This document shows positions 1-64,000 of a DNA stretch of 64,000 nucleotides, piece by piece. The notes beneath the pieces are model-generated. The model was not told the DNA's origin, did not search any database, and was given only the letters and a program-made list of their open reading frames with translations. Origin of the DNA: a virus (Duplodnaviria; Caudoviricetes). The DNA lies in IMG/VR virus record IMGVR_UViG_3300020048_000009, positions 96,001 to 160,000 of that record. One strand, written 5' to 3'. The translations under genes and the position numbers were made by a program. Positions within the stretch are counted from its first letter, which is position 1. Every line of letters begins with the position of its first letter.

Positions 1-101
1 TATTATTAAAGGATTTATATATCTAAGAAAAGCCTATCCCATTGTATCTCCGTGAGATACTTAACCTATATTAAAAACACCAGTAAGAACTAATAAGTTC
101 A

Positions 102-131
102 GTGTATATTATAATAAGTATAAAGTATAAT
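102..131 (+). promoter_or_regulatory. Putative promoter GTGTAT-N18-TATAAT
   Basis: GTGTAT 102-107, 18-nt spacer, TATAAT 126-131, upstream of ORF 164; same architecture recurs 24 times in the window. Confidence 0.7.
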
Positions 132-163
132 ATTAACATCTTGAAACATTAAAGGATTATAGT

Positions 164-412
164 ATGATGCTTGCATGTATAACATGGTTCGGTTTAGGTT
201 TATGTGGTGCTCTCGTTTATCTATTAACATCTATTCACTGTATGTATATGGGTGAATCTATTACCATGGGTGATTTTCTACTTATGGCTGTTATAATTAT
301 TATGGGACCTCCTGCTTTTATAATTATAGGCTTTCTATGCATTCTCGCTGCTATACCTAATAATGAAAAGTTAAATAGATTTCTAGATAAAACAGTAATC
401 AAAGGAAAATAA
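164..412 (+). CDS. Small two-TM membrane protein (paralog family)
   Basis: Two hydrophobic segments; AAGGA SD upstream; resembles 423, 5821, 7869, 15966, 57120. Confidence 0.7.
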   Translation: MMLACITWFGLGLCGALVYLLTSIHCMYMGESITMGDFLLMAVIIIMGPPAFIIIGFLCILAAIPNNEKLNRFLDKTVIKGK

Positions 413-422
413 AAGGATTCAT

Positions 423-665
423 ATGATAACTTACTTCACCATATTACTCCTATTCGCGCCAGGTATCATCCTCGCCATAGTCTATACGTTTAGCTGCATT
501 CGTAAGAAGAAGCTTACATGGGGAGATCTGGCTATTATCATACTCAGTGCAGTCTTCGGTGTATATAGTACCATATTCGCAGGTGTAATCTATATGGGTA
601 ATCATCCTAAACGAATTAAAGAATTATGGAATCGTCCAATATGGACTAATAGACGAATCATTTAA
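423..665 (+). CDS. Small two-TM membrane protein (paralog family)
   Basis: Hydrophobic 80 aa ORF with SD; LTWGDL segment similar to ITMGDF in ORF 164. Confidence 0.7.
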   Translation: MITYFTILLLFAPGIILAIVYTFSCIRKKKLTWGDLAIIILSAVFGVYSTIFAGVIYMGNHPKRIKELWNRPIWTNRRII

Positions 666-754
666 GGTGTATTTATGTATGATTTTTTTATATTATATAT
701 CTATCTTATTTGTTATTAGTATATTCATCACACCAAACTAAAGGATTAAACAAT

Positions 755-829
755 ATGAGCATAATTACTGTCTATATCATCATAGTCATTTTCGCTTTGG
801 CTTTTAGTATTGGTCCTGATAAGCGATAA
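755..829 (+). CDS. 24-aa single-TM miniprotein (below ORF-track cutoff)
   Basis: AAGGA SD then MSIITVYIIIVIFALAFSIGPDKR-TAA. Confidence 0.5.
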   Translation: MSIITVYIIIVIFALAFSIGPDKR

Positions 830-861
830 CAGATATAAGGATTTAATAATAAAGGATTTAT

Positions 862-930
862 ATGTGGATTTATTTAATTTTAATAATAATTATCGGTGGA
901 TTAATAATGCAGTTTCACAGGAGATACTAA
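862..930 (+). CDS. 22-aa single-TM miniprotein
   Basis: AAAGGA SD then MWIYLILIIIIGGLIMQFHRRY-TAA. Confidence 0.5.
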   Translation: MWIYLILIIIIGGLIMQFHRRY

Positions 931-1149
931 CAATATGAAATATAACATGGATGATATAATCGATACACTAACACCTATGGAAATGGTAGAATTTTTAAAT
1001 AAGCTTCCTCTTCAGATTAACGTAGATGTAAATGCTAAAGCAACATTCTTTGGTAATATAAAGGGTGATGTTAAAGTAGAGCTTATCTATAAGGGTAATG
1101 TATTACAACAAAGAACTGAAAAAATTTAAATAAAACAGTAAATAATTAC

Positions 1150-1230
1150 ATGGGAATATTCATAGTAATTATTTGTATACTGCTCGCGCTAATAACCTTA
1201 AGCCTTATCATTAAAGAGATGATAGGCTAA
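1150..1230 (+). CDS. 26-aa single-TM miniprotein
   Basis: MGIFIVIICILLALITLSLIIKEMIG-TAA; weak SD. Confidence 0.35.
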   Translation: MGIFIVIICILLALITLSLIIKEMIG

Positions 1231-1269
1231 AATTTCAGTTAAAAATTAAAGAACTTTAAAAAGCAGACA

Positions 1270-1298
1270 TTACGCGCGAGAAGAAATTTACGCGCGAG
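1270..1298. repeat. Tandem 11-bp GC-rich repeat TTACGCGCGAG x2
   Basis: Copies at 1270-1280 and 1288-1298 in a non-coding AT-rich gap. Confidence 0.8.
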
Positions 1299-1320
1299 GA
1301 ATCTAGGAAAAGCACTCGGT

Positions 1321-1657
1321 CCATATTTTATATTCTTAGAAGGTAACTTTATATGAAAATAATTAAACGTGGTTTCTTCAATAAGGATATATATGAAGCA
1401 AATGGAAGGTATCCTATTGATAGAGGAGAGAATTATACCTTAGAAGATATACAGGGTATGTTTACTCTTGTATATAAGAAGGGTACTAAAGTAAATCTCT
1501 ATAATGATGGTGATAAAGAAGAGCCTCATTATTTCTGGTATCTTAATAAAGATGTTGATGGTGGTTGGTGGTCTGAAAGTGATTTCGTTAAAGCCAATAT
1601 TACTATTAAAGAATAGTTCCATATTTTATTTTCTTAAAAGAGGTAACTTTATATATG
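1321..1657 (+). repeat. Imperfect ~35-bp direct repeat preceding two ORF starts
   Basis: ccatattttatattcttagaaggtaactttatatg (1321-1355) vs ccatattttattttcttaaaagaggtaactttatatatg (1619-1657). Confidence 0.8.
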
Positions 1658-1846
1658 AATACTAGAGAGAGTGCATTACGTTGGTGGAGAGACCTAACTC
1701 ATTTACAGCAATGTGAATTGATTGGTAAATTTTTTCCAGGAAAATCTTTTATTGAAGTATCTACATCAAGCAGTAGAATCGAACAAATATTCTTAAAGGT
1801 AACTTTTTAAGTGTATTCTTATCCTTATACATGTTAATATCTATAT

Positions 1847-2071
1847 ATGAATATTCCAATACATATCTTATATAGATTTATGCAGACGATGATTGAACAT
1901 CCATTTCCTAGCATATGTAAGCATCATGTTTGTGTAAGTCTAATATCAGAGTTAGAACTTTCTGGTTATAAACTTACAGAAGATGAAACTTCTTTAGTGG
2001 TTTCTTTATGTGATAATAGTGCAGGTGATATTCAATCTCTTATTACTCTCGATAAATTATTAAAGGTTTAA
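1847..2071 (+). CDS. Hypothetical protein, close paralog of 3949..4173
   Basis: MNIPI.ILYRFM...LCDNSAGD.QSLITLDKL shared; preceded by GTGTAT-N18-TAATAT at 1811-1840. Confidence 0.8.
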   Translation: MNIPIHILYRFMQTMIEHPFPSICKHHVCVSLISELELSGYKLTEDETSLVVSLCDNSAGDIQSLITLDKLLKV

Positions 2072-2770
2072 TTAATATGTATGAAAATTCTAGAATATTA
2101 GAACCTAATGAAGAAGTAAAGAAAGGTGATTTAATTCTATTAGTAGGTAAGAGTTGGATTATTGCAATAGATACACCAGTTAAATATTTAGCTAAAGATT
2201 TTATAGAAGTAAGAAGAAGGAAAGAAGAGGTTTAAAGATTATGGTAGTAGTTGATATTGAATGTTTATTACATGTGGTGACATTATCGGAATTGTCATTA
2301 GTTTGTCCTATTGTTATGGAAAAATTTAGGAGTAATGATAAGTATTTCCATATCGATCAATATGTCAGAGAGAATGGTGCAACTGTATGTATAGATTTAA
2401 ATGAATGGTGGAATGTTTTACCTGGGAAAGAGAAGGTAGATATTATAAGTACTTTCCATAGAGAATATAGACAGAGGCAAAAGGATTGTGAATATTCTGC
2501 GGATCAATTGTTTGAATATTGTTATGATATTAAAGACTAGGAGAATATAGATATGTTATCAGAAGAACAATTAGAAGCTTTAAAGGATTTAAGAGATGCA
2601 GGTATCATGGATCACGGTACGATTTCTGATTGTGGTGAAGCGTGCAACTGTCCTGCTTCTAATTTTATGTCTAAAGAAAGATGTGAATGTGGAGCAGATG
2701 AACATAATGAGCATCTTAATAGGGTTTATGATAATGTTCTGAAAATACTTACTGCTAAAGAAGTCTAGAT

Positions 2771-3073
2771 ATGAATAAGTTTAGTGTAGGTGATAAAGTT
2801 AAGGTTGTTCAATATGCAGGACGTGATTCTGAGAATCACCGCTATTTTAAAATTGGTAACGTCGGGATTGTTAGACAGGTAAATCTTCGTGGTGTCGGTG
2901 GATATCAGGATATGTTATTTGTTGATTTTAATGATCCTTCTAATACATATATATTCGGAAATGGTTGTTGGTATGTTTATAATGAAAATAGTTTAAGGTT
3001 GGATACTATTGAAATTGATATATCAACTTTAGATGAAGATGCTTTAATCCCTCAGGAATTATATGAAAAATAA
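2771..3073 (+). CDS. SH3/KOW-like hypothetical, DISTLDEDALIP family
   Basis: FSVGDKVKVV N-terminus, RYF.IG, W.VY.E.SL and C-terminal DISTLDEDALIP shared with 6991 and 7307. Confidence 0.8.
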   Translation: MNKFSVGDKVKVVQYAGRDSENHRYFKIGNVGIVRQVNLRGVGGYQDMLFVDFNDPSNTYIFGNGCWYVYNENSLRLDTIEIDISTLDEDALIPQELYEK

Positions 3074-3948
3074 TATTTATAACGGAACGATTGAAATAGA
3101 GAAACACATCTATGGATATGAATGGTGGAGTAATAAAAAAGCTTTTCCTAAAGAAATAGATGAAATGCTAAAAGCTTATTCTGAGAATTATATTAAGACG
3201 TGGTATTATTGTAAGAAGACGTTTAGTAATGATTGTGATTTTGATTATGCTAATAATGGATATTTTCCTGGTATTGAGCGTTTTAATATTGAATTAATAG
3301 GATGGTTTGATGGTAGAAGAATTTCTTGGTGATAACTTATGGATGAATTATTAGAAGAGTTAAGTAAATGTGATAAGATTCTTACATCTTTAGCTGGAAG
3401 GTATTATAGTAATGATCCTTTAGCTTGGAGAGGTACTGTATCGGAAAGACTTTCTTATATAACGGATAATTTAATAAAAGATGTAGAAGAAGGTAGAGGA
3501 AATGGATGATACCTTTATGTGATAGAACTTATGAGACTTGTCAAGTATGGGATGATCCTGAAATGTATGACGATGATATTGTAGGAACATCTGTTGCTGA
3601 AAGTAATGCTTTGATTAGAGATTGTGAATATTGTAGAGATTGTCCCTTTCATTTTAGAAATGCAACGTTTACACCTCTAAAGGAATAGTTTATATGAAAT
3701 TAATTTATGTATCAGAGAATCATTCTACTCCTATTTGTGCACAAACAAGTAGTGGTATATCTATTCTTTTATATTGGTTAATTCAGGATAGAGATATTGG
3801 GAAAATTGTTAAATTTAATACTTGTTCACATTCTGTAGAAATTGGACAAGTTGGTAAAATCTTAGTTCATAATAGAACAGCTGGAACAATTGCTATTATT
3901 GATTCTATGTAGGTGTATTATCATTATTTCTTTTGATATTATTTATAT

Positions 3949-4173
3949 ATGAATATTCCAATAGATATATTATATAGGTTTATGAAAACCATAGTTAAGC
4001 ATCCTGGTCCACATGCATGTAAGCATTATGTATGTGTTACTCTTATATCAGAGTTAGAACGTTCTGGTTATAAACTTTCAGAAGATGAAATATCTTTAGT
4101 TCATTCTTTATGTGATAATAGTGCAGGAGATGAACAGTCTCTTATTACGCTTGATAAATTAATAAAGGCTTAG
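3949..4173 (+). CDS. Hypothetical protein, close paralog of 1847..2071
   Basis: Colinear, mostly identical to 1847; preceded by GTGTAT-N18-TATTAT at 3913-3942. Confidence 0.8.
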   Translation: MNIPIDILYRFMKTIVKHPGPHACKHYVCVTLISELERSGYKLSEDEISLVHSLCDNSAGDEQSLITLDKLIKA

Positions 4174-5325
4174 GTGATATTATGGATGACTGGGAACGTA
4201 CTTTATTAAAGGCAATGCATGAGAGGGATATGAATGATCCTGTTTATAAAGAGGGTTTCGAATCGGAGTGGGAGTTAAACCCTTATGTATTTCCAGAAGA
4301 GTTGAGCGATGCTAGAACGAGAATTGCCTGTTTAGACCGGGCTCTTACATCAGAAGAAAAAGAAAAATTGTTTTTTCTTGGGAGAGACTTCGATGCGACT
4401 GATTGGAATAGATGGTCAAAGGGTTTTTATAGGAGAAATCTTTTTAAGAAAATGGAGTAATATGAAAATAAATGATTTATCAGTAACGGATATAACAAAT
4501 CTTCTAAAATTTTCTCCTATTTCAAGGGAGCTACATCAAATTTTAATTAAAAGAATTGATGAGATTAAAAGTGACCTTATTAAAGAAGATCGGGATAAAG
4601 GCTTATGAAAATTAAAGCTCCTAGAAAAGTAAAACCCTTTATAACAACTGAATATATTGTAGGATGTCCTAATAGATATTACTTTATAATTTATGTGAAT
4701 AAAAGAATCTCACCATTGAAAAGTAAATATTATACTTCTAAAAAAAGTGCAACGAACGCATTAAATAAAGTATTGAAGTATTATAATTTAATAGATGAAA
4801 CTGTTTTAGATTTTAGTACTACAAAATGACACAGATAGAAATAATTTCCGAGTTACTTAAGATTATACGAGATCCTATTAAGGGTGCCAATTTATCTATT
4901 AAAGATATGGCGATAACTGAGGAGGCCGATCTGATTGTTAAGAACGCTAAGGATTCTCTTATATGAGCACATATTATCAGCAACTTGGTAAAGCTTCTAA
5001 TGCTAAAAATAAAAGATGTCGGAGAGGTAACGAGTCTAGAAATAATATCTTTGATGAACCTTGGAAACAATTTATACCTAGTCACATTTCTAAAAGAATT
5101 ATTAAATTTAGAAAATTAAAGGAGTCTAAATGAAAGAATTAAAATTAGTACTTGAAAGTTGCAAAGGTTGTCCTTATCTTACATGGGAAGAGAATAATGG
5201 ATGTGGAAATTATGCTGGCTGGAGTCATTGCAACAAGAAGAATCAACATATTGAAAGAAATACTATGTATCCAGAATTCCCTGTATGGTGTCCATTAACC
5301 GATAAACCCAAAGCGTAGGAAATTT

Positions 5326-5499
5326 ATGAAGGATATTTTTAAACAATTGATGCATGATAATTGTGGTGTTGGTGGTATAAAATGCTATTGCTGTAATGAT
5401 TGGAAAGGTAAGGCTAGAAAAGGTTTGAATAGAATTGTTCGAGCTATGTTAAAGCAGCATGACCTAAAAGAAAATATCAGAGAGCAAGAAAAAGATTAA
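5326..5499 (+). CDS. 57-aa Cys-cluster protein (not in ORF track)
   Basis: AGGA SD; MKDIFKQLMHDNCGVGGIKCYCCNDWKGKARK...; fills gap between 5318 and 5543. Confidence 0.55.
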   Translation: MKDIFKQLMHDNCGVGGIKCYCCNDWKGKARKGLNRIVRAMLKQHDLKENIREQEKD

Positions 5500-5542
5500 C
5501 GTAATAGTGTATTTATCGAAGAGTATTTGTTAGTATTTATAT

Positions 5543-5794
5543 ATGAGTATTACAAGTAGAAAGTTAACATCTGAAGATAGAATACCTTTATATAGAATAT
5601 ACGGCCATATGTATGAATGGACGAGCGGTATGGCCTCTAAAGGAATTCGGGATGGTGATGTAACTATTAACGGTGTTGTAATTACAGATGATAAGTTCTT
5701 AGTAAAAGACGGTGATAAGATATGTGAATCTAAAGGTAAGGAATATGTTATAGAAATTCCTTCTTATTGGAGACAGAGTTGTAATACAAAATAG
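5543..5794 (+). CDS. S4-like RNA-binding domain protein
   Basis: TSGMASKGIRDGDVTINGVVITDDKFLVKDGDKI fits the S4 pattern (S..A...I..G.V.VNG......V..GD.I). Confidence 0.65.
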   Translation: MSITSRKLTSEDRIPLYRIYGHMYEWTSGMASKGIRDGDVTINGVVITDDKFLVKDGDKICESKGKEYVIEIPSYWRQSCNTK

Positions 5795-6054
5795 ATTTTT
5801 AGAAAAGAAAGAGAGAAATTATGATAGAGTTATCAATATACTTTGGGTGCGGCCTGTTGGCATTTATAATTTGGTTTATATTATGTAAGATTGAAGGTTC
5901 TACTATTAAAGAATTACTTTTAGGTTTTTTATTTTTTGCATTGGGATATGTTGGGCTTATGCTTCTTTTAGGTGTAACTATTTGTGTTACTGTTGACCAA
6001 TATATAGTAGGTAATCCTAAATTTCAGGCATGGTTAAATAAAAAGATTTAAAAT

Positions 6055-6924
6055 ATGAAGTTAAAAGATTACGTTGATAATTCAATTTTGTATTATCCCA
6101 GTTTATATAGAGCTCATAATTATGAAGACTCTAGGCTTCTTGTATTGGATCATATATTTCTAACAATTGGTAATGGCTTAGAATGGCATAAAGATGGTTT
6201 TATTACCGAATTGGGATATAGGGGAAAATATAATACAAAGTATAAAGCCAAAAAGATTCCCGAAAATTTCTTTTCTGATGATTTATGGGAATTGCATTTA
6301 CTTAAAGAACATTTAAAAGAAGTAAAGAAATTGTTGAAGGGTTATTATTCTTATATATTAAGAAATGGACATACTAAAATAACATTAGCTTTTCTATGTA
6401 ATGATATGTCTTTAGTTAATTCCATTTTCTTGAAATATGATATTAAAACTAGTATGGAAATTTGTTTAGAAAAGTTTTTGAAAGAAAATCAAATTGAAAA
6501 AACAAGAACACCTAGAAAGTTTCAAGTTAATAAAGAAGAAGAACATACGCCTTACCCGATGTGTCATTATAGTGCTATTGTAGAAATGATTAATAGGAAG
6601 ACGGAGTCTCTACATATAACAAATTTTGGTTTAGTTAATATCCAGCCTGATTATATAGAAGGTGCATTGGATGCTGCTAAAAGGGCATTAAGATTTTATA
6701 AAGATCCTGAAAAAAATAAACTGGACCATTACCATCCGTCGAAATCATTAAAAGGCTTTAAAGAATTTTATGAAACAGATCCTGAGAAATTTAGACGTGA
6801 AAGAGTAAAAGATGGAATGTTACCAGAACATACGATTGAGCAATGGTGTCAGATTTGTTGGGAGAAACATCTTGTTGAACAAATAGGTTATTGTGAGAAG
6901 CTTATTGAGATGTATGGAAAATAA
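6055..6924 (+). CDS. Hypothetical protein (289 aa)
   Basis: Long uninterrupted ORF; no motif recognised. Confidence 0.75.
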   Translation: MKLKDYVDNSILYYPSLYRAHNYEDSRLLVLDHIFLTIGNGLEWHKDGFITELGYRGKYNTKYKAKKIPENFFSDDLWELHLLKEHLKEVKKLLKGYYSYILRNGHTKITLAFLCNDMSLVNSIFLKYDIKTSMEICLEKFLKENQIEKTRTPRKFQVNKEEEHTPYPMCHYSAIVEMINRKTESLHITNFGLVNIQPDYIEGALDAAKRALRFYKDPEKNKLDHYHPSKSLKGFKEFYETDPEKFRRERVKDGMLPEHTIEQWCQICWEKHLVEQIGYCEKLIEMYGK

Positions 6925-6937
6925 TATTATATCTTAA

Positions 6938-6967
6938 GTGTATTATTTTGTTTGAATTACTTATAAT
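6938..6967 (+). promoter_or_regulatory. Putative promoter GTGTAT-N18-TATAAT
   Basis: Exact motif upstream of ORF 6991. Confidence 0.7.
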
Positions 6968-6990
6968 GTAAGTACTTAAAGGCTTATTAT

Positions 6991-7305
6991 ATGAGTAGAT
7001 TTAAAAGGGGTGATAAAGTTAGAGTTGTTTGTTATGCCGGTAATGATACTGGTAATACAAGATATTTTAGTATAGGTGATATTGGAGTTGTTGAGTTTAT
7101 CGAGGTTATCGGTATAAAAAACCCGAGTATGATACAGGTTAATTTTAATGACCCATCAAATAAAAAAATATATCAAAAGGGTATATGGTACGTATATTGT
7201 GAAGATAGCTTAGAATTTCATGGTAAATACGATAAAATTGATATTTCAACTCTTGATGAAGATGCGTTAATTCCTGATGTATTATATAAACAGGAAATAA
7301 AATAA
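6991..7305 (+). CDS. SH3/KOW-like hypothetical, DISTLDEDALIP family
   Basis: MSRFKRGDKVRVV...DISTLDEDALIP. Confidence 0.8.
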   Translation: MSRFKRGDKVRVVCYAGNDTGNTRYFSIGDIGVVEFIEVIGIKNPSMIQVNFNDPSNKKIYQKGIWYVYCEDSLEFHGKYDKIDISTLDEDALIPDVLYKQEIK

Positions 7306-7306
7306 C

Positions 7307-7615
7307 ATGAGCCGATTTAAAAAAGGTGATAAAGTTAGAGTTATACAATTTGCAACTCCTGATATTGGTAATAATCGATACTTTAGTATTGGTGATATCG
7401 GAATTGTTATGGAGTCAAATGTTCATGCTCGAGGTTTAATATTGACGGATGTTAGTTTTAAGGGGCAGGGAAATAAAAATGTTATAGACGGCGGTAGATG
7501 GTGGGTTTATTGTGAAGATAGTTTAGCGTTAGTTTATGATTTTAAATTTGATATTTCGACTCTTGACGAAGATGCACTTATACCAGAGGAACTTTATAAA
7601 AAAGGAGAAAATTAA
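7307..7615 (+). CDS. SH3/KOW-like hypothetical, DISTLDEDALIP family (tandem copy)
   Basis: MSRFKKGDKVRVI...DISTLDEDALIP. Confidence 0.8.
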   Translation: MSRFKKGDKVRVIQFATPDIGNNRYFSIGDIGIVMESNVHARGLILTDVSFKGQGNKNVIDGGRWWVYCEDSLALVYDFKFDISTLDEDALIPEELYKKGEN

Positions 7616-7616
7616 T

Positions 7617-7859
7617 ATGAAACGTTGCGGATTTACTATTGTTGAGTTTATGATTATTGTTGCTATTCTTGGAATACTTTTAGCTATTATTATTCCTAAT
7701 GTTATGGTTTCTAATAATACTCCTTCTTCTTTTTCTAAAAATGTTAAGGATAGCGGAAAATTTACCTGTAACGATCATTCATATCTTAAAATTGAATATC
7801 AAACCACTGCAACAATTGTACATGATCCTGATTGTGGTAAATGTAATGTGGAAAAATAA
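7617..7859 (+). CDS. Prepilin-type N-terminal cleavage/methylation-motif protein with C-terminal HDPDC motif
   Basis: AAGGAG SD at 7602-7607 favours ATG 7617 over the track's 7536; MKRCG|FTIVEFMIIVAILGILLAIIIP is a class III signal (G|FTxxE). Confidence 0.75.
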   Translation: MKRCGFTIVEFMIIVAILGILLAIIIPNVMVSNNTPSSFSKNVKDSGKFTCNDHSYLKIEYQTTATIVHDPDCGKCNVEK

Positions 7860-8127
7860 GAGGAATTTATGTTTTTATTATATAGTTTTATTATAGGATA
7901 TATTGCGGCTGGAATAATTTCTTGTGTTTTGTATTATGAAGGCGAAAAGAAAATGTCACTAGAAATGGAACATGAATATTGTATATTTAATTATTGTGAT
8001 TTATTTTTAATTATAGTAATTTTTATATTAGGTTATATTTCTTTAATAGCATCTATTGGGATTATTCTTTGTAGCTATAGTGATAAGGAAGCATTTAGAG
8101 TTAAAGTAAAATAAAGGAAATAAATAA

Positions 8128-8625
8128 ATGAAAACTGCTGGAAATTGGATTAAGGTATTGGATCTTTCTACTCTTAAAGTAGGAGATATTGTTAAGTATT
8201 GTAGTCTTGAGGGTAATAAAAAGTATTGGTGTGGTGATGGTACTACAGCTGGTGGTGGTGGTCGAGTTGTTTTTTATATTGATGAAAAAAAAATTAAAAC
8301 CTGTAACCCTGATGATGTAGACCAGAATTTTATGTCTGAGCTTATTAATGATGAATGGTCTGAGGTTTATGTTTGGGTTTCTGATGAACAAAATAATGTT
8401 GAAGAAGTAGTACTTGATATTAAAAAGTCTTCTGCGAAAATAGCAACAATTCATATTGAAAGAGGATGTGATGAATATTGTTGGCTTATTGAATTACCAT
8501 TTAAGTCTAAACCTATATTTGAATCGGCTGGTTTTTATAATAGAAAGTATGATGCTATTAGAGCAGCCGTAAAGGTTTGTAAGCAATTGGGTATTTTATA
8601 TACAGTAAGCAAGGAATTAGTATAA
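8128..8625 (+). CDS. Hypothetical, GNW..V / AIRAA..C..LG paralog family
   Basis: N- and C-terminal motifs shared with 10949, 17817, 19807. Confidence 0.75.
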   Translation: MKTAGNWIKVLDLSTLKVGDIVKYCSLEGNKKYWCGDGTTAGGGGRVVFYIDEKKIKTCNPDDVDQNFMSELINDEWSEVYVWVSDEQNNVEEVVLDIKKSSAKIATIHIERGCDEYCWLIELPFKSKPIFESAGFYNRKYDAIRAAVKVCKQLGILYTVSKELV

Positions 8626-8918
8626 ATAGTGACTATATTCTATAACAATGGAAAAACTCTGGCAATATTTACCAAGAACGAAAATGGTAAATATGTCGGA
8701 GATTTTACTTGTTATTGGTTTAATGGGAATTTATGCGGTATGTGTTCATATCATGCTGATGGATCTGAGAAAAGAGTTGGCATGTATGAATACTATACAT
8801 TTGAAGGGGATCTTTATAAAAAAGGATCATTTGATAGTAATGGAAAAAATGAAAAAATATATTTTTCTTTAAATCCTTTGGATAAAATTTGTAAAGATTA
8901 ATACTATTAGGAATTATC

Positions 8919-9461
8919 ATGAGTAAAAAATTTGAAGATTTACCACAAGAATATAAAGATCTTGTTCAGAAGATTAAAGATGCAAGGGTTGAAACGGAAA
9001 AGACCAGAACTAAAGAGGTTGAAGCTCAGAATACCGAAACCGAATTTAAAGAATATTGTAATATTGAGTTTTCTCCCTTATTAAAGGAATTATCAAAGAT
9101 TGCTTTAGAATATAAGAAACATCTTAAAGCCCAAGAAGAACATGCAGCAGCTCAGAAAAAATTATATGGTAAGCATATTGATGGTGAATATCGTTATTAC
9201 TGGGAAAAATGTGAAAACTGTCATGGTAACGGAAGTATTCGTGTTGGTACTGGTCATTATAAACATCAGGGTGATTCTGATTCAGAAGGATTTTATATTG
9301 AATCTGAAGTAATGGAAGATAGAACTTGTACTAAATGTAGTGGTTCTGGGGGCTTTATTAAATATATCAAAGGTGGTTCAGTATGGGAACAACAGAAACC
9401 TTGTAGTATTTATCAGTTTGAACGAAATCAAGATGATTTTCTAAAAATTATATTAGATTAA
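8919..9461 (+). CDS. Coiled-coil protein with DnaJ-type CxxCxGxG zinc-finger pair
   Basis: CENCHGNG and CTKCSGSG motifs; charged helical N-terminus. Confidence 0.65.
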   Translation: MSKKFEDLPQEYKDLVQKIKDARVETEKTRTKEVEAQNTETEFKEYCNIEFSPLLKELSKIALEYKKHLKAQEEHAAAQKKLYGKHIDGEYRYYWEKCENCHGNGSIRVGTGHYKHQGDSDSEGFYIESEVMEDRTCTKCSGSGGFIKYIKGGSVWEQQKPCSIYQFERNQDDFLKIILD

Positions 9462-9469
9462 TAAAAGAA

Positions 9470-9862
9470 ATGTTGGTTAGTATGTTTGAATTTTTTATGA
9501 CTCTAGGCTTTATATGTTTCTTTGGGGTATTTATATTTATTTTAGCTATAATGTTCGCAGAGAGATCTGAAAATATTCCTATATATTTTCTTGGGATATT
9601 TTTCTGTTTATTATTTGGTATTATGTTTGTAGTAGGATCAGAGCAATTTTTGCAGATTGATACTATCAAAGAAGAGATTCCTATTGAATTTATTAAAAGA
9701 ACTCCTGATGGTGTTATTAATGTTTATGGCAACGGTGTATGTGTACGGTCAGAATTAGCATCTCATTATATTGCATCTTCAAATAATCTAGCTATCATGA
9801 GATATAAAAAAGTAAGAAACAATACAGTTCTTAGTTATTCTAATGTATTAGAGCTTAAATAA
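9470..9862 (+). CDS. Two-TM membrane protein with small soluble C-domain (paralog family)
   Basis: Similar layout to 12122, 20207, 45005. Confidence 0.65.
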   Translation: MLVSMFEFFMTLGFICFFGVFIFILAIMFAERSENIPIYFLGIFFCLLFGIMFVVGSEQFLQIDTIKEEIPIEFIKRTPDGVINVYGNGVCVRSELASHYIASSNNLAIMRYKKVRNNTVLSYSNVLELK

Positions 9863-10948
9863 AAAATTAGAATAAAAATATTAAATACATTATTCATATT
9901 GAATAGTGTATTTCATACTTTATAAAGGCTATTATATTAATATCTTAAATGACATTAACTAATGTATAAAGGATTTTATGATAATTAATAATATTGAAGA
10001 AGCCCAAGCTTTAGTGAATAGAGTTTTAGTATTCAATAAAAAGGTAGAAAATACGGAAACCGATTTTGATGTCGGGATGAAAGCTCTTGTAACAGGTGTT
10101 TATTTAAAAGATGATATTTTGCATATTAATTTAGATTTTTCAAAATTTGAAGAATATAATAAAACATTAATGCAATCGACATACTGGGATAAAGAAGGAA
10201 AGCCTACACTTAAATGGTGTGAAACTCCTTATTATCCTAAAGACTGTAAAACTACAGAATATTGTGCACTTTATGATGATGAGCAATGTCCGTTTGATGT
10301 AGAAGATACATCTCCACTTTTTAGATATTCGGTACAAGAGTTAATTGATGAATTAAAATCTAGAAATGTTATGTCATTTGATGAGTCTGGATATGTTATT
10401 CAATCTATTAATGAGGAGAAATAATATGCCTGATAAAAAACCACAAGTGAAATATGTTACCGTTAAGCATGATGGATATGTTTTTCATATTAATTCTAAC
10501 AGTTTCTATAAAACCCCTGTACATGTTGGAACTGCCCCTATCGGTTGGTATAATGATTATAATGGATTTTTACAGATAATTTATAGGGATAGTGTTTATG
10601 GTGCTGCTGTTACAAGAAAAATGCCGGCTAAAGAAGAATAGGAGTATATTTATGAAGAAAATAATTGTATTGTTTGTTTGTTTAATGTCACTGTGTGGTT
10701 ATTGTAATTATAATACCCAACAAGTTGTTCTAGTTAATTGTGTTGGTTCTCCTGATATTACATTTCTTTCTAAATGTTTGAGTGAGGGGTGGAGAATTGT
10801 AAATTCAACTCCTATTACAAACTCTAAAAGAGAGCATTCTATAAGTGGACCAATATCTATAGTATATACTTCGTACATTATATACATTATTGAAAAAGAA
10901 GTTATAGAAGATCGTGCAACTGAACATAAAAGAACCGGGAAATAATTT

Positions 10949-11434
10949 ATGGCAAAAAATATTAAAGATGCTGGTAAATGGGTTATCGTTAAAAATTCTA
11001 AAAATCTTAATGTTGGTGATAGGATCCGATATTATGATTCTTCATTTAAATATGGATATACCGATAGCTCTATGGGTATTAATAGGCATAGATTTGTAAA
11101 ACAAATTTTTGAAGAAAATGAAGTATCTTCTGCTGATGAAACAGGCAGGATAACATGTAATGATATTTTTAGAAATGGTTTTACTAAAATTGAAGTATGG
11201 GTGCCATCAGGAAATGTTAAAAAGTTGAGAAACGATAATAAAGAAAAAACACTTATCATATCTATTCATAAATGTTCTGGTAAATATTCACTTCAAATTA
11301 AGTTTCAATCTTCTATTGAAATTTATGGATATTCACCATATAATTATCGTTTAAAGCATAAAGCAATAGAAGCTGCAGAAAAATTTTGTAATGAATTGGG
11401 TTTAATCTGTATCATCGAAGATAAAAGCGAATAA
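10949..11434 (+). CDS. Hypothetical, paralog of 8128
   Basis: AGKWVIVK...LNVGDRIRY...Y.LKHKAIEAAEKFCNELG. Confidence 0.75.
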   Translation: MAKNIKDAGKWVIVKNSKNLNVGDRIRYYDSSFKYGYTDSSMGINRHRFVKQIFEENEVSSADETGRITCNDIFRNGFTKIEVWVPSGNVKKLRNDNKEKTLIISIHKCSGKYSLQIKFQSSIEIYGYSPYNYRLKHKAIEAAEKFCNELGLICIIEDKSE

Positions 11435-12058
11435 TATTATGACAAAAGAACAAATTATAGAAAATTTTCAAAAGGCTATTCAAGGTAGACTTGATAATGC
11501 CATTTCTTATCAGAATAATCTGTATTTTGATAAGCTTTTAGAATTTTGTAATACTGATTATGGGTATTTATTATTTTTTCCTATTGCAAAAGGTTATTTC
11601 AATTGTGGTATTCAATTTGACCATTTTTGTGAATTATTCGACAGAATTGATTATGCTTGCACTGATTGCGGCATGATGCTTTGTCATGTTGTTACTGAAT
11701 ACGCATTTACTAAAGACCCTGTATTTATTAAAAGATTTAATGTTGATCCCATCCTGCAATATAAAAATACTTTTATCTTAAATCGTGATTACAATGATTA
11801 TAATAAAGAAGTTGTTTTAGAAACAGCCATAACCCATTTCAATTATGAAAAACATACTTTAAAAGAAATTCATTCTACTCCAATGAATTATGCTCTTATA
11901 GATTTTCTATATAGTATTATTCCAGATATTAAAAACTTTAAAGAATTATCTAAGCTTGATGATAACGGTGAAGCTTCCATGAAAGCTGAAAAACTTTTAG
12001 AACAAAAAATAGTAGATTATATTAAAAACGCTAAATTTTATTATGTTCAAAGGTTTTA

Positions 12059-12088
12059 GTGTATTAGTATATTAAGTTTTGTTATAAT
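12059..12088 (+). promoter_or_regulatory. Putative promoter GTGTAT-N18-TATAAT overlapping the upstream TAG stop
   Basis: Exact motif; G of TAG (12059) is the first base. Confidence 0.7.
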
Positions 12089-12121
12089 AGGTTTTTATTA
12101 AATTAATAAAGGAGAGTTGTT

Positions 12122-12550
12122 ATGATGACGTGTCATTTTGTTTGTATGGGTTTGATATTTTTTGGTTTATTTTTAATGACTATTGATTTTATATTATTTT
12201 CTAATGCTGTTGGAAATCCTGATAGTCGAGATGTTGCAGTAACCGGTGTGATGATTATACTTTTTACTCTCATTTTTGGTTTTGGTATGTGGTGCACATG
12301 GGCAACCCAAAGATATGAGATTAAAGAAATTGAGCCGACTGAAATTGTTAGATTTAAAGATAGTCTAATTGTTAAATATGAAAGATCTAGACTTGAAGAT
12401 GATACCGTACGTATTTATAATGCTGATGATAAAGATATAGTAATTATTAGAAAGATCGCATATAATTCTTATAATTGTCGGAGCTATTTTGATTATGATG
12501 TACTTGGAATCAGATCAAATAAAGTTCAAAATGTTGAGAAGTCAAAATAA
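12122..12550 (+). CDS. Two-TM membrane protein (paralog of 9470)
   Basis: Two N-terminal TM segments, EIEPTEIVRFKDSLIVKY...IYNADD. Confidence 0.65.
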   Translation: MMTCHFVCMGLIFFGLFLMTIDFILFSNAVGNPDSRDVAVTGVMIILFTLIFGFGMWCTWATQRYEIKEIEPTEIVRFKDSLIVKYERSRLEDDTVRIYNADDKDIVIIRKIAYNSYNCRSYFDYDVLGIRSNKVQNVEKSK

Positions 12551-12989
12551 TGAAACTGTATATTTTATATAGAGGTAGGAGTAAGAGTAATTTAAAGCCG
12601 ATAATGATTGATCGTATAGAAAAGGTCGATAATTATTATAAGACATTAATTAAATCTGATCCTGGAAGCGGTAAGACTTGGCATTATGATATTCAAATGG
12701 CACCTTCTGATGCAGAAGTCTGGAGAAAGAATAATAATTCTAATCAATGGACTAACTATAATTCGTCTAATCCACCTAAAGTAAAAAATGGAAGTAGGTT
12801 TTAAATGTTAAGTATTGAACAACTAAAAAAATTAAGTACTCAGAGACTTGTTGCCTATAAAAGAAAGTATTTTCCTAGAGAAATTGGAAATCCTTTTGAA
12901 TACCAAAAAGAATATAATGCATATCATGCTGCAATTAAAAATATTCTAAAGACCAGGGGACATGTTAAAAGAAAACATGAAAAAGCTTA

Positions 12990-13019
12990 GTGTATTATTT
13001 TTAATGTTTTTTATATAAT
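12990..13019 (+). promoter_or_regulatory. Putative promoter GTGTAT-N18-TATAAT
   Basis: Exact motif overlapping the TAG stop of ORF 12805. Confidence 0.7.
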
Positions 13020-13198
13020 AACATTATTAAAAGGATAATTATGAATGTACGAAAAACAAATAAAAAGATATTAGCCGCATGGTTTGAATATAAAGAAATG
13101 CCTAATGTTTCAGATAGATTAAGCGTGCCTTCTTTTGTTGCTGGTTATCAGTTTGCAATAAGAGATCAAAAGCGAAAAGTTTCTAAAAAGAAATAATT

Positions 13199-13477
13199 AT
13201 GTCTGAATTATCAAAAAGTAGAGTTGTTTGTGCCGCCTGTAGAAATAAAGCAGGAGTTATTGTTTGTGGTCCTAGACATTTAGATGGAACCATGAGGGCT
13301 TTGTTTACTTTAACGGGTGGAAGAGATGCTTGGCTTTCTTGTGAACAAGGTTTTGTAGATCAGCATGGTAAATTTCTTACCAGAGAAGAAGCCCATATTA
13401 TTGCAACAGAAAATAATCAATTTTATAGACATTGTGGCGGTGATAAAGAAACACTTTATTCTGAAAATCTTTATTAA
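13199..13477 (+). CDS. Conserved phage-type hypothetical protein
   Basis: GPRH.D...EQGFVDQHGKFLTREEA pattern; function unknown. Confidence 0.7.
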   Translation: MSELSKSRVVCAACRNKAGVIVCGPRHLDGTMRALFTLTGGRDAWLSCEQGFVDQHGKFLTREEAHIIATENNQFYRHCGGDKETLYSENLY

Positions 13478-13820
13478 TAAGAGAAAAACATTATGAAAGA
13501 TAAAATGAATTGGATTTTTGTGGCTGTTTTGGTTACCTTTGGTATATTGTTTTATTTTCAGGGAATTCAATATTCTAATATAACTGAATTGGAAACTGAA
13601 TTTAAAGCGCATTCCCATCATATTGAAATAAATCTTGATACTGGTAGAGTAACAGAACATTATGAATAAAAAAGAAGATAGTGAACTTTTAATGTATTTT
13701 GAAAGAAGTAGTGGTTATCCTGGATATAGATGTCAAAGATGTGGAAAATGGGAATATCTACAAGACGCATCAAAGCATAAATGTCCAGAACAAACTTCTT
13801 CAAATAACAAATAAAGTTCA

Positions 13821-13850
13821 GTGTATATTGTGAAGTAAAATATGCATAAT
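13821..13850 (+). promoter_or_regulatory. Putative promoter GTGTAT-N18-CATAAT
   Basis: Upstream of the 13887/14193 membrane operon. Confidence 0.65.
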
Positions 13851-13886
13851 ATGTATATTAATTGATTAAATGTAAGGAGTATAAAA

Positions 13887-14162
13887 ATGAAGGCATTGAA
13901 GGTCGTACTATGGGTTATGGTTATTTCTGGTGGTTTGCTATTTAGCAATATTTGGACAAACGCTCTAGAACCCCATGTTTTAGCTGATGCATCTATTGCC
14001 GCTGTTAATGGCAAGGATGGGGACGCAATGAAGCTTAATATACTTCAAACGAATAAGCATGTTGGGGCAAAGGTTGGTGGTGTTGTAATGATGATTGGTA
14101 TCATCGGAATTCTCTGGGTATTGTGCCCAAAGAAGGGTGAAGGTCAAAAGACGGTAGTATAA
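13887..14162 (+). CDS. Two-TM membrane protein upstream of SPFH gene
   Basis: AAGGAG SD; two hydrophobic helices. Confidence 0.75.
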   Translation: MKALKVVLWVMVISGGLLFSNIWTNALEPHVLADASIAAVNGKDGDAMKLNILQTNKHVGAKVGGVVMMIGIIGILWVLCPKKGEGQKTVV

Positions 14163-14192
14163 GTAATAACAATAAAAAGGAAAAGATTAAGT

Positions 14193-15275
14193 ATGAAGAA
14201 GAATATGTTTATGTATGGTATTATGGCGGCATGTATTGCAATGGTTACGGTAAATACGGGCTGTATTAAGCCTTATGATGTTCCTGAGTATGTTGATGTT
14301 AAGACGAGTGAAACGGCTTTTGTTATCAAGCTCGAGGGTGATAGCAGTAAGCAGGCAAAGTTTGATTCCGCAGAGAAGTTGGCTTCTAACAAGGTTGCTT
14401 CTAAGCGTATTCAGGTTACGCATCGTTGGAACCAGACGGGACGATGGGAGCATATTGGGGAATGGATTCCTGAAATTGCAGTAATTAAGGTTGATCGTTC
14501 GCCTGTAACGGTCCAATGGGAAAGTATTGAGACTGCGGGAAAATCAAAAGATAATGCAATTTGGGTAGAGTCTGCAGATTCTGTAGGATTTTCTATGGGA
14601 TTTTCTGTGACGGCATTTATTAAAGAGGAAAATGCGGCATTGTTCCTATATATGTATCCAACGGGTGGTCTTAAGGCTGTTATTGACAGTGAAGTAAGAG
14701 CTCGAATTCAACAGGTTGCGGCCGATGTTTCTTCTAAATATACTCTTGATAATCTAAGAGATAAGAAAGCAGAAATCTCGGACGGTGTACGAAAAGATAT
14801 TGTGCCCTTCTTCGAAACTCGTGGAATTACAATCACTACTGTCGGTATGTTCGGCGGTATGACATATGAAAATCCAAAGATTCAAGATGCCATCGATCAG
14901 ACGTTCATCGCTCAACAAGAAAAGGTTGTATCAAAAGCTATCCTTGATGCACAAGCTGATAAGAATAAGAAAATTGAGCTAGAAGCTGAAGCTAAGGCTA
15001 AAGCATCTGAAACTGAAGCTAAGGGTATTGCTAATGGTAACTTGCTAAAGGCAGAGGCTGAAGCTAAGGGCATTGAAGCGGTTAATCTTGCAATCGCTAA
15101 AGCTAATAACAACCCGATGCTAATTGAGCTTCGTAAGATTGAAGTCCAAAAGGCTCAAATGGAAAAGTGGTCAGGCAAGTATCCTGATACGGTTGTAGGT
15201 GATGGCGCAAATACATGGGTTGGCCTGTCATCTAATGTAGAAAAAGCAAATATTGTAAGTACTTCTACTAAGTAA
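14193..15275 (+). CDS. SPFH/Band-7 (prohibitin/flotillin-like) protein, possible lipoprotein
   Basis: Hydrophobic N-terminus ending NTG-C; SPFH-like core (FETRGITITTVG); AEAEAKGI coiled-coil repeats; IEKW.G..P tail. Confidence 0.8.
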   Translation: MKKNMFMYGIMAACIAMVTVNTGCIKPYDVPEYVDVKTSETAFVIKLEGDSSKQAKFDSAEKLASNKVASKRIQVTHRWNQTGRWEHIGEWIPEIAVIKVDRSPVTVQWESIETAGKSKDNAIWVESADSVGFSMGFSVTAFIKEENAALFLYMYPTGGLKAVIDSEVRARIQQVAADVSSKYTLDNLRDKKAEISDGVRKDIVPFFETRGITITTVGMFGGMTYENPKIQDAIDQTFIAQQEKVVSKAILDAQADKNKKIELEAEAKAKASETEAKGIANGNLLKAEAEAKGIEAVNLAIAKANNNPMLIELRKIEVQKAQMEKWSGKYPDTVVGDGANTWVGLSSNVEKANIVSTSTK

Positions 15276-15285
15276 TACATATAAC

Positions 15286-15320
15286 AAAAAACCCATCGGA
15301 AATATTTCCGATGGGTTTTT
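15286..15320 (+). terminator. Intrinsic (likely bidirectional) terminator
   Basis: AAAAAACCCATCGGAAA-TA-TTTCCGATGGGTTTTT hairpin 10 nt after the SPFH stop. Confidence 0.85.
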
Positions 15321-15331
15321 CTCTTTTAATA

Positions 15332-15361
15332 GTGTATTATAGGGTTAAGATTATGTATAAT
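15332..15361 (+). promoter_or_regulatory. Putative promoter GTGTAT-N18-TATAAT
   Basis: Exact motif right after the terminator. Confidence 0.75.
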
Positions 15362-17329
15362 AATTTTATTCAAGTTTAAATAAGGAGCGTCAAATGAGTT
15401 ATGTTGATTGTATGAGAGATAATATTGATTGGGATTGTGTTGTTGGTTGGATTATTGCTATTTTATTTGTATCGTTTGTTGTATTTCTTATTGCTGGAGT
15501 AACAATATCTGGAATAAACGAACAAAAGGAATTTAAACGCCAATGTGTTATTCAAGATACTTTCTTTAAGGGAGAGCATGAACTTCAATGTTTAGGTAAT
15601 AAGAGTTCTATGTCTGGAAGCTTTACATATTCACGTTCTCTTTTCGGCGGAAGCGGTTCGGGTAGTATGACAGGAAGTGAAAGTGTTAAATTTATCTGGA
15701 AAAATGAAGACACAAGTATGCTTATTCCAACAGTTCTTCCTGTTAATAAAGTTAAAATAGTACTCTTAGGTAAAGATGATCCTAGAAAACCTTTTGTTCA
15801 GTTTGGATGTTGGTATTATACTCGTGATTATGGCGCATTTGAAAACAATTGGATGTCTAATGTTATTATTGCATATGTCTGTATTAAAGAAGAACAAGTA
15901 GATAATAACATTTATTTTAAATTAGACACTGATAATACAAACGTTGAAAGATAAGGAGAAAGTTTATGGAAGTTATATATTGGTTGGGATTGGTTTTATT
16001 TTGGCTGACGGCGATGATATTAGATGCATCATATGAATCTAAAGAAGGATGTGGTTATGACTTTGGTGAATTTATGGTTGGTGCTATGTTTATGTTAGCG
16101 CTTTCAGTGGTTTGGCCGGTTGTGATAATGCTTTTGATTTTTGTCGGATCGTTATATTGTTTATTTAAACTGTTAAAATTAATTTTTAAAATAAAATAAG
16201 GAGCGTATATAAAAATGAACTGGAAATTCTGGAAGAAAGAGATTATAGAAGATGATCCCGTAGAAGAAGTTGTACCAAAAGTATGGGTCGTACGAGATCC
16301 TGTGACTATCATGAAGATTGCACAATTATGGGATGACATGATTAAAGCAGAAAGAACGGCTGTTACTACTATGGCTCTTAGATTATATTTAAGGGAAATT
16401 CTGGATATTGGTGATGCAAGTGTTTATGTTGCATTTAAAGCTCGCAGTATTCAAATTACAGAAAATTTGGAGGATTAAAAAATGTTTAAGATTAAAAATT
16501 CTACGAAAGCTATCTTTTTTACATTGGGTTTGTGTCTTCTTACAGGAATAGCTGCTCAATGCTCATTGGTAAGTATTTCAGTAAGTCTTGGGTTTATGAC
16601 CGTTATCGCTTTTATTTTTTTTGGTGTATGTCTTACTAAAGAACTTGATGGACAAGATTAAAGGTTTATTATGGGAAAATACCTAGTATTAGTTATAGCC
16701 GCTCTTTTAACAGGGTGCTCAACCTTTAAAGTTGATTCTATTGATTTAAATATATATGCAGAATCGGATTATGCTTTTATTAAAATCGGTTTAGTTTTCG
16801 GAAATACCCAATATAATCAGTATAATGAAGATTATTATATTGAAAGTATGCGGGATACTTTTAAAGGTAGGGGTAACGGCGGCGGATCTTCTGGGTGTTC
16901 AAATTGTTCTCTTAGATAGGATATATTATGAGTAAGTGTTCTATGATAGTTAGAAAGATTCCAAATAATAGTATTCGTATTACTTTGAGTCTTTTAAATT
17001 TTAGTATTCCAGAATTGAATACCATTCAAAACTGTAGAAAATTTGTTCTTGGCGGGTTTTGGCTTACTACTGAAGATTCTAAAATACAAGAGCAATTAAT
17101 TAATCTTTTTGGAGAGGATAATCTTGAATTGATTAATTGTAATGACGGAGAAGTGGATAGATATACTGGTTGTTTTGTAGATGGAGATGCTCTTAAATTA
17201 AATGAAGCCGAAGAATGGTATAATGGTTTAACTGAATATGAACAAAATAATGTTCAGGTTCTAATTAAAGAATGGGGTTTACACCCTGCAATGGCTTATC
17301 CAGCAATGGGCTAAAAATAGGATAATATA

Positions 17330-17743
17330 ATGCCTAAAATACCAAATGATGTTTTCTATTCAGAGATTGCACAAACTATCGCTAAGCGTTCATATGCTAA
17401 ACGTAAGCAGGTGGGAGCTGTCGCAGTAAAGGATAATAATATAATAGCCTATGGCTACAATGGCATGCCAAGCGGTATGGATAACGTTTGTGAAGACCAA
17501 AATGGTGAGACTAAACCCGAAGTGCTTCATGCTGAATTAAACCTTATATGTAAATGTGCTAAAGCTGGAATTTCTTTAGAAGATTCTACAATATATATAA
17601 CACTCTCTCCCTGTATAAATTGTGCCAAATTGATTTTACAGTGTGGTATTAAAAATGTTTTCTATATTCAAGAGCATACTAATTTAGAAGGTATACATTT
17701 TCTAAAAAATAATGGTATTAATATCGAACAAATCTTGAAGTAG
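17330..17743 (+). CDS. dCMP deaminase (cytidine/deoxycytidylate deaminase family)
   Basis: S.AKRKQVGAV, GYNG, HAELN, TLSPCINC zinc motifs. Confidence 0.92.
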   Translation: MPKIPNDVFYSEIAQTIAKRSYAKRKQVGAVAVKDNNIIAYGYNGMPSGMDNVCEDQNGETKPEVLHAELNLICKCAKAGISLEDSTIYITLSPCINCAKLILQCGIKNVFYIQEHTNLEGIHFLKNNGINIEQILK

Positions 17744-17747
17744 TTTG

Positions 17748-17777
17748 GTGTATTTGCCTCTTAATTTTCAATATAAT
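17748..17777 (+). promoter_or_regulatory. Putative promoter GTGTAT-N18-TATAAT
   Basis: Exact motif upstream of ORF 17817. Confidence 0.7.
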
Positions 17778-17816
17778 TATTATATTGAATGTTTAAATGT
17801 TTAAAGGAAAAACAAT

Positions 17817-18278
17817 ATGAAAAAGATTTTAGATGAATCAAAAGGCCAATGGGTAGCAGTCAAAAAGTTTAAAGATGTACAAGATGGCCAATTTATTAGG
17901 TACGTCTATGGTGATGGTGATAAATGTGGATATTCTGATAATGATAGAAGGGTTCTTCGCCTTAATGATGATGGCACCTTTGATACATTAATAAATGGTG
18001 AAAGTAATGCCGTTGGTGTATATAACTTCTTTAAGTTTTTTAACAACCTGGTTGTTGTGGAAGCCTTTATTGAATTTACTTTGGTGAATAAAACAGTAAA
18101 AGTATACATTGACGACTGTATGAATGGTAAGGGTTTTTGTTTTGAAGTAAAATTTGCATCCAAGATAGATACAATGACATGTTCAGGGAGTTATACCCTT
18201 AGGAGTTCTGCTATTAGAGCGGCTAAACGTTTTTGTGAAGATTTGGGTTTTAAATGTGAAATTGTAAAAGCAAAGTAA
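17817..18278 (+). CDS. Hypothetical, paralog of 8128
   Basis: KGQWVAVK...YTLRSSAIRAAKRFCEDLG. Confidence 0.75.
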   Translation: MKKILDESKGQWVAVKKFKDVQDGQFIRYVYGDGDKCGYSDNDRRVLRLNDDGTFDTLINGESNAVGVYNFFKFFNNLVVVEAFIEFTLVNKTVKVYIDDCMNGKGFCFEVKFASKIDTMTCSGSYTLRSSAIRAAKRFCEDLGFKCEIVKAK

Positions 18279-18292
18279 GAGGGAATTATATT

Positions 18293-19198
18293 ATGGGTTA
18301 CGCACATATTGAAAATTTATATAAGAATACATTGATTCTTCAGTTTAAGAAATGTTATGAGATGGAAAAGACTCATGGAACATCTGCACATATCAAGAGA
18401 AATAAAGACGGAACTATTACTTTTTCTTCAGGTGGAGCATCACATAATGTTTTCGTAAGTCTTTTTAATGAAGAGGAACTTAAAGCAAAGTTTATTGAAC
18501 ATTTCGGTGGTGTTAGTACTGTTACAATATATGGTGAAGCTTATGGTGGTAAGGAACAAGGAATGCGCCTTACTTATGGTGATAAGTTATGCTTTATTGT
18601 TTTTGATATTTCTGTTACCAATGATGACAAAGAACTTTGGCTAGATGTTCCAGTTGCTGCAGATTTTGCAGCTAAGATGGGATTAGAATTTACACCATAT
18701 TCAGAAATTGAAGCGACACTTGAGAATATCAATGCTGCTAGAGATAAACCCTCAGAGGTTGCCGTTCGTAGAGGATGTGGAAATAACGTAGATAAGTTTG
18801 GTTTTAATCCTCCTATTAGAGAGGGTACTGTACTTCGTCCTCTAATCCAAGTGGTTGATATGTATGGAAACCGTATTGTTTCTAAGCATAAAAGAGATGA
18901 ATTTTCTGAGAGAGCTCAAACCCCTAAAGTAGAAGATGCTGCTAAAATTAAGGTTTTAGAGGAAGCAACAGCTATCGCAGAGGAATGGGTTACTCCAATG
19001 CGTCTTGAGCATGTTCTTGATAAAATGGGGAACACTAGAGATTTGCAGAAAATTCCTCAGCTTATCGTGGCGATGATTGAAGATGTATACCGTGAAGGTA
19101 AGGGCGAAATTGTAGAAAATAAAGATGTAGAAAAAGCTATCGGCAAGAAGGCGGTTCATCTTTTCAAAACATTGGTGAAGACAGAAAATCTTAAGTAA
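18293..19198 (+). CDS. RNA ligase, Rnl2-like family
   Basis: Motif I EKTHGTS, YGEAYG, FIVFDI, REGTVLRP, VSKHK. Confidence 0.82.
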   Translation: MGYAHIENLYKNTLILQFKKCYEMEKTHGTSAHIKRNKDGTITFSSGGASHNVFVSLFNEEELKAKFIEHFGGVSTVTIYGEAYGGKEQGMRLTYGDKLCFIVFDISVTNDDKELWLDVPVAADFAAKMGLEFTPYSEIEATLENINAARDKPSEVAVRRGCGNNVDKFGFNPPIREGTVLRPLIQVVDMYGNRIVSKHKRDEFSERAQTPKVEDAAKIKVLEEATAIAEEWVTPMRLEHVLDKMGNTRDLQKIPQLIVAMIEDVYREGKGEIVENKDVEKAIGKKAVHLFKTLVKTENLK

Positions 19199-19806
19199 AT
19201 GAATACTCTTAGATATAGATATTTTATAAATCATCCTGATAATAAGGATAAATGGAAAACCATTTTATTTATACGATATGACAATATCGATAGAAAGTGT
19301 TTATATTATCTAAATAATTCTCAATTGGAATCTAGAACAACCCTGGCTGGATATTCAATTGATGAATTACAAGAATTAGCATTACATAATAAGTTAGTAG
19401 AAGTAAAAATTAGAATATTCACTTATGCTGATGCTCCAATGTATTTAATTGAATCCATCAATAAAGAAAAGATGACACAAGTAATTTATTATCGTAGATA
19501 TGCCGATAGTTATACTAATATTGATGAAGATCAGCTTGAGTCTATTTTAAAGGAAATCGCCGAGAAAAGGTATACTGAAGTAACAGATAATACAGAAATT
19601 AATTTAGAACAATTATATCTGTATATTAATAAAAACGATCCACTTAGACAAGTATTAGTATCGCAGTCCAGATTAGCAGAAACACAAGAGATTTTTAGAA
19701 AATGTAACAATTCCTTATCTGAAAATTATATTGAAATTTTTCTTGGGGCTATTCATATATATAATGAATTTGCTATGACTAACTCACAAATAAGGAAATA
19801 TATTTA

Positions 19807-20196
19807 ATGAAAACAAAAAGTAATTGGGAAAGAGTTGAAAATTCATCTTCACTTAAAATTGGAGATAGAGTAAGATACTGGAATAAAAAAGTAGTCTTTG
19901 GTAAAGATATTAAAGATAAAAGAATCGTTCGAAGTATTCATGCAAATGGTAGTGCAAGCAGCCAACATGCTAAAAATATTTTTGATTGGGCTAATGTAGA
20001 AGTTCTTAGAAAGAACCCGAAAGTTATTGAGTTCTTTATTGTCTATATGAATGATGAATGTTATTTTAATGCAAATATTGATAAGCCGTTTAATATTGCT
20101 ATTAAATCTAGACTTTATAAACATAAAAGAAGTTTAGTACGGGCAGCAAAACGTTTATGCGAAGTATTTGGATGCACATATAAGGAACTTAAGTAA
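19807..20196 (+). CDS. Hypothetical, paralog of 8128
   Basis: SNWERV...LKIGDRVRY...YKHKRSLVRAAKRLCEVFG. Confidence 0.75.
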   Translation: MKTKSNWERVENSSSLKIGDRVRYWNKKVVFGKDIKDKRIVRSIHANGSASSQHAKNIFDWANVEVLRKNPKVIEFFIVYMNDECYFNANIDKPFNIAIKSRLYKHKRSLVRAAKRLCEVFGCTYKELK

Positions 20197-20206
20197 AGGA
20201 AATATT

Positions 20207-20569
20207 ATGTTTAGTATTATTATGCTGGTTTGTTCATTTATTATTGGGTGTTTGTGTTTAACTGATTATATGGCGACAATGCATCCTAATGGAGCATGCA
20301 ATATTTTTGGTGTATGTTTTATTGTGTTTTTATCAAGTATTATCATGACAATGATTGAACCAGTAAAAGAAATATCAACACCTGTAAAAATTCTACAGAT
20401 TTATAAAACCCCTGATAGAATGATTATTATTCATGAAAAGGGTGAAATTGTTACTAAAGATATTTCTATCTATACTGTAGATACTAATAATATTAGTATT
20501 GTTGAAAATGGTGGAAAAAATATATATGGTTGGAATACCCTATCTGATTTTCAAATTAAGGTTAAATAA
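20207..20569 (+). CDS. Two-TM membrane protein (paralog of 9470)
   Basis: AAGGA SD favours ATG 20207 over 20168; IYKTPDRMII...KDISIY. Confidence 0.65.
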   Translation: MFSIIMLVCSFIIGCLCLTDYMATMHPNGACNIFGVCFIVFLSSIIMTMIEPVKEISTPVKILQIYKTPDRMIIIHEKGEIVTKDISIYTVDTNNISIVENGGKNIYGWNTLSDFQIKVK

Positions 20570-22308
20570 AATGGATGAAGAACTAAGACAAGTTTATTGG
20601 GATACTGTAAAAAATCAATTCTATTGGATTTCCTGGTTTGATACAGGAAATGGTGAAATACCAACAAGGCATTATATCCAGGTTGTTGTACAAAATTTAG
20701 TAAAATAGTATAATTTAAAATAAGGAACAATAATGCTTCGAAAATTTAAAAAATGTGATGTTGTAGAATGGGTAAGCCAAAGTCATGGTACGTATACTTT
20801 TAAAGTGGGTACCGTTGTGGCAGTTATTCCACCAGAAGGTTTTCCACAGGATTATCTTCAAGGCATATATAAAGCTAGGTCCTTTGGTTTTACTAGAAAC
20901 CATGAATCATATTTAATTCAAGAAGTGAATAAGTCTTATGTTTCATGGCCGCTTGTTAAGAATCTTAAACCTTCTTTCCATAGAACATTCGATTGTACTA
21001 AAGAAAGAATGGAAGAACTAAATTTAATTATGTATCGAGAGAGGGCAGAAGAAGCATTATATGCATGTCTTGATAAAGTGAATAGTTCTTCTAATAAGAA
21101 AGCTCTTGAACAAGTTAAAAAGTATTACGACTATATAGAAAAAGCACTTTAAGGAAAATTATGCGTACAATTGGAATGAGTTCACAATTATTTGAGTTTC
21201 TAAAAGAAAATGAAAAAGGTGGAGTCGCCTTTAGCTTTTGGCCTAAAAAGTTTCAATCTGAATTTGAAAATTTTAAAGAAAAAGATCCAACTCTTTTTAA
21301 AGTTTTTGGTTCACAGGGATGGCATCAATGTGATAATATATTTTGTTTAGACTCTTCTGTTTATTCTATATGTTCAGATGTAGACTTAAAAGAATCAAAA
21401 GATTATTGGTATTATGTTCCTATTAAAAGGGAATACGCTGAACTTTGTCATAACATCTATGAAATTATGATAAAGGATATGACCACTCCCAATTGCGGTA
21501 TCGTTAAAATTCCTATAACATGGGCACCTTCATTTGAAGGATTTGCAGGATATGAACATGAAAAAAATCCTGGAGAGTTTCTTTCAAATATTGATTATAC
21601 TTTAGGTAAAGTTACACGGGTTAGATTTGTTTAAAATGAATACTGATTTAAAAATTATATGGGTTGGTGATAAAAATTTTTCAAAAGACGGGTTTCCTTT
21701 ATATATAGGATATGTAGAGGATAAACCTATCTATGAGGTTTTAGATACTCTTGATGGTATTATTGCCATGTTTGAAGGGGTTTATCTAAAAGATAGAATT
21801 TTAGTTTCTATTAAATCAGATGTAACTTATCCATTTTATTATAATTCTATAGCTGATGCAAAGATAGAGTGTCAAAAACATTTAGATACTTTTGGAAAAG
21901 ATGCAACTGTTAATATGAGATTACAGCATAAAATTAATTTATCAGAAAAAATTAAAAATTTTTGGGGAAAATTCAGAGGCTAAAAATTAATGAAAATTGT
22001 AGTTAATAAAGGCTGTACTTCTGATTCTATTATTATAGATGGTAAAAATATAAATGATTTGAATGAATCAGATATTCTAGATTATCTTTTACCAAAAGTT
22101 AAAGAAGCTTGTTTAAATAATCAATTTAGTATTAGAGAGATTATTGAACTTTTTCAATATGATGATGAAGTAGATCTGGGATATTGTGAAACATGTTTCG
22201 ATAATGCTTACAGTATAACATATAATATTTAAAAAATATGGTGTATAATATTTTAAAGTTATACTATCATATATACATAACGTAAACACAAACAAGGAAC
22301 AAATTAAT

Positions 22309-23442
22309 ATGCCACATTATCTTATTTCAGGTAATACAGTAAGAATTATTGCAGAAGAAGCTATCAATGTTAAGACGGTTCTTCCTCTTGGAACATATAC
22401 CGTTGAAATTAATCCTATGTCACAAGAACTCTTTCTTCAGAAGGCACAGGGTTTTGATAAGCCTACTCGGGTATATGGTGAAGCTGAAAAGCATTCAGAT
22501 CGTATTATTAATACTTTTGAAAGCCGTGCAAAAAATACAGGCGTTCTATTAAATGGTGAGAAGGGTTCTGGAAAAACCTTCTTGGCTAAATATATTTCTT
22601 GGAAGCTTCACACTAAGGGATATTCAACCATTCTTATTAATGCTGAATATAATACGGTTGCATTGTCACAATTGATTCAAACTATTTCTGAACCCTGTTT
22701 AATCATTTTTGATGAATTTGAAAAGGTTTATTCTAAAAATGATATGGATGACGAGAAGGATCCACAAAACGGTCTTCTAACACTTCTTGATGGTTTGCTT
22801 GTTACCAAGAAATTATTCATCTTTACTTGTAATGATGAACATAAGGTTTCAGGTATGATGCAAAACCGTCCTGGTCGTATTTTCTATAATATCGCTTTCG
22901 GTGGCCTTTCTACAGAAACTGTTGAAATGTATTGCCGGGAAAAGCTTACGAACGATAAGCATCTCAAAGAAATTCTGAACATGAAGAAGCTTTTCGGCAA
23001 GTTTACTTTCGATATGCTTCAAGCTCTTGTAGAAGAAGTTAATCGTTATGATGAAAATCCTCTAGAAGTTGTTAAGCTGATGAACATTATCCCAACTATT
23101 GAAAATCAATATTACCATGTTGCGGTGACATCTGTTATCGATAATACTAAATATTGTACAAATATGGATACAGATAGTGACGGCATCTGGGCAAATGCTT
23201 ATAATACACGGGTCGCCTCAATATATATCTGGGAAAAGCCAGTTAAAACAACAGATGATGACAATGCAGCAGAAGATATAAAGAAAATTCGTATCAATAT
23301 TGGTATCAATAATATGATAGAACAAGACGGAAATGTTTATACATATCTTATTGATAAGACTTACAAAGTGGTCTTAACCTTAAATGAAGGTGCTAATAAT
23401 AGATCAATGTGGCGTTTTGCTGATCCGTATATGGCATTTTAA
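22309..23442 (+). CDS. AAA+ ATPase
   Basis: Walker A GEKGSGKT, Walker B IIFDEFEK, RPGRI arginine-finger motif. Confidence 0.9.
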   Translation: MPHYLISGNTVRIIAEEAINVKTVLPLGTYTVEINPMSQELFLQKAQGFDKPTRVYGEAEKHSDRIINTFESRAKNTGVLLNGEKGSGKTFLAKYISWKLHTKGYSTILINAEYNTVALSQLIQTISEPCLIIFDEFEKVYSKNDMDDEKDPQNGLLTLLDGLLVTKKLFIFTCNDEHKVSGMMQNRPGRIFYNIAFGGLSTETVEMYCREKLTNDKHLKEILNMKKLFGKFTFDMLQALVEEVNRYDENPLEVVKLMNIIPTIENQYYHVAVTSVIDNTKYCTNMDTDSDGIWANAYNTRVASIYIWEKPVKTTDDDNAAEDIKKIRINIGINNMIEQDGNVYTYLIDKTYKVVLTLNEGANNRSMWRFADPYMAF

Positions 23443-23445
23443 TCT

Positions 23446-23473
23446 CAACGGGGAGTGTTTAAACGCTCCCCGT
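23446..23473 (+). terminator. GC-rich hairpin after the AAA gene (terminator or stabilising stem)
   Basis: CAACGGGAGTGTT-TA-AACGCTCCCGTTG with one G-U pair; no U-tract. Confidence 0.55.
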
Positions 23474-24423
23474 TGCATTAGGTTGAAGATATAAGTAATG
23501 TATACGTCTTATTGTCAATGATTCAACATGGTTCAAATATGGAGGTATTGATATGTTTGGATTTAATACCGAAGATAAATTAGAATATGCTAGACTATTA
23601 GATGAAATTGGAGAAGACTATTGTCCTGCTGGAAATTATTGTATCTTTAAAATATTTCTAGTTAATGCACATCCCTCTAGAAGATTATTAGTACAATTAA
23701 AATGTATGGATAGATTTAAATACATTAGAAGTAAAGATTCTGGTATTGATATAGGTTGGGATATTACAATGACGTTATGGATAGATGAAGGACATGCTAA
23801 GAAATTTGCAGAAGTTTATTCTGATTTTAAATCAGATAAAGTAATTTTTAAAGAGATGTTCGGCTAAGTATACTTTACTTTTACATTTTGGTATAATTAT
23901 TTATAAAGGAAAATTATGGAATATAAAATCATACAAAGCGATGATGTTGAAATTTTTAACACAAGGGTGGAGCATTTCTTAAAATTAGGATTTAAATTAT
24001 ATGGAAATCCTTTTGCTACCCTAGAAAAACGTTACCATACACATTTAACTAATGATGTTAGTTTATATAATCAGGCCGTGATTAAGGAATAATTAGATAT
24101 GGTTAATAAACATGGTAATAAAATTTGCGGAGAAATGTTAACATTAGCTTTTTCTGCTGATAACGGTTCAGGACTTAAAGAAAAGTATGAAGCTTTTTAT
24201 TGCACACTACCGCCTGGACATCAGGGCAATCATGTTGCTGTAGGTGATGAACTATCTCCAGATGAATTAAAAGGTAAGGTTCTTAAAACTTGGGCTAAAG
24301 AAAAATTTAAAAAGAAATAATATAGAAGATATTTATTTTTTGTATCTGCTGTAGATACAGTGTATTTTATATTGATAATATTATAAAATATATCTTTAAA
24401 TTAAATTTAAAGGAGATACGTAA

Positions 24424-24768
24424 GTGAGAATGTGGATGATTCCGGCCAAATATCTTTGCAATCGTCATATTTTAGGGGAACATGGTGAGATCCATAAACA
24501 TAAACATAATTTTGTTAAGGGTCATTCTATGGCAGGTAGAATTTCACCGATTGTTCAAATTGAACCTGCTTCAATGCAAAGTAGACATGATGAACTGGCT
24601 GCAGAAATGTTAAGTAGAGGATTAAATCATAAATCCCCATATGAACAACCTGATTTATCAAAGTATTCATTAGAAGTAATAAATGCAAAAGTGGATTTAG
24701 GTATTACTATACGTACATTACATGAACGTTGTGAAGGCTGTCGAAAAAAACTTGATCATGAAGAATAA
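24424..24768 (+). CDS. denV: Pyrimidine-dimer DNA glycosylase (T4 endonuclease V-like)
   Basis: MRMW....LCNRHILGEHGE.H...RHDELAAEM..RG.NHKSP; GTG start with AAGGAG SD. Confidence 0.78.
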   Translation: MRMWMIPAKYLCNRHILGEHGEIHKHKHNFVKGHSMAGRISPIVQIEPASMQSRHDELAAEMLSRGLNHKSPYEQPDLSKYSLEVINAKVDLGITIRTLHERCEGCRKKLDHEE

Positions 24769-25419
24769 TTTTTAAAGGAGATATTATGTTAGAATTTTTT
24801 ATAGTTGCTGTTATTATATTTGTTGTTGTGTTTTTTATCGGTTTGTATTTTTTCTGTAAAAGAATTAAAAGGAAATATGAAACAAAAGAAGCAAATGATA
24901 CGTCTTTAAAGTTTTGTAAAGATTGTAAATTCTTTATGCCAGATACGACATGTAGGGGTGATTTAAGTATTAAATATGCTAAATGTAAAAGATCAATTAG
25001 AATAGGCTCAGATGATTCTAATTATTTTGTAACAGGTATAGCACCTGTTAATTCCAATTATACATGTTCTGTTGAAAGACAATTTGAATGTGGTAAAGAG
25101 GCTAAATTTTTTGAAAAAATAGAAAGTACTTATGAAAATAGAAAATAGAGATGAAGCGTTGGGCTTTTTTTCAAATAATGAATTAAAAGCAGAATTAAAA
25201 AGACGTGAAGATCTTGAAAGATTAGCGGCTATTCCAAAGCCAATAGAAAATCCTAATTTTTCAGAACTTGTAACTCAATGTAATACATATATAACAGAAC
25301 TTTCAGAAAGTATTTTCCCCATTGAAAGCGGCGATCATATACAATATATTTTTGAAGAAGCCATGAAAGCTGTATATGGTAAAAATGTATTTGAGTGGAT
25401 TAATGAAAAGTTAATGTAA

Positions 25420-25971
25420 ATGATTAGAAATATTATATTTATAGATGTAGATGGTGTTTTAAATAATACTAAATGCCCTAATACTTGCACATATAGTTTT
25501 AAATTACAAAACTGTCCATGTAAACCTGAGTATGGAATTCAAGAAGTATTTAAAAATAGATTTATTAATTTAATAAAAGCCTGTCCGGAAAATACAGAAT
25601 TTGTTTTAATTTCTAGTTGGAGACTTCAAACTAGATTATTGAATACTTTTAAAGAAACCTTTAAAGAACTATCTAATAAGTATTGGGGATGTCTAGAGTT
25701 TACTTGGGATGAAGTACATAGAGAAACTTCTATATCTCAATGGATTGCTAAAAATATAGAAACATGGACAGACTATTTTATGGGTGGAGAACTTGTTTAT
25801 CCAACTGATAATAAATGTAATTATGTTGTTTTAGATGATCGAAAGTATAATTTAATAAATAGACATAATCCTAATATTAAAGGTTTAAAAATAGATGTTG
25901 TTTCTAATATCGGATTAAGTGATGAAGATTGTAATGCGGCTAAACTATTCTTAGAAGCAAATGCATCATAA
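25420..25971 (+). CDS. HAD-family phosphatase (RNA-repair-associated HAD-like)
   Basis: IIFIDVDGVLN motif I, ISSWR, VVLDD, GL..ED. Confidence 0.78.
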   Translation: MIRNIIFIDVDGVLNNTKCPNTCTYSFKLQNCPCKPEYGIQEVFKNRFINLIKACPENTEFVLISSWRLQTRLLNTFKETFKELSNKYWGCLEFTWDEVHRETSISQWIAKNIETWTDYFMGGELVYPTDNKCNYVVLDDRKYNLINRHNPNIKGLKIDVVSNIGLSDEDCNAAKLFLEANAS

Positions 25972-26020
25972 TAAATGGTGTATTTATTTTACAACTTATA
26001 TTATATTAATAACATAACGT

Positions 26021-26326
26021 ATGAATAAATCAAATACAAATATGACTCTTTTAAAGTTTTTAGGATGGATTGAAATTCCTAAAAATTCAAATTATCATGA
26101 AGAGATTAAATTGGCGATGATGTTAGATCCGCATAGGAATTTAAAGGTTCCGCCTGATATTGAAAAGGATTTGAATGCTTTACATGATGTTGAAGTCTTA
26201 TTAAGCAAGGTTGATAATATTTTATATAATGTATATTGTAAAAAACTTACATATCTAAAAAAACCTATATTAAAAATTACAGTAAAGGATAGAGCTAAAA
26301 TTTTAGCAGAATTGATGCAAGGATAA
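26021..26326 (+). CDS. Phage ABA-sandwich-like protein
   Basis: LGW...PD...DLNALHDVE pattern, similar to 39726. Confidence 0.45.
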   Translation: MNKSNTNMTLLKFLGWIEIPKNSNYHEEIKLAMMLDPHRNLKVPPDIEKDLNALHDVEVLLSKVDNILYNVYCKKLTYLKKPILKITVKDRAKILAELMQG

Positions 26327-26329
26327 AAT

Positions 26330-26989
26330 ATGAATAGATCAAATAAAGAATTTACATTTTTTTGGCGTGGTCCGTTTAGTCAATGGCATAAAGCCAATAT
26401 GACTATTAATAATGTCACATATTTTTGTGCTGAGCAATATATGATGGCAGCTAAGGCAAAAGTTTTTGAAGACTATGAGACTTTAAATAAAATTTTACAA
26501 TCAACCTCTCCTAAAGAAATTAAAGATCTTGGTAGAGTTGTTAAAAACTTTAAACAAGAGGTTTGGGATAAAGTTAAGTATTCCATTGTTTATACTGGAA
26601 ATTTCTATAAATTCATCCAGAATTATGATTTAAAAACATTGTTATTAAATACAGAAGATAGTACTTTAGTAGAAGCCAGTCCATATGATAAAGTTTGGGG
26701 TATTGGTATGTCTGAAGATGATCCCGATTGTTTAGATGTAAATAAGTGGAAGGGCGAGAACCTTTTAGGTAAAGCTATTACTAATGTTAGACAAACCATT
26801 AAAAAAGGTATTACGATTATACTTGATTATCAAAATAGCCCTACTCTTTTTGATATTGGTCGTACTAATGAAGAACATAAAGCTATAATTGATGAAAAAA
26901 CATGTACCCATAGATTTGATTTGAAGTATAAAGGTGATACTCCAAGTTGTAATAGATGTGAAATATGTGGATATACGGAGTGGTTTTAA
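26330..26989 (+). CDS. NADAR (YbiA-like) family protein
   Basis: FFWRGPFSQWH, AEQYMMAAKA..F.D, LGR.V.NF, LVEASPYD.VWGIG, GENLLG. Confidence 0.9.
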   Translation: MNRSNKEFTFFWRGPFSQWHKANMTINNVTYFCAEQYMMAAKAKVFEDYETLNKILQSTSPKEIKDLGRVVKNFKQEVWDKVKYSIVYTGNFYKFIQNYDLKTLLLNTEDSTLVEASPYDKVWGIGMSEDDPDCLDVNKWKGENLLGKAITNVRQTIKKGITIILDYQNSPTLFDIGRTNEEHKAIIDEKTCTHRFDLKYKGDTPSCNRCEICGYTEWF

Positions 26990-27495
26990 TATGGGTATTC
27001 TAATAGGAATTGGTATTGGAATAATGGCACAACTGGTAGCAGTTGGTTTAGATTTATGTACAATACGAATTAGACTCACTGAAATACGAGATTTACTTAA
27101 AGAAAACAAATAAAAAAGGAAAAAATAAAATGCTAATATCATTATTCGAATTACGTAAAAAAGTAAATGATCAATATGATTATCTTATTAAAACACAAGG
27201 TGACATAGCCAAGAATATTGAAAAGTGTTATGTTGCTAAAATTCAGGAAAAAGCTGCAAATAATTGGTTTTATAGAACATTTACTGATTATAACAATAAA
27301 ATTTATATGGCTTGTATTTATTGTAACTATTCTAAGGATACGCTCTATAAGAAAATAGATAAAATGAAAGCCCAAATAAATAAACTATATCAAGAGTTTT
27401 ATTATACAGGTAGCAACTATACGGATAAAGAGCAGAAGAAAATGTTTATTCGTTTAACAGATGAAGAAGCTGCTGTTTTAGATTATAAGGTATAA

Positions 27496-28482
27496 ATGAG
27501 TATTAAAGTATTATATACAGGTAGTTTTAATCCCTTCCATAATGGTCACCAATATGTTTATGATATTGCTTGTAAATGTTTTGGTAAAGAAAATGTATGG
27601 ATTGGGATTGGCCAAAACTCTGAAAAAGCTACATCTAATCTTAATAATTTAGCTTTTAGTGTTCGTCCTATTACTAAAAATATTATTACTTATACTGGTT
27701 TAACTGCAAAGGTTCTAAGAGAACATAATTTTGATTTAATTGTTAGAGGTGTTAGACCTGGTAGATCACTAGAAGATGAAAATGATTTACTATATTGGAA
27801 TCGTAAGTTAAGCGGCGGTATAGAGACTATACTTATTCCTACGCCACCAGAGGTCAACCAGATTTCATCTGGTGCCATTAGAATATTGGATGCTAATAAT
27901 GCAACAGTTCTTCCTTATATGAACGAAATAGTTTATTATCGTTGGAAGGATAATACAGATCCTTATGCTAAAAAAATTCCAGTATATTTTGGAAAATGTT
28001 GTTCTGGTAAATCTACACATTTAATGGACCATGTTGCTAGATCATGGGATAATATTGTTTTAGATATGGATAAAACTCTTTTAACCTATCATAATAGAGC
28101 AGACGATCCAAATTTTAATATGGCCGAATTAAAAGAAGATATTAAGAAAATTTTTTATTCTAAAAATGTAAAAGCATTTTATGAGGAAATTGTTGATTTG
28201 GGACATGATATAAATTGGGAAAAATTATTTGGTGTTATTACAGAAATAGAAAAAAATAACTGTAAACCTTTGTTTGATATGCCAAATATTGGTTCATATT
28301 ATAATTGTATTCCTAAAAAATTATTAGGTCGTTTTAAATTTGTTAAGGTTTCGACTTCAGAAGAAAATAGAAAATATTTTGCAGAGCTTAGAAAGGTTAA
28401 TCCGTTATTATTAGAATGTAATGATTTAATGTATGTGGATATGCCATTCTGGGATGAAGAAATAGTTATAGAAAGAAAGTAA
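27496..28482 (+). CDS. coaD: Phosphopantetheine adenylyltransferase (CoaD)-like domain fused to a P-loop kinase-like domain
   Basis: YTGSFNPFHNGH (HxGH), IVRGVR, NRKL..GIET.LI, ISSGAIR match CoaD; C-half YFGKCCSGKST Walker A then VLDMD. Confidence 0.72.
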   Translation: MSIKVLYTGSFNPFHNGHQYVYDIACKCFGKENVWIGIGQNSEKATSNLNNLAFSVRPITKNIITYTGLTAKVLREHNFDLIVRGVRPGRSLEDENDLLYWNRKLSGGIETILIPTPPEVNQISSGAIRILDANNATVLPYMNEIVYYRWKDNTDPYAKKIPVYFGKCCSGKSTHLMDHVARSWDNIVLDMDKTLLTYHNRADDPNFNMAELKEDIKKIFYSKNVKAFYEEIVDLGHDINWEKLFGVITEIEKNNCKPLFDMPNIGSYYNCIPKKLLGRFKFVKVSTSEENRKYFAELRKVNPLLLECNDLMYVDMPFWDEEIVIERK

Positions 28483-30225
28483 TATGAATTTACAAGAACT
28501 AAAAGATGATGCGGTAGATTTTGCTAAAGAACCTGATGAAAAAGTAAGAGAGTTGCTACTTGGTGGTGTTGAAAGAGGTGTGGCGATTGTTGAAAAATTA
28601 CTAAATTATATTAAGAATGATGGATATACTTTAGATAAATGTGGTCATTATTTAAGTGGTATTAACCCCAAAGATGATGAAGAGTTTATTTGTGCAATGG
28701 TTTATGGCGTAATGGGGGGATCGGACCGTGACTATAAAAATTTAGCAGATAATGATGTTGTTATATTTTCTAATATATATCAGTCTGCTTGTTGGAATTG
28801 TGCTGAGAGCGGGTTTTCATTAAAAGTAGATAAAATACAAAAAACAATATCATTGGTTTCATGTAATTATGATAGAACCGCCCCACTTGGTTCTTGTAAA
28901 AAAATAATTAAAGATACCGTATGTAAATATAAAGATGGTCGTCCACCATATAGTATTAGATTAAACATTTCATCGGGTGTAATGTTATTTGCTAATCATT
29001 TTAAACGTTTATTTGATTTTACAGAATTACCAGAATTTAAAGGTAGAGCATATTCTAATGAATTTTGTATTAATTATTTTGAAGGTAGAAAACGCAGTAC
29101 AGAAGAATATGCTAAATTAGGATTAGGCGAATTTAATATTGGTAACTGTGGATGTAATATGTATAAGAAATCTGATGAAGAGTTTTTCGTCGGATATGAT
29201 TATACAGAATATGACGATGATGAAGCAAATAATAAGCCTAATGTTTTTGATAATACTAAAGTTGTCGGAAATGTTTGTACAGACTTCTGGGGCTTTTGTG
29301 TTATAGATAAAGATACATATGAAGCCAAGGTAGGAAAAGACGATTTAACTAAAAGGAAAAAAGAGAATAATATAACATATCTTGATTCTAAAATATTAGA
29401 TGATACTATTAATGCTATTAAATGTACGCCTGGAATTTATGAATTTACTCATTACTATCATCTGTTAAAAGATGGTGATCCTAATGTTTATACAACAATT
29501 AAATTAGTGGAGAAAATTTAAATGGATAATATAGTAAAAACAGATGCAGAAGCTTGGAATTTTCTAATTGAAATGGGCGGTGAATTTAGAATTCATACTA
29601 ATAGGGACGGATTAAGGGTTTATATTTGTATTTGTGATAGAAAATATAGTGGATATTGTAAAGCATTTGAATACCGATGGGATTTATCTAAACCAATAGA
29701 TAAAAATGCTTTAAGCGGAAGACCTGCATATATTAATAAGAAAGCTATTAAAGAACTTACTACAGGTTATAATGGAACACATACGGGTAAAACATTAACC
29801 GAGGCGGTTAATAAACATATTATTGATATGCCTGGAGATGTTCATATTAAAGCTGATGATGAATTAGATATTAAAGACTATTTATGTAAAGATAAATGTT
29901 GTGTTAGATGGACTTTAGAATTTAAAGGTTCTGAAGAAGAATTTAAAAAATTAAGTCTTACTGATGAATAATATAGTGTATTCTTTTTCATAATAAGAGT
30001 ATTATTGTTTTACTTTATGAATGCAAGTGAAACAAAACATCGATATAAATTACTTAGAGCCCAAAAAAGAAGAGAAAAGAATAAGGTTCGTAATAATAGA
30101 ATTAAACCACGTTATCGTCGGTGTGATAATTGTGGTGGTTCAGAGCAATGGTGTTCTTGTTGTAAGATGTGGACCAAAACATGTTGTGTTGATTATGGGA
30201 CATGTATGTGTAGTTAATTTTTAAT

Positions 30226-30286
30226 GGGTATGTAACTCAATTGGTAGAGTCATTGTGTATTGCAGGTTCGACCCCTGTCATATCCA
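30226..30286 (+). ncRNA. tRNA-like element lacking the anticodon arm
   Basis: Acceptor GGGTATG/CATATCC+A, TA, D-arm ACTC-AATTGGTA-GAGT, only 11 nt (CATTGTGTATT), T-arm GCAGG-TTCGACC-CCTGT; no encoded CCA. Confidence 0.75.
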
Positions 30287-30311
30287 TCAATTTAAATGAT
30301 TAGGAGAAAAT

Positions 30312-30560
30312 ATGAAAACCTTTGATCGTGTTGTAAGCTGTATTGTGGTTGTTATTTTTATAGCCCTTTTTGGGGTCTTTACCTATGTCCTTTTAACTAT
30401 GACAGCCCCTAAAAGGACTGTTGTTAATAATACATCATGTATTGAAAGTGAATATGATATTAAACCTTTTACATATAAGGGGCATACTTTATTAAAAATT
30501 TATAGAACAACTGATTATGCATTTGTACATGATCCTGATTGTATTAAATGTAAAAAATAA
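30312..30560 (+). CDS. Membrane-anchored protein with C-terminal HDPDCxKC motif
   Basis: N-terminal TM; F.Y.GH..LKI......VHDPDC.KC tail shared with 7617. Confidence 0.7.
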   Translation: MKTFDRVVSCIVVVIFIALFGVFTYVLLTMTAPKRTVVNNTSCIESEYDIKPFTYKGHTLLKIYRTTDYAFVHDPDCIKCKK

Positions 30561-30711
30561 AATAGGAAGGGATTAATATTATGTGGTGGGGATTAATTAG
30601 AGAAGGTGAATTGGTATCAACATTAAGATCTGGTTTTCGTCCTGTAACAACTGATTTTAATTTTCCTCTTTTTAGCGGTTTAAAATATAAAGTCGTAGAA
30701 GTACATATTAC

Positions 30712-31320
30712 TTGGTAATTTTTATGTCTAAAGAATTTAAAGTTGGCGATATAGTTTATTATAAAGCGGGTAGAATTGGTAATGGCAAATATGGATCTAT
30801 TGATTTTGGTCCAGATAATACCCTATGTGTACTCGATAATGAAGGTGCACCTGATATGGATGTTAAGGGCAACGAGGAATTATTAGAAGTTGTCGGAAAT
30901 ATCGATGACAATATCGATTTATTAAATGAGCACACATATCAAGATTCTCTGTATAGTATAGAAGATTTACGCCAAACATACATTGAATATCAAATTGATA
31001 TTAATACTAATTTCGATGACATTATAAAAGAGATGAAAGCTAATGCTCGCTTTTTAATTAGGCAAGAAGCTTTTGAAAATAAAGTATTAAAAACCGTTAA
31101 AAATATTTATCCTGACTATATTTATAGATGGAGAAATTCTGAAGATGGCGGTCGTCTTTTTGAAGTGTTTAATGTAGACGAAGAAAAAGTTAAGGAATGT
31201 GAAGAGGTTTGTCATAATGTAATAGATTTTAATGATTCAACACGTGAATTTGATTCTTTAATTCATGTTGTCAATAAAAAAATTACAGAAAGACATTATT
31301 CAAAAGTCTTAGAAAAATAA
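30712..31320 (+). CDS. YopX-like N-terminal domain protein
   Basis: GDIV...LEVVGNIDDNIDLL resembles the YopX EVIGNIYENPELL end motif. Confidence 0.45.
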   Translation: MVIFMSKEFKVGDIVYYKAGRIGNGKYGSIDFGPDNTLCVLDNEGAPDMDVKGNEELLEVVGNIDDNIDLLNEHTYQDSLYSIEDLRQTYIEYQIDINTNFDDIIKEMKANARFLIRQEAFENKVLKTVKNIYPDYIYRWRNSEDGGRLFEVFNVDEEKVKECEEVCHNVIDFNDSTREFDSLIHVVNKKITERHYSKVLEK

Positions 31321-31986
31321 AGGAAAATAATATATGAAGAGTGTTGACGAAATTATAGCATTATGGAAAGAAATGGGTATTTCTAACTTAGAAGATTATC
31401 GTAGAAATACCGCAAATAGAGCATGGTTTGATGATAATATAGAAAATTTTAAAAAATTTGATGCTAATATTATTGATTGTAAATTATTCTGGCAAGCGGC
31501 TAGAAATGAAAAAGCAAAATATACAAACGAAGTTGTTTGGCAAGTTTTAGTTAATATTAAAAAGAATAAGATTGCAAGCTGGATGAAGAAGAATCCCTAG
31601 AAAAATATATGAATATACTTATTGATAGAGGTAATGAAAGTACGGCTAAATACAGTGTACACTTTTTACAGGAATTGGATCTGTATTGTACTATTTTAGA
31701 TTCTGAAAGAGTTTATATTTTTAAAAATAGAGGCTCTGCAGAACGTGGTGAGGTTGATTATTCGACCTTTTTGAAAGTTCTTAAAATATTTGATGAAACA
31801 TTATATATGAAATATTATATTCAAAAGCTTAGAGAAATTTCTGAGAAATATAATTGTACGATTATTACGGCAAAACAACAGCCATATGTTTCATATACTA
31901 CTGATACTTTTGTTAAAATGACAGCACCGAGATTTGTATGTATCGATTATGTAGATGTAATTACTCCTTCTAAGAACATATAAAAT

Positions 31987-32760
31987 ATGAAAACTGAGCT
32001 CATACAATCACATATTTATAAAATGTTTTATATGCCTATTATCGATCATTTGTTACAAAATGATCCTGATAATATTAATATAATTTATAAGTATTTTGTT
32101 GCAGGTGGATGTTTTAAAAATCTTTATAAAGACGAAACTCCTAAGGATTTTGATATTTTCTGTTGGGATGAATCTATATCATTAGAACTTATAGAACTTT
32201 TTGAAGCGGTTGGTTGGAATGAAGTTCCAGCTTGGAAGTCTACAAAAAGAGCTGTTTCTGTTTTAAAAGCGATAAGCCCCGATTTTAAACCGATAATGGA
32301 AAAAACGTATAAACCCTTTGAAAACGGGCCGAATATTATTATACCTAGATTTACTAATTTAAAGCATCCAGAAATTCCTGGAACGTTGCAAATTATTCAT
32401 AAATTTTCATTTAATAATGTTATAGATTGTATTAATAGTTTTGATTTTACTATCTGTATGGCAGGTGCTTATTTAAAAAGAGTTGATTTTCCAGAACCAT
32501 TACCAAATGGTGAAACATTTAGTCATAATGAATGTGTAGTAGAAACAGGGAAATATTTCTTTGAAGATATGCTTACTGGTAGATTGAGAATTAATAAAAT
32601 TACTTTCCCTGTTGATTCTCTTAGAAGAGCTTTTAGATATTCCGATTATGGTTATAAACCCTGTAAGGGTGTTGTTAAAGAATTAGCTGATGCAATTCAC
32701 AATATGCCAAACGAGATTTATAATAATACAACCCTTTCACAATTCTATATGGTGGATTAA
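31987..32760 (+). CDS. Nucleotidyltransferase (tRNA nucleotidyltransferase/poly(A) polymerase head-like)
   Basis: VAGGC...PKDFDIF (DxD), FDFTIC, SLRRAFRY..YGY. Confidence 0.68.
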   Translation: MKTELIQSHIYKMFYMPIIDHLLQNDPDNINIIYKYFVAGGCFKNLYKDETPKDFDIFCWDESISLELIELFEAVGWNEVPAWKSTKRAVSVLKAISPDFKPIMEKTYKPFENGPNIIIPRFTNLKHPEIPGTLQIIHKFSFNNVIDCINSFDFTICMAGAYLKRVDFPEPLPNGETFSHNECVVETGKYFFEDMLTGRLRINKITFPVDSLRRAFRYSDYGYKPCKGVVKELADAIHNMPNEIYNNTTLSQFYMVD

Positions 32761-32762
32761 TT

Positions 32763-33317
32763 ATGTGTCATACAAGTATATCAGATTTAGAACTTAGTAA
32801 AATGTTAAGCCTTGTCTTACGACATAAACCCGAAGCTATTGGAATTTCTCTAGATAAAAATGGCTGGGCTAATGTAAATGAATTAATAGAAAAGTTAAAT
32901 ACCAAGAGAGAGTTAAAATTAAATTTAGCCATCTTAGAACATATTGTAGAAACTAATAATAAGAAACGTTTTATCTTTAATGAGGATAAAACTAAGATTA
33001 GAGCTAATCAAGGACATTCTATTGAAGTTGAATTAAACCTAAAAGAAACCGTGCCGCCTGTTACATTATATCATGGGACAAGTAGTAGGTTTACTAGTTC
33101 TATTTTAAAAACAGGATTAGAGAAACGAAATAGAAACCATGTTCATTTATCATTTGATATAGAGACTGCTAAAAAAGTAGGACTTCGACATGGTGGAACG
33201 CTTGTTATTTTTAAGGTTAATTGCAAGCAAATGTTAGCAGATGGTTTTAAATTTTATCTTTCTGAAAATAAGGTTTGGCTCACTGAAAGAGTTCCTGCTA
33301 AATATTTAAGTCTTTAA
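32763..33317 (+). CDS. kptA: RNA 2'-phosphotransferase Tpt1/KptA
   Basis: LSK.LSLVLRH, GW, KRF, IRANQGHS, LYHGT, RNHVHLS, N.VWLT..VP. Confidence 0.93.
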   Translation: MCHTSISDLELSKMLSLVLRHKPEAIGISLDKNGWANVNELIEKLNTKRELKLNLAILEHIVETNNKKRFIFNEDKTKIRANQGHSIEVELNLKETVPPVTLYHGTSSRFTSSILKTGLEKRNRNHVHLSFDIETAKKVGLRHGGTLVIFKVNCKQMLADGFKFYLSENKVWLTERVPAKYLSL

Positions 33318-33343
33318 TTTATTTCTAAGACATGCGCTTGACG

Positions 33344-33367
33344 AGATGATTTTAAATCATCTTTTTT
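33344..33367 (+). terminator. Hairpin plus T-tract after kptA
   Basis: AGATGATTT-T-AAATCATCT followed by TTTTT. Confidence 0.6.
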
Positions 33368-33393
33368 ACAGAAAAAACTTTAGAAAAATACAA

Positions 33394-33451
33394 AATCCTA
33401 AAAAAATTATAAATTCTTATTATTAAAGGATTTATATAATTTTTTAGGATT
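33394..33451. repeat. Near-perfect inverted repeat in non-coding gap
   Basis: AATCCTAAAAAAATTATA ... TATAATTTTTTAGGATT (one-base bulge); overlaps a 21-nt copy of window positions 1-21. Confidence 0.7.
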
Positions 33452-33569
33452 AATTTTTTATAGAAAAAATTATCTAAAATTAGAAATTCTATGATGAATA
33501 AAAAAAGTGGTAACTTTATTATATTTATAGGGGCATGGTAACTTTTATTATGTACTTTTTAAAATAAAA

Positions 33570-34418
33570 ATGATAAATAAAAATATGATAAATTTTAAAA
33601 ACGTAATAATAGAAGCACAACAGCGTGATGCTCTTCCGACCTATAATGAATTATTTAAATATTTAAGTAAATTCTATCCTGAAAATCTAAAAGAAGGTTT
33701 AAAGGATATTAGATATGGAATGTATAATATAAAAAATCCTAATAAAGAAATTCAAAAAATTTTATTATGCACAACAGTTACTGAAGAAGTTAAAACTAAA
33801 GCAATAAATGAAAATTTTGATTTAACCATAACACATCACCCATTTCTAAAAGATGTCCCTGGAATAATTTTCCATCTAACAATGGATGAATCTACTCATG
33901 GGCACAATGTTTATTTCTTAAATCGAATGGGACTACAAAATAAACATATTGGAGATTTAATAGTTTCTGGTGATTTATATAAAGACATGGAAATTTCAGA
34001 ATTTATAGATTATCTAGAAAAACATGGATTTAAAGTAAACGGTATATTACATAAGAATAAAAATTATCCTGATGAAGATGATTTAATTAAATCCGTTTTA
34101 TATTGTGCAGGTGGCGGCGGAATATTGTTAAATAAGCATATCTTAGAGATGCATCATTTAGCAGGTAATCCCGAATGGGATATGCGTAATATTGAAAAAG
34201 ATGTGTATGTTACAGGCGAGCTTAGTAGTAAATGGGATCTAGATAATAATAAATTTAAATATATTATTGAGCTATCACATACAACTTCTGAGAAACCTTT
34301 ATTTAAGCTTATTCAGAACAAAATTAAGAATAAATGGCCTAGACTAACTGTTGAAATAGCAGATAATAAAATCGATTATGTTGGATGGGAATCTTTAAAT
34401 AAAAAGACTAGAATTTAA
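33570..34418 (+). CDS. NIF3/YbgI-like metal-binding protein (likely start 33585)
   Basis: TITHHP, FHL..D, CAGGGG, YVTGE, LSH..SE motifs. Confidence 0.62.
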   Translation: MINKNMINFKNVIIEAQQRDALPTYNELFKYLSKFYPENLKEGLKDIRYGMYNIKNPNKEIQKILLCTTVTEEVKTKAINENFDLTITHHPFLKDVPGIIFHLTMDESTHGHNVYFLNRMGLQNKHIGDLIVSGDLYKDMEISEFIDYLEKHGFKVNGILHKNKNYPDEDDLIKSVLYCAGGGGILLNKHILEMHHLAGNPEWDMRNIEKDVYVTGELSSKWDLDNNKFKYIIELSHTTSEKPLFKLIQNKIKNKWPRLTVEIADNKIDYVGWESLNKKTRI

Positions 34419-35863
34419 GTCTTTTTATAATGTGACATGATTGAAGTATAAATATTTTTATATCTATCATGCTTTAAATATTTTTGACAGAAATAACCAA
34501 TATTTAGTCCAATATTATCTTTAAGTTCCCAATCAATATTTGGATATTTTAATAATGATTCAATCATTTTCCTATTAAGATCGACACCACCATGGTAATA
34601 GGGTGAAGCTTCAATAATAGCCAACATTAATGGTGTATTTTTGTCTATTCTATCTTGAATATTAATGTCAATACCTGGATATGTTGATAAAAATTCAGTA
34701 AGTTCATAATTATTATATGTTACGGCTGTCATTAATATATTGGTATTATTAAACGGCTTATTAACATCAAATTTATAGTTACTAGCCAAATATTTAAATA
34801 ATTCTACAGAATCATGATCATATGTCTTTCTTGATAAGTATAGTAATGCATTTTCACCATTACTATCAGTAAGATAAACGTCTAGATCTGGGAAATTTTT
34901 AAGTATATCGGTCGCTAAATCAGAATAACCCCAATGTATTCTATTTAAAAATAAAGGAACAGTAAAACCCCCATCAAAGTCTAGAGGAGTATTGATATTC
35001 ATATTATACCTAGAGAGTACTTCTTTTATTTGATTGACATCCTCACAATTTATTAAATTAGCTTTTATAACTCTATGTTTATCTTTATCATCAAGCATCT
35101 TAATATTATCATACCATTTTAAATCTTTTATTATATTTTTTAATTCATTAGATAATTTATATTTTTTAATACCCGGTGAATCTTCTTCATTAATATCTAG
35201 AATATTCCATATATCTTTAGCTTGATCGGGATAAACTGTTATTGCAAATTTTGTATCTATGTCTGTATTAGTTATATGTTCAGATAATGTAAATACATCA
35301 TCATCAGTTTGAGGATTCCAGTCATCTATTTTTTGCACAGTATCATCAACTTTTTTCATATCGGGGCGATTTGTTTTATGAATAATAAAATAAAATCTTA
35401 GATTTTCATCAATATAATAACTTTCCCAAAATTCTGGATTATCTGTACTTATACACCAATGGGTAGAATATCCCTTATAAAATCTGCCTAATTCTTTTGC
35501 AGCTTCATATGAATCTACCTGCCAAAGTTCATAATTTTCAGTTTCTTTTATTTTTTTGCCTTTACCATCTTTAGTTTTCTGCGCTTTATACTTTTGTTCA
35601 GTTTTCTTTTCTGTATTAGATCTATAATTTTCTATAAAAGATTTAAACTCTTCAAACGGCTTCTTAAACCAGAAATTTATATCATTATTAGGTGCTTGTA
35701 TTTTAACTCTAATGTTAGTTAAGAAATTATCTAAAATAGGTTTAAATTCTTCTTCAGGTATAGTCGACCAAGCCTTTTTAGCTGCTAATAATATTTTATT
35801 AGAAATTTCTTCTAATATTAATTGGTTGTATGCTTCACAGATGGGGATATTGTAATATTTCAT
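34415..35863 (-). CDS. Ankyrin-repeat protein with N-terminal WCIS-motif domain
   Basis: GENALLYL, NILMTAV..NN, NTPLMLAI repeats; SYEAAKELG...HWCIS. Confidence 0.78.
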   Translation of the reverse strand: MKYYNIPICEAYNQLILEEISNKILLAAKKAWSTIPEEEFKPILDNFLTNIRVKIQAPNNDINFWFKKPFEEFKSFIENYRSNTEKKTEQKYKAQKTKDGKGKKIKETENYELWQVDSYEAAKELGRFYKGYSTHWCISTDNPEFWESYYIDENLRFYFIIHKTNRPDMKKVDDTVQKIDDWNPQTDDDVFTLSEHITNTDIDTKFAITVYPDQAKDIWNILDINEEDSPGIKKYKLSNELKNIIKDLKWYDNIKMLDDKDKHRVIKANLINCEDVNQIKEVLSRYNMNINTPLDFDGGFTVPLFLNRIHWGYSDLATDILKNFPDLDVYLTDSNGENALLYLSRKTYDHDSVELFKYLASNYKFDVNKPFNNTNILMTAVTYNNYELTEFLSTYPGIDINIQDRIDKNTPLMLAIIEASPYYHGGVDLNRKMIESLLKYPNIDWELKDNIGLNIGYFCQKYLKHDRYKNIYTSIMSHYKKT

Positions 35864-35952
35864 ATTTTTTATTTATTAAAGATATAAGAATTTTTGTTCA
35901 AATAAATATTACAAAAAATTAATAAATAAAATAAACAAAATAGACGAAAACT

Positions 35953-36501
35953 ATGAGTAAAAATAATTTTAAAAACTTTTTTAAGAAACAGAATATTAAC
36001 AATGAAATACTTGGTTATTTAGATCGTTCAGAGCGTGAAAAATTAATAAAGTTTCTTAATATAAATGGTTTAACCCCTAATTATAAAGTAACAGTAAAGA
36101 AACAACCCGTTCCATTATTATCGTATGCGGTTGTTGTAGGATGTGGTACGATTGTAAAAGATTTGCTTAATTTAGGAGCAGACGTTAACGCAAATAGTGA
36201 CCAAGCATTATCTATGGCAATTGAGACTGCCCAAGGTGTTATAGCTAGAATATTATTAAAATCCGGTGCAAATCCTAATGCAGATAATGGTGCATTATTA
36301 AAAACAGCAGCACTGAAAAATAATTTAGGAATGCTTGAAGAATTATATAACTATGGCGCTAAATTTACTGAAAAGTTAGGCAAAGAACTCTTTGCGATAG
36401 CATATAGAAATAATAATTATGATATGCAAAGGTTTATATCAGAACGAATTATTAAACCTGAAAAAATTGAAAAAATAATTAAAACGGAGTTTAATAAATA
36501 A
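35953..36501 (+). CDS. Ankyrin-repeat protein
   Basis: LL.LGADVNA, ALSMA, LLKSGANPNA, L..YGA repeats. Confidence 0.82.
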   Translation: MSKNNFKNFFKKQNINNEILGYLDRSEREKLIKFLNINGLTPNYKVTVKKQPVPLLSYAVVVGCGTIVKDLLNLGADVNANSDQALSMAIETAQGVIARILLKSGANPNADNGALLKTAALKNNLGMLEELYNYGAKFTEKLGKELFAIAYRNNNYDMQRFISERIIKPEKIEKIIKTEFNK

Positions 36502-36505
36502 AAAT

Positions 36506-36730
36506 ATGAATGTTTTAGAACGAATAGTTACCAAATTGTTCAGTGGAAGATGGATATTAACGCTAATTGCGGGAATTTCATTACTTATTATAACATGTGT
36601 TTCTTGTTATGCCGCGATAATTGGTTTACCACCTATTGCAGATCCTGGAGCGTTATTATCAGTTATAGTAATGGTATTTATGAGTTATTTCCAAAAAAAT
36701 ACTGATAACAATAATAGAGAAATACATTAA
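36506..36730 (+). CDS. Small two-TM membrane protein (holin-like, uncertain)
   Basis: KLFSGRWIL, two TM helices, charged tail. Confidence 0.45.
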   Translation: MNVLERIVTKLFSGRWILTLIAGISLLIITCVSCYAAIIGLPPIADPGALLSVIVMVFMSYFQKNTDNNNREIH

Positions 36731-37431
36731 CCTTCTTTATCCAATTCCTCAGAAGTCAATGCACCATTTGAAATTAATATTTTTCTAATATTAATAAGTT
36801 GATCATCGTTTATTCTATCTAAAGCAGTTAAACCATATTGTTCATCTTTAACGTTTAAATCCGCACCTTTTTCTATAAGCATCATAATTAATCGTTCTTT
36901 TTCAAATGCTTGTAATATATTAGAATCTAATATAATCATTAATGCGTTATACCCAGTATAATGTTCTTGTATATTAACATTTATATTATTTTGTACTAAT
37001 AATAAAGATATAATATCAAAATTTCCCAAATTACATGCCAACATTAACGGTGAAACATTATTTTCATCTAAAGAATAAAGATCAACGCCTTTATATATAA
37101 GAACTTTTACAACTTCCATCTGATTATAAGTGATGGCAGCAGCCAGTGGTGTTTTTTGCGTTGTTTTTTCAACCATGTTGATGTTTGCTCCATCTTTAAG
37201 TAAAGTATCAAGGCTATTTAAGTCGCCGTTAGAACACGCATTAATAAGGTTTAATGATGAATCTTTATCAGGCATTATATTAGCTTCAATGATTTTTACT
37301 TTTTTCTTAGGTTTTATTTTTATATTAGTATCTGCTTTTGATTCTAATATTACCTTAGTCGGTTTCATTATATTTTTTATAACTTGTAAATATGCATCAG
37401 CTATTATATTATTGGTTTCAAGATTAAACAT
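36727..37431 (-). CDS. Ankyrin-repeat protein
   Basis: LINAC..GD, KTPLAAAI, SPLMLAC..G, YNALM, GLTALD; ATG 37431 has AGGA SD (track start 37461). Confidence 0.88.
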   Translation of the reverse strand: MFNLETNNIIADAYLQVIKNIMKPTKVILESKADTNIKIKPKKKVKIIEANIMPDKDSSLNLINACSNGDLNSLDTLLKDGANINMVEKTTQKTPLAAAITYNQMEVVKVLIYKGVDLYSLDENNVSPLMLACNLGNFDIISLLLVQNNINVNIQEHYTGYNALMIILDSNILQAFEKERLIMMLIEKGADLNVKDEQYGLTALDRINDDQLINIRKILISNGALTSEELDKEG

Positions 37432-37514
37432 TTTATTTTTCCTATATATTTTATTTATCACATTTTTTAAAATACTTGGTATATTTTGTAATATACTTTT
37501 TATATAATCATTTT

Positions 37515-37955
37515 ATGAATAATAAATTTGGATATGTTAATTTAGCCATTGTCGGTACTAAATCTTACAATGATTATGATAAATTTTTAGAAGTTATACA
37601 TAATATTTTAGATGTGTATAGCATTGTTCCGGGATGTATCATTTCGGGTGGTGCAAAAGGCGTCGATACTTTAGCTGAAGATTATGCTAAAGAGTTTGAA
37701 ATTAAACCAAAGATTTTTCCAGCGGAATGGACAAATGCTAGCGGTATTTATGATAAGGGTGCCGGAATGAAGAGAAATGCTCTTATTATAGAAAATGCAG
37801 ATTTTGTTGTTGCTATATGGGATGGTAAAAGCTCTGGCACTAAGAATTCTATTAAAAGGGCAAAGAATTTGAATAAGCCATTGGTTATTTATAACTATAT
37901 CGAAGATAAAATTTATGAATTTAATATTAAACATCAGGATATATTAGAATTATAG
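37515..37955 (+). CDS. SLOG/YspA-like (DUF2493-type) protein
   Basis: LAIVGTKSY, IISGGAKGVD, AGMKRN, AIWDGKSSGT; ATG 37515 after promoter 37479-37508. Confidence 0.8.
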   Translation: MNNKFGYVNLAIVGTKSYNDYDKFLEVIHNILDVYSIVPGCIISGGAKGVDTLAEDYAKEFEIKPKIFPAEWTNASGIYDKGAGMKRNALIIENADFVVAIWDGKSSGTKNSIKRAKNLNKPLVIYNYIEDKIYEFNIKHQDILEL

Positions 37956-38165
37956 TATATTATATAAAAGGTAAAATATGGAAAAGATGCCACATGATTC
38001 AACGGTTTATAGGCTTCCACCAGATAAGGATTTTCCCAATGGTATGAGAGTTTATAAGTCAAGTTTACCAGAAGATAATTGCCCTATTTTAGGACAAAAA
38101 ATATGTTCAGTTAAAGATGGAAAAATGTGGTATACTGAAAAACCATTAACAAAGAGTAAATAAAT

Positions 38166-39236
38166 ATGAACTTAGAAATATTAAAACAATCAGATAGAAT
38201 TATTTTTGAAACCATTTCTGGAAGTAGAAGTTATGGAACGAACACTCCGGAATCAGATACAGATATTCGTGGTATTTTTATGCCAGGAAAAGACGAAATA
38301 ATTTCCATGCTTCCTATGATAGAACAAGTATCAGATGAAAAGAACGATACGACCTATTATAGCGTAAAGCGCTTTTTTGAATTAGCATCAGGATGTAACC
38401 CTAATATTTTAGAGTTATTATTTATGCCTGCTGATTGTATTCAAGTTTGTACGCCTGTGATGCAAAAGATTTTAGAGAACAGACATTCGTTTGTATCTAA
38501 GAAAGCTAAATTTACATTTTCAGGATATGCCTATGCCCAAATTAAAAAGGCAAAGGGTCAGAATAAATTTGTAAACAACCCGCTTTCAAAAGAGCATCCG
38601 AAACGTGAGGAACATTGTACTTTTCTTTCTGAAAAGACTTTCCCGCCAATGAGACCTATTAAATTTGGTGAAGAAGGATTTCCAGACTTAACTAAACTTT
38701 CTGTATCTAGAGTATCTGGATCCAAAGAAATGTTTAGAGTCTATAATATTCCAACCGCTAAGGGTGTATTTGATCAAATGGGAAATATTCTTTATGACAC
38801 CCATACAATGGAAGATGAACAAAACTATTATGTTGGAACGCTTCAATATAATAAAGAGTCATATGATTCTATTGTTCGTCAATGGAAGAATTATTGGGAG
38901 TGGAAGAACAACAGAAATGAAGCTCGTTGGAAAGATTATGATGACAAAGAATTTGAATGTGACTTCAAAAACCTTTCTCACTGTGTTCGTTTAATGTTAT
39001 CAGGAAAAAATATTCTTTTAAACGGTGAACCTATTGTTAGACTTACTGGAGATGAACTAACTCTTGTTAGAGATGTTCGATCTGGTAAAATGCCATATTC
39101 ACAAATTATGGAATGGGTAGAAGCCGAAGAAAAGAAATTTGATGAATGGTACGAAAAGTCTACGCTTCCTCATAGTGTAGATATGAAACAAATTGATGCA
39201 TTATACAAAGAAATTATGTATAATTATATAAAGTAG
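38166..39236 (+). CDS. Pol-beta superfamily nucleotidyltransferase (YcgL/RlaP-like)
   Basis: GSRSYG...SDTDIRG, NPNILE.L, KNLSHCVRL. Confidence 0.82.
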   Translation: MNLEILKQSDRIIFETISGSRSYGTNTPESDTDIRGIFMPGKDEIISMLPMIEQVSDEKNDTTYYSVKRFFELASGCNPNILELLFMPADCIQVCTPVMQKILENRHSFVSKKAKFTFSGYAYAQIKKAKGQNKFVNNPLSKEHPKREEHCTFLSEKTFPPMRPIKFGEEGFPDLTKLSVSRVSGSKEMFRVYNIPTAKGVFDQMGNILYDTHTMEDEQNYYVGTLQYNKESYDSIVRQWKNYWEWKNNRNEARWKDYDDKEFECDFKNLSHCVRLMLSGKNILLNGEPIVRLTGDELTLVRDVRSGKMPYSQIMEWVEAEEKKFDEWYEKSTLPHSVDMKQIDALYKEIMYNYIK

Positions 39237-39725
39237 AAGGAAAGAATAATATGCAAGACTTAGTATATAAAACAGCGTATAACGTAAATAATGGAGAAAA
39301 AATTTGTTATAATATTGCAGAATTAAAACAATATTATCTAACAAAACTTAATAAATTGGATTGGAATCCAATTTCCGGTAATAGCTATTCAACATGGGCT
39401 AGTAAAAAAATAACAAAATTTACTAGAGACATTTTTAATTTAGCGGTTACCGATTTGGGAGTATTTGAATATTGTACGATTAAAGTAATTTATATTTAAA
39501 ATGAAAAATAAAATTAGAAATATTTCATTAATATTAACGTTAATATTAATAACCTTAAAAGTAACATCTACCATCAATTGTTCTTGGTGGTTGGTGTTAC
39601 TACCTATTTTACTATATATGGGAGTATTACCCATTACAGTATTTTTTGGTCTTTGCTTTTTTGTCATGTTGTGGATATGTTTTGCATTAAATAAAATACC
39701 GCCATTTATCTAAGAAAGATATAAA

Positions 39726-40124
39726 ATGACAGATAATGAAATAAATGGTACAATTGCTGAAATATTAGGTTGGAGATTTGATCCTACTTGTGATCAAACT
39801 CAAAAATATATTGCTACTGCCTGTTGGATTAGACCTGGTGGTGAACCCTGGCAGTTAGAGAATCTTCCTAATTATTGTAATAACCTAAATGCGATGCAAG
39901 ACGTTTGGAATTGGCTGCGCCAAAACGGTGATGGAAGCGATGACGAAGTATTATTTTGGGAAGGTCTAAGAGATAGATATGGTTATGAATTATTTAAAAG
40001 AGCCGGCCTTTCTATGAGAAAAAATGGTGGAAGTATTGATTATACTCTAGCCAATTTAACAGCAAAGCAAAAAGCAGAATGTTTTATATCTAGTATGAAT
40101 GTAATTATGAAGGAAATAGAATAA
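39726..40124 (+). CDS. Phage ABA-sandwich-like protein
   Basis: EIN..IAE.LGW...LPNYCNNLNAM. Confidence 0.55.
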   Translation: MTDNEINGTIAEILGWRFDPTCDQTQKYIATACWIRPGGEPWQLENLPNYCNNLNAMQDVWNWLRQNGDGSDDEVLFWEGLRDRYGYELFKRAGLSMRKNGGSIDYTLANLTAKQKAECFISSMNVIMKEIE

Positions 40125-41122
40125 TGAAAAAATGTTATTTGTGTCATTCAGGCGGTTATGATTCCACTCTATTATTATATGAACTTTGTAAAAATGCAAA
40201 GCATAATAAAGAAGATTTAGAAATTTTTCCAATCTATTTAAAGTCAAAGTGCAGACCCTTTGAACCTGAAATTTTTCATGCTCAAAAATCTATAGATTAT
40301 TTTTATAATCTATATAGATATGATAAGATTATTATCCATCCGCTAAAGATATTTGATTATGGTGAGATAAAATTTAATGATGATACTAAAGAAAATGAAT
40401 TTAGTGTGGAACATCATTATTATGCCAGTTTTCTAGTAAATATCGCTCAAGCATTTAATATTAAAGATGTAACAGATGTATTTTTTGCATTCCATCAGGG
40501 TGATGCTATATTTGCATATATTAAAGACTTTGAAATTGCTATAAATAGTCTTAGACGATTAGCATTTTTCAGTACAAAGAAATCACCTGTTGGAATAGGT
40601 AATGATTTATTTTGGAATAACTGTAGGGATTTATCTTTTCATTATCCTCTCAGTACGACTAAAAAAGATTGGATATTAAATCAGTATTTAAATGATAATG
40701 TTTTAATAGATAAAAAATTAGCATTTGCTTGTGAATGTAGATTAAATAATTATAGTTTAGAAAATAATGCGTATACTAGTGGTCACAATGCTGTATTAGG
40801 AAGTCATGCATGGTGTGATAAGTGTACCGAAATTATAAAAATATACTTTGATTCAACTACTCCACTATATTTCTTTAATAAAATTAATAAAGATGAAATA
40901 CGAAATTTAGATTTAGATGATCTTCTTAAAAAATCAGCAGTAATGCCGGTTTCTTGTGAAGTTGAGGAGGAAGTACCTCAGCTAGAAGAACCCATAGGTC
41001 CATTGGCAATTTCACCTTCTGAAGAAAAAAAGATAGTGGAAGTGCTTGATGGTGTTTTTAATGGAAAAGGTATAGATGTAACAATAAAAGTGTGTAAAGA
41101 CGAAAAAACCAGTATACTTTAA
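40124..41122 (+). CDS. QueC-like PP-loop ATPase (7-cyano-7-deazaguanine synthase-like)
   Basis: HSGGYDST PP-loop at N-terminus, YPL...K, late C...CDKC cluster. Confidence 0.55.
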   Translation: MKKCYLCHSGGYDSTLLLYELCKNAKHNKEDLEIFPIYLKSKCRPFEPEIFHAQKSIDYFYNLYRYDKIIIHPLKIFDYGEIKFNDDTKENEFSVEHHYYASFLVNIAQAFNIKDVTDVFFAFHQGDAIFAYIKDFEIAINSLRRLAFFSTKKSPVGIGNDLFWNNCRDLSFHYPLSTTKKDWILNQYLNDNVLIDKKLAFACECRLNNYSLENNAYTSGHNAVLGSHAWCDKCTEIIKIYFDSTTPLYFFNKINKDEIRNLDLDDLLKKSAVMPVSCEVEEEVPQLEEPIGPLAISPSEEKKIVEVLDGVFNGKGIDVTIKVCKDEKTSIL

Positions 41123-41141
41123 TAAACAATATTGATATAAT
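41112..41141 (+). promoter_or_regulatory. Putative promoter GTATAC-N18-TATAAT
   Basis: Variant of recurring motif upstream of ORF 41163. Confidence 0.6.
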
Positions 41142-41162
41142 TATTACATTAAAGGAGATATT

Positions 41163-41507
41163 ATGGTTTCTGTATATTTAGTTATTTGGTTCGCATTTTT
41201 ACATTTCATTTTTGATTTTAGATTACAGAGTGATAAAGTAGCTTGTAACAAATCTAAAGATTTTAAAGTACTATGCAAACATTGCTTTATATATGCATTC
41301 TGTGGTTTATTTGTTCCTGGTATGATGATAGGTGGATTATTTATTCTATTCTTTTCACATTTATTAATTGATTTTATTTCAAGTAAAATGACATCATATT
41401 ATTGGCAAAAAGAAGATAGACATAATTTCTTTGTAACTGTCGGATTTGATCAATTTTTACATGCAAGTGTATTGGTATATATTTTAAAATTTTGGGTTGG
41501 GGTTTAA
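41163..41507 (+). CDS. DUF3307-like membrane protein
   Basis: HFIFDF.LQ, KHC, SH.LID, GFDQ.LH. Confidence 0.78.
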   Translation: MVSVYLVIWFAFLHFIFDFRLQSDKVACNKSKDFKVLCKHCFIYAFCGLFVPGMMIGGLFILFFSHLLIDFISSKMTSYYWQKEDRHNFFVTVGFDQFLHASVLVYILKFWVGV

Positions 41508-41809
41508 TATGGAATTAAAAGCTAGTGTTAAAACTGTATTTAGAACTCAATATTATGATGTTGAGGAATTAATAGTTAGGATATACGGAAAACCATATCA
41601 GCTTTTAGCTGATATGGAAGCATCTAATGATTCAACTATTGAAATAAATGGTGTAGATGGTTCTGATCAAAATATTGATAAATATGATATTAAAGAATTT
41701 AAAGAAACTGGAAGATATAAACACATTTTAGGTACACTTATGAATGATTTATGTAAAAACGGTCTTATTGATAAAGGCGACTATAGTATAAACGTTTGCT
41801 GGTAAAAAT

Positions 41810-42355
41810 ATGAAAAATGATAAGAAAACAATAGTTGTAAATCTCTACGGTGGACCGGGTTCTGGTAAGTCTACCCTTATGGCGAGTATATTTTCAGAAT
41901 TAAAGCTTAATGGAATTAATTGTGAGATGGCACCTGAATTTGCTAAAGAAAAGGTATGGGAAGGTTCGTTAGATATTTTAGCAAATCAACTTTATATTTT
42001 TGGAAAACAGCATCACACTATTTTTAGACTTTTGGGTAAAGTGGATGTAATTATAACGGATTCACCTATTATTCTATCTTTATACTACGGAAAGAATTGT
42101 AGTAATACATTTAAGAAATTAGTATTAGAGGAATATGCTAAATTAAATAATATTAATTTTTTTGTAGACAGAATTAAGAAGTATAATCCAAAGGGAAGAC
42201 TTCAAACAGAGTCTGAAGCAAAACAAATTGATAAAGAACTTTTATCAATTTTAAGTAAAAACAATATACATGCCGTTCATGTAGAAGGCGGACGAAAAAA
42301 CATTAAATGGATATCTAAAAGTATAATAGATATTATTAAAAAGGAAATAATATGA
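41810..42355 (+). CDS. NadR/Ttd14-type AAA (AAA_28-like) P-loop kinase
   Basis: NLYGGPGSGKST, PEFAKE, ITDSP; 4-nt overlap with thg1. Confidence 0.78.
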   Translation: MKNDKKTIVVNLYGGPGSGKSTLMASIFSELKLNGINCEMAPEFAKEKVWEGSLDILANQLYIFGKQHHTIFRLLGKVDVIITDSPIILSLYYGKNCSNTFKKLVLEEYAKLNNINFFVDRIKKYNPKGRLQTESEAKQIDKELLSILSKNNIHAVHVEGGRKNIKWISKSIIDIIKKEII

Positions 42356-43134
42356 ACAAGGATTCACTAGGCGATCGCATGAAAAATTTTGAGTCAGTAA
42401 CCGCAACAAAACTAATTAGTAGAATGCCCGTAATTTTACGGCTTGATGGTAAAGCATTCCACACATTTACCAAGGGTTTTGATAAACCTTTTGATACTCT
42501 ACTATCAGATACGATGATTGAAACTACACTTGAATTAGTTTCAACTATTCAAAACTGTCAAGTTGGATATGTTCAATCAGATGAAATTTCATTACTTCTT
42601 GTAGATGATAAGCACCTTAATACTTCTTCTTGGTTTGATAATAAGATTCAGAAGCAAGTATCGGTTGCGGCATCGATGTGTACTTTAACTTTTAATACTA
42701 TTTTTCTATCAAAAGTTATATCCCTATCAAAAGTAGAAGATATGACAGAAGAAATGTTTAAAAAAGTTGATATGTATAATGGTAAAATTTGTTCTGCGCT
42801 TTTTGATTGTAGAGCTTTTAATATTCCAAAAGAAGATGTATGTAACTATTTTATCTGGAGACAGCAAGATGCAACTAGAAATTCTATTCAATCTCTAGCA
42901 CAAGCTAATTTTAGTCCTAAACAACTACATGGCCTAAGTTGCAATAAGCTTCAGGATAAACTTTTCGCAGAAAAGCAAATTAATTGGAATGATATTTCTA
43001 CAACAAATAAAAGAGGAACATGTGCAGTAAGAAATTTTAAAAATGGACCTGCTTTTATTATTGATCGTGAAATTCCTATCTTTTCTCAAGATAGAACGTA
43101 TATCGAAAAGCTTGTTAATATTAGAGAGGATTAA
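42352..43134 (+). CDS. thg1: tRNA(His) guanylyltransferase/Thg1-like protein
   Basis: LGDRMK.FE, RLDGKAFHTFT, YVQSDEISL, FD.RAFN.P, YF.WRQ.DA.RNS. Confidence 0.93.
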   Translation: MNKDSLGDRMKNFESVTATKLISRMPVILRLDGKAFHTFTKGFDKPFDTLLSDTMIETTLELVSTIQNCQVGYVQSDEISLLLVDDKHLNTSSWFDNKIQKQVSVAASMCTLTFNTIFLSKVISLSKVEDMTEEMFKKVDMYNGKICSALFDCRAFNIPKEDVCNYFIWRQQDATRNSIQSLAQANFSPKQLHGLSCNKLQDKLFAEKQINWNDISTTNKRGTCAVRNFKNGPAFIIDREIPIFSQDRTYIEKLVNIRED

Positions 43135-43540
43135 TTATGTCTGATGGTGATTATGCTTTTCCATTTGACCCAGAATCAGAAAAACGTCGAATGAAACAAT
43201 TAGAAATTAATCAAAAATTTTTATTAGATGCAATTTTTGAAATTCATGATAATCTGTGTCCTAAACAATACGGAACATGGCAAGATAAAGTTAAACAATC
43301 AGTTGAAGCTTCTAAAAAATTAAAAAAGGATTAAAATGGACGCAAAATTAGAAATAACATATTTGGATGATAATACTGGACATGAAAGAACTATTACATT
43401 AAATACTATAACATGTTCAGAAGAATTTTATAATGATGTTAATGCGGTTTTAAAAGATAAACCTGTTACATGTAGATTAGCATTGCGATAATTTTATAAT
43501 TATTAATAAATAAAATAGAATATTCATAAGGAGAAAATAA

Positions 43541-43585
43541 ATGAATAACGATAAAGTTAAATGTTAGGTGCTTAAACCACCATAA
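43541..43585 (+). CDS. Leader mini-ORF with internal amber codon and Pro-Pro-stop end
   Basis: AAGGAG SD 43528-43533; ATG AAT AAC GAT AAA GTT AAA TGT TAG GTG CTT AAA CCA CCA TAA. Confidence 0.7.
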
Positions 43586-43646
43586 TCCTATTAGTGTTGA
43601 AAAATGACTGATTAATGTAAAAAACAAACAAACTAATAAGGATTAT
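43582..43646 (+). promoter_or_regulatory. Anti-SD/SD helix (putative translational attenuator)
   Basis: ATAATCCTATTAGT (43582-43595) is complementary to ACTAATAAGGATTAT (43632-43646; one bulge), which holds the AAGGA SD of ORF 43651. Confidence 0.65.
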
Positions 43647-43650
43647 AAAA

Positions 43651-43953
43651 ATGAGAAAAATAGACGAATTAAAGTTAAAGAATAAAGAAACAAGTAAACA
43701 ACTTAGAGAAAGAAATCTCAAGTTAAAAGAGAACCAGAAGCAAGGTAAATGTTGTAGTAATGAAATGTGTTCATTGTATTATGCTAGAAAAGAATATAGA
43801 CATTATCACATTGCCTATTGTGAGTTAAGAGGTAGAACTAGGGATCAGATTGAAAAACCTAGACGTGGTAATGAAGTAAACGAACAGCTTATTCAAAATA
43901 TTAAAAATGAATATGCATGGGAAATTCTCGATACTGGAGCAAACAATGAATAA
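43651..43953 (+). CDS. Hypothetical basic protein in the amber module
   Basis: Charged helical N-terminus; RHYHIAYCELRGRT..QIE.P; overlaps the Pth2-like start by 8 nt. Confidence 0.8.
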   Translation: MRKIDELKLKNKETSKQLRERNLKLKENQKQGKCCSNEMCSLYYARKEYRHYHIAYCELRGRTRDQIEKPRRGNEVNEQLIQNIKNEYAWEILDTGANNE

Positions 43954-44242
43954 ATTATATGTTTTAGTGAGAAAAGATTTATCTACATCTTATCAAGCGG
44001 TTCAAGCTGGTCATGCTGTGGCGGAATGGTTACTTCAAAACCATTAGGGTTCCGAATGGAAAAATAATACATTAATATATTTAGGTGTAAAAGATTTAGA
44101 TGATCTTAATCACTGGATGGAAAAACTTAAATATAAAAATATAGAATTTTCAGCATTTAAAGAACCTGATATTGGAAATGAAATAACAGCAATCGCATGT
44201 TTAAATGATGGTAAATTATTTTCCAGTCTTAGATTATTATAA
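43946..44242 (+). CDS. pth2: Pth2-like peptidyl-tRNA hydrolase with in-frame TAG at codon 34 (44045-44047)
   Basis: GGAG SD; KLYVLVRKDL...QAVQAGHAVAEW before the TAG and W.N.TLIYL...F.EPDIGNE.TAIA after it, same frame, ending TAA 44240-44242; missed by ORF track. Confidence 0.82.
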
Positions 44243-44245
44243 AAC

Positions 44246-44322
44246 GGCACTATAGCTCAGTGGTTAGAGCGGGAATCTCTAAAATTCTGTCCGCATGGGT
44301 TCGAATCCCATTAGAGCCGCCA
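44246..44322 (+). tRNA. Amber-suppressor tRNA (anticodon CUA)
   Basis: Acceptor GGCACTA/TAGAGCC (A:A at pair 4), D-arm GCTC/GAGC, anticodon arm GGAAT-CT CTA AA-ATTCT, T-arm ATGGG-TTCGAAT-CCCAT, G discriminator, encoded CCA. Confidence 0.9.
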
Positions 44323-44366
44323 AATTTATATAAGTTCCACTCCAGTGGAAAAAGTTAAACAAAAAG

Positions 44367-44400
44367 AAAAAGTTAAGGTATATTTTACCTTAACTTTTTT
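44367..44400 (+). terminator. Hairpin terminator after the tRNA, overlapping the next promoter (44378-44407)
   Basis: AAAAAGTTAAGGTA-TATTT-TACCTTAACTTTTTT. Confidence 0.75.
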
Positions 44401-44453
44401 ATATTATATATCTATCTCAAATGTAATTAACGTTTAAAATAAAGGAAAAATAA

Positions 44454-44987
44454 ATGAAGACTGGACTTATTATTGGTGGTGTTATTGTTCTTGGTATTGT
44501 GATGATTGGAAGTATGTTCATTAGTTGCAATAACAAGGATGTTATGCTTAGGACGACAATGGCTGCTCAGCAACTAGATAATACGAGCGTGTTTGATAAT
44601 ATGGGCAAGAAAATCAGTCAGGTTGCACAGGTTTCAGTTAAGCAGATGGAAATGCTAAAGGAGATCTTCCAAGCTCATGCGCAAGCACGTTCAACTGGTG
44701 GTGACAATCAAGTGATGACATGGATTAAGGAAAGTATTCCAAATATCGATACTGCAACATTTAATAATCTTCAGAATATTATTGTTTCAAGTAGAGATTC
44801 TTGGACAATGAGTCAACGAAAACTTATTGATCTAAAACGTGAACATGACCAGTTACTTCAACTTTTCCCTTCAAATATTATCTTAGCAATGTTAGGCAAG
44901 AAACCGTTTGAAATTAAGATTATTACTTCAACAAAAACCGAAAAGGCTTTTGAAACAGGTAAAGATGATGATGTAAAATTGTTTTAA
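44454..44987 (+). CDS. LemA-like membrane-anchored coiled-coil protein
   Basis: N-terminal TM, S.NN....LR, helical core, FPSNI...LG near C-terminus. Confidence 0.5.
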   Translation: MKTGLIIGGVIVLGIVMIGSMFISCNNKDVMLRTTMAAQQLDNTSVFDNMGKKISQVAQVSVKQMEMLKEIFQAHAQARSTGGDNQVMTWIKESIPNIDTATFNNLQNIIVSSRDSWTMSQRKLIDLKREHDQLLQLFPSNIILAMLGKKPFEIKIITSTKTEKAFETGKDDDVKLF

Positions 44988-45004
44988 TAGAAAGGATAAA
45001 TATT

Positions 45005-45373
45005 ATGATATTAATTATAAGTGCAATTGTGTTGTTTATTGGTATATTGTTTGTAGTCTCGAAATATTCTGAAGCATTTGGGGTATTTTTGATTATTACG
45101 AGTATTCTCGGGGGATTTTTTATGTTGGGTCTTATTGTTCCGATATATGAAAAGGATACTGTTATTAACCCTGCTAAAATAGAGAAAAATGAGTTAGGTG
45201 TTACTGTTTATTATATGGATAATGACCGATATACGTCTAAGGACATTAAGCTTGTTCATTCTAGTGATATTCGGTTGGTAAATAGTACAAATAACCTTGT
45301 TATTAATAAAAGACTGTCGTCAAATTCATATACCCTGCCATTAATGACAGAATACACAATTATTGAGAAATAA
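45005..45373 (+). CDS. Two-TM membrane protein (paralog of 9470)
   Basis: Same layout; YTSKDIKL. Confidence 0.6.
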   Translation: MILIISAIVLFIGILFVVSKYSEAFGVFLIITSILGGFFMLGLIVPIYEKDTVINPAKIEKNELGVTVYYMDNDRYTSKDIKLVHSSDIRLVNSTNNLVINKRLSSNSYTLPLMTEYTIIEK

Positions 45374-45558
45374 ATGGAAAATAATATACCATGTGATTAT
45401 TGCGATACTAAAGCAACATATAAGTTTGAAGAACCATTTGAAGATGGTATATTATTTCCAGGCAGGATATATGTATGTGATGTATGTAAAAAAGAACATA
45501 ATCATGATATTGACATACCATGTTATTTTGAATGTATCAAGCTTTAAGGAAAAATAAA

Positions 45559-46683
45559 ATGTTTTTACTGTATTTTTTAGCAATTATTCCGGTTATAATT
45601 TATACTGTACTTTATTTCAAAAAGGAATCAGTACATTTATATGAATTTCTTACTTGTTCTGTTGCATGTTTAATTATTGCAGGTATATTTCATATCTCAT
45701 TATTTAAATATATGACAGATGATGTAGAAGTTTTATCTGGTGAAATTATTAAAGCTACTTTCCACCCGACATGGGTGGAAAAGTATAAAGTTGCTCATTA
45801 TAAAACCGTATATAGTGGTTCAGGTAAACACAGGACGTCTCATAGGGTATTTTCACACTATACAACACATTATCGTACACATTCTGAATATTGGGATTGT
45901 GATACAAATTTAAATACAACTAAAACTATTAATAGAGATTTGTATGATGAAATTTGTGTAAATTTCAATAATAAGAATACAGAAACACCATTCAAAACAG
46001 GTTTCTATTCTGGCGATAAACATGTATATACAACATATAAGAAAACGTCATATATTTATCCTGTTACTAAAACACAAGCATGGGCAAATCGACTAAAATG
46101 TAGTAAAACGGTTTTTACTTATCCGTCTATTCCAAATGGAACTAAATTGTTTGAATATCCGGTTCCAACTGATTGGCGTGCTTCAAATAGACTTATAAAT
46201 GAACCATCTATTAATTTGTTGGAATTTGATAGAATGAATTCACGGTTAGGTTTTATGAAAAAGGTAAATATCATTTTAATAAATTTTGGAGAAAATACTG
46301 ATCCACTTATTGCTAAATATCAAGAAGCAAAGTTTTTAGGTGGTAAGAAAAATGATATTGTAATCTGTTATGGTAATAAGGTTGACGGGATTCCAAGTTG
46401 GTCGTATGTATTCTCTTGGAGTGAAAACTGTTTAGTTAAAAGAAATATTGAAACGTTGTTACTTTCTAATAAAATTAATAATACGTTACTTATTTCTCTA
46501 GAAAAAGAAATCGCAATAAACTATGAGATTAAAGATTGGAAAAAGTTTGAATATATAACAATATACCCTTCAGGCAATTCGATCTTATTATATGTTTTAA
46601 TATGTATAATTTTAAATGCAGGCATGGTATGGTTTATCACATCAAACGATGTAGACAAGGACGGTAAATATGGAAGATATTAA
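45559..46683 (+). CDS. Membrane protein with His/Tyr-rich extracytoplasmic domain
   Basis: Two N-terminal and one C-terminal TM; AAGGA SD favours 45559 over 45532. Confidence 0.7.
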   Translation: MFLLYFLAIIPVIIYTVLYFKKESVHLYEFLTCSVACLIIAGIFHISLFKYMTDDVEVLSGEIIKATFHPTWVEKYKVAHYKTVYSGSGKHRTSHRVFSHYTTHYRTHSEYWDCDTNLNTTKTINRDLYDEICVNFNNKNTETPFKTGFYSGDKHVYTTYKKTSYIYPVTKTQAWANRLKCSKTVFTYPSIPNGTKLFEYPVPTDWRASNRLINEPSINLLEFDRMNSRLGFMKKVNIILINFGENTDPLIAKYQEAKFLGGKKNDIVICYGNKVDGIPSWSYVFSWSENCLVKRNIETLLLSNKINNTLLISLEKEIAINYEIKDWKKFEYITIYPSGNSILLYVLICIILNAGMVWFITSNDVDKDGKYGRY

Positions 46684-47348
46684 AGATAATACAGCAAGAA
46701 AAACCCCATTTGAGATGTTAAAGACAGACGATTTATTTTATAATTCTGATCTTTCTAAGGTTTATAAAAAAATAAACAAGTATCAATATATGGATATGGC
46801 AACACGTGAAACTATTGAGCTCCTTCAGGGGTTCGGAAAATTAATGGTATATATAAAACAATGAGCACACCAACATTTACAGATACAGATATTTCAAATT
46901 TTATTCAGCATATTTTAGGACCGCAAGTAAAATTTATATTAATAGAAGAAACAAAAAGTGAGTTAAATCAATTAGTAGTAGATTTTGTTGCTAAAACAAA
47001 TGTAAAAATAGAAAGTATTAAAACAAATGAATTTCATGTAAAATGTTTTAGTATGTTTAGTAATAAGTATTTCATTAATATGGTTGCTCCTTATATAAAA
47101 ATAGAAGAGCCCATTAATGCTGACTGAAGTAACAATAGATTTTTATGGTGATCCACTTACAATAAATATACCTCTAACATATGAGCAGGTTACAGAAGGT
47201 CTTGTTGAAGAAGATGATTATGCAATTAGTCTGCCCAATGAAACATGGGTGAATATTAAACATGATTATTCAGAATTGGCCGTTCAAACAGGAGTAGGTG
47301 CCGAGATAAAAGACTTTTTCTGTGTTGTTAGAAAAATAAAGGAACAAA

Positions 47349-47669
47349 ATGATTCAAGATCTCAATAAACAAGAGTTTTTAAATGTTATTCTAAAAGATG
47401 ATTTATGCTTAATAGAAATTTATGGTTCTACTTGTGGACCATGTAAAATGCAAGCAAAAATCTTAGAAAATATTCTATATAATAAGCCAGAACTTGATAA
47501 TAAGATTAAATTTTATAAGTTCTGTATCGATGATATGGATGAAATTGCCCAAAAATTTGAAATTAAAATTCTTCCAACCATTATGGTTTTTAAAAATAAA
47601 CAAATCCTTAAAACCTTTATGGGAATGTCTCCTATGAATATTTTAACGGCCTTTTTGGATGAAATTTAA
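47349..47669 (+). CDS. Thioredoxin-like protein
   Basis: TCGPCK active site, FEIKILPTIMVFKN. Confidence 0.85.
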   Translation: MIQDLNKQEFLNVILKDDLCLIEIYGSTCGPCKMQAKILENILYNKPELDNKIKFYKFCIDDMDEIAQKFEIKILPTIMVFKNKQILKTFMGMSPMNILTAFLDEI

Positions 47670-48166
47670 TAAATAAAATAAAAAGATTAAGGGATAATAT
47701 TATGGGAATTTTAGATACAGCAGGCGATTCTATTATAAAAAACGCATACAAACGTATTTTTGATAAAAAATCAGCCGCAGACCAACATGAAGCTTTTAAA
47801 GAAAATCTTATAAAAGTTTGTAATGAAATGGCAGCTTCTAGAAAAATTAAATTACTTAAAATTGAAGATAATTTATCTAAGAGCGTCGATACAAAAACTA
47901 AATTGATGTTCCAATTCGCAGAAGGCAGTGATAAGTATTTAGAAATTACTGCAATGTCTGGTGGAATTAAGTATATGACAAAGATTCTACTTATTGCACA
48001 TGGCGATAGAATTGAGAAAGTTGTTAAGCTAGTTCAGGAGCATTTAAATGAAATGTTTTCACCTTTTGGCACATTTAAGAATAAAGGTTGGACAGATATT
48101 GTAGAAAATGATGAAGAGCCTGAAAAGAAAGCAAAAAAATAATTTAAAGCTCTATATATAAAGTAA

Positions 48167-48192
48167 AAAGTCTTAGTTTTCACTAAGACTTT
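48167..48192. terminator. Bidirectional terminator between convergent genes
   Basis: AAAGTCTTAGT-TTTC-ACTAAGACTTT flanked by A/T tracts. Confidence 0.8.
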
Positions 48193-48197
48193 ATTTT

Positions 48198-48674
48198 TTA
48201 TAGAGCAGTAACTGAAAAATCATATCCAGTAGAGCCTGTTGCTTCTTCTTGTCGTTCTATTTCACCGACAGTGAATCTATTTAATTTTTCAATTAATGAC
48301 TTATAAGATAATATTTTTTCTCTATTAAAAGAACCAACGTGAATTACATTATATTTCTCAATCCAATTTAGAAAAATATTTTTAAGAGCATTTTTAGCAG
48401 ATACTACTTGTTTTATATCAAAAGAAGGGTTTTTATATGTTTGATTGTCCGCAGTTAAAACTGGATTGTTATGGCTAGTTAATAATACCATATTTACGCC
48501 ACGAAATCTTAATAAAATTAGTTTATATATACCCGCGGTAGCTTCTTCTATTTTTCTATAACCCATTCTTTCAATTAATCTAAGATCGTCTTCTAATGTT
48601 TCTAAAATAATCGCATCTTTTAATTTACTTTCGGTTCTAGATAAATTTATTAAATTTTGTATATATTCACTCAT
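48198..48674 (-). CDS. Hypothetical protein on the minus strand
   Basis: Isolated 158-aa ORF between terminator and dnaJ; AATAAATA upstream on minus strand (48701-48708). Confidence 0.7.
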   Translation of the reverse strand: MSEYIQNLINLSRTESKLKDAIILETLEDDLRLIERMGYRKIEEATAGIYKLILLRFRGVNMVLLTSHNNPVLTADNQTYKNPSFDIKQVVSAKNALKNIFLNWIEKYNVIHVGSFNREKILSYKSLIEKLNRFTVGEIERQEEATGSTGYDFSVTAL

Positions 48675-48734
48675 ATTTTTTACTGGTTTCGGTTTATTTT
48701 TATTTATTAAAAAAGTATAATATAAATATCTATT

Positions 48735-49838
48735 ATGAAAAAAGACTATTACACAATTCTTGGTATAGAAGACAAAAAAGCAACAGCGGATGATATTAAA
48801 AAAGTATATCGTAAGCTTGCTTTACAATATCATCCCGATAAAAATCCTGGAAATAAAGAAGCCGAAGAAAAATTTAAAGAAATTAATGAAGCATATTCAG
48901 TTTTAAGTGATGAGACCAAAAGAAAAAATTATGATAATGGTCATAGTGATGATTATACAAATTTAAATGACTTTTTTAATAGACACAGTAATTTTAATAA
49001 TACTAACTTTAATCCATTTAAAACAAGAAATAATAAACCACGTGATCCCTTTACTCCGAGTCGTGGTGATGATATTCAATATGAACTTGCTATCTCATTA
49101 GAAGAATCTATTTCTGGTTGTACTAAAGATATTACACTGGATATTTGGAAAGAATGTCCTGAATGTAAAGGTACAGGGTTAACTGATAAATCTGAAAAAG
49201 TAGTATGTAATGTTTGTGGCGGTAGTGGCATGCATACAAAACAAGCAGGTAACATGTATTTCCAAACAATGTGTCCAGCGTGCGAGGGAACAGGCATTAA
49301 GGTTACCAACACTTGTGCTGCCGGATGCGACCACGGACGCGTAAGAGGTCAAAGAATCTATACTGTAACCATTAAACCTCATTCCATAACCGGTAGCTAT
49401 TTCTGTTTGAATAATGTTGGAAATATGGGTAAGTATAAAGGTGAATCTGGAAGTATTTATGTTATTATTAGAGTACAGGAACACGAGTTCTTTAAAAAGA
49501 ACGGTGATGATTATTTTTGTACAGTAAGACTTCCATTAAGAACGTTTATTGAAGGCGGAATATACAAAATTCCTAGCTTTACTGAAAATAAGTATATTGA
49601 GCTTTCTATTCCAAAAAATATTAGAAATGGTGCGATGTTAAAACTGTCTAATATGGGAATTAACACCGCTCATCTTTATGTTAAATTAATGGTAGAAGTC
49701 CCCACTAATTTAACGGATTGGCAAAAAGAACTATTAGAAGAGTTCGAAAAATCTCAAATACCTGAAAATTATCCAGAAATTAACAAAATAAATAGCGCTT
49801 TGGAAGATTTTAAAAATAAAGTTTGGAAAAAAGAATAA
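48735..49838 (+). CDS. dnaJ: DnaJ chaperone (J domain, zinc-finger, C-terminal domains)
   Basis: [25 protein letters not shown]; CxxCxGxG x3 plus degenerate fourth; LT..QKELL.EF. Confidence 0.93.
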
Positions 49839-50365
49839 ATTTCGGTATATCTTTTGTTAATACTAACGTATATTGATATTAACAAAGGAAGAATAATGGT
49901 TCAAAATTTTATAAATTTATCAAATGGATTATTGGCAATTAAAGAATATAATTTAACAGATTATAAAATTCTTAGAATTCAATCATCACATTGTGAGCAA
50001 AAACTATTTGAAGATATTTTAGTCGGTTTATCTGATGATTTTTTATTTAGAGTTGCAATGGGTGATGAAGTAATTGTTTATGATTATGGTGCAAAGAAAA
50101 AAACACCAAGAGCAATTTGGCAGGGCTTAGAATTTATTAAGTATGTTCTACATAAAAGATGGAAAGATGAAGAATATACCCCTATTTATAGAGATAAAAA
50201 CGTATTGCGGATATATTACGGACAAGAAATGAAGAAACTAAGCAGGGGCACAAAAAACAAAATAGATTATTATAAAAAGTTTTTCAAGGGCGTAATTAAT
50301 ATTAAAGCAATAACAAAAAGTACAAAATTTGATGGAGATACTAACGTATTATTGGAGTGTTTAAA

Positions 50366-50797
50366 ATGAAAGTAGAAATGGCAACATATGAACAAGCATT
50401 AAGTTACGCGACATTAATGCATAAGGGACAAAAGCGTATATCTGGCGAAGATTATATTACACACCCGATTAATGTAGCAAAAAGATGTAAATCTGATAGG
50501 GCTAAAATTGTTGCTCTATTTCATGACTTGTTTGAGGATACGGTAGCAAGATATGTTGATGTTTCTGTTTTATTAGCGTATGATGAAGAAATGATGGAAG
50601 CATTAAATCTTTTAACTCGTGATGAAAAAGAGACATATAAAGAATTCATTCAGAAAATTAAAGATTCTGGCAACCTATTAGCAATAGAAGTTAAAATTGC
50701 AGATTTGCAAGATAACTTATCATCAGTTGATATATTACCGCCAGAAAAACGTTCACTAAAAACTAGATATTTAGCGGCATTAAAGGTATTACAATGA
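50366..50797 (+). CDS. HD-domain hydrolase, RelA/SpoT (Mesh1)-like
   Basis: H.GQKR..GE.YITHP..VA, ALFHD..EDT, VKIAD..DN. Confidence 0.85.
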   Translation: MKVEMATYEQALSYATLMHKGQKRISGEDYITHPINVAKRCKSDRAKIVALFHDLFEDTVARYVDVSVLLAYDEEMMEALNLLTRDEKETYKEFIQKIKDSGNLLAIEVKIADLQDNLSSVDILPPEKRSLKTRYLAALKVLQ

Positions 50798-51014
50798 AAC
50801 CAAGTATAAAAGTCGTAGAAATCTATGCCGATGCAGCAGAATCTTTTAGACATGATCAAGGTATTGATCTTGAAAAAGAAACGTATAATGAATTGGTTAG
50901 GAATTGTGAAGTACCAGAAGGTACACAAATAGAATGGAAATATTATACATATGATCCATTAAGTACAACACCAAATAAGAAAATTTACTTAAAAACAAAA
51001 TAGGAATAAAAATC

Positions 51015-52169
51015 ATGTTAAAATTACAAACATTACTTCAATCAATGCCCTTTGAAAAGGCAAAAGAAATACTTTCACTTCCGCCTTATAGTTTTAAGGT
51101 TCAAGAAAATGATCATTATGTTTTATTTGCATATAATCAAATTGAAACAGATATGTCTTTACCTGAAGCTATTGAAGCTCGTGGTATTATTTTTGAAAAA
51201 AATGCAGACTTTACACCTGTTTGTGTTCCGTTCTTTAAGTTCTGGAACTATGGTGAATCCAAAGCTTCTGTTTTAGACCATTCTTCTCTTTCTATTTATG
51301 AAAAAGTAGACGGTTCTCTTATTAAGATTTGGTGGTCAAATATTTATGATAAGTGGGTTATTTCTACAAATAATACACTAGATGCATATACTGCAGGTCT
51401 TGGTGATAATCCGCATTTTAATAATTTCGGTGAATTAGTAGAAGATATTTTAAAACAAAAGGGTATTATTAATTTCGAAACCGATGCTAATTTTAGCAAG
51501 GGTAATACCTATATGTTTGAATTAACTTCTATTTATAATAAAGTTGTTATTCGCCATGTTAAATCTGATTTAACATTTTTGGGTTATAGAGATAATTCAA
51601 CGCTTCAAGAATTTGAACCCTATGATATTTATCTTAATAACGAAATTGTTCTAAATAAAGTTAAGAAGTATCCCTTAATGTCTATAGATGATATTCTTAA
51701 GGCTTGTGAAATTATGCATGGTGAACAAGAAGGCTTTGTTCTTGTAGATAAAAACTTTAATAGAGTTAAAGTTAAGTCTCCTTTCTATGTTACATTACAT
51801 CACGCTAAAGATAATGGCCAATTTACTTCTGAAAAGGCTATTAGAATTATTCAAATAAATGAAGTAGATGAATTTTTAACATACTTCCCTGAATTTAAGC
51901 CTTTCTTTGATGAAATAATTGTTTTAGTAGATGATTATGTTTCAGATATGGCACAATGTTTATGTATTGTTTTAGATGGTGTTGAATTTTTATCTAGAAA
52001 AGATATTGCGTTACAACTTAAATCACATAAAGCAGCCTGGTATGGTTTTATGGTTTTAGATAAAATTCTTAAACATGAAGTATATCAAATGCCAAGAGAT
52101 TGTTTTGAAAAGATGGATTCATCCAGAGCAGCAAAGTTTATAGGAGAAAAGTCAATTAAAGTGGCTTAA
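51015..52169 (+). CDS. rnlA: RNA ligase 1 (T4 Rnl1-like)
   Basis: EARG..F, F.KFWN, YEKVDGSLI, YMFEL, EGFV, RVKVKS. Confidence 0.85.
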   Translation: MLKLQTLLQSMPFEKAKEILSLPPYSFKVQENDHYVLFAYNQIETDMSLPEAIEARGIIFEKNADFTPVCVPFFKFWNYGESKASVLDHSSLSIYEKVDGSLIKIWWSNIYDKWVISTNNTLDAYTAGLGDNPHFNNFGELVEDILKQKGIINFETDANFSKGNTYMFELTSIYNKVVIRHVKSDLTFLGYRDNSTLQEFEPYDIYLNNEIVLNKVKKYPLMSIDDILKACEIMHGEQEGFVLVDKNFNRVKVKSPFYVTLHHAKDNGQFTSEKAIRIIQINEVDEFLTYFPEFKPFFDEIIVLVDDYVSDMAQCLCIVLDGVEFLSRKDIALQLKSHKAAWYGFMVLDKILKHEVYQMPRDCFEKMDSSRAAKFIGEKSIKVA

Positions 52170-52171
52170 TT

Positions 52172-52855
52172 ATGGCAAAAGAATTATATATATGGGGCGA
52201 TCCACATTTAAATCATGATAATATTAGACGTTTTTGTGGGCGTCCCTTTCCTACGGTTAAGGAAATGAATGAAGCATTGATTAGCAATTATAATGAGGTT
52301 GTTAATCCTAAAGATGATGTTATAATTGTTGGTGATTTTGCTTGGAGTGATCATAACCATTTTCTAGCACAATTACATGGTAGAAAAACACTAATAATCG
52401 GTAATCATGACAAAATGCCAGAAGCGGTACTTAGAAACTTTACTCAAGTTATTGGAACACCGACAAAACCAGGTATTTTAGAAACATGTATTGCTGGACA
52501 AAAAATATCGTTTAGTCATTATCCATTATATTCATGGAATGCTTCATTTCATGGAAGTTGGAATATTCATGGTCATTGCCACGGAAGATTAACAGAATTT
52601 GATGATCTTCTAAGAACAGATGCGGGTGTAGATTTATATAATTTCTATCCTGTTAATTTTGAAGTTCTAAAATTAAAATTACAAAGTAGAGTTCCCGCTT
52701 GGAAGAAGAAAATGGAAGAAGTTCATCCAGAAGGTGATGAGACATCTTTATCTAAAAATAAAACAGAATCTTTAAAGTTTAAACAAATGTTTGAAGAACA
52801 AAAAGCTAAAAATACAAATCTACTTAAAGTAGACTATACATATAGAAAGGCTTAA
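52172..52855 (+). CDS. Calcineurin-like metallophosphoesterase
   Basis: DPH..H, GD, GNHD, HYP, HGH.H. Confidence 0.88.
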   Translation: MAKELYIWGDPHLNHDNIRRFCGRPFPTVKEMNEALISNYNEVVNPKDDVIIVGDFAWSDHNHFLAQLHGRKTLIIGNHDKMPEAVLRNFTQVIGTPTKPGILETCIAGQKISFSHYPLYSWNASFHGSWNIHGHCHGRLTEFDDLLRTDAGVDLYNFYPVNFEVLKLKLQSRVPAWKKKMEEVHPEGDETSLSKNKTESLKFKQMFEEQKAKNTNLLKVDYTYRKA

Positions 52856-54460
52856 AATGGACACACCGACATATTACGATAATGTATGTAATGAAGCATT
52901 AGATCTTCAAAAACAAATGAATTTAACAGACGTCCAAACCCTTCTTTATAATCATATTTGTAGGGGTGATTTCTATCTTAGGAATGAAGATGGCCAACAT
53001 TTTTATGATATTAATAATGAAGGTTTCGGTTATTTTGGTGAACGTGCTTGGGTTAAGAGACAATTTAGTAAACTTGTAAATGCGGGTTTAGTAAAATTTG
53101 AGTCTTTAAGAGATTGCAGGTCAAAACAATGTACTTCTTGGGTTTGGTATTTACCTAAATTTAATTATAACGATTTGGTTGATGCTTGTTGCTATGTTAC
53201 TACACATAATTTAGCAATGATCAAAGACCGTTTCAATCTCCCAGATGGATTTTCTAAAGTTGGTAAATATGGAGATTTAGAATTAATTAAGAACAATGAA
53301 GGTTATACTTTTAAGTATAAAGGCGAAGAAAGTATATATTCTTGGGATTATGATGGTAAAGGTATAAAAGAAGATTTGACGGATATAACAGGACAACCAA
53401 CATGGGAATCCGCTCAATATTATGATTCATTTTCTGAGATGTCGCATGATATTATATCGTTCATGGTTAATGACGGGTATAAATTAAAAAATGTTAAGGG
53501 ATATACACAAAAACGGAGGTTTAAAATCTAAAATGAGTAATGTAATTAAAATTCGAGTTGAAACATCACAAATAGTGGAAACATGTAAACAAGCGGTTGA
53601 AAAACTTGCTATTTATAAAGCTAAAAAATATGAAGAATTGCTTTTAGCTATGGTTAGACCAGTAGAATATAGTTTTTTTGGTTTAATAAAAACACAAAGC
53701 GCTGTTGATAGAGAAAAAGCTATTGAAATTATTAAAAATTGTGAATTTTATGACTATTATGAGCGTTATGCTGGAAAGGCAACCCAAATTTATTACGAAT
53801 ATAGAAGTCAATATGAAGGTCTTAAAGAATTAATGTTAAAATTAATTCCATATGCTCCTGATAGTACTGAAGGCTCAATGCTTTTGCCGCTTGATGCATG
53901 GAATGAAATTTGTAATATTTCATTGATGAAAGTATAACCATGAAAACATTAGATAAATATGCATTTAAAAATGCTACATGCGTTACAATGCAAACGTTGA
54001 TTGGTGTTTCTACTAGAAGGTTTCCAGTAGATCACGGTAATTGTTTTTCTATTAAATGTGATAATAATATACAGTATAAAATTGTTAATTTTGTATTAGA
54101 AAATTTAGAAAGATTGGTAGAAAAAAAGATTATAAATTGGCCTATTAGAATTCTTCCAATTTCAGAAAGACACGCAGTAATTATAGATGAAAGAATTCCT
54201 GAAAAGTGGTATAGTAAAAAATATTGTGAAGTTTGCTGTCCGTTTGATTTATTACCTCATAATCAAAAAATGTCATATGTTAGAAAATTATTGACTAAAG
54301 AAATTGAAGAAATTGAATGTCAAGATGGTTCTATTATAGTAAAAAGAGAATTTAAAACGCCGCCACAAAGAACATTAAAACCAGGATGGACTGTACAACA
54401 AGAAACTGATAGTGGTATTATATACTGTGATAGTATTCCGGTAAATTTAAAAAAGAAAAT

Positions 54461-54772
54461 ATGAGAATTAATAAAATTATATGTATACTTTTAGCTTTTT
54501 CTTTTATATGTGGATGTGCCACATATTTTGAAAGAAGTGAGTATCCTAGATATAACCAGTATTATCCTGCAACTAAAAGGGATTATGAAGTATTATCTAC
54601 TGTAACACATGATATTATTTATGGAACAGGATCTCCTCACAATGTAGGGGGTGAAATAGGTGTTCTTTTGTCTCCGATAATAATTCCATGTTTTTTAATA
54701 GATTTACCTATTTCTATAACATTTGATACGTTGTTTTTCCCTCTTGATTATTTCGATAAAAACTCAAACTAA
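54461..54772 (+). CDS. YceK/YidQ-like lipoprotein
   Basis: Lipobox ICG-C; YYPAT..D...IDLPIS.TFDT.FFP. Confidence 0.68.
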   Translation: MRINKIICILLAFSFICGCATYFERSEYPRYNQYYPATKRDYEVLSTVTHDIIYGTGSPHNVGGEIGVLLSPIIIPCFLIDLPISITFDTLFFPLDYFDKNSN

Positions 54773-55372
54773 AATATAAAACGTTGGTATATTTTAACCT
54801 CTATGTTATGTATAGTATTATACATAACATTTCGTATTTATAAGGAGCAATTATATGGGTTACATGGGATTAGAGAATTATATGGCATCTGATGAAGCAT
54901 CAGATTTTGTTTGTACTGTTCTTGGAAGCATTGAAAAAGACTGCGAAAAACAACTTAAAAATAAAGCCAATGAGTATAATACTCCAGGATATGTTAATAT
55001 TGCTCTATTTGCTGAAGCATTTTTAAAGAATATTTCAATCTATTCAGATGATAAGCTATATAAGATTTTAGAGCAAGTAAAAAACAAGCTTGATGAACAA
55101 GTAAAAGCTATTAAGAAAATGGAATATTGGAAAGACCAACAAATGCATATTACAGCATTTAAACGGATGTCCAAAAATATTAAGAAAATTTTAGAAAATG
55201 CCTATTAAAAGGGCGTGTTATGATAGTAAGCGATTTAATAGAACTATTAAAAAGTATGCCGCCAGATAAACACGTTAAAATATGTGCAGGCTATACTTTT
55301 TTGTTACAGGGTGTAACATGTTCTGACGATGATGATTATGTTGAATTATATTAATTAAATAAAGGAATAAAA

Positions 55373-56374
55373 ATGAACGATAACAAACTTAATTCAATCG
55401 GTTTCTATACAATGTATGATGAGCGCGTCAGTAAAGTTTCAGCGACTTCACAAATGAAGCGTTGTGAACTTATTATTACAGAATATTGTAATTTCAAGTG
55501 TCCTTATTGCCGTGGTCTTGCTGATTATATCTATGGTAATAGAAAGATCAAGCAATTGACATTTAAGGAAATTTGTTATATCATCGATCAGTGGTGTAAG
55601 CTTGAGCCTTTGGAGAGTATCAGATTTTCTGGTGGAGAACCTACTCTTCATCCCGATATTGTAGATGTTATCAAATATGCGAAGGCAAAAGGTATTAAGA
55701 ATATCGCAATTTCTACAAATGGATCTTCTCCTCAGGAATTATATGATCAGCTGTTAGAAGCAGGTGTTAATGACTGCTCAATTTCATTAGATGCTTGTTG
55801 TGCAGAAGATGGCGATCATATGGCTGGTGATAAGAAGGGTGCTTGGGATATTTTAACAAAAAACATTGCATATATCGCTAAGAAATGTTATGTTACTGTT
55901 GGTGTAGTTTTAACTCCTGAAAATGTTGATAAAACTATTGATACTGTTAGATTTGCTCATACATTAGGTGTTGCCGATATTCGTATTATCAGTGCTGCTC
56001 AGTGGAATCAGCCAATTCCTAGACTTAATGAAATTGAACAGGAAATTTTAGAAGCACACCCAATTCTAAAATATCGTGTTGGACATTTCGCAAATGGTGT
56101 TAATGTTAGAGGTATTTCTGATACTGATAGCAAGAGATGCTCACTTGGTTACGACGACGCAATCGTAGCGGGTGAATATGCGTTCCCATGCATTATCTAT
56201 ATGCGGGAAGGTGGTAAACCTATCTGTAAGGTGGGAGATGATATGCGTGAACGTAAGATAGAATGGTTAAAGACACATAACACACATCTTGACCCTATTT
56301 GTAAAAAGAATTGCCTGGACGTGTGCGTTTCGTACAACTGCAAATACAGAGAAATTCATGGAGAACAAGCTTAA
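55373..56374 (+). CDS. Radical SAM protein
   Basis: CNFKCPYC, FSGGEPTLH, STNG, SISLD; C-terminal Cys cluster. Confidence 0.9.
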   Translation: MNDNKLNSIGFYTMYDERVSKVSATSQMKRCELIITEYCNFKCPYCRGLADYIYGNRKIKQLTFKEICYIIDQWCKLEPLESIRFSGGEPTLHPDIVDVIKYAKAKGIKNIAISTNGSSPQELYDQLLEAGVNDCSISLDACCAEDGDHMAGDKKGAWDILTKNIAYIAKKCYVTVGVVLTPENVDKTIDTVRFAHTLGVADIRIISAAQWNQPIPRLNEIEQEILEAHPILKYRVGHFANGVNVRGISDTDSKRCSLGYDDAIVAGEYAFPCIIYMREGGKPICKVGDDMRERKIEWLKTHNTHLDPICKKNCLDVCVSYNCKYREIHGEQA

Positions 56375-56646
56375 CATAGAAAGATTTCCAGCATTCGAAT
56401 TTACCTTTGATAAATGGAGTGCCGGAAGTTTATATAACCTTGGCATAGATGGACATAAACATCTAATGTTTAGATATGCCATGCGTTATATTAGACAATA
56501 TGCAATTGGTTATTGTCATGTTGAGTATATTCAAGTTCGACCGAAGCTTGATTGCGTAGCTGTTATGTTTTTCAAAGACGAAGTACAATTTTGGACACAT
56601 TTAACTTTTTCCGAGTTTAGAAGAATATTCCCGGAAGTTCCTAACG

Positions 56647-57057
56647 ATGAAATTTATGAATAAGAATTTAAATAATATAGAATTTTTAAGAAAATTAGCA
56701 TTTACTGATTTATTAACTAAATGCTATAATAGAAATTGGTTAAAGTATTGTTATGACAGTACTCTTAATGCTTCTACTTATTATTTATTCATAGATATTA
56801 AGAATTTAAGGGGTATTAATAATGATTCCGGGTATTTACATGGTGATACCACGTTAAAAAATACAGGAATATATTTAAAAAAATTCGGAGATGTTGTTCG
56901 TCTTGGTGGTGATGAATTTCTTGTTATCTGTAAAAATGAAGATATATATTTAAAGGCTTTATCCTATAAGTATAAGAAATTTCATATTACAGGTGTTAAG
57001 AGTTGTAGTCCTATAACTCGAATAATCGAAAAATTAGATAAGAAGTTAAAAAAGTAA
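56647..57057 (+). CDS. Stand-alone GGDEF (diguanylate cyclase-like) protein
   Basis: TDLLT.CYNR, FIDI, GD..LK, VVRLGGDEFLVI. Confidence 0.85.
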   Translation: MKFMNKNLNNIEFLRKLAFTDLLTKCYNRNWLKYCYDSTLNASTYYLFIDIKNLRGINNDSGYLHGDTTLKNTGIYLKKFGDVVRLGGDEFLVICKNEDIYLKALSYKYKKFHITGVKSCSPITRIIEKLDKKLKK

Positions 57058-57058
57058 G

Positions 57059-57088
57059 GTATATTTTAATGATGATATTACTTATAAT
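57059..57088 (+). promoter_or_regulatory. Putative promoter GTATAT-N18-TATAAT
   Basis: Variant motif upstream of ORF 57120. Confidence 0.65.
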
Positions 57089-57586
57089 ATCATCATTAAG
57101 TATTTATTAAGGAGAACATATGTTAATGATTATTGGTTGGTATTTTATTGGTTTAATTGGAATAACGTCATTTTTATGGCTTTTAGACGAATTACCGTCT
57201 TTAAACCAAATTATGGTAAAAGATATACTTACGGTATGTTTTTTTAGTTCATTTGGACTATTCGTATTTGCAGGTCATATATTATATTTTATTATATTTT
57301 TAGTTATTACTATTCAACCGATTTTAAATACAAAAATTGTTGATATTTTTAAAAGAAAGACAAAATAATATGAAAATTAAAACAATATATGATATTAAAC
57401 CATTATGGTTGAGAAGAGTTTGTGTGATATTTTTAGGTGTTCCATGCCTTATATTTATAATGTTTGGTACAGCCTGTTGTGAATGCTGTTCAGGTGTTAG
57501 GCAATTTATTAAAATATGGAAAAATGAAGTTTAAAATATAAAACAAGAATTAATGACTTATGCAACACTAACGGAGGTAAATTAAC

Positions 57587-58765
57587 ATGAGAAATCTAGC
57601 ATCTATACAGACAGTTGATAAAATTATTGAAATTCCTAAAGCGAATACTATTGAATTAGTTACATTTAAAAATGTGGCTTGGCAATGTGTCGCTAAAAAA
57701 GGTGAATTTGTACCTGGTGGTTTATGCGTTTATTTTGAAATCGATTCTCTTTTACCCAAAGAAAATACAGCTTTTGCTTTCATGGAAGCTCGTAAATTCA
57801 GAGTTAAAACCGTAAAATTCATGACTGAATATTTATCACAGGGTCTTGCGTTACCTATTTCAGCTTTTCCCGAGCTTGATATTGAAAAAATGGCAGATGG
57901 TTTAGACGTTACAGAAGTATTAAAAATCACCAAGTATGAAAATGATGCAGGTGATGATGAAGAAGCTGTAGAAGAAATGTCTAAAAATAGAAAGAAATAT
58001 GGAAAATTTAGAAATCTATTAATGAAGTATAAAATTGGTAGATTTATTGTTCGTACCTTTATCGGTAATAAACCTACTGGTAATTTTCCTACACACCTTT
58101 GTGCCAAAACCGATGAAACACGTATTCAAAATCTAGTTTCTTTATTTGAAAAGGCGAAGGGTATTGAATTCATTATATCTGAAAAATTAGAAGGTCAATC
58201 TGGTACATATATTCTACAAAAAGGTAAATTCTTTAGAAAAAATACCTTTTATGTATGTAGTAGAAATAATTGCTATCCGACAAAGATTCCTAATAACTTC
58301 TGGTATATTGCAGATAAGTATAAAATCCAAGAAATACTTGAAAGTCTTATGAGAAGTTTTAAGGATGCAACACATATAACACTACAAGGCGAAATTGTAG
58401 GACCAAAAGTTCAGAAAAATATCTATAAATTAGAAGATCTAGAGTTTTATGCGTTCAATATAGTTGTAACCTTTAAAAATGGCGATGTTACAGCTTTTAA
58501 CCCTAAATTTATAAAAGCCTTACTAGAAATAGTATATGAACATACAGTAAAGGCGGAAAATAAAATTACACATTGTCCTATTTTAGGTACATGTATCTTA
58601 GGTGTCACACCTGGATATAGAACAGTTGAAGAAATTTTACAATCTGCTGAAGGATGTTCAACTCTTTTCAATACACATAGAGAAGGATTAGTTCTTAGAA
58701 ACATGGGAATGCATTATTCTTTCAAAGCCGTATCAAATGCATATCTATTAAAACGCGGCTACTAA
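57587..58765 (+). CDS. RNA ligase, DRB0094-like family
   Basis: MR.LASIQ, CVYFEIDS, KTDETRIQN, EKLEGQS, QGE..GP..QKN.Y, REG.V, SFKA.SN.YLL. Confidence 0.88.
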   Translation: MRNLASIQTVDKIIEIPKANTIELVTFKNVAWQCVAKKGEFVPGGLCVYFEIDSLLPKENTAFAFMEARKFRVKTVKFMTEYLSQGLALPISAFPELDIEKMADGLDVTEVLKITKYENDAGDDEEAVEEMSKNRKKYGKFRNLLMKYKIGRFIVRTFIGNKPTGNFPTHLCAKTDETRIQNLVSLFEKAKGIEFIISEKLEGQSGTYILQKGKFFRKNTFYVCSRNNCYPTKIPNNFWYIADKYKIQEILESLMRSFKDATHITLQGEIVGPKVQKNIYKLEDLEFYAFNIVVTFKNGDVTAFNPKFIKALLEIVYEHTVKAENKITHCPILGTCILGVTPGYRTVEEILQSAEGCSTLFNTHREGLVLRNMGMHYSFKAVSNAYLLKRGY

Positions 58766-60330
58766 AATTGTATCTGTAGCAGATACAATATGGAGCAAAT
58801 ATGATAGATAAACATATATATATTGAAGGTTGGAGAGATTGGCCAAAAGAATCTTTTGGTGGATGGGCGCCTGGAAATTATGAGTATTCTATTATTTGTA
58901 GAAAATGTAATGGTAGTTACGTTGGAAGCAAATATTCATACCATTGTTATCCATGCGCATTGAAACAATATGAAGAAGATATTCAAAAGAATTTAGGAAG
59001 CGGAATATGAAAATTAATATTAATAATAGATGTAAAGTTATTCTTACAGAAAATGCTCTTGAATCATTATGTTTTAGTAAAGATGAAATTAAAAGACTTA
59101 ATAAAGATACAAGAGAATATACCGATGAATTATGGTCTTTAATGAACACTTTTGGTGAATATTTTAAAGCAGCTGGCGATAACCAAATATTTGAAAATAA
59201 TGAAATAGAAATTATAGAAGGTACATAATGAGGGCTAAGTTATATTTAGTTCCAGATAATGCATTTTAAGGAGTGGTAAAAATTATGAAAATTAAAATAA
59301 GAGATTATGGCCAAAATGGAAAAGAAATTTCTATTAAAGTAAAAAATAATGGAAAAACTTCTACTAAAAAGTTTTATTATACTCCCTCACAATTTGGTTC
59401 ATCGGAAAGTTTTGAGGCTAAATCTAATACAAAGACTCCTATTTTTGTATTACTTAATATGTTATTAGAAGATATTGGACAAAAAGATGCATTACAAGTA
59501 TCCAAAGAACAAATTAAAGCCAAAAAAGAAGCAGAAAAGGCTCGTGAACATAGAATTAATGAAACAGTAAAAGCATTTAAAGCTATGTGTAAAAAAGAAT
59601 TGAAAGATAGAAAAGCCAAAGGTTTATGTAATGCAATATTATATCATGGACCAGGACATCAATCTAAAACATTTTGTGAATGCAAAGGTCCACATAAAAA
59701 ACATAAATGTAATTTTGGTAGATATGATGAAACAGAAGAATGGACAGGAATGAAGGGATATGCAGGGTATTAATATGAACCTAAATAAAGGACAATATGA
59801 ATAAATTATCAAATTATCATTTTGGTGCCGTAAGAAAAGTTCCAAAATGTAATGAAAATAGAATAGTTATAAGTACCTATTATCCATTATGTTTAGGTGA
59901 AGATTATACACATATATATAATCCACCTGATGATTATTTGTGTATGCATCCTACAGATTGGAATATGGTATTTTGTGAGAAATGTTTAGCCCTTAAAAAA
60001 CAACAAGAGGAAGTAAAATGAAATTTAATGATATAAATGTTGGACAAGTTTTTATAACAAATTTATTACCAGTAGATATTGCGAATAAATGCGGGGTAAT
60101 TTGTATAGAAAAACAACAAACACCCAATAAGCTCATTATGAAAAGAATGAATTCAGATGAACAATGGATGATTTTTGCAGATAAGACCACTGATGAATGT
60201 AATATGGGAAATTGGATTAAAAAAGATTAATATAGCAAAGATGCATTAATTGGTGTATAGATGTTGAAATATTGTATAATGTATTTATACAAATGGATAT
60301 ACCATTTATCATATCAGAGGAATATAAAAA

Positions 60331-61521
60331 ATGAAAACAGTAATTGGAAAGTATAATGAAGCAAAAATTTTTGCAACAACAGTTGAAGCTTCATGTGAAC
60401 AGCAAATTTTAGATTTATGTAATGAGTCTTGGGCGCAGGATTGTAATATCCGTATTATGCCTGATTGCCATTCTGGAAAGGGATGTGTAATCGGTACTAC
60501 TATGACAATCAAAGATAAGATCGTACCCAATTTGGTAGGCGTAGATATTGGCTGCGGTATGCTTACTACTAAGTTCAGAGCATTAAAGCTTGATTTAAAG
60601 CAAGTTGATAGAACAATTAAGCAGGAAATTCCTATGGGTAGAAATATTCATAACGAAGCTCTTGTTGATTTTTCGCCTGAATTGAATAAGCTTTGGGCCG
60701 TTAAAAAGGAAATAGGTTTTGATAAGGTTTCTAGAAGTCTTGGTTCTTTGGGTGGTGGAAATCACTTCATTGAAATCGGAAAAGACGAAGATGATTGTTA
60801 TTATCTAGTTATCCATAGCGGTTCAAGAAACTTTGGTAAGAAGGTAGCTGAATACTATCAGGGTAAAGCTGTTGATTATCATAAACTTCTTACAGGTGAT
60901 GCTAGAAAGGCTTTTATTGAACAATTAAAGTCAGAAGGTCGTCAAGATGAAATTAAAGATGCTTTAATTAAATATAATGAGCAGTATAATACTGATTTGT
61001 GTTATTTAGAGGGCGCATTATTTAATTCATATTTAAACGATATGAAAATTGCTCAGAAGTTTGCTTCTTTAAACAGATATACTATCGCTAATATTTTATG
61101 TAAGGCTTTTCAGGTTGGACCAATAGAACAATTTGAAACAGTTCATAACTATATTGATACTGATAATATGATTCTAAGAAAAGGCGCAATTTCAGCTCAA
61201 AAGGATGAAAAGTGTTTAATCCCTATTAATATGAGAGATGGTTCTTTATTATGTGTCGGTAAGGGTAATGTTGATTTTAACTATTCTGCTCCTCATGGTG
61301 CAGGACGTTTAATGTCACGTACTAAGGCTAGACACGAGTTATCATTAGATGAGTTTAAGGATACAATGTCTAATGTATATTCATCTACTGTTGGAATGTC
61401 AACACTTGATGAAGCGCCTATGGCATATAAGCCAATAGCAGAAATCTTAGAAAATATTAAAGATACTGTTGATGTTATAACACAGATTAAACCTATTTAT
61501 AACGTTAAAGCAGAAGAGTAA
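60331..61521 (+). CDS. rtcB: RtcB RNA 3'-phosphate/5'-OH ligase
   Basis: MPD.H.G.G..IG, VGVDIGCG, LGGGNHF, HSGSR, HNY, HGAGR, DEAP.AYK. Confidence 0.95.
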   Translation: MKTVIGKYNEAKIFATTVEASCEQQILDLCNESWAQDCNIRIMPDCHSGKGCVIGTTMTIKDKIVPNLVGVDIGCGMLTTKFRALKLDLKQVDRTIKQEIPMGRNIHNEALVDFSPELNKLWAVKKEIGFDKVSRSLGSLGGGNHFIEIGKDEDDCYYLVIHSGSRNFGKKVAEYYQGKAVDYHKLLTGDARKAFIEQLKSEGRQDEIKDALIKYNEQYNTDLCYLEGALFNSYLNDMKIAQKFASLNRYTIANILCKAFQVGPIEQFETVHNYIDTDNMILRKGAISAQKDEKCLIPINMRDGSLLCVGKGNVDFNYSAPHGAGRLMSRTKARHELSLDEFKDTMSNVYSSTVGMSTLDEAPMAYKPIAEILENIKDTVDVITQIKPIYNVKAEE

Positions 61522-62659
61522 AATTATGAGAAGAGAATTCATTACAGAAATTTGTTCATGTTTTAAATGCCCTATTTTAGAGAATAGGGAAGAAATTAAA
61601 AGCTGTATTTTGGGTTCTGCTTGGTTTGAATATAAACATTGTTTTTATTTTGGTAATAGTTGTAAAACAGATTTCTCAGAAGAGCAAGATAATAAATTAA
61701 GACTTGAATTAGAGGTCTGGTTTAGAAATTGTCCAAAATGGAAATATATAGGAGAATAAATTATGAAAAAATTCTTTAAAAACCTTTTTATTAAAATTGG
61801 TGTTATTAAAAAAATTGATAAAAGTCAAACAATAGAAGAAAGAGAACAGGAATTAGTCAAGAAAGTAAATGATATTCTTCTTGAACCTGAGAGTATTGAT
61901 ACAATGATTCCCCCGTGTAAGAAATGTATTCATTACAAGGGGTATGATTTAAAATCATTACGGCCAGACTGTATTAGACCAACCGGCGATAGAACTATCG
62001 TAAATGATTATGAAAATGGTATTAGTAGTTCTATTATTGATAGAATTCATAGAGAATGTTGTAGAGAAAGAGAAATATCATCTGAAAAATATAGAATTAG
62101 ATGTGGTCCGTGTGCACTTTTCTTTAAAGAAAAGGAAATAAAATAATTATGACTAATGTAGAAAAAATGGCTAAAATCTTAAAAGATGAAGGCGTAACAC
62201 ATTTTAATATGTTTTTACCTTCATGTCCAAAGGATGCTTCAGAAGAATATAAAGCTGGTGAATTTTTAAGAATGTATAAAAATATGAACAGTGGTAAAAC
62301 AATTCATGGTGTTGAAGGATTCGATTTTTGGTAAGTTATGAATATTAAAGACTTACCTAAAGATGCATATGCTAGAATAATAAGTACAAGTTTAAGTATT
62401 TATAAGAGAGCAGAATTTGTATATAGAACAGATGAGGATAGTTTGCTTACGCCTGGTACAGGTTTTCCAATATTTACAGGTTTTTTTAAAAAGATACCAG
62501 AAACATATAATGATTTTGAAATAGAAATCATAAGTAAAGAGGAATTTAAGAAGGCTGATGTTTATAATAGACCTAAAAAGCCATTAAAATTACTTGATAG
62601 TCGTATAACATTACAAGAGTGGAATAATTTATCAAAAGAAGAAAGATGGCCAGATTTAT

Positions 62660-63010
62660 ATGAAAAAGAATTATAAATATGTAACACCACTAGAAGCATT
62701 TAGACTTGGGTATGAATATGAAACGACATGTGTCTTTTGTAAGAGAAAAGGTTTGACTAATATACATATGCATCATATAGTACCTAGAGCAAAAGGTGGA
62801 AAAGAAGTAGCTCCTACCTGTAGTGATTGTGAAGGATTTATTCATAATACTTGGAGTCATAATGAACTTAGAGATACATATAATACCGTAGAAATTATCA
62901 AAAAAGACGAGAAATATCAAAAGTTTCTTAAATGGCTTTTAAAACAGAAACCTGAAAAGAGTTTTAAAACTATTAGAAATAATAATAGACCAAAAGGAAA
63001 ATATACATGA
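62660..63010 (+). CDS. HNH endonuclease
   Basis: CVFC...HHIVPRAKGG....C..C...IH. Confidence 0.85.
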   Translation: MKKNYKYVTPLEAFRLGYEYETTCVFCKRKGLTNIHMHHIVPRAKGGKEVAPTCSDCEGFIHNTWSHNELRDTYNTVEIIKKDEKYQKFLKWLLKQKPEKSFKTIRNNNRPKGKYT

Positions 63011-63795
63011 AGACAGTTGTTTTAGGTAATGGATATTTAGGTTCAGAATTTAAAGATCAAGGTTTTACTGTCTTAGGAAGAGACGAATTTGAAGTAATAA
63101 AACTTCCCAGGGATCAACATAAATATTTTGATAAAATATTATCTGAATATGATGTTATTATTAATTGTATTGCAACAAGTAATACTAGATTCTGTGAAGA
63201 GTATTTTGAAGAAGCATATTTTACAAATTGTCAAATTCCTGCATATTTAAGCACTTGGTGTAAGAAAAATGGTAAAAAATATGTTCATATTTCTACTGGA
63301 TGTTTATATGATAAGAATAATATCCCACAAAAAGAAACAGATTTTATAGCAGCACATTGTAACTATACTCTTAGTAAATGGATGGGTGAAAAAGCATGCC
63401 AACCTCAAGATTTAATCATACGCCCACGTTTACTTTTTGACTATAAAGATAATCCTAAAAATTTATTATTAAAACTTAAAAAATATAACAGACTTACTAG
63501 AGAATTAGATAGCGCAACTAGTACAAGGACTGTAGTACAGGCTGTTACACATTTACTTAAAGCCGAACAAAGTGGAATATTTAATGTTGCATGCGAAGGT
63601 TATATTAGTATGGCAGAAATAGGAACTTTACTAGGAAAAACGACTATAGAAGAAGTTTCAATAGACGATGTTCGTAAACAACAGAATTTATATATTGTTA
63701 ATACAATAATGGATATATCAAAATTAAAACAATTCTATACTCCTTCTGATATTAAAGAAGAAATTGAAATAATGAATAAAGGTATTAAAACATGA
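63007..63795 (+). CDS. NAD-dependent epimerase/RmlD-like sugar reductase
   Basis: VVLG.GYLG, INC.A, VHISTGC.Y, Y.LSK..GE, LIIRPR, G.FNV. Confidence 0.82.
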   Translation: MKTVVLGNGYLGSEFKDQGFTVLGRDEFEVIKLPRDQHKYFDKILSEYDVIINCIATSNTRFCEEYFEEAYFTNCQIPAYLSTWCKKNGKKYVHISTGCLYDKNNIPQKETDFIAAHCNYTLSKWMGEKACQPQDLIIRPRLLFDYKDNPKNLLLKLKKYNRLTRELDSATSTRTVVQAVTHLLKAEQSGIFNVACEGYISMAEIGTLLGKTTIEEVSIDDVRKQQNLYIVNTIMDISKLKQFYTPSDIKEEIEIMNKGIKT

Positions 63796-64000
63796 AAAAA
63801 ATTATTGTAGTGGGTAGATTTTTGGTTGCAGATACAACTAATAAAAATGGTTCATATTCCAGAATATATGATAAGGAATATGTACATTTTTTAAAAACCT
63901 CGGTTAATAGTAGAGAGAAAAACAAAAAATAATATGAATACACAAGATGCAGAGTATATAAATACGACAATAAAAGAAGAAGGATTTGATTATTGTTTTG

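What the first reader, a model, noticed from the sequence alone, without database searches (positions are those of the whole stretch)
30226..30286. tRNA-like RNA with acceptor, D and T arms but no anticodon arm
The acceptor (7 bp), D-arm and T-arm are intact, with GG in the D-loop and TTCGA in the T-loop. Only 11 nt lie where ~22 (anticodon arm plus variable loop) belong. The retained elbow suggests an elbow/acceptor mimic: a decoy for tRNA-sensing or tRNA-cutting defences, a substrate for the phage repair enzymes, or an RNase P/Z processing signal. Simple decay is also possible. It sits downstream of a Cys-rich small ORF and promoter 29976.
Basis: partly seen in the sequence, partly recalled or inferred. 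Interest (0 to 1): 0.6.

Follow-up and report, generated by a model that had tools for sequence, protein, structure and literature searches.

The report
Anticodon-less alanine mini-tRNA with protein partner
A giant lake phage has a 61-base gene for a tRNA-shaped RNA that keeps every part except the codon-reading arm, bears the marks for loading alanine, and lies next to a tiny cysteine-rich protein gene in more than 20 distinct phage sequences examined, so it is a maintained two-part device, probably aimed at the translation machinery, and not a decayed tRNA.

Summary
Window 30226-30286 (+) folds into a 7-bp acceptor stem, a D arm and a T arm. Eleven unpaired bases replace the anticodon arm and variable loop. 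Rfam tRNA scores it 41.1 bits; ARAGORN misses it.

It is not decay. Three relatives carry the same truncated form at the same place, with compensatory changes in the acceptor and T stems.

The upstream 66-aa gene (30017-30217) belongs to a virus-only family: eight invariant cysteines and, in this subfamily, a basic N-terminal helix. An anticodon-less mini-tRNA lies 3-16 nt from that gene, on either side, in 20 of 25 distinct loci. Fourteen of those 20 keep G1-G2-G3 with G3:U70, mostly with A73, which is the alanine (and tmRNA) identity. Every member with a mini-tRNA has a basic tail; every member without one lacks it.

Best reading: a processed, CCA-tailed, alanine-chargeable mini-tRNA bound by its partner protein. 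It would be an analogue of the tmRNA tRNA-like domain with SmpB, but built differently from phage DS6A's "TLD-only" tmRNA. Expression, charging and binding are untested.

Anticodon-less tRNA look-alikes in general are common in phage contigs.

The parts
30226..30286 (+). 61-nt anticodon-arm-less tRNA-like gene ('mini-tRNA', alanine-type acceptor)
   Evidence: Rfam tRNA 41.1 bits; own covariance model R1 67.7 bits, single copy in the genome; fold; conserved with compensatory changes in L146, L147 and L148
30226..30232 (+). acceptor stem 5' strand (GGGTATG); pairs with 30279-30285 (CATATCC). G1:C72, G2:C71, G3:U70
   Evidence: Across 15 family members 3:70 is G:U in 12 and 2:71 is G:C in 15, while pairs 4-7 covary freely
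30235..30250 (+). canonical D arm: 4-bp stem and 8-nt loop with A14, A15, G18, G19, A21
   Evidence: The D stem covaries. A15 matches U48, the last linker base, as a Levitt pair; 15:48 is G-C or A-T in 48 of 55 anticodon-less elements
30251..30261 (+). 11-nt unpaired linker standing for position 26, the anticodon arm and the variable loop
   Evidence: unpaired in the fold; one T/C difference among close relatives; 8-11 nt across the family
30262..30278 (+). T arm: 5-bp stem and TTCGACC loop
   Evidence: Three of its five pairs are exchanged compensatorily in L147/L148
30286..30295 (+). discriminator A73 followed by the conserved trailer TCAATTTAA; no encoded CCA
   Evidence: identical in own, L146, L147 and L148, after which the sequences diverge. 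TCA-type trailers recur in L161, L163 and L045
30017..30217 (+). partner gene: 66-aa protein with a basic N-terminal helix (net charge +13 over 35 residues) and a C-terminal domain with eight invariant Cys (CxxCGG-x3-WCxxC-x6-CC-x2-YGTCxCS); its stop codon lies 8 nt before the RNA
   Evidence: homologues (143 clusters); alignments A3 and A4; AF2 helix 3-26, mean pLDDT 77; adjacency statistics

Best explanation
The element is a working gene for a non-decoding, alanine-type mini-tRNA. Together with the gene 8 nt upstream, which encodes a 66-aa protein with a basic helix and an eight-cysteine (probably zinc-binding) domain, it forms a conserved two-gene phage module. Proposed mechanism, with my odds for each step. 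(1) The pair is co-transcribed, and the RNA is cut out by host RNase P at G1 and by a 3' nuclease in the A/U-rich trailer (about 0.7; inferred). (2) CCA is added by the host enzyme or by the phage's own nucleotidyltransferase, and AlaRS, which needs only the acceptor stem (G3:U70, A73, G2:C71), charges it with alanine (about 0.55; inferred). (3) The partner protein's basic N-terminal helix binds the mini-tRNA, giving a small RNP in which protein takes the place of the missing anticodon arm (about 0.6; inferred from co-occurrence). (4) The RNP acts on the translation apparatus as the tmRNA tRNA-like domain does with SmpB. It would either enter ribosomes whose A site is empty, or compete with host tmRNA-SmpB, AlaRS or EF-Tu (about 0.3; analogy only). 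What is shown: the structure, its covariation, its conservation in truncated form, the gene linkage, the enrichment of the alanine identity, and the tail/RNA correlation. The confidence given (0.45) is for steps 1-3 taken together; that it is a selected, functional RNA gene linked to the partner gene I hold at about 0.9.
For: Structure and selection. Rfam scores it 41.1 bits. Relatives with 73-77% identical partner proteins keep the same 61-nt form. They change U4:A69 to C:G and exchange three T-stem pairs compensatorily, while G3:U70, A73, the linker and the 9-nt trailer are kept. In 15 family members 99.2% of cells are paired, 12 of 16 pairs change on both sides, and 0 of 500 shuffles reach this.

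Linkage, starting from the protein. Among IMG/VR loci of the Cys family, model R1 finds a 57-59-nt mini-tRNA of 50-74 bits next to the gene in 17 of about 22 distinct loci. It is always on the same strand and 3-13 nt away (one case at 288 nt). In 12 loci it lies after the stop codon and in 8 before the ATG. No other neighbouring gene recurs across the loci, apart from one 135-165-aa ORF shared by two locus types.

Linkage, starting from the RNA. Of 13 distinct well-formed Ala-type minis, 8 lie beside a Cys-family gene. Among about 50 non-Ala elements, tblastn with the family found no Cys gene in the fetched loci.

Identity. GGG with G3:U70 occurs in 14 of 20 module RNAs, against 2 of 53 in the general class (Fisher p = 1e-8, not corrected for phylogeny). 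Bacterial alanine identity lies wholly outside the anticodon (PMC9976931).

Tail. The N-terminal net charge is +5 to +15 in the 16 mini-tRNA-bearing members whose start codon could be placed, and the four others, whose start codon could not be placed automatically, are likewise counted here as carrying a basic tail (at least two of them visibly do). It is -7 to 0 in the four placeable members without one, and the fifth (L171) has a non-basic, acidic-leaning N-terminal region (Fisher p = 2e-5 on 20 v 5).

Prospective test on fresh metagenome contigs. Two of two basic-tail members with DNA available had a mini-tRNA, and none of four acidic members did.

Other points. AF2 gives a confident helix at residues 3-26. 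The phage encodes a CCA-adding-type nucleotidyltransferase and already has an ordinary tRNA-Ala, so the mini is not a replacement for it. A TLD-only tmRNA exists in phage DS6A, and a similar molecule inhibits tmRNA in E. coli (PMC4131195 and PMC11915505).
Against: There is no expression, end-mapping, charging or binding data; the run search listed only DNA holders. Six of 20 module RNAs lack G3:U70 (acceptors beginning UGG, UGC or GGU), so alanine charging cannot be universal. Five of 13 Ala-type minis have no Cys gene beside them. The minor alanine determinants G4:C69 and G20 are absent here (U4:A69 and U20). The element has an ordinary tRNA D arm and none of the tmRNA-specific D loop or P2 helix that SmpB is known to use, and R1 does not find the DS6A RNA. 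The phage record (84% complete) has no tmRNA or SmpB gene. The co-occurrence statistics are not corrected for shared ancestry. The Cys domain gave no Pfam, PHROG or PDB match, by sequence or by fold, and its last 10 residues are modelled poorly.
Confidence: 0.45

Rival explanations
1. It is only an RNA-processing mark. Host RNase P and RNase Z/E cut the polycistronic phage transcript at the tRNA-like fold, setting the 3' end (or, in other phages, the 5' end) of the small gene's mRNA. The excised RNA itself has no job.
For: The element keeps what RNase P, RNase Z and the CCA enzyme contact (acceptor, T arm, elbow) and has lost what only the ribosome and most synthetases use; that attribution is my own knowledge of those enzymes. 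No promoter or terminator of its own was found. The wider class sits in short gaps between co-directional genes: before terS and portal genes, between capsid and tail-tube genes, and before TnpB genes, often right in front of a Shine-Dalgarno site. In the 'upstream' arrangement the partner gene's ATG follows the RNA by 8-11 nt without a Shine-Dalgarno site.
Against: This does not explain why G3:U70, G2:C71 and A73 are held while pairs 4-7 change freely. It does not explain why Ala-type elements go with this one gene family while about 50 non-Ala ones do not. It does not explain why only basic-tailed family members have the RNA. The RNA lies on either side of the gene, so no single mRNA end is being set.
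Confidence: 0.2
2. It is a decoy or competitive inhibitor. An uncuttable tRNA body soaks up a host tRNA-directed defence enzyme. Alternatively, like synthetic alanine minihelices, it ties up AlaRS, EF-Tu or SmpB to damp host translation or trans-translation, with the protein as helper.
For: The elbow and acceptor are intact and there is no scissile anticodon loop. A TLD-like RNA inhibits tmRNA in E. coli whether or not it can be charged, perhaps by titrating SmpB (PMC4131195). That would tolerate the 6 of 20 non-Ala variants. [quoted passage not shown]
Against: Known anticodon nucleases read the anticodon loop, so a loop-less decoy should bind them poorly (my own knowledge). No defence or anti-defence gene is linked to the module: no other neighbour recurs beyond one ORF shared by two locus types. 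A titrating decoy needs high copy number, yet no strong promoter was found. The dedicated partner protein is unexplained.
Confidence: 0.15
3. It is a cis-acting operator. The protein binds the tRNA-like fold on its own transcript to control its own synthesis, as ThrRS and ribosomal proteins do with tRNA- or rRNA-like operators, and the RNA has no trans function.
For: The spacing is tight (3-16 nt) on either side of the gene, the tail correlates with the RNA, and there is no Shine-Dalgarno site in the 16 tail-bearing genes whose start codon could be placed.
Against: An operator placed after the stop codon (12 of 20 loci) cannot occlude initiation. An operator has no need of a full alanine identity set and a perfect tRNA core. 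Some modules encode CCA (L154, L173, L178), which points to a matured free RNA.
Confidence: 0.08
4. It is a decaying tRNA pseudogene that lost its anticodon arm through a deletion.
For: It is short, ARAGORN does not call it, it has no encoded CCA, and its fold energy is not exceptional.
Against: The same truncated form is kept in relatives with compensatory changes. Family-wide covariation is strong. All core tertiary nucleotides are intact. Linkage to a gene family is conserved across highly diverged phages.
Confidence: 0.02

Closest known systems
TLD-only ('CDS-less') tmRNA of mycobacteriophage DS6A (JN698994 28478-28560), and the ~65-bp CDS-less plastid tmRNAs (Hudson et al. 2014, PMC4131195; PMC11915505)
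   Same: A phage-encoded small RNA with an alanine-type acceptor stem (G3:U70, A73) and a T arm, and with no way to read or supply a codon. A similar molecule is reported to inhibit tmRNA in E. coli.
   Different: The DS6A RNA is 83 nt, with the tmRNA-type D loop (no D stem) and a P2 helix, and scores 43.2 bits on Rfam tmRNA. The present RNA is 61 nt, has a canonical covarying D arm and no helix at all at the anticodon position, and scores as tRNA. R1 gives only weak, partial matches of up to 14.8 bits in DS6A: the single match inside that gene covers its T arm only, and the two other matches of comparable score lie elsewhere in the genome. No dedicated partner protein is reported for DS6A in the two papers read.
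tmRNA tRNA-like domain with SmpB (trans-translation)
   Same: An alanine-accepting tRNA-like body without an anticodon arm, together with a small protein carrying a long basic tail. That is the design proposed here.
   Different: There is no mRNA-like domain or tag. The protein is unrelated to SmpB: an eight-Cys domain of about 35 aa with its tail at the N terminus, whereas SmpB is an OB-like barrel with a C-terminal tail. Neither ribosome binding nor RNA binding has been tested.
mascRNA (from MALAT1) and plant-mitochondrial t-elements
   Same: tRNA-shaped RNAs of about 58-61 nt with a stunted anticodon arm, lying inside longer transcripts and recognised by tRNA-processing enzymes. This is the best analogy for the wider class seen in phage contigs.
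   Different: Those are eukaryotic or organellar, have no alanine identity set, and have no linked protein gene.
Synthetic alanine minihelices and microhelices (Francklyn and Schimmel 1989, cited in PMC9976931)
   Same: They show that AlaRS charges RNAs that have only an acceptor/T helix with G3:U70, so an anticodon-less RNA can carry alanine.
   Different: They are laboratory constructs without the D arm or elbow. The natural element keeps the full tRNA core.
YrlA-type bacterial and phage Y RNAs with Ro60
   Same: A non-decoding tRNA-like module (acceptor-like, D and T arms) working with a dedicated protein.
   Different: Y RNAs carry a long Ro-binding helix where the anticodon arm would be. 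There is none here, Rfam YrlA does not match, and the Ro60-like gene lies about 100 kb away.

Membership tests
Canonical tRNA (Rfam RF00005) | 7-bp acceptor stem, D arm with G18G19, and T arm with a T-loop | tested here: met
Canonical tRNA (Rfam RF00005) | Anticodon arm (5-bp stem, 7-nt loop, anticodon) | tested here: not met
   11 unpaired nt instead; ARAGORN makes no call
Canonical tRNA (Rfam RF00005) | Score at or above the gathering threshold (29 bits) | tested here: met
   41.1 bits, but only with 18 model positions replaced by 7 nt; missed by the whole-window gathering run
tmRNA, including the TLD-only form (Rfam RF00023) | Alanine-type acceptor: G3:U70 with A73 | tested here: met
   kept in 12 of 15 family members
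tmRNA, including the TLD-only form (Rfam RF00023) | tmRNA-type D loop without a stem, plus the P2 helix | tested here: not met
   A canonical covarying D stem and no helix after it, in contrast to DS6A
tmRNA, including the TLD-only form (Rfam RF00023) | Rfam tmRNA score at or above 47 bits; an mRNA-like domain with a tag frame | tested here: not met
   No tmRNA match at this place; relatives score 23.6-32.3 bits; there is no room for a tag
tmRNA, including the TLD-only form (Rfam RF00023) | Works with SmpB | not testable with these tools
   No SmpB gene in the phage record; host unknown
AlaRS substrates (bacterial alanine identity: A73, G2-C71, G3.U70, G4-C69, G20; PMC9976931) | Major determinants G3.U70, A73 and G2-C71 | tested here: met
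AlaRS substrates (bacterial alanine identity: A73, G2-C71, G3.U70, G4-C69, G20; PMC9976931) | Minor determinants G4-C69 and G20 | tested here: not met
   U4-A69 here (C-G in L146) and U20
AlaRS substrates (bacterial alanine identity: A73, G2-C71, G3.U70, G4-C69, G20; PMC9976931) | A 3' CCA end and actual charging with alanine | not testable with these tools
   CCA is not encoded here (TCA follows) but is encoded in some relatives; the phage has a CCA-adding-type enzyme gene
tRNA-like processing signals (mascRNA, t-elements) | A tRNA-like fold with a reduced anticodon arm, embedded in a longer transcript | tested here: inconclusive
   The fold is met. No promoter or terminator of its own was found, but transcripts were not observed
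tRNA-like processing signals (mascRNA, t-elements) | Cleavage by RNase P and RNase Z | not testable with these tools
   -
Y RNA (YrlA, Rfam RF02553) | A Ro60-binding helix joined to the tRNA-like module | tested here: not met
   No such helix; no YrlA match at E up to 10

The most novel reading that the evidence does not exclude
The module encodes a previously undescribed ribonucleoprotein adaptor. It would be an alanine-charged tRNA body whose missing anticodon arm is replaced by the basic helix and zinc domain of its own partner protein: a phage-made, tag-less counterpart of tmRNA-SmpB. This RNP would enter ribosomes with an empty or stalled A site, either to free them for phage use or to sabotage host rescue.
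Probability: 0.25. Interest if true: 0.9.

Novelty: new variant of a known kind. Interest (0 to 1): 0.74.

Why it matters
Non-decoding tRNA look-alikes are known: the tmRNA tRNA-like domain, the DS6A TLD-only RNA, mascRNA and Y RNAs. I found no description of a canonical tRNA body that lacks only the anticodon arm, keeps the alanine identity, and travels with a dedicated mini-protein gene.

If the pair forms an RNP on the ribosome, it would be a second, independent solution to the problem that tmRNA-SmpB solves. It would also be a new way for phages to manipulate translation. If it only titrates AlaRS, SmpB or EF-Tu, it would still be a compact natural inhibitor of translation quality control.

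The protein family (143 clusters at 50% identity, seen only in viral or metagenome DNA) would gain its first functional lead.

The wider class of anticodon-less tRNA-likes between phage structural genes suggests that tRNA-style punctuation of bacterial-virus mRNAs is under-appreciated. Standard tRNA finders miss all of these.

Tried and rejected
- Close relatives by neighbouring proteins: the 345-aa and 149-aa ORFs gave no related loci in IMG/VR.
- blastn of the region against INPHARED phages: no match.
- An exact pattern of the element in IMG/VR: no match.
- tblastn of two family proteins against INPHARED: no match. L082 was not found among cultured phages.
- Cys family in 185,579 bacterial and archaeal genomes: no relative found with the motif pattern.
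- Sequencing runs: no RNA holder listed, only DNA runs from aquatic or lake metagenomes, so expression could not be examined and read laying was not used.
- Pfam and PHROGs on the partner protein and its neighbours: no hit for the Cys protein.
- PDB by sequence and by fold: nothing significant.
- ESM Atlas: only unnamed viral clusters at chance-level scores.
- Promoter and terminator scan: nothing above chance.
- Similarity to the phage's own tRNAs. The 5' half resembles tRNA-Gly(UCC), and the T arm is identical over 18 nt to that of tRNA-Lys(UUU). No single parent tRNA emerges, and it is not a copy of the phage tRNA-Ala.
- Literature: no paper in the searched library describes anticodon-less tRNA-likes in phages. 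Mao et al. 2009 and Hipps and Schimmel 1995 could not be read.
- Y RNA reading: rejected, because there is no Ro-binding helix and no YrlA match.
- attP or integration remnant: rejected, because both halves of the acceptor stem are present and covary.
- Complex prediction was not used. It takes no RNA, and I claim no protein-protein contact.
- A protein tree to correct the co-occurrence counts for ancestry was not attempted. The shared domain has about 33 residues, 9 of them invariant.

Full report
**1. The observation**

Window 30226-30286 (+) reads as follows:
- a 7-bp acceptor stem with a G:U wobble at 3:70
- TA at positions 8-9
- a 4-bp D stem with an 8-nt loop that holds A14, A15, G18, G19 and A21
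- 11 unpaired bases
- a 5-bp T stem with a TTCGACC loop
- the 3' acceptor strand and discriminator A

The minimum-energy fold is exactly this three-helix shape with the linker open, although the energy alone is not unusual (z = -0.71). Rfam's tRNA model scores 41.1 bits, above its gathering score of 29, by aligning 7 nt against 18 positions of the anticodon arm (E 2.2e-8 over the whole genome). ARAGORN does not call it.

**2. Setting**

The window is bases 96001-160000 of a 211,678-bp IMG/VR phage record, about 84% complete and about 29% G+C.
- ARAGORN tRNAs in the phage: 24 lie at 83-93 kb and an amber suppressor at 140 kb. Rfam adds several odd tRNA-like RNAs in the 83-93 kb cluster.
- Nearly all the ordinary tRNAs encode their CCA end (tRNA-Phe(AAA) does not). 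The element does not: TCA follows A73.
- It stands alone, 33 kb from the tRNA array, in a 94-nt gap between two co-directional small genes.
- No promoter-like or terminator-like site exceeds chance there.
- The phage already has an ordinary tRNA-Ala(UGC).
- It encodes a CCA-adding-type nucleotidyltransferase.
- No tmRNA reaches threshold and there is no SmpB gene.

**3. It is not decay**

The neighbouring 66-aa protein has five relatives in the protein collection, which gave access to related loci. Contigs L146 and L147/L148, whose proteins are 73-77% identical, carry the same 61-nt element at the same place.
- L146 changes U4:A69 to C:G and G49:U65 to G:C.
- L147/L148 exchange three T-stem pairs compensatorily.
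- G3:U70, A73, the linker (one T/C difference) and nine trailer bases are unchanged. Similarity then stops.

**4. The neighbour gene**

ORF 30017-30217 encodes a protein in two parts. The N-terminal half is strongly basic. The C-terminal part is a roughly 33-residue domain with eight invariant cysteines plus an invariant Trp and near-invariant Gly-Gly, Tyr-Gly and terminal Ser (alignments A3 and A4).
- A profile search finds 143 clusters at 50% identity, 57 of them at E < 1e-10, and the domain is always at the C terminus of a small protein.
- There is no Pfam, PHROG or PDB relative.
- No copy was found in 185,579 prokaryote genomes or among cultured phages.
- AlphaFold2 on 70 sequences gives a confident helix at residues 3-26 followed by a small beta-rich domain (mean pLDDT 77).

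**5. RNA and gene form a module**

*Starting from the protein.* I fetched 28 IMG/VR loci of the family. I scanned 20 of them with Rfam, and all 28 with a covariance model (R1) built from 15 of the RNAs. A 57-59-nt anticodon-less tRNA-like RNA of 50-74 bits lies beside the gene in 17 of about 22 distinct loci. With this phage and L146/L147 the count is 20 of 25.
- It is always on the same strand.
- It is 3-13 nt from the gene, with one case at 288 nt.
- It follows the stop codon in 12 loci and precedes the ATG by 8-11 nt in 8 loci.
- No other neighbouring gene recurs across the loci, apart from one 135-165-aa ORF shared by two locus types.

*Starting from the RNA.* A pattern restricted to Ala-type minis returned 22 loci in all of IMG/VR. 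Thirteen distinct well-formed elements remain. Eight lie beside a Cys-family gene, counting one cut by its contig end, and five do not.

*Non-Ala elements.* Among about 50 anticodon-less elements of other acceptor types, tblastn with the family found no Cys gene in the fetched loci.

**6. Alanine identity**

In the 15-sequence alignment 99.2% of cells pair and 12 of 16 pairs change on both sides. No shuffle or slid register comes near. Acceptor pairs 4-7 take three to five different pair types each. In contrast, 2:71 is G:C in 15 of 15, 1:72 is G:C in 12, and 3:70 is the G:U wobble in 12.
- Over all module RNAs, 14 of 20 have GGG with G3:U70, and 13 of those 14 have A73.
- In the general class the figure is 2 of 53 (Fisher p = 1e-8, not corrected for relatedness).
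- Bacterial alanine identity is A73, G2-C71, G3.U70, G4-C69 and G20, with nothing in the anticodon (PMC9976931). Minihelices with G3:U70 are charged (Francklyn and Schimmel 1989, cited there).
- Here the three main determinants are present. G4-C69 and G20 are not.
- Six module RNAs have other acceptors, mostly starting U1:A72, so alanylation cannot be universal.

**7. Basic tail goes with the RNA**

In the 16 mini-tRNA-bearing members whose start codon could be placed, the region before the Cys domain has a net charge of +5 to +15. The four others (L155, L173, L176 and L045) could not be scored automatically; L155 and L173 visibly have basic tails, L045 starts with a basic stretch before its contig ends, and I did not read L176's N-terminal region, so its tail is assumed. 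The four placeable members without the RNA (L174, L177, L181 and L149) score -7 to -1, and some carry extra zinc-finger-like motifs instead. L171, also without the RNA, has a non-basic, acidic-leaning N-terminal region.

I then tested this prospectively on eight fresh representatives from metagenomes.
- Two of four basic-tail picks had DNA available, and both carry a mini-tRNA: L184, Ala-type, 16 nt upstream; and L185/L186, 8 nt downstream, in a variant with an extended stem.
- None of the four acidic ones does, although three have ordinary tRNA genes within 60-200 nt.

This argues that the helix and the RNA work together, most simply by binding. The counts are not independent in a phylogenetic sense.

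**8. The wider class**

The pairing scores are bimodal, and 55 unique elements have 15-16 of 16 pairs with 6-17-nt linkers.
- The last five linker bases look like a variable loop.
- The 15:48 Levitt pair is G-C or A-T in 48 of 55, so the tRNA core is kept.
- They lie in short gaps between co-directional genes: before small-terminase and portal genes, between capsid and tail-tube genes, and directly before TnpB genes (four copies in L082). A Shine-Dalgarno site often follows immediately.

For these elements, a role as RNase P/Z punctuation of phage mRNAs is the most economical reading. It is untested.

**9. How it most likely works**

The element retains what RNase P, 3'-processing nucleases, the CCA enzyme, AlaRS and EF-Tu touch. 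It lacks what only decoding needs. This attribution is established knowledge of those enzymes, not something tested here.

I therefore infer the following sequence:
- co-transcription with the partner gene
- excision
- CCA addition, possibly by the phage's own enzyme
- alanylation
- capture by the partner's basic helix

The design of an alanyl tRNA-like body without an anticodon arm, plus a small protein with a long basic tail, is that of the tmRNA tRNA-like domain with SmpB. A TLD-like RNA is reported to inhibit tmRNA in E. coli whether or not it can be charged (PMC4131195 and PMC11915505). One related phage lineage carries a true tmRNA 760 nt upstream of the module. So the module is not simply a substitute for a phage tmRNA.

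Whether the RNP rescues ribosomes, blocks host rescue, or does something else is open.

**10. Comparison with the known**

I located DS6A's TLD-only tmRNA at JN698994 28478-28560. It is 83 nt, with a tmRNA-type D loop, a P2 helix and 43.2 bits on Rfam tmRNA. R1 gives only weak, partial matches of up to 14.8 bits in DS6A: the single match inside that gene covers its T arm only, and the two other matches of comparable score lie elsewhere in the genome.

The present family has a canonical, covarying D arm and no helix in place of the anticodon arm. It therefore fails membership of tmRNA, and it fails membership of decoding tRNA for lack of an anticodon arm. In shape it is nearest to mascRNA. In proposed function it is nearest to TLD-SmpB. 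I found no paper describing it.

Earlier notes of this scan describe related things on other DNA:
- an alanine-type mini RNA (e1-4782777)
- small Cys-rich genes inside phage two-piece tmRNA genes (e1-5381687, e1-5365616, e1-5342090)

I did not verify these notes, and the motif quoted for one of those proteins differs from this family's.

**11. Limits**

- No RNA data exist for this phage.
- Charging, binding and function are all inferred.
- 30% of module RNAs are not Ala-type, and about 40% of Ala-type minis have no Cys gene nearby.
- The Cys domain's fold and metal are unknown.
- The absence of a Shine-Dalgarno site before the 16 tail-bearing genes whose start codon could be placed may simply reflect host usage.

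Noticed in passing
IMG/VR loci L029-L142 (e.g. L037, L039, L064, L096): Anticodon-arm-less tRNA look-alikes (perfect acceptor, D and T stems; 6-17-nt linker; covarying 15:48 pair) are common in phage contigs. There are 55 unique ones in the first 114 pattern hits. They lie in short gaps before small-terminase and portal genes and between capsid and tail-tube genes, often directly in front of a Shine-Dalgarno site. Most are not alanine-type. They look like tRNA-style punctuation of phage mRNAs.
   Followed up: partly
L082 (four copies within 13 kb) and L120: The same kind of mini tRNA-like element sits 0-46 nt upstream of TnpB (OrfB_IS605 / Cas12f-like TNB) genes, and four near-identical-stem copies occur in one 180-kb phage contig. 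It may be part of the insertion sequence's left end or a device to cut tnpB mRNA out of read-through transcripts.
   Followed up: no
G000:C1:86251-86329 (outside the window, in the tRNA array): A 79-nt tRNA-like gene with a UCU (Arg) anticodon hairpin whose D-stem halves lie on either side of the anticodon arm. Rfam tRNA gives only 25.6 bits. Its T arm is nearly identical to that of the mini-tRNA. The layout matches earlier scan notes on rearranged phage tRNA-Arg.
   Followed up: no
L143/L145 1157-1600 (same phage type as L032/L178): A full-length phage tmRNA (Rfam 89.9 bits) lies about 760 nt upstream of the mini-tRNA/Cys-gene module, with ordinary tRNAs downstream. The module therefore coexists with a complete tmRNA.
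   Followed up: partly
L149, L167, L177, L187, L189, L190: Cys-domain family members that lack the basic tail and the mini-tRNA still tend to lie within or beside ordinary tRNA genes (Met, Lys, His). The whole family may be tRNA-related.
   Followed up: partly
L185/L186 805-885: A variant of the module RNA in which the tRNA-like body sits on an 11-bp perfect extended stem (flanking inverted repeat) instead of a plain 7-bp acceptor stem.
   Followed up: no
window 26330-28482: A NADAR-domain gene (E 3e-51), a small 121-aa ORF, and then a 328-aa protein with an N-terminal cytidylyltransferase-like (NMNAT-type) domain. This looks like a NAD/ADP-ribose-related block 2-4 kb upstream of the element.
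   Followed up: no
G000:C1:32078-32437 (outside the window): The phage encodes a PolyA_pol/CCA-adding-type nucleotidyltransferase (435-aa open frame, 69.7 bits), although nearly all of its ordinary tRNAs already encode CCA. The mini-tRNA is a tRNA-shaped gene here that would need it.
   Followed up: partly
window 30005-30016 and the equivalent places in L146-L178: None of the 16 basic-tailed Cys genes whose start codon could be placed has a Shine-Dalgarno site. Where the RNA is upstream, the ATG follows the RNA's 3' end by only 8-11 A/T-rich bases, so the processed mRNA would be nearly leaderless.
   Followed up: partly

What the first reader, a model, noticed from the sequence alone, without database searches (positions are those of the whole stretch)
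43495..44400. Self-contained amber read-through switch: leader, attenuator, hypothetical gene, amber-split Pth2, CUA tRNA
One apparent transcription unit runs from candidate promoters (TATAAT 43495, AATAAATA 43505) to a terminator (44367-44400). It has two in-frame TAGs at regulatory positions (leader codon 9, Pth2 codon 34) and ends with the tRNA that decodes TAG, 3 nt after the Pth2 stop. TAG is a normal stop in many other genes here, so this is not plain genetic code 15. Model (inference): the unit senses UAG read-through, from suppressor accumulation or from RF1 loss/inhibition. It then makes a peptidyl-tRNA hydrolase exactly when termination is impaired, acting as a positive-feedback or timing switch. 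I do not recognise this architecture as described, but could not search the literature.
Basis: partly seen in the sequence, partly recalled or inferred. Interest (0 to 1): 0.93.

Follow-up and report, generated by a model that had tools for sequence, protein, structure and literature searches.

The report
Amber-gated leader switch with suppressor tRNA
A large lake-water phage that otherwise uses the normal genetic code carries a small conserved gene unit in which a stop-codon-reading tRNA sits behind two genes, and those genes appear to be translated only when that tRNA reads through UAG stops placed in a short leader, which would be a natural "is suppression working?" switch that I did not find described in the literature.

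Summary
The unit contains:
- a leader mini-ORF with TAG at codon 9, ending Lys-Pro-Pro-TAA
- a 100-aa gene ("h100")
- a Pth2-fold gene with TAG at codon 34
- a tRNA(CUA) 3 nt after its stop, then a terminator

The genome is standard-code: TAG ends 30 of 294 ORFs, and no other gene needs read-through.

The cassette recurs in 40 non-identical IMG/VR phage loci with unrelated flanks. An SD-preceded leader of the form "M-x-TAG...Pro-Pro" lies upstream of h100 in 36 of 40. The background was 0 hits in 420 kb of the phage's own genome.
- All 54 leader TAGs are followed by a purine.
- K-P-P is always followed directly by a stop (17/17); the other leaders carry RAPP-like R-[GSAD]-P-P.
- The RNA at or just after Pro-Pro pairs with the h100 Shine-Dalgarno in a locus-specific way: -15.0 kcal/mol matched versus -9.0 mismatched, permutation p<5e-5.

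Best reading (about 0.6): read-through of UAG puts a slow or stalled ribosome on the hairpin foot, frees the SD, and turns on h100 and the Pth2-like gene.

The TAG inside Pth2 is specific to this phage lineage, not conserved. What the two proteins do, and whether the feedback is positive or negative, is unknown. Nothing here is experimental.

This scan had already noted the same kind of cassette on other DNA. I found no published description.

The parts
43504..43517 (+). Promoter-like motif TAATAAATAAAATA, 24 nt before the leader ATG
   Evidence: Six matches (up to 1 mismatch) in the window against 1.38 expected; 0 of 100 shuffles reach 6. Seven near-copies in the genome, each shortly before a start codon, most with a recognisable SD. 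Function not shown.
43528..43533 (+). Shine-Dalgarno AAGGAG of the leader, 7 nt before the ATG
   Evidence: Read from the sequence. 17 of 38 relatives have AAGGAG, and spacing is mostly 5-9 nt.
43541..43585 (+). Leader mini-ORF M-N-N-D-K-V-K-C-TAG-V-L-K-P-P-TAA. TAG is at 43565-67, Pro-Pro at 43577-82, TAA at 43583-85.
   Evidence: The same design is found in 36 of 40 relatives against 0 hits in 420 kb of the phage's own genome. A purine follows all 54 leader TAGs, and K-P-P is always followed by a stop. All four Pro codons are used.
43582..43598 (+). 5' arm of the SD-sequestering helix. It starts at the last base of the second Pro codon and contains the leader stop codon.
   Evidence: MFE and centroid fold of 43537-43660: -19 kcal/mol, z = -3.73, 0 of 200 shuffles as good.
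43627..43646 (+). 3' arm of the helix, holding the h100 Shine-Dalgarno AAGGA (43638-42)
   Evidence: The duplex of -14.7 kcal/mol is the third strongest among 171 SD-bearing genes of this genome (mean -6.4, sd 2.8). The pairing is locus-specific in 38 relatives.
43651..43953 (+). h100: a 100-aa conserved helical protein of unknown function. Its core motif is E-[YF]-R-H-x-H-I-A-Y-x-x-x-R-G...Q-I-E.
   Evidence: 45 IMG/VR loci and 521 metagenomic relatives, none named and none with a Pfam domain. AF2 model pLDDT 92, helical hairpin. No Pfam, PHROG, NCBIfam or PADLOC hit.
43946..44242 (+). Pth2-fold gene of 98 codons with an in-frame TAG at 44045-47 (codon 34). Its start overlaps the end of h100 by 8 nt.
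   Evidence: Pfam PF01981 scores 25.2 bits (cut-off 23). The profile hits Pth2 structures, 2zv3 at E = 2.5e-7. AF2 pLDDT 96, and the top 15 Foldseek PDB hits are all Pth2-fold structures (annotated Pth2 enzymes plus structural-genomics proteins of that fold), TM 0.62-0.82. The TAG lies in the variable loop.
44246..44322 (+). tRNA with anticodon CUA (reads UAG), with CCA encoded. It has one A-A mismatch in the acceptor stem (pair 4:69).
   Evidence: ARAGORN; Rfam RF00005 61.2 bits. It is the only tRNA outside the 24-tRNA cluster 47 kb upstream. Amino-acid identity could not be inferred.
44366..44400 (+). Intrinsic-terminator-like hairpin (15-bp stem, T-run) closing the unit

Best explanation
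This is a conserved, mobile phage cassette. Its order is leader, h100, Pth2-like gene, tRNA(CUA).

Proposed mechanism:
- A strongly initiated leader carries one to three UAG codons in a context that favours suppression.
- If UAG is read as stop, the ribosome leaves at least 18 nt before a hairpin that hides the Shine-Dalgarno of h100, and the two proteins are not made.
- If the cassette's own tRNA(CUA) reads UAG, the ribosome runs on to Lys-Pro-Pro-stop (in other lineages to Arg-Gly/Ser/Ala/Asp-Pro-Pro), where it is slow or arrested.
- That site is the foot of the hairpin, so the paused ribosome keeps the SD open. h100 is then translated, and the overlapping Pth2-like gene is translated by coupling.
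- In this phage a second UAG inside the Pth2-like gene adds a further dependence on suppression.

What is shown: the anatomy, its conservation, the locus-specific pairing, and the Pth2 fold.

What is inferred: that the tRNA is charged and suppresses, that Pro-Pro pauses the ribosome, that the switch turns ON with suppression, and anything about what h100 and the Pth2-like protein then do.
For: Conservation of the cassette:
- 45 loci (40 non-identical) encode h100. Of the 45, 42 have the Pth2-like gene next to it and 39 have a tRNA(CUA) within 1.5 kb. The flanking genes differ between loci.

Conservation of the leader:
- 36 of 40 loci have an SD + 'M x(0-12) TAG ... PP' uORF within 330 nt upstream of h100. 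Background: 0 hits in 420 kb of the phage's own genome and 5 in 258 kb of flanks.
- The other 4 loci are variants: TAG at codon 3 of h100 itself; a leader fused through a TAG to the upstream ORF; a leader ending in a single Pro; and one missed only because of the SD filter.
- 54 of 54 leader TAGs are followed by G or A. The first TAG is at codon 3 in 22 of 38 leaders. K-P-P is followed directly by a stop in 17 of 17; 17 other leaders carry R-[GSAD]-P-P or R-P-P-P.
- All four Pro codons are used at both positions. At least 3 codons always separate the last TAG from Pro-Pro.

SD pairing:
- Matched leader 3' region against its own SD: -15.0 kcal/mol. Mismatched pairs: -9.0. Permutation p < 5e-5.
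- Composition-preserving shuffles give a mean z of -3.7, and 36 of 38 loci have at most 5% of shuffles as good. The reversed control gives -9.2, Wilcoxon p = 1.4e-7.
- Window fold z = -3.73. The h100 duplex is the third strongest of 171 genes in this genome.

Independent sample:
- A contig from a separate lake-water metagenome keeps both TAGs. All 4 coding substitutions are synonymous, and both indels fall in the hairpin loop.

Standard code:
-.

Published support:
- RGPP and RAPP give robust, EF-P-refractory arrest with varied and short N-terminal contexts, and RSPP and RDPP are partly permissive (PMC12992588).
- C-terminal Pro-Pro slows termination (Hayes et al. 2002, seen in the reference list of PMC6412442).
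Against: - There is no experimental datum of any kind. Transcription, tRNA processing, charging, suppression and stalling are all unshown.
- The window's own motif is L-K-P-P-stop, not a tested RAPP-type arrest sequence. A 14-residue peptide may pause only briefly.
- The window tRNA has an A-A mismatch in the acceptor stem.
- The tRNA is encoded in cis, so what varies as the 'input' is unclear.
- TAG ends about 10% of the phage's genes, and these stops do not avoid a following purine. A strong suppressor should therefore carry a cost.
- Simple translational coupling, in which any ribosome passing the hairpin foot opens it, would explain most of the data without true arrest.
- The loci are related by descent, so the counts overstate the number of independent events.
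- A later check of a sister finding in this scan put the bold reading at only 20/100, for the same reason that nothing is experimental.
Confidence: 0.6

Rival explanations
1. Homeostat (negative feedback). The gating is the same, but the products h100 and Pth2-like then lower suppression. They could do so by deacylating or hydrolysing the loaded suppressor tRNA. Alternatively, ribosomes that terminate 0-17 nt before the tRNA could interfere with its folding and processing. Either way the cassette would hold UAG read-through at a set, tolerable level.
For: - The Pth2 fold acts on the ester bond at tRNA 3' ends.
- The tRNA starts within 17 nt of the Pth2 stop in 22 of 32 loci.
- TAG ends 10% of phage genes in suppressible contexts, so unlimited suppression should be costly.
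- h100 occurs directly with the tRNA even where Pth2 is absent (L032, L039).
Against: There is no evidence on the substrate of either protein. The sign of the loop cannot be read from sequence. This model shares all the untested steps of the main model.
Confidence: 0.25
2. Damage control or positive timing switch. The two proteins are needed only once stop-codon read-through is under way, for example to recycle peptidyl-tRNA from ribosomes that ran past TAG stops. Alternatively, their translation protects the transcript and so raises tRNA output.
For: - Pth2 fold.
- PTH2 in jumbo phages has been proposed to serve ribosome rescue (PMC7824862).
- One distant relative's locus also carries a tmRNA gene (L017).
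Against: - The protein scores 15.8 bits against the Pth2 equivalog cut-off of 126.
- From memory, it lacks the GKGK lysine of Pth2 enzymes.
- Hosts already have the essential Pth1.
- Nothing shows positive feedback.
Confidence: 0.2
3. Tolerated passengers. The cassette is expressed constitutively, and TAG codons simply drift into sequences next to a suppressor tRNA because they are harmless there. On this view the hairpin and leader are generic coupling elements.
For: - The TAG inside Pth2 is not position-conserved and lies in a loop that tolerates any residue.
- Borges et al. propose that suppressor tRNAs 'detoxify' in-frame stops, which then accumulate (10.1101/2021.08.26.457843).
Against: - Leader TAGs are present in essentially every lineage.
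- They sit at a preferred position (codon 3).
- A purine always follows them (54/54).
- They always lie at least 3 codons before Pro-Pro.
- No other gene in 212 kb has acquired an in-frame TAG.

Drift would not give this pattern.
Confidence: 0.1
4. Minigene effect. The strongly initiated 'M-x-UAG' leader acts like the lambda bar minigenes (from my own knowledge). It would shed dipeptidyl-tRNA or tie up RF1, and the Pth2-like enzyme would be the antidote.
For: The first TAG is at codon 3 in 22 of 38 leaders, behind strong SDs. A Pth-type fold is encoded next door.
Against: This does not explain the conserved Pro-Pro, the hairpin onto the SD, or the spacing rule. The window's own leader has its TAG at codon 9.
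Confidence: 0.05
5. A broken gene, an assembly error, or a phage that reads TAG as an amino acid throughout (genetic code 15).
For: Lak megaphages, which are TAG-recoded, carry the closest GenBank homologues of the Pth2-like gene.
Against: - Both TAGs are kept in an independent metagenome, with only synonymous changes around them.
- TAG ends 30 of 294 ORFs.
- Reading TAG as sense gains no more coding than reading TGA as sense.
- No release-factor gene is present in the record.
Confidence: 0.03

Closest known systems
RAPP-type and related ribosome-arrest leaders (ApdA, ApdP, ApcA, SecM, MifM)
   Same: A short upstream ORF ends in R-[AG]-P-P (here also R-S/D-P-P or K-P-P-stop). The stall site lies on the 5' arm of a hairpin that hides the Shine-Dalgarno of the next gene (PMC7897499, PMC10951233, PMC12992588).
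   Different: Those leaders are 50-170 aa secretory or membrane proteins. Their arrest is the default state and is relieved by the pulling force of the Sec/YidC machinery. Here the leader is 8-25 aa with no targeting signal, and the ribosome reaches the stall site only if UAG is suppressed. The window's own motif is LKPP-stop, not RxPP.
prfB (RF2) autoregulation through an in-frame UGA (from my own knowledge)
   Same: A stop codon placed early in the message measures how well that stop is decoded. The outcome sets expression of a translation-termination-related product.
   Different: prfB uses a +1 frameshift and senses a release factor. This cassette uses read-through by a tRNA encoded in the same unit, plus a hairpin over an SD. 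No frameshift site is present.
TnaC, and C-terminal Pro-Pro termination pausing
   Same: Peptidyl-prolyl-tRNA facing a stop codon is released slowly. The paused ribosome controls the downstream genes (references 79 and 112 in PMC6412442).
   Different: TnaC senses free tryptophan and acts through Rho-dependent transcription termination. Here no small-molecule input is evident, and the target is an SD hairpin.
Engineered 'Uaa switch': a TAG inserted in a leader peptide so that downstream expression needs an amber suppressor (reviewed in PMC6412442, section 6)
   Same: The logic is identical: translation of the leader beyond an inserted UAG is required for expression of the target gene.
   Different: That system is man-made, built on the tna/trp leaders, and acts on transcription. 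This one is natural, carries its own tRNA, and acts on translation initiation.
Stop-codon-recoded (code 15) phages with suppressor tRNAs (crAss-like, Lak; Borges et al., 10.1101/2021.08.26.457843)
   Same: A phage-encoded tRNA(CUA), low GC content, rare TAG stops, and in-frame TAG proposed as a means of regulation.
   Different: Recoded phages have in-frame TAG in 26-71% of their genes. Here the only TAG-dependent reading frames in 212 kb lie inside the tRNA's own cassette.
'Orphan' suppressor tRNAs of standard-code jumbo phages (for example XacN1, PMC5852040)
   Same: A standard-code jumbo phage with tRNA(CUA). XacN1 also has a Pth2-like domain gene.
   Different: In XacN1 the authors found no target for the suppressor, and its Pth2-like domain is fused to a larger protein without a TAG. 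Here the targets sit next to the tRNA.

Membership tests
Pth2 peptidyl-tRNA hydrolase family (PF01981) | Sequence match above the Pfam gathering score | tested here: met
   25.2 bits against a cut-off of 23, with TAG read as a residue. A profile of 43 relatives hits the Pth2 structure 2zv3 at E = 2.5e-7.
Pth2 peptidyl-tRNA hydrolase family (PF01981) | Pth2 alpha/beta fold | tested here: met
   AF2 model pLDDT 96. The top 15 Foldseek PDB hits are all Pth2-fold structures (annotated Pth2 enzymes plus structural-genomics proteins of that fold), TM 0.62-0.82.
Pth2 peptidyl-tRNA hydrolase family (PF01981) | Equivalog-level similarity to archaeal Pth2 (NCBIfam NF003314) | tested here: not met
   15.8 bits against a cut-off of 126. 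The protein should be called Pth2-like, not Pth2.
Pth2 peptidyl-tRNA hydrolase family (PF01981) | Catalytic residues and hydrolase activity | tested here: inconclusive
   Q20, H23, E73 and T81 are invariant, and D75 is nearly so. They align with the Pth2 AQxxHA and DAGxT regions. The GKGK segment is deleted. Which residues are catalytic I know only from memory, and activity cannot be tested here.
RAPP-like ribosome arrest peptides | R-[A/G]-P-P (or the permissive R-S/D-P-P) core near the C-terminus of a small upstream ORF | tested here: not met
   The window's leader has L-K-P-P-stop. 16 of 38 relatives have RGPP, RSPP, RAPP or RDPP, and one has RPPP. As a family the leaders overlap this class, but this copy does not carry the defining Arg.
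RAPP-like ribosome arrest peptides | Stall site placed so that the ribosome opens a structure hiding the downstream SD | tested here: met
RAPP-like ribosome arrest peptides | Arrest demonstrated, and relieved by a pulling force on an N-terminal targeting signal | not testable with these tools
   The leaders are 8-25 aa with no signal or transmembrane segment. If arrest occurs, its release must work in some other way.
C-terminal Pro-Pro termination pausing | Two Pro codons directly before the stop codon | tested here: met
   CCA CCA TAA at 43577-85. 17 of 17 K-P-P leaders end this way.
Amber suppressor tRNA | Canonical cloverleaf with anticodon CUA | tested here: met
   ARAGORN; Rfam 61.2 bits against a gathering score of 29. 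There is one A-A mismatch in the acceptor stem.
Amber suppressor tRNA | Aminoacylated and active in decoding UAG | not testable with these tools
   The discriminator base varies (A, G or U) among relatives, and there is no clear paralogue among the phage's 24 other tRNAs.
Code-15 (TAG-recoded) phage | In-frame TAG in a large share of genes, and low coding density under code 11 | tested here: not met
   Coding coverage is 87% under code 11. Reading TAG as sense gains no more than reading TGA as sense. No other homology-supported TAG-interrupted gene was found.
Leader-peptide transcription attenuator (trp/his type) | Terminator hairpin with a U-run between the leader and the gene | tested here: not met
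   The only terminator-like sites in 43100-44600 are at 44366-44400. The leader hairpin's 3' arm is the SD itself, and AUAAAAAUG follows it.
prfB-type autoregulation | Programmed +1 frameshift at the in-frame stop | tested here: not met
   The leader and the Pth2 gene continue in the zero frame across TAG. It works like prfB but is not a member of that class.

The most novel reading that the evidence does not exclude
The cassette is a self-contained controller of stop-codon read-through. The tRNA(CUA) supplies suppression, and the UAG/Pro-Pro leader measures it. h100 (a basic helical hairpin that is always paired with the tRNA) and the Pth2-fold enzyme then act back on the loaded suppressor tRNA, on RF1, or on the paused ribosomes. 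This would let a standard-code phage run a low, regulated level of amber suppression. Such a state could be the regulated intermediate from which fully TAG-recoded phages evolve.
Probability: 0.25. Interest if true: 0.92.

Novelty: new variant of a known kind. Interest (0 to 1): 0.82.

Why it matters
Several things would follow if the model holds.

- **A target for orphan suppressors.** Suppressor tRNAs in phages that use the standard code have had no known target; the XacN1 authors looked for one and found none. Here the targets sit next to the tRNA.
- **A new input for a known switch.** This would be the first natural gene switch I am aware of whose input is nonsense suppression itself. It is built from parts already known from other systems: an arrest-type Pro-Pro leader and a hairpin over a Shine-Dalgarno. 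It mirrors a switch that synthetic biologists designed by hand.
- **A lead on two protein families.** It ties a widespread unnamed family (h100, more than 500 metagenomic members) and the phage Pth2-like family to the control of stop-codon decoding.
- **A testable step in code change.** It offers a concrete intermediate on the route to genetic-code change in phages.
- **Easy to test.** All predictions can be checked with simple reporters in laboratory E. coli strains.

Tried and rejected
- **h100 with Pth2-like protein as a complex.** The intact pair from relative L029 gave 'no answer' (score 0.00). This counts neither for nor against binding. The only hints of joint action are the natural in-frame fusion in L070 and the overlapping genes.
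- **Function of h100.** No hit in Pfam, PHROGs, NCBIfam or PADLOC. Foldseek against PDB found nothing below E = 0.8; only generic helical hairpins matched, such as the tRNA-binding arm of seryl-tRNA synthetase. The ESM Atlas gave nothing usable.
- **Amino-acid identity of the tRNA.** There is no close paralogue among the phage's tRNAs; the best is Ile(UAU) at 73%. The discriminator base varies among relatives. Identity is left open.
- **Other TAG-dependent genes in the genome.**
  - A hexamer-score screen gave 7 candidates.
  - Five look like antisense or low-complexity frames.
  - Window 2241-2774 is two genes, with an SD and ATG after the TAG.
  - Genome 68780-69373 is rejected, because the only relative (139 aa) ends where the TAG is.
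- **Release factor in the phage.** None was found; the record is 84% complete.
- **Cultured phage carrying the h100 cassette.** None in GenBank phages at E <= 0.01.
  - In Aeromonas phage CC2 the Pth2-like 'hydrolase' is not next to a tRNA.
  - In Yersinia phage fHe-Yen9-04 no Pth2-like frame precedes the tRNA-Sup-CTA.
- **tRNA(CUA) elsewhere in five leader-bearing records that lack it nearby.** The records are 14-69% complete, and the one pattern hit is not a tRNA. Inconclusive.
- **Sigma-70 promoter scan.** At chance level.
- **Rfam.** Nothing except the tRNA in 43300-44500.
- **Column-wise covariation.** Not attempted, because the helix slides relative to both anchors between lineages. Matched-versus-mismatched and shuffle tests were used instead.
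- **RNA evidence.** One 178-nt contig from a sediment metatranscriptome lies on 44033-44210 at about 95% identity. It may be a relative, or DNA carried over into the RNA library. It is not evidence of expression.
Full report
**What is in the window**

The stretch 43495-44400 reads as one compact unit on the + strand.
- An AAGGAG Shine-Dalgarno (SD) at 43528-33 precedes a 14-codon mini-ORF (43541-43585). The ORF spells M-N-N-D-K-V-K-C-TAG-V-L-K-P-P-TAA.
- After 65 nt comes a 100-codon gene, here called h100 (43651-43953).
- A 98-codon gene overlaps the end of h100 by 8 nt (43946-44242). It has an in-frame TAG at codon 34 (44045-47).
- Three bases after that gene's TAA a tRNA gene begins (44246-44322). 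Its anticodon is CUA (ARAGORN; Rfam tRNA 61.2 bits).
- A 15-bp hairpin with a T-run at 44366-44400 closes the unit.

Sigma-70-like promoter matches, including TATAAT at 43495, are at chance level. The motif TAATAAATAAAATA at 43504-17, however, recurs just upstream of other genes of this phage. It is a plausible phage promoter.

**Where it comes from and which code it uses**

The window is part of a 211,678-bp IMG/VR virus record that is 84% complete and has 30% GC. Near-identical DNA occurs in aquatic and lake-water metagenomes.

The genome uses the standard code.
- ORFs of at least 80 aa cover 87% of the genome.
- Reading TAG as sense adds no more coding than reading TGA as sense.
- TAG ends 30 of 294 ORFs.

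The phage has 25 tRNA genes. Twenty-four form a cluster about 47 kb upstream, and the CUA tRNA stands alone behind the 98-codon gene. A screen for other TAG-interrupted genes found none that survives inspection. No release-factor gene is present. The only reading frames in the record that need UAG read-through therefore lie in the tRNA's own cassette.

**The two proteins**

The 98-codon gene encodes a Pth2-fold protein.
- Pfam PF01981 scores 25.2 bits against a cut-off of 23.
- A family profile hits solved Pth2 structures.
- The AlphaFold model has pLDDT 96.
- Its best 15 PDB matches are all Pth2-fold structures, with TM-scores of 0.62-0.82.
- It is far below the NCBIfam equivalog score (15.8 against 126), and it lacks the GKGK segment. 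I therefore call it Pth2-like and treat hydrolase activity as an inference.

The TAG falls in the most variable, indel-rich loop of the family, where any residue should be tolerated.

h100 has no match in Pfam, PHROGs, NCBIfam or PADLOC. It has more than 500 unnamed metagenomic relatives. It is modelled with confidence (pLDDT 92) as a long basic helical hairpin plus a third helix, and no informative fold match was found.

**The cassette is conserved and mobile**

Of 19 IMG/VR loci found with the Pth2-like protein, 14 have a tRNA(CUA) within 5 kb. In the closest relatives it lies 0-17 nt after the stop.

Searching with h100 gave 45 loci, 40 of them non-identical.
- 42 of the 45 have the Pth2-like gene directly downstream, usually overlapping h100.
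- 39 of the 45 have a tRNA(CUA) within 1.5 kb.

The flanking genes of the window (a Thg1-like tRNA-His guanylyltransferase upstream, a LemA-like virion protein downstream) are not shared. The block therefore moves as a module.

Three variants are informative.
- Two loci have h100 followed directly by the tRNA, with no Pth2-like gene.
- One locus has h100 and the Pth2-like protein fused in frame (L070).
- A more distant clade lacks h100, and there the Pth2-like gene itself begins M-x(1-4)-TAG (7 of 7).

**The leader is the best-conserved regulatory feature**

An unbiased pattern was used: an SD, a start codon, up to 12 codons, a TAG, then up to 18 codons to Pro-Pro, with no TAA or TGA in between.
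- It finds a leader within 330 nt upstream of h100 in 36 of 40 loci.
- It finds none in 420 kb of this phage's own genome (both strands) and 5 in 258 kb of other flanks.

The four exceptions are variations on the theme.
- One has TAG at codon 3 of h100 itself.
- One has a leader joined through a TAG to the upstream gene.
- One has a leader ending in a single Pro.
- One was missed only because of the SD filter.

Other properties of the leaders:
- Each has one or two TAGs before the last Pro-Pro.
- The first TAG is at codon 3 in 22 of 38.
- All 54 TAGs are followed by G or A. From my own knowledge (Bossi 1983), that context favours suppression over termination.
- At least three codons always separate the last TAG from Pro-Pro.
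- All four Pro codons occur at both positions, which points to selection on the peptide and not only on the RNA.

Two classes appear. In 17 leaders, including the window's, the motif is x-K-P-P and a TAA or TGA follows directly (17 of 17). In 17 others it is R-G/S/A/D-P-P (or R-P-P-P) with the stop 0-17 codons later. RGPP and RAPP are the strongest known short arrest cores. They resist EF-P and tolerate short and varied N-terminal contexts, and RSPP and RDPP are partly active (PMC12992588). Pro-Pro before a stop is known to slow termination (Hayes et al. 2002, cited in PMC6412442).

**The leader ends on a hairpin that hides the h100 ribosome-binding site**

In the window, 43582-43598 pairs with 43627-43646. 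The first arm starts at the last base of the second Pro codon and includes the UAA. The second arm includes the SD AAGGA. The fold of 43537-43660 is -19 kcal/mol with z = -3.73. Among 171 SD-bearing genes of this genome, the upstream-to-SD duplex of h100 is the third strongest.

Across 38 loci the same arrangement appears in the minimum-free-energy folds. The pairing is specific to each locus.
- Matched leader-end and SD duplexes average -15.0 kcal/mol, against -9.0 for mismatched pairs (permutation p < 5e-5).
- Composition-preserving shuffles give a mean z of -3.7, and 36 of 38 loci have at most 5% of shuffles as good.
- A reversed-sequence control gives -9.2 kcal/mol (Wilcoxon p = 1.4e-7).

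The distance from Pro-Pro to the h100 start is tightly kept at 46-79 nt, with one outlier. No U-run follows the hairpin, so it acts on translation and not as a terminator.

**Independent sample**

A 12-kb contig from a different lake-water study covers 43300-44264 with six substitutions and two single-base indels.
- Both TAGs are retained.
- All four substitutions inside h100 and the Pth2-like gene, including two downstream of its TAG, are third-position and synonymous by my reading of the codons.
- Both indels fall in the loop of the leader hairpin.

This argues against an assembly error or a decaying gene. The numbers are small.

**How it most likely works**

Shown: the anatomy and its conservation.

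Inferred mechanism:
- With no effective suppression, ribosomes end at UAG. They never come within reach of the hairpin, and h100 and the Pth2-like gene stay silent.
- Once the cassette's tRNA is made, processed and charged, ribosomes read through to Pro-Pro.
- There they dwell on the foot of the hairpin and free the SD.
- h100 is translated, and the Pth2-like gene follows by coupling.
- In this phage the extra TAG at codon 34 makes the Pth2-like protein depend on suppression twice.

I put this gating model at about 0.6. Simple coupling without true arrest is a mild variant of it.

What the proteins then do is open. The options are limiting the suppressor (a homeostat), coping with the consequences of read-through, or positive feedback.

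**Cautions**

- Nothing is experimental.
- The window's K-P-P-stop is not a tested arrest motif.
- The tRNA has an A-A mismatch in its acceptor stem, and its amino acid is unknown.
- TAG stops of ordinary phage genes do not avoid a following purine, so strong suppression should be costly.
- The loci share ancestry, so the counts are not independent events.

**Comparison with what is known**

The switch works like arrest-peptide leaders that unmask an SD (SecM, MifM, ApdA, ApdP) and like the in-frame UGA sensor of prfB. It is the natural counterpart of the engineered 'TAG in a leader peptide' switch (PMC6412442). It is not a member of any of these.
- There is no targeting signal or pulling force.
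- There is no frameshift.
- There is no Rho-dependent or terminator step.
- In this copy there is no Arg in the arrest core.

It is not a code-15 phage. Jumbo-phage PTH2 genes have been noted before (PMC7824862) and so have orphan suppressor tRNAs (PMC5852040). Neither paper links them to each other or to UAG-bearing leaders. Five further full-text searches found no description of such a link.

Earlier notes of this scan, which are AI notes on other DNA, describe the same kind of cassette. One first-reader note on this same genome describes the Pro-Pro-stop hairpin. I reached the reading before consulting them and tested the claims that I reuse.

**Verdict**

I rate it a new variant of a known kind of leader switch, of high interest.

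Noticed in passing
window 42352-43134 and 41810-42355: A Thg1-like tRNA-His guanylyltransferase gene (Pfam PF04446, E = 4e-29; phrog_4717) follows a P-loop/thymidylate-kinase-like gene, just upstream of the cassette. Neither is conserved next to the cassette in relatives.
   Followed up: partly
genome 83.4-93.1 kb (about 3-13 kb before the window start): A cluster of 24 tRNA genes. It includes unusual anticodons: Phe(AAA), Ser(ACU), Ile(UAU). Trp and Tyr are absent. The CUA tRNA is the only tRNA outside this cluster.
   Followed up: no
window 43504-43517, 35920-35933, 47667-47680 and others: The motif TAATAAATAAAATA recurs 10-45 nt upstream of start codons. It resembles the T4 late promoter TATAAATA (from memory) and may be a phage promoter class.
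   Followed up: partly
L070:1366-1923: In one relative, h100 and the Pth2-like protein are a single in-frame 185-aa fusion. This hints that the two act together.
   Followed up: partly
L032 and L039 (h100 followed directly by tRNA-CUA): Two relatives lack the Pth2-like gene and keep the leader, h100 and the tRNA. There the h100 reading frame runs into the tRNA gene. The minimal conserved pair may therefore be h100 plus the tRNA.
   Followed up: no
L049:1501-1668: In one relative there is no separate leader. Instead the h100 frame itself begins M-R-TAG. No tRNA(CUA) or Pth2-like gene lies within 1.5 kb.
   Followed up: no
L004:844-916 and L005:733-805 (Prevotella Lak megaphages): ARAGORN calls a tRNA with anticodon UUA (reads UAA) about 600-700 nt upstream of the Lak Pth2-like gene. 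This is odd for phages reported as TAG-recoded.
   Followed up: no
L017:1709-2068: A tmRNA gene lies about 3 kb from the amber-gated Pth2-like gene and the tRNA(CUA) of a distant relative.
   Followed up: no
window 2241-2540 and 2553-2768: Two adjacent small genes in the same frame both end in TAG. The second has its own SD and ATG, so I read them as separate genes that a suppressor would extend or join.
   Followed up: partly
window 44335-44350: A small perfect hairpin (7-bp arms, CC loop) lies between the tRNA 3' end and the terminator. Its role is unknown, and no Rfam family, including HDV-like ribozymes, matched it.
   Followed up: partly

Follow-up and report, generated by a model that had tools for sequence, protein, structure and literature searches.

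A phage leader peptide with an in-frame amber codon, encoded together with a suppressor tRNA, is a likely translational attenuator

Leader-peptide attenuators are textbook devices, and engineers have built amber switches with unnatural amino acids. In the ermC, cat and cmlA systems a short leader ORF has its own Shine-Dalgarno sequence (SD), a hairpin sequesters the downstream SD, and a ribosome held at a defined position of the leader melts the 5' arm of the hairpin and opens that SD. Leaders of the trp, his and pheA type report on one aminoacyl-tRNA through the position of the ribosome relative to alternative RNA helices; the ribosome stalls when that tRNA is missing, and what is controlled is transcription termination. 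In prfB, the gene for RF2, an early in-frame stop gauges termination efficiency for a translation-factor gene by way of a +1 frameshift within the coding sequence. In tnaC the regulatory state is a ribosome lingering at a stop after a C-terminal Pro. Synthetic leader switches have also been described in which a TAG placed in a leader peptide makes downstream expression dependent on tRNA(CUA) (PMC6412442, section 6). On the phage side, the code-change modules of recoded phages group a suppressor tRNA with translation-related genes, and stop decoding has been proposed to act there as a timing device (Borges et al., bioRxiv 10.1101/2021.08.26.457843). PTH2 genes in jumbo phages and orphan CUA tRNAs are on record as separate observations (PMC7824862, PMC5852040), and targets of the amber-suppressor tRNAs of standard-code jumbo phages were not found earlier, for example in XacN1 (PMC5852040). 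To our knowledge no natural leader-peptide attenuator responds to the reading of a stop codon by a suppressor tRNA that a virus encodes, and in the full-text literature that we searched we found no description of a natural amber-sensing leader.

The locus described here shares something with each of these systems. It lies in a stretch of 64,000 nucleotides (the window) that corresponds to bases 96001-160000 of a 211,678-base IMG/VR virus record, which is linear, has a G+C content of 29.8%, is 84% complete by CheckV and carries phage-type genes. The operon runs in the order leader, 100-aa gene, PTH2-like gene with an in-frame TAG, tRNA(CUA) and terminator (Table 1). The leader is a mini-ORF (43541-43585) reading MNNDKVKC-TAG-VLKPP-TAA, with eight sense codons ahead of the sensor TAG (43565-43567) and a G as the next base. 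The codons of the extension are GTG CTT AAA CCA CCA, with the Pro-Pro pair at 43577-43582 and the closing TAA at 43583-43585. A sequence-only reading had claimed this leader, with a strong AAGGAG SD, together with a 14-bp helix of one bulge and three GC pairs over the SD of the 100-aa gene. The first claim held with its coordinates exact in the sequence; the second held except that the 3' arm was one base off, which is immaterial. These sequence features are shown, and translation of the leader is inferred from them.

Table 1. Features of the amber leader and its cassette, in window coordinates
Feature	Position	Strand	Basis or remark
Second promoter candidate	43465-43492		
Weak sigma-70-like promoter candidate (TTTATA, 17 nt, TAGAAT)	43493-43521	+	9/12 matches
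Leader SD, AAGGAG	43528-43533	+	Read from sequence; 7 nt ahead of leader ATG
Leader part 1, MNNDKVKC then sensor TAG	43541-43567	+	Sequence
Read-through extension, VLKPP + TAA	43568-43585	+	Sequence; conservation of Lys-Pro-Pro-stop in relatives
Helix 5' arm (anti-SD arm)	43582-43595	+	Overlaps last Pro base and TAA
Hairpin loop, 36 nt	43596-43631	+	Fold
Helix 3' arm	43632-43646	+	Contains SD AAGGA of 100-aa gene, 43638-43642
100-aa gene, first under the proposed switch	43651-43953	+	ORF
PTH2-like gene, 98 codons	43946-44242	+	Start overlaps end of 100-aa gene by 8 nt
tRNA, anticodon CUA (amber suppressor)	44246-44322	+	3 nt past PTH2-like stop
Intrinsic-terminator-like hairpin with T-run, closes unit	44366-44400	+	Terminator search

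Taken by itself the mini-ORF of the window is statistically unremarkable. The pattern of an ATG, at most nine codons, a TAG and a peptide ending in PP-stop occurs once in the 211.7-kb genome and 0-3 times in shuffled genomes, and the significance of the leader lies in its position and in its conservation in relatives. The promoter is likewise weakly marked: the match level of the sigma-70-like candidate is not above that of shuffles, so its role is inference only, and clearer TTGACA...TATATT promoters stand directly upstream of the leaders in two relatives (L004 and L006). Further upstream, a gene for a Thg1-like 3'-5' polymerase (Pfam, 3.9e-29) lies at 42352-43134, 1.1 kb upstream of tRNA(CUA).

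Pattern scans of IMG/VR, JGI metagenomes and GTDB genomes yielded about 120 related loci on giant-phage and metagenome contigs, from which we obtained 80 unique upstream regions of 100-aa homologues on very divergent phage contigs. All of the first 11 distinct IMG/VR loci (11/11) have an SD-preceded mini-ORF with a TAG after 1-7 codons and an in-frame Pro-Pro, and in every one of these upstream regions a hairpin lies over the main SD or ATG. Under strict criteria (an ATG start, an SD no shorter than 4 nt and a TAG within 9 codons) the leader is present in 44/66 regions against 0.06 in dinucleotide shuffles, and under relaxed criteria (a start, TAG within 12 codons, in-frame PP after it) in 73/80 against 0.88 in shuffles. 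These comparative statistics rule out a chance origin of the pattern. The loci are phylogenetically related, and the counts are not independent events. Conservation of the leader is in this sense shown, and the geometry of an ermC/cat-type attenuator with an amber codon as sensor, which had been an inference from the letters of one locus, is supported by the 73/80 relatives, with no experiment behind it.

The details of the leaders are also conserved. Most homologous leaders are preceded by an SD of 4-6 nt. One TAG is found in 34 loci, two in 36 and three in 3. A purine directly follows the TAG in 107/115 cases, a context that in classical work favours amber suppression, and Thr stands just ahead of it in 61/115. 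In 47/73 leaders the PP is followed directly by TAA or TGA, and in 10 single-TAG relatives CC.CC.TAA is invariant with the third base of both Pro codons free to vary. This pattern of invariance is consistent with selection on a translated Pro-Pro; possibly CCNCC is kept in part as a (weak) alternative anti-SD instead. In most loci the final PP-stop lies between 6 nt inside and 8 nt before the anti-SD core, and the last TAG lies 15-30 nt upstream of that core. Three classes can be distinguished. Single-TAG leaders, to which that of the window belongs, read Mx-TAG-xxxKPP-stop, and double-TAG leaders read Mx-TAG-...KP[D/F]T-TAG-...KPP-stop. In the third class R-[G/S/A]-P-P is itself the CCUCC anti-SD, and some of its members continue into the main start. 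The leaders of L004, L043, L081 and L087 span the whole hairpin into the main start.

Seven of the 80 regions fail the relaxed test, and five of these are recognisable variants. The leaders of L067, L083 and L084 end in RGSP, and that of L040 is frameshifted. L059 has no separate mini-ORF within the 200 nt upstream of the 100-aa gene; there the TAG stop of the upstream gene stands as the sensor, and its in-frame continuation puts a RAPP motif on the anti-SD. In L082 the leader reads MYPSGFT-TAA-AVRGSP-TAA (L082:1317-1359), with TAA in place of TAG as the internal stop, and ARAGORN assigns the anticodon UUA to the tRNA of this module (1963-2030). The contig ends within this gene, and its anticodon loop can also be read as UUU, so that covariation of sensor codon and anticodon remains no more than a possibility for this truncated tRNA. 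L060, which also fails, lacks the leader as well as the PTH2-like gene and the tRNA(CUA), and the same three elements are absent from the distant homologues L124-L126 on candidate-phylum MAG contigs, two of them labelled Absconditabacterales. All three elements are present on L123, a 427-kb contig binned as an archaeon (Thermoplasmatota MAG), which is probably a mis-binned giant phage.

The second part of the proposed element is the helix that hides the SD of the 100-aa gene. It has 14 bp with one bulged A (43638) and 3 G-C pairs, and RNAfold predicts it in the MFE structure as well as in the centroid. The folding energy of the region is -20.3 kcal/mol (z = -2.95), and 0/200 shuffles fold as well. 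The MFE fold also contains a 4-bp mini-helix GGUG/CACC at 43567-43581, immediately 3' of the UAG. A close variant of the phage from an independent lake metagenome carries two 1-nt indels in the hairpin loop (43599 and 43619), and its leader and both helix arms are unchanged. Because a start codon, and not a U-run, comes after the 3' arm of the helix, an intrinsic terminator or transcription attenuator at this site is ruled out.

A referee may ask whether the helix itself is conserved, since RNAalifold, run on 10 single-TAG leaders aligned with MAFFT, found no consensus pairs or helix. This outcome is explained by the helix arms sitting in different registers, and the case for structural conservation therefore rests on a comparison of cognate and non-cognate arms, in which the post-TAG segment of each locus was paired with its own SD region or with those of other loci. 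Cognate pairing had a mean energy of -17.35 kcal/mol versus -11.02 for non-cognate pairing, and 0/2000 permutations were as low. Conservation of structure is shown by this test: the helix is kept as a structure through sequence turnover and not as a sequence.

We modelled the effect of a ribosome on the leader with a partition function in which covered bases are forced to be unpaired, assuming a textbook footprint that extends from 15 nt before to 12 nt after the first base of the A site and, for the Pro-Pro state, Pro-Pro in the ribosomal E/P sites. Over 71 loci, the main SD is unpaired with a mean probability of 0.11 in free RNA; a ribosome at the last TAG leaves this at 0.11, and one at Pro-Pro raises it to 0.58. 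The corresponding medians are 0.007, 0.006 and 0.63, and the window alone gives 0.25, 0.25 and 0.81. The sequence-only reading had held that a ribosome stopping at the TAG ends just short of the helix and that one reading through to Pro-Pro-TAA frees the SD, and the modelling supports this (0.25 versus 0.81 in the window). Thermodynamic switch behaviour is thereby shown, in the sense of a calculation. The helix of the window is a weak one by the same model, with only 3 G-C pairs and an SD already 25% unpaired in free RNA. Disruption of the helix by a ribosome at Pro-Pro is a prediction of the model; that a ribosome arrests there is inferred from what is known of Pro-Pro and Pro-stop, without a toeprint.

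The strongest support for the reading had not been used in the sequence-only account, namely the tRNA(CUA) at the end of the operon and the next gene, which needs TAG read-through. The PTH2-like gene has a TAG at codon 34 (44045-44047), and its frame is open only with read-through. It matches Pfam PTH2 (PF01981) with E = 2e-5 and 25.2 bits against a curated cut-off of 23; a search of the genome repeats the match, with 1 TAG inside. A family profile of the PTH2-like proteins matches the solved Pth2 chains 24bt_A (E = 5.6e-4) and 2zv3_A, and residues Q, H, E, D and T are invariant in the phage family, which we have not mapped onto the published catalytic residues. By profile the downstream gene thus probably belongs to the PTH2 family; hydrolase activity is inferred from homology only. 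The gene is found in 63/67 loci, and in 43/46 unique loci with enough flank. One in-frame stop interrupts 26/63 of the homologues. Throughout a large clade that includes the window it falls in the same variable surface-loop region after the AVAEW helix. In L001 and L005 an in-frame stop stands at codon 4-5 of the PTH2-like gene and resembles a fused leader.

The tRNA(CUA) has its CCA encoded and an A:A mismatch in the acceptor stem; its production and charging are inferred, and we have no data on charging. An Rfam search of the window found nothing but tRNA. Terminator sites numbered 2 (one hairpin, both strands) versus 0.2 expected in shuffles. Among unique relatives with enough flank, 42/46 carry the tRNA(CUA), which usually begins 4-20 nt past the PTH2-like gene, and the homologues that are without both the tRNA and the PTH2-like gene (L060, L124, L125 and L126) are also without the leader. 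Co-occurrence of the leader with the tRNA(CUA) and the PTH2-like gene is thus shown. By inference from sequence, both proteins are probably TAG-gated in nearly every module, whether by the leader, by translational coupling or by internal TAGs. Two further observations concern the surroundings of such cassettes. A phage tmRNA gene (tag ANAPMA[L/I]AA) lies directly downstream of the cassette in L030 (1535-1894) and in L033 (2425-2831), and in L033 no tRNA(CUA) was detected between the cassette and the tmRNA. In Yersinia phage fHe-Yen9-04, no annotated cassette was found in the neighbourhood of the tRNA-Sup-CTA.

The product of the 100-aa gene remains without an assignment. Its family shares the motif FRHxHIAYCELRGRTRxQIE, and AlphaFold2 predicts a long helical hairpin with a short conserved C-terminal element (mean pLDDT 88.8). 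No Pfam or PHROG family matched the protein, and tblastn against 50,697 GenBank phage records gave no match. Foldseek found no significant match to the fold in PDB or AlphaFold DB clusters, and the ESM Atlas nothing usable; the best matches are generic helical hairpins such as the arm of seryl-tRNA synthetase, at E > 0.4. A complex prediction for the 100-aa homologue of L002 with the PTH2-like protein scored 0.01, which is evidence neither for nor against binding. There is no TAG in the alignment of the 100-aa family, nor in the copy of the window.

An amber sensor presupposes that TAG is ordinarily a stop in this genome. Among 287 ORFs the stop codons are TAA in 238, TAG in 25 and TGA in 24, TAG-ending ORFs usually have a back-up stop a few codons on, and coding coverage is about equal under the standard and the TAG-sense code. 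Because TAG ends 25/287 ORFs, it is normally a stop, and the genome uses the standard code and is not recoded. Measured against a stop-codon-recoded phage (code 15), the genome has the suppressor tRNA but does not meet the criterion of many in-frame TAGs and TAG avoidance. No release-factor gene or domain was found in the record, which is 84% complete. Beyond the window, at genome positions 83394-93081, 24 tRNA genes form a block, and the CUA tRNA stands apart from it inside the cassette. Two TAG-ending ORFs, at window positions 2241-2774 and genome positions 68789-69373, have in-frame continuations of 75 and 61 codons, and may conceivably be further targets of suppressor read-through. Elsewhere in the window (51015-61521) there is an RNA-repair cluster that comprises three proteins of the RNA-ligase type, one of them RtcB (PHROG E = 2.9e-137), and, in their midst, a radical-SAM gene; this cluster suggests a conflict with host defences that cut tRNA.

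We propose that the element is probably a translational attenuator operated by the ribosome, with the reading of an amber codon as its input. The leader would be translated from its own SD. Where RF1 wins at the UAG, the ribosome would come off some 15 nt before the helix, and the 100-aa gene would keep its SD paired and be off. Where the phage tRNA(CUA) decodes the UAG, the ribosome would advance five codons and linger at Lys-Pro-Pro-UAA; formation of a Pro-Pro peptide bond is known to be slow, as is termination after Pro. The lingering ribosome would cover the whole 5' arm and leave the SD free for a second ribosome. The PTH2-like gene would follow by translational coupling and would need a second read-through at codon 34. 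The two proteins would therefore be made steeply in proportion to amber-suppression capacity, which would depend on the competition between charged tRNA(CUA) and RF1. The Pro-Pro stall and the regulatory outcome are inferred, without support from expression measurements, toeprints or reporters. Contigs assembled from one metatranscriptome and from two runs that are probably of DNA covered only fragments and were uninformative on expression.

Of the rival explanations, the one that survives best holds that the element mainly gauges RF1 activity, through its depletion or inactivation during infection, and not how much phage tRNA is supplied. UAG read-through reports the ratio of tRNA to RF1, so that regulation could act on either of the two. 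In favour of this rival, the tRNA lies in the transcription unit of the leader, so that its supply is perhaps roughly constant per transcript, and no release-factor gene was found in the record; prfB is a precedent for a stop codon as a release-factor sensor. Against it, the leader tightly co-occurs with tRNA(CUA) and is missing where the tRNA is missing, the possible TAA/UUA pairing of L082 points to the tRNA as the partner, and the record is only 84% complete. We regard an RF1 gauge as unlikely.

Considerably less support remains for a second rival, that TAG is always sense when these genes are expressed and that the leader is an ordinary coupling device or an EF-P/proline-dependent element. 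Pro-Pro is conserved as well as the TAG, and the leaders that run into the main start (L004, L043, L081 and L087) look like plain translational coupling. This is contrasted by the standard code of the genome, with 25/287 ORFs ending in TAG, by the concentration of TAG at 1-3 per leader of 10-25 codons with none in the 100-aa family alignment, and by its conserved early position in a purine context; we consider the rival very unlikely. A third, still more remote, in which ATG-x-TAG is a minigene like lambda bar and the PTH2-like enzyme is tied to peptidyl-tRNA drop-off and not to suppression, can draw on the many leaders with only 1-2 codons before the TAG (often Thr), on the peptidyl-tRNA-hydrolase-like gene that comes next and on the known link between bar minigenes and Pth in lambda, but it gives no role to the in-frame Pro-Pro-stop after the TAG or to its anti-SD placement, does not fit the 8 codons ahead of the TAG in the window and leaves the link to tRNA(CUA) unexplained.

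If the element is the amber-sensing attenuator that we prefer, its purpose can only be guessed at. Our preferred guess, of low confidence, is a feed-forward supply, while stops are being overridden, of a rescue or recycling function based on peptidyl-tRNA hydrolase and tied to the level of read-through; the homology to PTH2 and the tmRNA beside two related cassettes hint at this. The circuit could equally well exert negative feedback on the suppressor, or positive feedback (for example through an RF1 antagonist) that gives a switch. A bolder reading, also no more than possible, is a self-contained, switch-like controller of the genetic code, in which two proteins are made only when the suppressor tRNA is active and in turn influence termination or the suppressor itself; the pair might consist of a peptidyl-tRNA hydrolase and an antagonist or adaptor of RF1. 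Were this controller reading true, the phage could flip bistably to a UAG-read-through state or hold read-through at a set level as a homeostat, and the response would be steeply non-linear owing to the 2-3 TAGs of some leaders and the further TAG of the PTH2-like gene. A function would then be at hand for the 'orphan' amber-suppressor tRNAs that standard-code jumbo phages carry, and the module could plausibly represent an intermediate step on the way to full TAG recoding.

Short of that reading, the element looks like a natural sensor of genetic-code override. The cassette supplies concrete and conserved targets for the suppressor tRNAs of standard-code jumbo phages, links these tRNAs to a PTH2-like enzyme and peptidyl-tRNA recycling, and bears on how stop-codon recoding begins in phages. 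The leader is also a compact, portable part with which amber suppression could be measured or controlled in vivo.

Set against the known systems, the phage element meets two criteria of the ermC/cat type, a leader with its own ribosome-binding site and an SD-sequestering helix, and would share with ermC, cat and cmlA the opening of the SD by a ribosome held on the leader. It does not meet the criterion of antibiotic-induced arrest with a resistance gene. Unlike those leaders it has no antibiotic or other small-molecule inducer, the genes it would regulate are not resistance genes, its stall motif would be Pro-Pro(-stop), and the stall site would be reached only after decoding of an in-frame UAG. 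Like the trp, his and pheA leaders it would report on one aminoacyl-tRNA by ribosome position, with the logic altered: a missing tRNA would lead to termination by RF1, its presence would turn the genes on, and the output would be translation initiation. With prfB it shares the early in-frame stop, and prfB is without a separate leader, an SD-hiding hairpin or a suppressor tRNA. The criterion of a prfB-type frameshift is not met, as Pro-Pro-stop follows the TAG in the zero frame in 73/80 loci and the cognate tRNA(CUA) is encoded alongside. The pause proposed at Pro-Pro-UAA resembles that of tnaC, which, unlike the phage element, senses free tryptophan, controls Rho-dependent transcription termination and works without an amber codon.

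The code-change modules of Borges et al. are similar in grouping a phage suppressor tRNA with translation-related genes. They are written in the standard code, carry an aminoacyl-tRNA synthetase or a release factor and serve genomes full of in-frame stops, whereas the present cassette sits in a standard-code genome with no release-factor gene found, and the TAGs lie inside the module itself. The synthetic amber leaders were engineered on tna and trp leaders and act on transcription; the phage element, by comparison, is natural, would act on translation and is encoded with its own tRNA. Nature thus appears to have built an amber switch of its own and to have tuned it repeatedly, with one to three TAGs, a purine after the TAG and a Pro-Pro brake.

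What the first reader, a model, noticed from the sequence alone, without database searches (positions are those of the whole stretch)
43946..44242. Pth2-like hydrolase interrupted by one in-frame TAG
Family-like motifs lie on both sides of the TAG in the same frame (VRKDL..QAVQAGHA before; W.N.TLIYL and EPD.G.E.TAIA after). The 98-codon total fits a Pth2-size protein, and there is no other sign of decay. The ORF track missed it. Full-length protein requires suppression, and the inserted residue is unknown.
Basis: partly seen in the sequence, partly recalled or inferred. Interest (0 to 1): 0.78.

Follow-up and report, generated by a model that had tools for sequence, protein, structure and literature searches.

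The report
Stop-codon-gated hydrolase gene with own suppressor tRNA
A small tRNA-hydrolase-like gene of a large freshwater phage really does carry a stop codon (TAG) in its middle, and the very next gene is a tRNA that reads TAG, so the gene is probably made only when that tRNA works; the same gene-tRNA pair, with a TAG-containing sensor in front, recurs in dozens of large phages and gives their puzzling "suppressor" tRNAs a first conserved target.

Summary
Window 43946-44242 (+) is a 98-codon PTH2-fold gene with one in-frame TAG (44045-47, codon 34). An independent lake metagenome also carries the TAG, so it is not an assembly error.

The genome (211.7 kb in hand, 29.8% GC) uses the standard code. 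This is its only suppressor tRNA and its only convincing TAG-interrupted gene.

In 82 of 90 related phage loci, a suppressor tRNA lies beside the homologous gene. Internal TAGs recur in this gene at four or more independent points of its tree, but hardly at all in neighbouring genes.

Upstream lies a conserved leader mini-ORF of the form M..TAG..Pro-Pro-stop (43541-43585). Its end abuts a hairpin that hides the ribosome-binding site of a conserved 100-aa gene, which is translationally coupled to the PTH2-like gene.

Best reading: an amber-gated cassette whose proteins are made only when its own tRNA suppresses UAG. The enzyme's substrate, the inserted residue (Gln in the nearest relative) and any feedback role are unproven; nothing here is experimental.

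This scan has found the same cassette before on other DNA (notes from 18 or more genomes). I found no published description.

The parts
43493..43521 (+). possible promoter (TTTATA-17-TAGAAT)
   Evidence: Consensus scan only, 9 of 12 matches, and no more frequent than in shuffles. Weak.
43529..43534 (+). Shine-Dalgarno (AAGGAG) of the leader mini-ORF
   Evidence: Read from the sequence. Leaders in relatives also have an SD.
43541..43585 (+). amber-containing leader mini-ORF: MNNDKVKC-TAG(43565-67)-VLKPP-TAA
   Evidence: Read from the sequence. The same design, M-x(1-10)-TAG-[V/I]...Pro-Pro-stop, occurs in 47 of 75 unique related loci. There are 63 TAG-type mini-ORFs against 7 TAA-type and 4 TGA-type. 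It is unchanged in the independent strain X2.
43582..43646 (+). hairpin: the 5' arm 43582-43598 starts at the leader's TAA; the 3' arm 43627-43646 holds the AAGGA SD (43638-42) of the next gene
   Evidence: The MFE of the 171-nt region is -20.3 kcal/mol, z=-2.5. SD sequestration by the ~20 nt after the leader stop occurs in 28 of 41 unique relatives, against 15.1 +/- 3.2 in shuffles. Stem sequences differ between loci. X2 differs only in the loop.
43651..43953 (+). conserved 100-aa protein of unknown function (core motif RH.HIAYC.LRGR..QIE)
   Evidence: It lies directly upstream on the same strand in at least 27 of 77 unique loci. The model is a confident helical hairpin, pLDDT 90. No Pfam, PHROG or fold match. 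Both differences from X2 are synonymous.
43946..44242 (+). PTH2-fold gene, 98 codons, in-frame TAG at 44045-44047 (codon 34); its start overlaps the upstream gene's stop by 8 nt (ATGAATAA)
   Evidence: The TAG lies in the variable surface loop between helix 1 and strand 2, the lowest-pLDDT block.
44246..44322 (+). tRNA with anticodon CUA (amber suppressor), CCA encoded
   Evidence: ARAGORN. Rfam tRNA RF00005 at 61.2 bits, E=2.6e-12. It is the only suppressor among the genome's 25 tRNAs; the other 24 are clustered 47 kb away.
44366..44400 (+). intrinsic terminator-like hairpin with a T run
   Evidence: 15-bp stem followed by a T run.

Best explanation
The TAG is a real, translated codon in a working gene. 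The gene belongs to a four-part cassette carried on one transcript: an amber-containing leader with a hairpin, a 100-aa protein, the PTH2-fold protein, and a tRNA(CUA), followed by a terminator.

Proposed mechanism:
1. Transcription yields the tRNA whatever happens to translation.
2. A ribosome on the leader that terminates at UAG (43565) stops about 15 nt short of the hairpin. The ribosome-binding site of the 100-aa gene therefore stays paired.
3. If tRNA(CUA) reads the UAG, the ribosome goes on five codons to Pro-Pro-UAA. There it sits on the 5' arm of the hairpin and frees that site.
4. The 100-aa gene is then translated and, through the 8-nt overlap, so is the PTH2-like gene.
5. In this phage the PTH2-like gene needs a second read-through at codon 34.

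The two proteins would thus be made only when, and roughly as much as, UAG suppression is active.

Shown: the anatomy, that the TAG is real, the conservation and recurrence, and the fold.

Inferred: read-through by this tRNA, ribosome-driven opening of the hairpin, and co-transcription.

The internal TAG arose recently from CAG (Gln). It may act as a second gate, or it may be a change this gene alone can tolerate because it is only needed when the suppressor works.
For: - Cognate tRNA: a tRNA(CUA) starts 4 nt downstream.
- Conserved pairing: 82 of 90 IMG/VR loci have a suppressor tRNA within the flank held (79 CUA), on the same strand and mostly immediately downstream. 14 of 19 MAG contigs replicate this. 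So do the cultured Acinetobacter phage ME3 and the Lak phages.
- Standard code: in G000 TAG ends 31 of 312 crude genes, and reading TAG as sense gives no gain in ORF length. The same holds for the whole genomes G001 and G004.
- The TAG is gene-specific: across about 4,000 homology-supported codons in each of three genomes, the only credible HSPs that span a TAG are this gene. Family-wide there are 2.55 TAG per 1000 codons against 0.83 in neighbours, p=4e-4.
- Independent origins: nine internal TAGs are scattered on the tree, and at least 4 changes are forced. All nine keep the invariant E-P-D...T-A motif downstream.
- The TAG is real: it is kept in an independent strain, and all 4 substitutions in the two genes are synonymous.
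- Origin of the TAG: the nearest relative, at 95% identity, has Gln at codon 34.
- Leader: enriched 63 to 7 to 4 for TAG, TAA and TGA types. The SD hairpin exceeds shuffles. The leader occurs only with a tRNA-CUA, 45 of 64 against 0 of 11 loci, p=1e-5.
- Fold: PTH2 fold confirmed.
Against: - Nothing is experimental. Expression, processing and charging of the tRNA, read-through, stalling and enzyme activity are all untested.
- Internal TAGs sit only at tips of the tree, and each has a close TAG-less relative. This fits short-lived, tolerated mutations as well as it fits a selected gate.
- Most family members have no internal TAG.
- TAG still ends about 10% of this phage's genes, so an efficient suppressor should be costly.
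- The Lys of the Pth2 'GKGK' loop aligns with a non-conserved Tyr, so canonical Pth2 chemistry is not assured.
- The locus statistics are not corrected for shared ancestry.
- The genome record is estimated to be 84% complete.
Confidence: 0.7

Rival explanations
1. The gene is a pseudogene. A recent CAG-to-TAG nonsense mutation killed it, and its position next to the tRNA has no bearing on its expression.
For: Internal TAGs occur only at tips of the family tree, next to intact relatives. The 95%-identical relative is intact. Most homologs have no TAG.
Against: - There is only one lesion.
- Both substitutions downstream of the TAG in an independent strain are synonymous.
- The same kind of lesion recurs at least 4 times independently in this gene, yet is about 3-fold rarer in neighbouring genes.
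- All nine TAG-bearing copies keep the invariant downstream motifs and have no frameshifts.
- The matching suppressor tRNA lies 4 nt away.
Confidence: 0.12
2. The phage reads TAG as a sense codon in general (genetic code 15, as in Lak and crAss-like phages), and this gene is just one of many recoded genes.
For: The genome has low GC (29.8%), prefers TAA stops (254 of 312) and carries a suppressor tRNA. These are the precursors of recoding named by Borges et al. (bioRxiv 10.1101/2021.08.26.457843). 16% of the genome may be missing.
Against: - Reading TAG as sense gives no more ORF length than the TGA control.
- TAG ends 31 crude genes.
- No other convincing TAG-spanning gene turned up in 211 kb.
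- The genome encodes no release factor and no Gln/Glu-tRNA synthetase.
Confidence: 0.04
3. The TAG is an assembly or sequencing error for CAG.
For: It is a single-base difference from the nearest relative.
Against: Contigs from three runs in two studies carry TAG. One is a diverged strain with other SNPs nearby.
Confidence: 0.02
4. The protein is made in two pieces or from an internal restart: a 33-aa N-terminal peptide, plus a C-terminal piece starting at ATG 44117.
For: An in-frame ATG lies at 44117.
Against: A restart there would drop strand 2 and the invariant W38 and N40 from a compact single-domain fold. No SD was noted there. Homologs are single chains.
Confidence: 0.03

Closest known systems
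Archaeal/eukaryotic peptidyl-tRNA hydrolase Pth2 (Pfam PF01981; PDB 2zv3, 1xty, 1q7s, 3erj, 1wn2)
   Same: It has the same alpha/beta fold (TM 0.74-0.81), a profile match, and shares the R-x-D-L and Q-x-G-H-A motifs plus an acidic residue before the last strand.
   Different: It is shorter (98 against about 115 aa). The 'GKGK' loop is shortened and its Lys aligns with Tyr/Gln. 'E-P-D' replaces the 'D-A-G' motif. The family is restricted to phages and tied to a suppressor tRNA. Activity is untested.
Stop-codon-recoded phages with suppressor tRNAs (code 15, TAG to Gln; Borges et al., bioRxiv 10.1101/2021.08.26.457843; Peters et al., PMC9523058)
   Same: A phage-encoded tRNA(CUA), low GC, a preference for TAA stops, and an in-frame TAG that needs the tRNA.
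   Different: The code here is standard. Only the cassette itself carries TAGs. In recoded phages the code-change genes are written in the standard code and late genes carry the TAGs. That preprint does not contain the word 'hydrolase'.
Leader-peptide translational attenuation (ermC/cat type; secM-secA)
   Same: A short SD-led leader ORF, a hairpin that hides the next gene's SD, and a ribosome held at the leader's end that would open it. The ending is Pro-Pro-stop; from memory, C-terminal proline slows termination (Hayes et al. 2002).
   Different: The input would be read-through of a stop codon by a tRNA encoded on the same transcript, not a drug or a secretion signal.
prfB (RF2) autoregulation through an in-frame UGA
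   Same: An in-frame stop inside a translation-factor gene lets the cell measure how that stop is decoded.
   Different: prfB uses a +1 frameshift and senses a release factor. Here the route is read-through by a tRNA, and it is unknown whether the product acts back on decoding.
Synthetic suppressor-tRNA feed-forward 'leak dampener' (Ho et al., PMC7969014)
   Same: One signal drives both a suppressor tRNA and a gene that carries nonsense codons, so output needs both.
   Different: That circuit is engineered. This one is natural, sits on one transcript, and adds a leader sensor.
Orphan suppressor tRNAs of standard-code phages (XacN1, PMC5852040; Summit, PMC9022506)
   Same: A tRNA(CUA) in a phage that uses the standard code.
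   Different: Those papers report that no target gene could be identified. Here a target lies next to the tRNA.

Membership tests
Pth2 (PF01981) | Sequence match above Pfam's gathering score | tested here: met
   24.2 bits against a cut-off of 23, E=4e-5. Marginal. 48 of 120 relatives match, and none matches any other family.
Pth2 (PF01981) | Pth2 alpha/beta fold | tested here: met
   Model pLDDT 94.4, pTM 0.87. The top 15 Foldseek hits are all Pth2 structures, TM 0.74-0.81, followed by a sharp drop.
Pth2 (PF01981) | Catalytic residues (from memory: the Lys of the GKGK loop and the Asp of the DAG motif) | tested here: inconclusive
   The Lys aligns with the non-conserved Y16. E73, P74 and T81 are invariant, D75 is nearly invariant, and H23 and Q20 are invariant. 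The source paper is not held.
Pth2 (PF01981) | Hydrolysis of peptidyl-tRNA | not testable with these tools
   Needs an enzyme assay.
TAG-recoded phage (genetic code 15) | Many genes with in-frame TAG; coding density rises when TAG is read as sense | tested here: not met
TAG-recoded phage (genetic code 15) | Phage-encoded suppressor tRNA(CUA) | tested here: met
TAG-recoded phage (genetic code 15) | TAG no longer used as a terminator | tested here: not met
   31 of 312 crude genes end in TAG.
Pyrrolysine system | PylS present and a pylT-type tRNA | tested here: not met
   No PylS in the genome. The tRNA fits the general tRNA model at 61 bits with a normal cloverleaf. ARAGORN's 'tRNA-Pyl' is only its label for a CUA anticodon.
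Leader-peptide translational attenuator | SD-led mini-ORF whose end abuts a hairpin that pairs the downstream SD | tested here: met
   Conserved in relatives beyond shuffles.
Leader-peptide translational attenuator | Ribosome arrest at the leader's end that opens the hairpin | not testable with these tools
   Pro-Pro-stop is conserved, with varying third codon positions. Arrest itself needs toeprinting.
Amber-gated PTH2 / suppressor-tRNA cassette (this scan's earlier notes) | PTH2-like gene beside a tRNA(CUA), with UAG in the gene and/or its leader | tested here: met

The most novel reading that the evidence does not exclude
The cassette is a homeostat for genetic-code ambiguity. The leader measures how often UAG is read through in the infected cell. 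The PTH2-fold enzyme, perhaps with the 100-aa helical protein, then hydrolyses the charged or peptidyl form of the suppressor tRNA. This would hold read-through at a set level in a phage that still ends a tenth of its own genes in TAG. It would be a natural closed-loop controller of stop-codon meaning, and a stepping stone to full recoding.
Probability: 0.2. Interest if true: 0.9.

Novelty: new variant of a known kind. Interest (0 to 1): 0.8.

Why it matters
Large phages that use the standard code often carry suppressor tRNAs, and published work states that no target could be found for them (PMC5852040, PMC9022506). This cassette supplies a conserved, adjacent target and a plausible sensing device. 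The question [quoted passage not shown] can therefore be tested directly with reporters, toeprints and an enzyme assay.

It also shows a state between the standard and the recoded genetic code. And it offers a compact natural part (tRNA plus sensor plus gated gene) of the kind synthetic biologists have had to build themselves.

For annotation, these genes are routinely split, or started after the TAG, as in the deposited record of phage ME3.

Tried and rejected
- Complex prediction: I tested the 100-aa protein against the PTH2-like protein, using the intact 95%-identical relative P0001 residues 12-109 because a sequence with X is not accepted. It gave no verdict. This is no evidence either way.
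- Co-variation of stop type with anticodon (a lead from earlier notes): my set has only three non-CUA loci plus the Lak loci. They show no matching in-frame stop and no PP-type leader. The claim cannot be tested here, although the amber leader is absent from those loci.
- Amino-acid identity of the tRNA: it resembles no particular tRNA of the phage. Acceptor and discriminator features vary among the 59 cassette tRNAs.
- Other TAG-split genes in the genome: two same-frame ORF pairs have an ATG just after the TAG and no homologs. Unresolved; treated as separate genes.
- Function of the 100-aa protein: nothing from Pfam, PHROGs, the ESM Atlas or Foldseek/PDB. The likeness to the helical arm of SerRS is not significant.
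- Other RNA families near the tRNA, such as ribozymes: none found.
- Base after the TAG: a purine in 15 of 18 in-frame TAGs against 21 of 31 genuine stops, which is not distinctive.
- DNA of the closest relative P0001 could not be fetched.
- My first neighbour control was contaminated by wrong-frame matches, so I replaced it.
- The 6-kb flanks alone could not tell whether relatives are recoded. Two whole genomes settled it.

Full report
**1. The observation**

Window 43946-44242 (+) translates as 33 residues, a TAG (44045-47, codon 34), 64 more residues and then TAA, all in one frame. The ORF list holds only fragments of 46 and 41 aa, which explains why an ORF track missed the gene.

With X at the break, the protein matches Pfam PTH2 at E=4e-5 and 24.2 bits, against a cut-off of 23. 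More than 200 intact proteins of 95-100 aa align across the TAG position. The closest, P0001, is 95% identical and has Gln there, so the TAG is one transition away from CAG.

The start at 43946 has a GGAG 7 nt upstream, and it overlaps the stop of the upstream gene by 8 nt (ATGAATAA).

**2. The TAG is real**

Contigs of an independent lake-water run from another study (X2; 12-kb contig, depth 13.7), and of a second sample from the source study (X3), keep the TAG.

X2 is a slightly different strain. It has four substitutions inside the two cassette genes, and all four are synonymous. Two of them (44053 and 44194) lie downstream of the TAG. Its one change in the tRNA turns an A-U pair of the T stem into G-U, and its two indels lie in the loop of the leader hairpin.

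**3.

A tRNA with anticodon CUA starts 4 nt after the gene's stop (44246-44322). ARAGORN finds it, and Rfam's tRNA model scores it at 61.2 bits. A terminator-like hairpin follows at 44366-44400.

ARAGORN's label 'tRNA-Pyl' only names the anticodon. The genome has no PylS.

**4. Genome context**

The window lies in a single 211,678-bp virus record with 29.8% GC, estimated at 84% complete. It has 25 tRNAs: 24 are clustered 47 kb away, and this one, the only suppressor, stands alone.

The code is standard. Reading TAG as sense lengthens ORFs no more than reading TGA as sense does. TAG ends 31 of 312 crudely called genes.

A codon-usage scan for ORFs continuing through a TAG found this gene and three other candidates:
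- Two are same-frame neighbours that have their own ATG just after the TAG and no homologs.
- One is a low-complexity reverse frame.

No release factor and no Gln/Glu-tRNA synthetase is encoded.

The window is rich in tRNA/RNA-repair genes: a Thg1-like gene, RtcB and three RNA ligases.

**5. The gene-tRNA pair is conserved**

Among 90 IMG/VR loci with a homolog, 82 hold a suppressor tRNA within the 3-kb flanks. Of these, 79 are CUA, 2 UUA and 1 UCA. They lie on the same strand, nearly always downstream, and often 4-20 nt after the stop. CUA is by far the commonest anticodon in these loci.

An independent set of 19 MAG contigs replicates this in 14 of 19. These contigs are probably mis-binned large phages, to judge by their lengths and scattered taxon labels.

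In the cultured Acinetobacter phage ME3, the homolog reads ATG-ACA-TAG before the conserved domain, and a tRNA-CTA lies 450 nt upstream. Lak megaphages have a UUA tRNA 600-700 nt upstream.

**6. TAGs recur in this gene and not around it**

Internal TAGs occur in 9 of 75 distinct copies.
- Six lie in the same variable loop as here: G000, L029, L033, L038, L050 and L089.
- Three lie elsewhere: L037, L044 and L054.

A deep clade of more distant members has a TAG two to five codons after the only ATG.

On the family tree, the nine internal TAGs need nine changes, and well-supported branches force at least four. Each TAG-bearing copy has a TAG-less close relative.

Counting only TAGs spanned by a single diverged alignment, this gene has 2.55 per 1000 codons against 0.83 in neighbouring genes, Fisher p=4e-4. 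A first, cruder control was contaminated by wrong-frame matches.

Two relatives with an internal TAG were fetched whole (273 kb and 223 kb). Both use the standard code, with TAG at 16-22% of stops. Each has a single tRNA-CUA directly after the gene. Across about 4,000 homology-supported codons per genome, the only credible alignments that span a TAG are this gene, in all three genomes and at different codons.

All nine TAG-bearing copies keep the invariant downstream motifs and have no frameshift.

**7. A conserved amber leader**

I followed a lead from other first-stage notes on the same stretch and read the sequence upstream. It holds:
- an SD (AAGGAG);
- an ATG at 43541, followed by seven codons;
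- a TAG at 43565;
- five codons ending Pro-Pro;
- a TAA at 43583.

A hairpin begins at that TAA. Its 5' arm is 43582-43598. Its 3' arm, 43627-43646, contains the AAGGA SD of the 100-aa gene that starts at 43651 (z=-2.5).

A ribosome with UAG in its A site should reach to about 43578 and leave the hairpin closed. With UAA in the A site it should cover most of the 5' arm. This geometry rests on the usual +15/16 toeprint, which I recall from memory.

In 75 distinct related loci, SD-led mini-ORFs of this design number 63 with TAG as the first stop, against 7 with TAA and 4 with TGA, although TAG is the rarest of the three trinucleotides there. 47 loci have one, with the consensus M-x-TAG-[V/I]-x-x-Pro-Pro-stop. 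The proline codons vary at their third positions.

The SD of the next gene pairs with the ~20 nt after the leader stop in 28 of 41 distinct segments, against 15.1 +/- 3.2 (maximum 21) in shuffles that keep the stop and the SD. The stem sequences differ from locus to locus.

The leader is found only where a tRNA-CUA is present: 45 of 64 loci against 0 of 11, p=1e-5, not corrected for ancestry.

**8. The proteins**

The PTH2-like protein gives a confident model (pLDDT 94.4, pTM 0.87). Codon 34 lies in its least confident surface loop. The best 15 structural matches are all Pth2 proteins, at TM 0.74-0.81, and the family profile finds Pth2 chains by sequence.

Q20, G22, H23, W38, N40, E73, P74 and T81 are invariant. 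The Lys of the Pth2 'GKGK' loop aligns with a non-conserved Tyr, so the chemistry may differ.

The 100-aa protein lies directly upstream in at least 27 of 77 loci. It models as a helical hairpin with pLDDT 90 and has no family or fold match. A complex prediction gave no verdict.

**9. Reading**

The most economical account is a cassette that expresses its two proteins only when its own tRNA reads UAG. The leader acts as the sensor. In this phage, a second UAG inside the hydrolase-like gene adds a further requirement.

The tips-only distribution of internal TAGs leaves two possibilities open. That second UAG may be selected, or it may merely be tolerated because the gene matters only when suppression is on. 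Either way, the gene's use is tied to the tRNA.

The enzyme's function remains inference. It could trim suppression back, clear by-products of read-through, or do something else.

**10. Novelty**

In the searchable library, no paper holds 'suppressor tRNA', 'PTH2' and 'phage' together. Related searches found only reports that phage suppressor tRNAs lack known targets, the recoding model of Borges et al., and a synthetic feed-forward circuit.

This scan's own earlier notes describe the same cassette in at least 18 other genomes. They agree with what I tested here but are not independent evidence.

Noticed in passing
window 18260-19198, 42352-43134, 50979-52169, 57581-58765, 60328-61521: Dense set of tRNA/RNA-repair genes: three RNA ligases, an RtcB tRNA-splicing ligase and a Thg1-like tRNA-His guanylyltransferase. 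This suggests heavy investment against host tRNA-cutting defences.
   Followed up: partly
genome 83394-93081 (before the window): Cluster of 24 tRNAs that includes unusual anticodons as ARAGORN calls them: Phe(AAA), Ser(ACT) and Ile(TAT).
   Followed up: no
L028 (Acinetobacter phage vB_AbaM_ME3, KU935715) about 2470-2803: The homolog reads ATG-ACA-TAG before the conserved domain, and a tRNA-CTA lies 450 nt upstream. The deposited CDS ME3_195 starts after the TAG. This gives a cultured system for experiments.
   Followed up: partly
L126-L144 (MAG contigs): Contigs of up to 499 kb, labelled Thermoplasmatota, Pacearchaeota, Planctomycetaceae, Methanobacterium and others, carry the phage cassette. 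They are probably large phage contigs binned into cellular MAGs.
   Followed up: no
L013 3001-3186; L067 3001-3240: These copies match only residues 36-98 or 18-98 of the protein. They are broken or shifted at the N terminus, yet still lie beside a tRNA-CUA.
   Followed up: no
window 44264-44265: The contigs of independent run X2 break inside the tRNA, and a minor contig lacks one base at 44264 in the D-loop. This points to strain heterogeneity in the suppressor tRNA.
   Followed up: no
window 2241-2765; genome 68789-69370 (L020 790-1371): Two pairs of same-frame ORFs are separated only by a TAG. Each has an ATG a few codons after the TAG and no homologs among phage records.
   Followed up: partly
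L003 about 2621-2700 and similar loci (L001, L004, L006): Some leaders carry two TAGs in a row of short segments. In L003, for example, reading past the second TAG ends in Pro-Pro-TGA. These may be multi-step sensors.
   Followed up: no
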